A DNA stretch of 10,856 nt, from the IMG/VR virus record IMGVR_UViG_3300045988_151163, positions 1 to 10,856 of that record. One strand, written 5' to 3'. How positions within the stretch are numbered: the stretch's first letter is position 1; each line of letters opens with the position of its first letter. A program made the position numbers and the translations under genes. The stretch comes from a virus. The notes beneath the pieces were generated by a model. The model saw nothing but the letters and a program-made list of their open reading frames with translations, made no database searches and was not told the DNA's origin. Shown here piece by piece: positions 1 through 10,856 of this stretch.

Positions 1-7659: not shown

Positions 7660-8454
7660 CTATACAGTACATCCGCATCCAGCGTTGCAGCATGCTCTAT
7701 ATCCATATATTCCTGTATAAGGATTTGGAACTTGATATGATGGAACTGGAGCTGGGCTAAGTGCATTTACAAGATATGTATTCTGTGCAGCCTGTGAAGC
7801 AGCAAATTTAAGTGACTGATTCTCAGCTGTAAGAGTAGCAATCTTGTCTTGTGTTAAGAAATCTAAGATACTTCTTGTGTTAGCATCTTGATTAGCTATA
7901 ATATCTCTTGAAGAATCAGCAATGGCTTGTCTTGTTTGACAGCTCTGATCTGCAATATTATAGTTTAAGTTAGCAAACTGAGTTGCGCTCTCGTATCTCT
8001 GATCACAGCAGCATTGAGCGATCTGTGTACCAATACCAGTAAGTTGGCTAGTAATAGCATTTGTATTCTGCATATTAGCTATTGTGTCTGCGTTTACTGC
8101 TGCAGTCACATCAGCTTGAGCGCCCTGAATAGCATTACCTAATGAATTGAACCCATTAAGCATACCTGTGTTCATAGCATAGAATCCATCACAAATACCA
8201 TTGTTTACGCTATCAATTTTTCTTTCGATGTTAGCAAAATCTGTTGTAAGGATATAACCATCAGTAATACCAGAAGCTGTTGCGTCTTTACCACCACCAA
8301 ATAATCCATTACCCCAGTTATCTCCACCGGCAAGAATTAAGATGAAAAGAACAATCCACCAGGAATCTCCTCCCCATCCATTGTTTCTATCGTTTCCGCC
8401 TGTTGCGGCTGCGATATCGGCTAATGAATAGCCATTAGTGTTTCCATTGAACAT
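7660..8454 (-). CDS. membrane protein: YjcZ/tiny-TM-like Gly-rich N-terminus + helical N/Q/A/T-rich domain + Cys-cluster C-terminus (264 aa)
   Basis: AGGAGG lies 7 nt before the ATG. GWGGDSWWIVLFILILAGGDNWGNGLFGGG resembles the Bacillus sporulation tiny-TM family (G-rich followed by a FALIVVLFILLIIVG-type helix). The middle has a heptad-like N/I/Q/A pattern and a CCC triplet. The protein ends YRACCNAGCGCTV. Confidence 0.65.
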   Translation of the reverse strand: MFNGNTNGYSLADIAAATGGNDRNNGWGGDSWWIVLFILILAGGDNWGNGLFGGGKDATASGITDGYILTTDFANIERKIDSVNNGICDGFYAMNTGMLNGFNSLGNAIQGAQADVTAAVNADTIANMQNTNAITSQLTGIGTQIAQCCCDQRYESATQFANLNYNIADQSCQTRQAIADSSRDIIANQDANTRSILDFLTQDKIATLTAENQSLKFAASQAAQNTYLVNALSPAPVPSYQVPNPYTGIYGYRACCNAGCGCTV

Positions 8455-8479
8455 ATGAATGTCCTCCTTTTAATATATA

Positions 8480-8731
8480 TTATTTAACGCCCATTTTGTT
8501 TTTAAAGGCGGTAAATTCTTGATCAAAATTGACACCCTTTTGATTAGATAAATTCTTAGCAATCTGCATTAACTGGAATGAATTTCCCATTTGTGCTAAT
8601 TGCATTAAATTTTGTCCCATAGGAGTCTGTCCCATTCTTTCTTGGAGGATATTCATAGTAATTTGTTGCGGATTTGCTCCACCCTGAATTGCTTGAATAA
8701 TTTGCATTGGATTAAAACCTTGTCCTTGCAT
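8480..8731 (-). CDS. Gln/Met-rich small protein (83 aa), unknown function
   Basis: Weak SD (GAAAGGAAG). Composition about 19% Q and 12% M. Repeated MQ/QxxQ pattern. No Cys. No recognised domain. Confidence 0.5.
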   Translation of the reverse strand: MQGQGFNPMQIIQAIQGGANPQQITMNILQERMGQTPMGQNLMQLAQMGNSFQLMQIAKNLSNQKGVNFDQEFTAFKNKMGVK

Positions 8732-8752
8732 TCTCTCTTCTTCCTTTCTTAT

Positions 8753-9151
8753 TTAAAAATTAAATCCTTCTTTACTTTGCGGTTGTGGGGTTACTTGTGG
8801 CTGTGTAGCTTGAGAAATAGCTTCTTTAACTTTAGCCATAGTTTCCTCAAATTCCTGTTTAGTAACGAAATCACCGACTGCCGCGGTCTTCTCAATAGGC
8901 ACCCAATCATATTCTTCTAATTTAACATTACCATTTAAGTCAATTTGTTTGGTATAAATTTTTTTATTTGCCATATCTGGAAAAACAAAAATACTTCCAT
9001 CAAAATCAACTTGAGCTGCTCTAACTTCATCTACTGATGAAACAAATCTTCCTTTCAAGAGATTCTGTTGCGGCATCTCATATGGAACCTGTCTAGGTGC
9101 ATATGACTGTTGCGGCTGATTTGGATAATAATATGCATTTGGTTGAAACAT
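8753..9151 (-). CDS. small protein with Q/P/Y-rich termini flanking a globular core (132 aa)
   Basis: AAAGGAGGA lies 6 nt before the ATG. N-terminus MFQPNAYYYPNQPQQSYAPRQVPYEMPQQ and C-terminus QATQPQVTPQPQSKEGFNF are low-complexity. The core is KGRFVSSVDEVRAAQVDFDGSIFVFPDMANKKIY.... It is the first gene of the operon. Confidence 0.6.
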   Translation of the reverse strand: MFQPNAYYYPNQPQQSYAPRQVPYEMPQQNLLKGRFVSSVDEVRAAQVDFDGSIFVFPDMANKKIYTKQIDLNGNVKLEEYDWVPIEKTAAVGDFVTKQEFEETMAKVKEAISQATQPQVTPQPQSKEGFNF

Positions 9152-9326
9152 TTAGTTTCCTCCTTTCTGTCATAGATATATCCGAAAAGCTACATATCTA
9201 TTAGCTAGTTTTGTTAGAGAGATAGCAGAGACAAAGAGAAATATTTAAAATTTAACAGGAAATGCTATTTTATGAAGATAAAGAAAAAAGTACGTAAGAT
9301 TAAAAAATAATTAGTTACAATAAAAA
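9152..9326 (-). promoter_or_regulatory. intergenic region expected to carry the promoter and 5'UTR of the 9151-to-6337 operon
   Basis: 175-bp AT-rich gap between the upstream terminator and the first RBS. No clean sigma-A hexamer pair was found by eye; a phage-specific promoter is possible. Confidence 0.3.
9173..9200 (-). repeat. 7-bp inverted repeat (TAGATAT ...14 nt... ATATCTA) just upstream of the operon's first RBS
   Basis: Plus-strand 9173-9179 tagatat and 9194-9200 atatcta are exact reverse complements. The position suits an operator or a 5'UTR hairpin. Confidence 0.4.
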
Positions 9327-9327
9327 A

Positions 9328-9347
9328 GAGCCCTCCTGAGAGGGCTT
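9328..9347 (-). terminator. rho-independent terminator for the large minus-strand gene
   Basis: Stem AGCCCTC/GAGGGCT with loop CTGA. On the minus strand the hairpin is followed by CTTTTTTA. It overlaps the TAA stop at 9347-9349. Confidence 0.6.
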
Positions 9348-9598
9348 TAATTACCTAAATCTACTTTAAATTTTTTAGCTAAATGTTGAATATTTTGTTG
9401 TATTTCTTCATCAGACTGAGATTCTTCTACTATTCCAAAATAATCTATTTTTAATTGTGGAGTATTCAAAGCAGTATTATGATTAAAAGTGGTTTCTTCA
9501 GTTGGAAAAGTGCTTTGTCGATTTCCTATTATTAAAAAGTAATCTCCTTTAGAAAAAGAACCATATGAATCTATAAAATAACTTGCTGATTTTTCCAT
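9347..9598 (-). CDS. C-terminal segment of the large N/Y-rich protein, reached only in the -1 frame (83-aa ORF in isolation)
   Basis: It begins 12 nt after the stop of the 9610-10856 frame. A -1 shift at the A8 run joins the two ORFs into protein-like sequence: ...KPKKNIYVFKTPIVENGKYFAFINNLKMEKSASYF.... Confidence 0.5.
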   Translation of the reverse strand: MEKSASYFIDSYGSFSKGDYFLIIGNRQSTFPTEETTFNHNTALNTPQLKIDYFGIVEESQSDEEIQQNIQHLAKKFKVDLGN

Positions 9599-9609
9599 TT
9601 TTAAATTAT

Positions 9610-10856
9610 TTATAAATGCAAAATATTTACCATTTTCAACAATAGGAGTTTTAAATACATATATATTTTTTTTGGTTTTATATTTTTAGAAATCCAAATT
9701 GCATCTTGATATGTTGGATTAATTATTGAATATACTAAATTTGAATATGATAATAATTTATGATTAAAAGCGTTTGCTCCTCTATGATATTCTGTACTAC
9801 TTAAAGTAGTAGTATTATTATAATTCATTAAAGCATAACCCCACTCTTTTGATATCCATAAACCATTATCATCTTTATAATTTTCATATAATTTATTTAA
9901 ACTAAACATTTCAGGATAATATACAATTTTATCTTTATAAGAGCCTGTAGTTCCTTTAAAAGCAATTCCACTTGTAATTATTTTATGCATATAACCATGT
10001 TGTACTGCATCATAACCAGTCTCATTCTGTAAAGATTCCACTCCAATATCATAAGCAACTAAATAAATTGTTTTATTATAAAAAGGTTTTTTACTCGTCA
10101 ACAATAGTCTATCACCAGCATCCAAGTGAATATATCCCATTTCCATATTGCCATCTGGAACCATTTTTATATTATTATAAATATTTTTATAAAAAGTATT
10201 TTCTTCTTTTCTATCATATATTTTTTCATTATCTTCATAGCATCCTGCCCATAATTCTATTTCAGCATTTTTTAAAATACTTCTTTTTTTATATTTACTC
10301 AAGCCTAAAACAATATTATTATAAGGTAAATAGAATATCCCACCAATATTTATAAATTTTTGCCCCGATCCCGCAATTTCAGTTAAAAAACCAGCAGAAA
10401 CTAAATTTGTTGATATGTATAATCTATCTGTTATCTCACTTGAACCTATTTCTATATTAACACCATTATTAAAAGTACATCTAGTAAATATAACTCTATC
10501 ATCAGAACTTTCAACAACAGGCCCATTAGGAATATTAAATTGACTACATATAGGTTCATCAATTTGAGGATTTCTTACTAATCTGCCATTATGTAAAAAA
10601 TAAATTGCATTATACAATGCATTTCCAAGACTTCCTTTATACCCATTTTCATTAACAATAGGTGAATCACATAAAACAATTAAAGTTTCATATCCAACAC
10701 TATCACATAAAAACCAAAAATAATTTGCATTTTGAGAAGAAGATATATTATATTTAACATTACAATATTTGTCATTTATTAAAAAACTTATATCATTGAT
10801 ATTAGAAATTGCAATATCTGATATACTAGCTCCATTATCTTGCCAAGAGGTTAATT
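9610..10856 (-). CDS. large Asn/Tyr/Ile-rich protein, 5' end beyond the right edge; possible structural or receptor-binding protein
   Basis: I translated by hand upstream of the track's TTG at 10617 and the frame stays open to position 10856. There is no recognisable catalytic motif. The 0-frame ends 21 codons after the A8 run with an implausible tail (IYMYLKLLLLKMVNILHL). Confidence 0.6.
   Translation of the reverse strand, partial: LTSWQDNGASISDIAISNINDISFLINDKYCNVKYNISSSQNANYFWFLCDSVGYETLIVLCDSPIVNENGYKGSLGNALYNAIYFLHNGRLVRNPQIDEPICSQFNIPNGPVVESSDDRVIFTRCTFNNGVNIEIGSSEITDRLYISTNLVSAGFLTEIAGSGQKFINIGGIFYLPYNNIVLGLSKYKKRSILKNAEIELWAGCYEDNEKIYDRKEENTFYKNIYNNIKMVPDGNMEMGYIHLDAGDRLLLTSKKPFYNKTIYLVAYDIGVESLQNETGYDAVQHGYMHKIITSGIAFKGTTGSYKDKIVYYPEMFSLNKLYENYKDDNGLWISKEWGYALMNYNNTTTLSSTEYHRGANAFNHKLLSYSNLVYSIINPTYQDAIWISKNIKPKKIYMYLKLLLLKMVNILHL
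9666..9673 (-). other. T8/A8 homopolymer; in-frame slippery heptamer A_AAA_AAA at the frame junction of the large gene
   Basis: mRNA reads CCA AAA AAA ATA. A -1 slip, or one extra A, continues for about 105 more codons to the stop at 9347. The 0-frame stops after 21 codons. Confidence 0.55.

What the first reader, a model, noticed from the sequence alone, without database searches (positions are those of the whole stretch)
7660..8454. Chimeric membrane protein: YjcZ-like tiny-TM N-terminus fused to a long helical domain with three cysteine clusters
The first roughly 55 residues (G/N-rich, then WWIVLFILILAGG, then G-rich) look like the Bacillus sporulation-associated tiny-TM proteins, which are normally 35-50 aa in total. 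Here that module is fused to about 200 aa of N/Q/A/T-rich heptad-like sequence, flagellin-like in composition but containing Cys. A CCC triplet sits mid-domain and the protein ends CCNAGCGCTV. Cys-rich tails are typical of disulfide-cross-linked basal-layer coat proteins (the CotY/ExsY/CdeC style). The architecture is one I do not recognise as described.
Basis: partly seen in the sequence, partly recalled or inferred. Interest (0 to 1): 0.55.

Follow-up and report, generated by a model that had tools for sequence, protein, structure and literature searches.

The report
Widespread gut-phage anchored stalk protein
This is a real gene from a very large, uncharacterised family of gut-phage proteins (a short greasy anchor, then a long cysteine-stapled helical rod) that travels in a small late operon with a BclA/C1q-like partner; it is not a one-off fusion with a sporulation peptide.

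Summary
The ORF (7660-8454, minus strand, 264 aa) and all the described features are real. It is not a chimera. The whole architecture is conserved in PHROG 16490 (unknown function), with about 8,000 clusters at 90% identity and 2,637 at 50%, all 126-333 aa and never fused to other domains. No member hits the YjcZ/tiny-TM models, and a search with the N-terminus alone finds only fragments of the same family. The gene is the core of a terminator-bounded six-gene operon (p132, p83a, T264, p142, p184, p107 peptidase). That operon recurs, in whole or in part, in gut and rumen phages of Firmicutes and, in modified form, of Bacteroidota, including crAss-like phages. The next gene, p142, is predicted with confidence to be a BclA/ExsF/C1q-type TNF-like jelly roll. 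The long helix is not heptad-based: it has a 29-residue repeat and a 3.63-residue periodicity, and the invariant middle Cys of CCC lies on the core stripe. In a TAG-recoded relative the operon carries in-frame TAGs like the tail genes, so it is late-class. The best reading, at modest confidence, is an N-terminally anchored, Cys-stapled stalk that docks a TNF-like trimer, forming a fibre-like accessory module exposed at lysis. The function remains experimentally unknown.

The parts
9329..9346 (-). Intrinsic terminator closing the upstream gene (p83b). A 177-nt intergenic region follows before the operon.
   Evidence: Stem AGCCCTC/GAGGGCT plus a T-run; sequence read.
8753..9151 (-). p132, first gene of the operon: Y/P/Q-rich N-terminus, small beta domain, conserved EYVT+EEF helix. 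Function unknown.
   Evidence: phrog_21718 at E 3e-5. The family sits at position -2 relative to T264 in 62 of 91 loci. Alignment A3. No PDB relative.
8480..8731 (-). p83a: small Met/Gln-rich helical protein with repeated NP..MQ motifs.
   Evidence: At position -1 in 34 loci, with a 75-aa analogue (phrog_22984) in 16 more. The STI1/holdase idea was not supported.
7660..8454 (-). T264, the finding: 264-aa member of PHROG 16490.
8401..8430 (-). T264 residues 9-18 (YSLADIAAAT): the most invariant stretch of the family, within an acidic N-terminal tail.
   Evidence: Y9, S10, L11, D13 and A15 are invariant. The N tail carries 2.9 D/E against 0.7 K/R per sequence.
8323..8361 (-). T264 residues 32-44 (WWIVLFILILAGG): short hydrophobic anchor bracketed by Trp/Gly belts.
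   Evidence: The core is 11-15 aa in 180 homologues and is conserved in the crAss-like and Bacteroides-phage versions. AF2 models a helix at 32-41.
7759..8238 (-). T264 residues 73-232: long straight helix with a 29-residue repeat and 3.63-residue periodicity.
   Evidence: AF2 single helix with pLDDT up to 90. Repeat and periodicity. Length variation and CCC-unit duplications occur in homologues.
8005..8013 (-). CCC triplet (C148-C150). All three are invariant, and C149 lies on the predicted core stripe.
   Evidence: The triplet is duplicated exactly 29 aa apart in 8 loci.
7714..7761 (-). T264 residues 232-247 (LSPAPVPSYQVPNPYT): nearly invariant Pro-rich motif, a candidate docking peptide.
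   Evidence: L232, P234, P236, P238, A239, Y240, V242 and P245 are at least 90% conserved. The motif is present in all lineages.
7663..7692 (-). T264 residues 255-264 (CCNAGCGCTV): C-terminal Cys cluster.
   Evidence: Most homologues have 2-6 Cys in the last 25 aa; a few lineages have lost them.
7224..7646 (-). p142 (true start probably the ATG at 7646; 140 aa): stand-alone BclA/ExsF/C1q-type TNF-like jelly roll. Its GGAGG Shine-Dalgarno overlaps the T264 stop codon.
6661..7215 (-). p184: conserved helical N-domain (ELGEVVDMIKDL..YYC), an Arg/Ser/Met/Tyr/Gly low-complexity middle, and a helical C-terminus.
   Evidence: At position +2 in 29 loci; a 132-136 aa analogue (phrog_28802) occurs in 21 more.
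6337..6660 (-). p107: small HExxH metallopeptidase-like protein, last gene of the operon.
   Evidence: phrog_1233 at E 2e-14; weak DUF6782, SprT-like and M78 hits around the HEITH motif. At position +3 in 26 loci. Other versions of the module carry a putative Cys peptidase instead.
6328..6355 (.). Bidirectional intrinsic terminator shared by the operon and the convergent RuvC gene.
   Evidence: 12-bp stem with T-runs on both strands.

Best explanation
T264 is the stalk-and-anchor subunit of a late-expressed accessory module found in gut phages. SHOWN: it is a real, conserved gene and the constant core of a terminator-bounded operon. It combines a short, very hydrophobic N-terminal segment, a helix of about 130-160 residues (19-24 nm) with one continuous core stripe at 3.63 residues per turn, an invariant CCC on or next to that stripe, a nearly invariant Pro-rich C-terminal motif, and a terminal Cys cluster. 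The next gene, whose ribosome-binding site overlaps the T264 stop codon, encodes a BclA/ExsF/C1q-type jelly roll. INFERRED: T264 forms a parallel homo-oligomeric, probably trimeric, straight helical bundle. Its N-terminal segment holds the bundle in the cytoplasmic membrane or in a hydrophobic socket. The acidic N-tail, the absence of a positively charged n-region, and the absence of signal peptides on every partner suggest that the rod and its partners assemble on the cytoplasmic side. The Pro-rich C-terminal peptides would dock into the inter-subunit clefts of a p142 trimer, in the way the BclA and F-Anchor leader peptides dock into ExsF. The adjacent cysteines would then lock the complex by disulfides or metal once it meets oxidising conditions. 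p132, p83a and p184 would be assembly factors, and the peptidase (p107, or a Cys peptidase in other versions) would be a processing enzyme. The finished product would be a cross-linked fibre with a lectin-like TNF head, exposed only when the cell lyses, either on virions or on membrane remnants, and serving adhesion or host-surface binding in the gut.
Against: No virion proteomics or genetics exists for any member. In temperate relatives the module lies after holin and endolysin and before the integrase, which is a moron-like position and not inside the tail module. A strongly hydrophobic segment is unusual for a virion fibre. The alternative +1 partners (c13 and the crAss-type protein) show no detectable homology to p142, although the Pro-rich motif is universal, so the docking partner may not be p142. 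Cys covariation between T264 and p142 is weak, and the p142 CC motif persists in lineages where T264 has lost all its Cys. The oligomeric state, the topology and the complex were not computed.
Confidence: 0.35

Rival explanations
1. Lysis-associated membrane protein. On this reading T264 is a T4-T-like holin or lysis-timing regulator, with a short N-terminal tail, a single TMD and a large Cys-containing C-terminal domain, and p142 and the other partners are its regulators.
For: It has a single hydrophobic segment and is late-class. In temperate relatives it lies a few genes downstream of holin and endolysin. In crAss-like cr52_1 a protein annotated as LysB/FtsL-like lies two genes upstream. 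The coarse resemblance to T4 holin T rests on my own knowledge.
Against: There is no hit to any holin, antiholin or spanin model in Pfam or PHROGs. Relatives already carry canonical holins and endolysins. In Ceridwen the operon is separated from the lysis genes by an annotated terminator. In CPD1, C3_41T2LP and the large phages it is not next to lysis genes. A 20-nm rod with a TNF-like partner has no precedent in lysis control.
Confidence: 0.15
2. Superinfection-exclusion or host-surface-modifying moron. On this reading a membrane-anchored protein blocks DNA entry or masks receptors of competing or progeny phages.
For: The module occupies the slot between lysis genes and integrase in temperate phages, forms its own transcription unit, and moves between unrelated phages. 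It has a membrane-type hydrophobic segment.
Against: It carries the late-gene recoding signature, whereas an exclusion gene would be expected to be expressed in lysogeny or early. It is present in large, apparently virulent phages with their own replication machinery. Known Sie proteins are single small proteins, not a six-gene operon with a peptidase (own knowledge). PADLOC gives no hit.
Confidence: 0.12
3. Cytoplasmic-face membrane tether or scaffold. On this reading the anchored rod and its partners organise phage replication or virion assembly at the membrane, in a phi29 p16.7-like manner.
For: The inferred N-out/C-in topology and the lack of signal peptides on the partners. The operon abuts the replication module in this phage lineage. 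The partners carry low-complexity Arg/Tyr/Ser-rich regions.
Against: The operon is transcribed divergently from the replication genes and is insulated from them by terminators. It carries late-class recoding, unlike the nucleotide-metabolism genes. No DNA-binding domain was detected. Conserved Cys clusters and a TNF-like head are more typical of extracellular structures.
Confidence: 0.1
4. One reading: a chimera of a YjcZ-type sporulation tiny-TM peptide with a Cys-rich, spore-coat or exosporium-like helical domain, acting in spore-surface assembly.
For: Cys-rich tails and a BclA/ExsF-like neighbour recall exosporium design. Many inferred hosts are spore-forming Clostridia.
Against: No tiny-TM HMM hit in 47 members. 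The N-terminal search retrieves only fragments of the same family. The architecture is ancestral to a family of 2,637 clusters, not a recent fusion. Clear homologues occur in phages of non-sporulating Bacteroides and in crAss-like phages. The context is a phage late operon.
Confidence: 0.03

Closest known systems
PHROG 16490 (with phrog_20016 for the partner)
   Same: Full-length profile match (residues 11-262 against profile positions 12-281 of 286, E 1.6e-30). The same pairing with phrog_20016 occurs in annotated phages.
   Different: The PHROG carries no function. The family's operon context, anatomy and size had not been described in the searched literature.
Bacillus exosporium nap and ENA tip systems (BclA or F-Anchor with ExsF/BxpB)
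   Different: The stalk here is an alpha-helical bundle, not collagen. The docking peptide would be C-terminal, not N-terminal. There is no hit to the BclA_C or exosporium-leader HMMs. The genes are phage-encoded and also occur in Bacteroidota phages.
Phage fibres and needles with TNF-like knobs (Sf6 gp9 tail needle, PRD1 P5, cyanophage A-1(L) short fibre)
   Same: A rod of about 20-24 nm with a TNF/C1q-fold head, and late expression.
   Different: In those proteins rod and knob are one polypeptide with no hydrophobic anchor. Here they are split over two genes, the rod carries a membrane-type segment and Cys clusters, and the module lies outside the core tail genes in temperate phages.
T4 holin T and lambda Rz i-spanin
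   Same: Single N-terminal TMD followed by a large or helical domain with functional cysteines; late phage genes.
   Different: There is no sequence or profile similarity and no lipoprotein partner. The family occurs in phages of monoderm hosts, canonical holins are present elsewhere, and the N-flank is acidic rather than positively charged.
YjcZ / tiny-TM family (TIGR01732)
   Same: A short Ile/Leu/Phe-rich core flanked by Gly-rich sequence.
   Different: Those proteins are 35-50 aa in total and sporulation-specific in Bacilli. No HMM or search link to T264 was found.

Membership tests
PHROG 16490 | Significant full-length match to the family profile | tested here: met
   E 1.6e-30, residues 11-262 against profile positions 12-281 of 286.
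YjcZ / tiny-TM (TIGR01732, PF09680) | Match to the family HMM | tested here: not met
   No hit for the window protein at E<=1, nor for any of 47 family members at E<=10.
YjcZ / tiny-TM (TIGR01732, PF09680) | Total length about 35-50 aa, stand-alone | tested here: not met
   264 aa here, and 126-333 aa across the family. The short hits from the N-terminal search are truncated T264 genes.
YjcZ / tiny-TM (TIGR01732, PF09680) | Sporulation-controlled expression in Bacilli | not testable with these tools
   The context is a phage operon.
CotY/ExsY/CdeC-type Cys-rich spore proteins | Homology to spore-coat or exosporium Cys-rich families and a sporulation locus | tested here: not met
   No Pfam or NCBIfam hit. 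The context is phage, and homologues occur in Bacteroides and crAss-like phages.
Holins | Match to a holin family, or being the only membrane protein next to the endolysin | tested here: not met
   No holin model hit. Relatives carry Phage_holin_4_1 or PHROG holins plus endolysins separately.
i-spanin / o-spanin pair | N-terminal TMD with a periplasmic coiled coil, plus an adjacent or embedded outer-membrane lipoprotein gene, in a diderm host | tested here: not met
   No lipobox-bearing partner is present; p142 starts MEITANA with no signal sequence. The family is common in phages of Clostridia, Butyrivibrio and C. perfringens.
Canonical heptad coiled coil | 3.5-residue hydrophobic periodicity | tested here: not met
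   The moment is 0.02 at 3.5 against 0.64 at 3.635 over residues 105-232.
BclA_C / C1q-TNF superfamily (for the partner p142) | TNF-like jelly-roll fold | tested here: met
BclA_C / C1q-TNF superfamily (for the partner p142) | Match to Pfam BclA_C, and a collagen-like stalk in the same polypeptide | tested here: not met
   No Pfam hit in 26 members at E<=10. The protein is a bare 140-aa domain.
BclA_C / C1q-TNF superfamily (for the partner p142) | Trimeric assembly | not testable with these tools
   No multimer prediction was available.
Phage virion fibre | Presence in purified virions | not testable with these tools
   No proteomic data were found for carrier phages.

The most novel reading that the evidence does not exclude
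The six-gene operon may be a previously unrecognised, self-contained phage organelle-building module shared across gut phages of different bacterial phyla and virion types. It would build a membrane-tethered, thiol-stapled alpha-helical fibre (29-residue repeat, CCC rings) capped by a TNF-like trimer and matured by a dedicated peptidase. Its role would have no counterpart among known phage functions, for example tethering progeny or membrane remnants to gut surfaces, or redox-triggered cross-linking on leaving the anaerobic cell.
Probability: 0.25. Interest if true: 0.75.

Novelty: new variant of a known kind. Interest (0 to 1): 0.5.

Why it matters
Families of this size (2,637 clusters at 50% identity) that cross host phyla and phage morphotypes, yet have no function, are prime targets in gut-virome dark matter. 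This one now has a defined operon, a defined anatomy and a structurally assigned partner. Cultured carriers exist (Butyrivibrio phage Ceridwen, C. perfringens phages CPD1 and CPQ4, Bacteroides phage C3_41T2LP), so its role can be tested directly. If it is an adhesion fibre or a redox-locked structure, it would bear on how gut phages persist and spread. The BclA/ExsF-like partner also links phage design to exosporium design.

Tried and rejected
1. YjcZ/tiny-TM membership: HMM scans of the protein and of 47 relatives, plus a database search with the N-terminal 61 aa, were all negative.
2. Sequence search of T264 against the PDB and a Foldseek search with the AF2 model gave nothing; a lone helix is uninformative.
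3. 'Sporesilk' A-ENA fibres as an analogue were rejected: they are isopeptide-linked hairpins with no Cys and no TM segment.
4. p83a as an STI1/ubiquilin-like TMD holdase was rejected: no STI1 hit in Pfam or the PDB, so only the composition is similar.
5. Profile searches of p132, c13 and the putative Cys peptidase c4 against the PDB gave nothing.
6. Homology between p142 and the alternative +1 partners was not detected by hhalign.
7. Cys covariation between T264 and p142 as evidence for a disulfide link is inconclusive. Both fully Cys-less T264 lineages have partners lacking C30 and C51, against 3 of 45 otherwise, but the CC motif is retained and the two lineages may not be independent.
8. 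Defence-system models (PADLOC) gave no hit.
9. A double-glycine leader with a C39-type peptidase was considered from memory and rejected, because the position after G19 is not conserved.
10. Literature searches for the PHROG identifiers, for DUF7841, and for carrier-phage proteomics found nothing relevant.

Full report
**1. The observation**

The window carries a 264-aa ORF at 7660-8454 on the minus strand, with an ATG start, a TAG stop and an AAGGAGG Shine-Dalgarno 8 nt upstream.
- a G/N-rich N-terminus;
- the hydrophobic core SWWIVLFILILAGG (residues 31-44);
- a Gly-rich linker;
- a 173-residue stretch that is 45% N+Q+A+T;
- Cys at 88, 148-150, 172, 255, 256, 260 and 262, with the ending CCNAGCGCTV.

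AlphaFold2, run with a 47-sequence alignment, models residues 73-232 as one continuous helix (pLDDT up to 90) and residues 32-41 as a short helix. The rest is modelled as disordered.

**2. It is a family, not a chimera**

Pfam, NCBIfam, PADLOC and PDB sequence searches give nothing. PHROG 16490 (unknown function) matches over the full length at E 1.6e-30. In the 5.8-billion-protein collection, 7,986 of the 8,000 scored candidates were significant, and nearly all of those listed cover 93-100% of the query. An exhaustive profile search of 1.84 billion representatives found 2,637 clusters at 50% identity (1,315 at E<=1e-10). The best 150 are all 126-333 aa, so there are no fusions to other domains.

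The conserved elements are:
- the N-terminal YSLADIAAAT;
- the WWIIILFLF core;
- SGITDGYILTSDFANIERKIDGVNNGLCDGFY;
- an invariant CCC;
- QSCQTR;
- ANTRSILDFLTQDKIA.L.AENQSLK;
- L.P.P.PAY.V..P;
- a terminal Cys cluster.

The core, the CCC and the Cys tail are also present in distant homologues from Butyrivibrio phage Ceridwen, C. perfringens phage CPD1, crAss-like cr52_1 and Bacteroides phage C3_41T2LP.

**3. The YjcZ link fails**

No member of a 47-sequence sample hits the tiny-TM models, even at E<=10. A search with only the N-terminal 61 residues retrieved 21 proteins. All of them are truncated T264-family genes, and many are cut exactly where a TGA-encoded Trp would follow.

**4. The surroundings**

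The plus strand encodes a DnaE C-terminus, a guanylate-kinase-like protein, an intact NrdD, a dUTPase and a RuvC. On the minus strand, a strong terminator (9346-9329) follows the upstream gene p83b. After a 177-nt gap, six tightly packed genes follow: p132, p83a, T264, p142, p184 and p107. A bidirectional terminator at 6328-6355 closes the unit.

Relatives of the source phage are 90-156 kb human-gut contigs with the same layout. There the operon follows tail-fibre-like genes and abuts the divergent replication module.

Across 90 loci, from public phage records, metagenome contigs and 80 genome bins (mostly Clostridia and Bacilli, plus a cultured Enterocloster hominis), gene order and strand are fixed. 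Clustering places:
- the p132 family at position -2 in 62 loci;
- p83a or a 75-aa analogue at -1 in 50 loci;
- p142 or a Cys-rich beta-rich 143-aa alternative at +1 in 56 loci;
- p184 or a 132-aa analogue at +2 in about 50 loci;
- p107 at +3 in 26 loci;
- a putative papain-like peptidase (invariant Cys, His and Asp) in 29 loci.

In temperate relatives of about 40 kb, the module lies after canonical holins and endolysins and before the integrase and repressor. In cr52_1 it lies among tail genes.

**5. The partner**

p142 has about 5,800 homologues of 139-141 aa, so its real start is the ATG at 7646. Its GGAGG overlaps the T264 stop codon. It is predicted with confidence (pLDDT 84.6, pTM 0.80). 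Its closest solved folds are:
- C1q and TNF members;
- several phage receptor-binding heads: cyanophage fibre 12.4, TM4 gp23 9.3, Sf6 needle knob 9.1, PRD1 P5 8.6.

Stand-alone 130-145 aa proteins of this fold recur in gut sipho-, myo- and podo-type phages.

**6. Anatomy of the rod**

The helix contains a 29-residue unit (..NTNAI..Q[LI]..CCC[DE]..) that is duplicated in eight loci. The family-averaged hydrophobic moment over residues 105-232 peaks at 3.635 residues per turn and vanishes at 3.5. This implies one unbroken, rather polar core stripe on an essentially straight helix, that is, a non-supercoiled bundle and not a heptad coiled coil. The invariant C149 lies on that stripe.

The hydrophobic core is only 11-15 residues. 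The 30-residue N-tail is acidic (2.9 D/E against 0.7 K/R per sequence), and the C-flank is nearly neutral. In this protein the 19-residue Kyte-Doolittle maximum is 1.44. This is not a classical Sec signal-anchor, and none of the operon partners has a signal peptide. I therefore infer that the rod and its partners assemble on the cytoplasmic side.

**7. Timing**

In relative L008, which reads TAG as Gln, in-frame TAGs are dense in the tail-like genes (17 in 640 codons, 8 in 474, 22 in 828, 9 in 539) and in the operon (5, 3, 3, 2 and 0 per gene). They are nearly absent from the dUTPase, NrdG-like and NrdD genes. From published work that I recall (Borges et al. 2022; not re-read here), recoded stops mark late genes. 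On that basis the operon is late-class.

**8. Mechanism**

The best-supported picture is a fibre-like module: an anchored, Cys-stapled, probably trimeric rod whose Pro-rich C-terminal peptides and Cys cluster dock onto the TNF-like trimer. The closest precedent is ExsF, a stand-alone TNF-like trimer that binds three Pro-rich exosporium-leader peptides in its inter-subunit clefts (PMC12357932). Like spore surface layers, the product would be built in the cytoplasm and exposed by lysis, and the thiols would then be able to cross-link.

The steps from oligomerisation onwards are inference. I could not run multimer prediction. Cys covariation is inconclusive. The alternative +1 partners are not detectably homologous to p142.

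The rival readings are a lysis regulator, superinfection exclusion, and a cytoplasmic tether. They remain open and are listed with their tests. The spore-coat/YjcZ reading is essentially excluded by the phage context and by the homologues in Bacteroidota phages.

**9. Novelty**

The protein belongs to a catalogued but functionally blank family. Its operon, its 29/8 Cys-bearing rod and its BclA/ExsF-like partner were not found in the searched literature. I rate it a new variant of a known kind (stalk plus TNF-like head fibres), with a 25% chance that it is something categorically new. Interest is moderate (0.5): the find is not spectacular on its own, but the family is very widespread, cultured carriers exist, and its function can be tested directly.

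Noticed in passing
L008 (ENA ERZ9423965 NODE_4, 91 kb; T264 homologue at 10001-10741): This close relative of the source phage (70% identity) uses TAG as a sense codon, apparently Gln: PAY*VPNPY aligns with PAYQVPNPY. In-frame TAGs are concentrated in the tail genes, the operon and the RuvC-like gene, and are nearly absent from the nucleotide-metabolism genes. The window phage itself ends T264 with TAG, so it is not recoded.
   Followed up: partly
L016, L025 and protein fragments P0395-P0410: Many T264 homologues have TGA where the conserved Trp residues of the hydrophobic core belong ('SW*IIILF', '...GAW' then stop). This indicates phages or hosts that read TGA as Trp (code 4), and gene callers split these genes into 34-43 aa fragments.
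   Followed up: partly
window 1981-4137 versus L004/L005 14472-17428 and L008 14035-17279: nrdD is intact (718 aa) in the window. In the relatives it is split into two ORFs by an inserted HNH_3 endonuclease gene, which looks like a homing-endonuclease intron or intein polymorphism.
   Followed up: no
L002 (CPD1) 5143-5766; L003 (Dulem virus 33) 5160-5711; L001 (Ceridwen) 7163-7957: HNH or NUMOD-type homing endonuclease genes sit inside or directly beside the module. In CPD1 one lies between the p83a and T264 homologues. This may help explain how the module spreads between unrelated phages.
   Followed up: no
L009 (cr52_1) 4662-5585; L010 (C3_41T2LP) 4602-5519: The Bacteroidota-phage T264 homologues carry an extra Met-rich N-terminal extension (DPAALMAMMNNNGG, DPNLLVAMNGKNGG) that resembles p83a motifs. 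It looks as if the small upstream protein were fused on. Public annotations call these proteins 'spike protein/glycoprotein' or 'outer capsid protein/viral fiber'.
   Followed up: partly
window 6661-7215 (p184); L009 4027-4626; L010 6675-7371: The module repeatedly includes proteins with Arg/Asp/Tyr/Ser/Gly low-complexity tracts (for example RDYDRDYDR and SREGRSPMSRRSYMESKEMH), sometimes joined to Pfam DUF7841. No function is known.
   Followed up: partly
window 6337-6660 (p107) and the c4 family (e.g. L001 4719-5096): The operon ends with a minimal HExxH metallopeptidase. Other versions carry a ~125-aa protein with invariant Cys, His and Asp (phrog_3754), plausibly a papain-like peptidase. 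A dedicated protease therefore seems to be a recurrent component.
   Followed up: partly
window 9347-10617 (p83b, p335): The two genes upstream of the operon have no homologue in any of the 90 related loci and no family hit. They appear specific to this phage.
   Followed up: no
window 5209-5249: The listed dUTPase ORF (TTG start at 5209) overlaps the end of the preceding 87-aa ORF by 41 nt. The true dUTPase start is probably further downstream, since the Pfam match begins at residue 22.
   Followed up: no

Follow-up and report, generated by a model that had tools for sequence, protein, structure and literature searches.

The window, by which we mean the whole 10,856-nt stretch of viral DNA that was analysed, ends within a large minus-strand ORF whose reading frame changes at a run of eight adenines (A8), as the preliminary description had noticed. 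The features surrounding this frame change, all on the minus strand, are the following.

9610-10856, minus strand: the 0-frame portion of the gene, whose 5' end is cut off where the window stops (homologs P0001-P0016)
9666-9673, minus strand: the A8 run (T8 on the plus strand), the only homopolymer of at least 8 nt in the 20-kb locus L001
9659-9673, minus strand: a compound microsatellite, A8 followed by T(AT)3, 15 nt in all, recognised by comparison with relatives
9610-9612, minus strand: the 0-frame TAA, 21 codons on when counted from CCA
9347-9667, minus strand: the ancestral C-terminal 106 codons and their stop, now in the -1 frame
9347-9598, minus strand: an 83-aa ORF (P0058) without a Shine-Dalgarno (SD) site, called as a separate gene by gene callers
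9319-9346, minus strand: an intrinsic terminator directly after the -1-frame stop, with hairpin AGCCCTC-TCAG-GAGGGCT and then the T-tract CTTTTTTATT

The 0-frame is open from the end of the window (first full codon at 10854), and the ATG of the gene, 58 nt past position 10856, is seen in contig L001. At the site this frame reads CCA (9675-9673) AAA AAA ATA and then runs through 18 junk codons, IYMYLKLLLLKMVNILHL, to the TAA at 9612-9610; its product, P0059, is 434 aa long, including the 18-residue out-of-frame tail. The -1 frame runs from AAT at 9667-9665 through 106 sense codons to TAA at 9349-9347, and encodes the last predicted beta-strands of a lectin-like domain together with the C-terminal motif of the family (LKIDYFGIVEESQSDEEIQ.NIQ.LAKKFKVDL). 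Upstream within the same gene, off-frame stops have densities of 7% and 18% per codon, and off-frame stretches stay open for 40 codons at most, so that an open tail of 106 codons is not a chance occurrence. Homology confirms the tail as real coding sequence, as homolog P0005 agrees at every residue with the predicted trans-frame peptide, ISKNIKPKKNIYVFKTPIVENGKY; the junction peptide of a trans-frame product made from the A8 template would be NIKPKKNIYVFK. The earlier impression of a protein-like continuation reaching the stop at 9347 is thus borne out by the open frame and by homology, and that stop abuts the terminator.

Nearly all called gene starts in the locus have AGGAGG-like SD sites. 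The 83-aa ORF has none, and we therefore regard it as a gene remnant rather than an independent gene. Termination-reinitiation at the ATG 11 nt past the 0-frame stop, which would yield this 83-aa fragment, was considered and rejected: no SD is present, the product would miss 23 residues including two predicted strands, and no support for reinitiation was found. Stop-codon reassignment was likewise discarded, as the 0-frame ends in TAA and every gene can be read normally with code 11.

A single gene of ~522 codons, of which the window holds the 3' three-quarters, closes a tandem array of three or four paralogs. The array belongs to the distal tail module of a gut phage, uncultured and ~140 kb in size. 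The gene ends its same-strand gene run, or operon. In the same module, an upstream 746-aa gene matches PHROG 1887 'tail protein' and DUF5048, and a 548-aa gene carries YadA-head-like repeats. In the protein, ~200 aa of conserved N-terminal sequence precede a variable beta-sandwich of the ConA-like lectin kind, after which comes a short conserved helix at the C-terminus; this predicted layout would be that of a receptor-binding protein. The N-terminal half was modelled poorly; the predicted ConA-like lectin fold is of a carbohydrate- or receptor-binding kind and, together with the tail-module context, lends support to the initial guess of a structural or receptor-binding function. In the structure model the break, at about residue 417, falls inside the confidently modelled beta-sandwich and removes strands 417-496 and the helix at 502-515. 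Every paralog and every cassette allele retains the C-terminal motif that the 434-aa product has lost.

Searches of PHROGs and Pfam returned no family for the gene or its paralogs. A DNA search of the phage collection with the whole window found only a 72.8% match to NrdD (MT835469), and the same search of plasmids found no match, so that the window has no annotated relative in these collections; tblastn of P0001 against the phage collection was also without a match. Scans of IMG/VR and GTDB genomes yielded two distant viral loci only, with no genome match and no host assignment, and neither the Rfam nor the tRNA scan of the window gave a match. Judging from SD usage, the host is probably a member of the Bacillota.

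A survey of ~48 distinct relatives, 50-92% identical, provides the clearest view of the ancestral state. They encode one uninterrupted protein of ~520 aa, the full-length homologs being single ORFs of 515-539 aa that cover 100% of the fused query. At the site, relatives read either CCA AAA AAA AAT (A9) or CCA AAA AAA TAT (A7-T), both in frame: A9 was found in four independent relatives (L005, L006, L010 and L012) and A7-T, a tyrosine allele, in L002 and L007-L009, with L003 reading GTT-A8-T, also in frame. Only the window, L001 and L013 are one nucleotide short, and the flanks in the window match the A9 type. On this sequence comparison the window has an A9 allele that lacks one A, and the ancestral state is A9 within one gene. 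The preliminary description had proposed looking at related genomes and had named A9 as the finding that would speak for one uninterrupted gene with no recoding; A9 is what these genomes contain.

In-frame relatives share a 16-nt repeat, written A9 T(AT)3 or A7 T(AT)4, and the length of this repeat sets the reading frame inside the coding sequence, 16 nt being in frame and 15 or 18 nt out of frame. A second frameshifted allele, L017 (SRR27027516, 94.7% identical), carries A7 T(AT)5, 18 nt long, with (TA)5 in place of (TA)4, and has the same junk tail. Its frameshift is independent of that in the window, as it occurs in another sample and another sequence background, at the same microsatellite. 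A third allele type, L019, has a TGG to TGA nonsense codon. With the A8, the (TA)5 and this nonsense codon, null alleles of the gene recur. A pattern scan of JGI metagenomes contributed one real extra locus, the A9-bearing L012, its other candidate (L011) being a chance match. P0017 on L014, a candidate further A-run frameshift, proved to be an internal duplication or misassembly, and the short tail ORFs P0096 (L020) and P0097 (L018) stem from short scaffolds on which the gene joins unrelated DNA, not from frameshifts in simple sequence repeats (SSRs).

A homopolymer error concealing a true A9 was among the explanations first put forward. Part of that proposal stands, in that the ancestral state is indeed A9 in a single gene. 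If the true genome were A9 and the consensus had dropped one A, the closest in-frame relatives with identical flanks would be expected to have A9, as they do, and the tail of 106 codons is wholly intact; homopolymers are, moreover, the classic place for indel miscalls. The MEGAHIT contig L001 matches the window at 100% identity, and a Logan contig, L013 (run ERR1136812), carries the identical A8, although the two A8 contigs, from ENA and Logan, are 100% identical over 3 kb and may share the same reads. Against an artefact, the A8 appears in a MEGAHIT short-read assembly (contig name k119) and in that of Logan's different assembler, with no disagreement between them at the run. Consensus errors at A runs of 8-9 nt are uncommon in Illumina-type data. 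Furthermore, the A8 is the sole frame break within the 20 kb of L001, and the independent dinucleotide expansion in the same repeat from another sample shows that real slippage mutations occur here. Since two assemblers agree and a second independent frameshift lies in the same microsatellite elsewhere, the A8 is probably a real mutation rather than a sequencing error, and we regard an assembly artefact as distinctly improbable.

The run also forms a heptamer, A_AAA_AAA at 9673-9667, in the X_XXY_YYZ register of slippery sites, and the initial suggestion was that this 'perfect' heptamer might serve programmed -1 ribosomal frameshifting, or transcriptional slippage, to give short and long isoforms of 434 and ~522 aa, as in dnaX or the G/GT genes of phages. 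Its register is indeed the correct one, and the authentic C-terminus is encoded in the -1 frame. The register itself has no statistical weight, since it follows automatically from deleting one A in Pro-Lys-Lys-Asn encoded as CCA AAA AAA AAT. Heptamers of this type are common at the frameshift sites of IS elements (PMC4066793), efficient bacterial slippage is documented on A/T runs of 9 (PMC5009743), and the frameshifts of both the window and L017 place the tail in the frame that would be reached by a -1 slip on A_AAA_AAA. Conservation points the other way. Neither the two-ORF overlap with its frameshift site nor the out-of-frame organisation that transcriptional slippage of the kind in T. thermophilus dnaX, IS elements or Shigella mxiE needs is conserved among the ~48 distinct homologs surveyed, which are in frame, and the split alleles of the window and L017 are singletons with different mutations.

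The vicinity of the heptamer also argues against recoding. The downstream hairpin or pseudoknot that was to be sought near the site did not appear in folds of 56 nt and 96 nt, which were no better than shuffles (z = -0.75 and +0.98), and no GGAGG-like sequence occurs in the 30 nt upstream of the heptamer. In the structure model the short product would stop in the middle of the beta-sandwich, without the universally conserved C-terminal motif. Nor does the gene, which specifies a 520-aa distal tail protein and ends an operon, resemble that of a small chaperone located upstream of a tape-measure gene. Published efficiencies were obtained with E. coli and T7 polymerases, from which the host or phage polymerase here may differ: unstimulated heptamers in E. 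coli reach 2-10 times a background of ~0.07%, well under 1% (PMC4066793), and slippage by E. coli RNA polymerase (RNAP) is not detectable below eight As (PMC6260861), which places the A8 at the detection limit for that enzyme, one nucleotide short of the runs of about nine or more on which slippage is efficient. Programmed recoding is thus largely refuted by the comparative sequence data, and we consider it extremely improbable as the purpose of this site.

We believe it likely that the A8 is instead a replication-slippage null allele of an accessory gene of receptor-binding type, arisen at a compound A(n)(TA)(n) hotspot. Under this explanation the ancestral Pro-Lys-Lys-Asn, encoded as CCA AAA AAA AAT, would have placed an A9 run against a (TA)3 tract, and one A would have been lost in this genome, most likely by slipped-strand mispairing during replication. 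The gene would thereby have been split into a truncated product of 434 aa and an orphan ORF of 83 aa. Because the last predicted sandwich strands and the conserved C-terminal motif are missing, the truncated product is probably non-functional, and the loss would be tolerated because the phage retains the paralogs. As the tail shows no decay, the frameshift would be of recent date and could in principle revert. A certain amount of full-length protein may still be made, through slippage of RNA polymerase that restores A9 in the mRNA or through unstimulated -1 ribosomal slippage on A_AAA_AAA. Reporter data from E. coli suggest that such leakage would amount to no more than a few percent, and this possible rescue would be a by-product rather than a selected feature.

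The evolution of the tail accommodates more than one history. Its dN/dS against relatives, 0.3-0.7, fits a recent null as well as a tail that is still translated, and the same holds for the changes unique to the window, of which three are synonymous and four non-synonymous, similar to those of intact relatives. An intact tail of 106 codons, together with two independent frameshifts that both leave this tail within reach of a -1 slip, is also what continued translation would leave, which counts against a null allele.

The remaining suggestion of the preliminary description, a phase-variable tract, shares the mechanism of replication slippage with a null allele and adds selection for mutability. 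It would make A(n)(TA)(n) a selected and reversible ON/OFF switch of an accessory receptor-binding protein, that is, an adaptive contingency locus, which we think unlikely. That phage populations would mix expressing and non-expressing genomes, and so hedge their bets on host range or decoy avoidance, is equally doubtful, and the corollary that the window represents an OFF state come to dominate one sample can be offered only tentatively. The recurrence of a second OFF allele lends this suggestion some support. Different samples yielded two independent OFF alleles at one compound repeat of 15-18 nt; both are the consensus of their own assemblies, and both have an undecayed tail. A9 is, besides, the longest homopolymer in these loci even though long runs are depleted (8 A/T runs of at least 7 nt observed in the window against 19.2 expected, and 1 run of at least 8 nt in L001 against 5.4), and there is a precedent in the A9 tracts of T2 agt (bioRxiv 10.1101/2025.10.21.683753).

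Other observations weigh against selection for mutability. Codon usage alone explains the run, as lysine is encoded in this gene by 37 AAA and 0 AAG codons. Mutability is not conserved: in about half of the in-frame relatives a T interrupts the run (A7-T), and the run is absent from more distant alleles. OFF repeat lengths occur in about 2 of ~37 PKK-type sequences, namely the A8 of the window and the (TA)5 of L017, in what is a small sample, and the third null allele is a plain nonsense codon, which suggests simple dispensability. Selective maintenance of the repeat beyond coding needs was not found. The fullest version of this idea, in which gut phages in nature would have an accessory lectin-type receptor-binding protein switched ON and OFF by the compound microsatellite and the slippery run would trickle full-length protein from OFF genomes, is one we consider unlikely, and the null allele remains the explanation that we prefer.

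Known systems resemble the locus in part. In Campylobacter phages, changes in the length of polyG tracts, in the account of Sorensen and colleagues from 2021, reportedly generate phenotypic diversity and evasion of bacterial resistance, and the genes concerned are said to be receptor-binding, with subpopulations and receptor switching demonstrated. The repeat here differs in being a compound of A and TA and in being known from consensus sequences alone. T2/T4 agt and rIIA provide a poly-A parallel (Gomez, Barrick & Waters, bioRxiv 10.1101/2025.10.21.683753). These genes have, as here, an A9 coding tract that gains or loses 1 nt by polymerase slippage to give revertible null alleles, the ancestral A9 and the A8 of the window being the counterparts; the T2 agt tracts act as phage contingency loci, with an indel frequency of ~7e-4 and reversion ~1000-fold faster. 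To this poly-A likeness our second genome adds expansion of a neighbouring (TA)n. Whereas agt encodes a DNA-modification enzyme, the product of the gene at hand is a tail protein with a lectin fold; the tract is not conserved in the family, and the evidence consists of consensus sequences.

The possible leak finds its analogue in 'savior' indels, such as those at the G7 run of HSV thymidine kinase, where low-level compensatory frameshifting occurs (PMC5009743). There, too, a 1-nt homopolymer indel kills the 0-frame, the same slippery run may yield a little full-length product, and the non-shifted product is useless. Here no selective reason for a low product level is apparent. The slippery A-rich run with a productive -1 frame also recalls E. 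coli dnaX (A_AAA_AAG), the G/GT chaperones of phages, the run of nine in T. thermophilus dnaX and IS elements; unlike these, the overlap is not conserved, stimulators are absent, the break falls inside a domain, and the type and position of the gene are wrong. With regard to fold, the protein is comparable to modular phage receptor-binding proteins that have heads of ConA-like lectin or carbohydrate-binding modules (for example Dit CBM2 of Lactobacillus phage J-1, 5ly8; CBA120 TSP2, 6w4q), but it shows no detectable sequence similarity to them, belongs to no Pfam or PHROG family and has a poorly modelled N-terminal half.

For annotation, the 434-aa and 83-aa 'genes' called by public pipelines are the halves of one disrupted gene, and the pair should be treated neither as a recoding site nor as separate proteins. 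As a small data point, natural knock-outs of the accessory receptor-binding genes of gut phages appear to recur, with a preference for a short compound microsatellite. Should mixtures of ON and OFF genomes prove true, the locus would be a counterpart from the field to the contingency loci that recent laboratory work on T-even phages has described, and a contingency function would amount to SSR-driven bet-hedging on host recognition, visible in metagenomes, in an uncultured phage lineage of ~140 kb. Such mixtures would, in turn, provide a handle on host-range bet-hedging in an uncultured phage family.

The 0-frame ORF on the minus strand of the window (GC content 32%) extends from the edge of the window (first full codon 10854) to ...AAA CCA AAA AAA ATA TAT ATG... 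and, past a run of eight As, reads 18 meaningless codons, IYMYLKLLLLKMVNILHL, before a TAA at 9612-9610. The -1 frame is open for 106 codons, from AAT at 9667-9665 to TAA at 9349-9347, and is abutted by a terminator-like site at 9346-9329 (a 7-bp GC-rich hairpin plus T-tract), the sole such site in the region scanned, where 0.1 was expected. The off-frames of the gene's upstream part have one stop per 14 and per 5.5 codons and no open stretch beyond 40 codons, which marks the 106-codon tail as genuinely coding. The frame change reported in the preliminary description, with a protein-like tail reaching a terminator, is thus correct. Two distinct 83-aa ORFs lie nearby; their equal size is a coincidence which risks confused annotation.

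Features at and near the frame break
9673-9666, minus strand: A8 run
9347-9598, minus strand: 83-aa ORF, the orphaned tail of the frameshifted gene
8480-8731, minus strand: 83-aa ORF, a conserved small gene present in relatives (e.g. locus L010, 4181-4432)

With one A restored, the protein (502 aa within the window) retrieved 57 homologs. Proteins P0001-P0012 and P0014-P0016 are 50-92% identical to it, cover 100% of the query as single proteins of 515-539 aa, and all read ...ISKNIKPKK[N/Y]IYVFKTP... across the junction.

Alleles at the repeat in the window and in related metagenome loci (L handles)
CC A9 T(AT)3 G: L005, L006, L010, L012; 16 nt; in frame
CC A7 T(AT)4 G: L002, L007-L009; 16 nt; in frame
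GTT A8 T: L003; repeat length not applicable; in frame
CC A8 T(AT)3 G: window, L001, L013; 15 nt; out of frame
CC A7 T(AT)5 G: L017; 18 nt; out of frame

The flanks of the window's run (aaaaatataaaaCC) agree with the A9 type, and the window therefore carries an A9 allele, the ancestral state, minus one A. Programmed frameshifting or transcriptional slippage had been offered as one account of the break, which A9 in related genomes was expected to refute; four loci (L005, L006, L010 and L012) have it, in frame. Among about 48 distinct sequences of the homolog cluster, only one protein besides the window's gene is truncated at this place (P0074, 432 aa), and no conserved split arrangement was found. 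The suggested downstream hairpin or pseudoknot did not emerge, since folding of the 56 and 96 nt following the run does not surpass that of shuffled sequence (z = -0.75 and +0.98, respectively), and no SD-like element lies upstream of the run. Three of the four testable features defining the dnaX or G/GT class fail, which places the site outside that class. Unstimulated heptamers in E. coli yield 2-10 times a background of ~0.07% (PMC4066793), T7 RNAP is prone to slippage whereas that of E. coli shows none detectable with fewer than eight As (PMC6260861), and runs of nine slip efficiently (PMC5009743). From these rates, some leak of full-length protein from an A8 template is plausible, but it would be small and its size polymerase-dependent. 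Programmed recoding is not supported, and we regard it as highly improbable.

A homopolymer sequencing error was among the earlier options. Its premise, a single gene with an ancestral A9, holds; an artefact of sequencing or assembly we consider improbable. The A8 run occurs both in L001 (ENA ERZ27260846 k119_208837, a 140,206-bp MEGAHIT-style contig, part of which is 100% identical to the window) and in L013, a Logan contig from run ERR1136812 identical to L001 over 3,049 bp; two assemblers thus concur, although the same reads may underlie both contigs. Stronger evidence comes from L017 (Logan, SRR27027516; source of P0074), which is 94.7% identical to L001 and carries a separate lesion in the same microsatellite: an independent +2 expansion of the TA dinucleotide tract adjoining the A run, which throws the gene into the wrong frame seen in the window (...PKKYIYMYLKHLLLKMVNILHL*), with an 83-aa tail ORF (P0095) still intact. 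A third allele type is seen in L019 (ENA ERZ943869 k127_468581, 1438-3042), where a TGA at codon 362, read as a putative nonsense mutation of the TGG (Trp) in its relative L004, divides the gene into ORFs of 361 and 124 aa. Natural null alleles of this gene are thus recurrent, and two of the three fall within the 15-18-nt compound microsatellite. Several short contigs break, duplicate or join unrelated DNA in or near the gene (L014/P0017, L018/P0097, L020/P0096, P0106, P0013): L014 repeats CDS ~631-870 after ~983, homology in L018 begins ~12 nt upstream of the A run beside an apparent tRNA-like sequence, and P0106 loses similarity immediately ahead of the KPKK codons. Either chimeric assembly, at a spot of low complexity or strain variability, or genuine rearrangement could account for such contigs.

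Points in favour of an adaptive contingency locus, nested in the same mutational mechanism, are repeated hits on a single hotspot, tails free of decay, and the A9 contingency loci recently shown in phages T2 and T4 (bioRxiv 10.1101/2025.10.21.683753), which the site resembles. Against this, codon usage alone explains the tract, the run is interrupted in half of the in-frame relatives, only ~2 of 37 sequences encoding Pro-Lys-Lys at the site are out of frame, and a nonsense codon accounts for one null allele; we think such adaptation unlikely. The gene has 37 AAA and no AAG lysine codons, the window has fewer A7 heptamers than dinucleotide shuffles predict (8 against 19.2), and homopolymer runs of at least 8 number one in 20 kb of L001 against ~5.4 under an iid model; given these heptamer counts and AAA-only lysine, the A8 run is no statistical oddity. 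The sole long A/T run is the one bearing the frameshift. The window's tail has three synonymous and four non-synonymous unique changes, and of the latter, S to F and E to Q affect positions that do not vary elsewhere. Counts in intact relatives are similar (L006, 0 and 5; L012, 4 and 4), and pairwise dN/dS of the tail is 0.3-0.7. These values are consistent with a recent event, and equally with low-level translation.

The minus strand bears the end of a tail module; plus-strand genes encode replication and nucleotide metabolism (DnaE-type Pol III alpha, with a PHP domain in this phage lineage, guanylate kinase, NrdD, dUTPase, RuvC).

Minus-strand order in L001
630-aa protein
746-aa protein: PHROG 'tail protein', DUF5048
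548-aa protein: YadA-head-like repeats
225-, 478- and 434-aa paralogs
the gene in question, last

Nearly all called genes start with a strong AGGAGG-type Shine-Dalgarno, from which a Bacillota-like host is probable; none was found at ATG 9598 of the orphaned tail. Lineage contigs span ~113-148 kb, and searches of GenBank phages, plasmids and GTDB genomes gave only a 72.8% NrdD DNA match to MT835469 (GenBank phage collection), which points to an uncharacterised gut phage group. NrdD is unbroken in the window (1981-4137, 718 aa); in the 92%-related L002 (15312-18271) a 195-aa HNH endonuclease gene, in appearance a mobile intron or homing element, is inserted in it and leaves parts of 419 and 294 aa.

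The four paralogs (225, 478, 434 and ~522 aa) form a tandem array at L001 5203-10252, of which window 9347-10856 is the last member; the N-terminal ~200 aa are common to all, the last ~30-55 to the three longer ones. The AlphaFold model of P0001 (55 homologs; pLDDT 60 overall, 70-92 over residues ~270-520) predicts an all-beta region at ~270-520 ending in a helix (502-515). It is the last ~30-55 residues (LKIDYFGIVEESQSDEEIQ.NIQ.LAKKFKVDL) that neighbouring paralogs have in common, and the motif recurs in cassette-type alleles P0018-P0031, which match at the N-terminus and have an unrelated middle; the 434-aa 0-frame product lacks it and is thus unlikely to be a purposeful isoform. Across samples, the last gene's cassette alleles (421-472 aa forms) combine near-identical N-termini and this motif with unrelated middle domains, which suggests recombinational swapping of receptor-binding heads. 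The protein's family is unannotated and is built like modular receptor-binding proteins; this architecture, with the tail-module position, supports the structural or receptor-binding identity first proposed.

The site behaves as an ordinary homopolymer/microsatellite frameshift, also resembling 'savior indel plus leaky frameshifting' cases (PMC5009743); the event type is known, the example new. We judge it likely that the window holds a slippage null allele for one lectin-type distal tail protein among several paralogs. Slipped-strand mispairing during replication would have shortened A9 to A8 within the compound A(n)(TA)(n) repeat and disabled the protein, a loss presumably tolerated because paralogs remain. 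The A8 allele would be young, and the same slippage may yet revert it.
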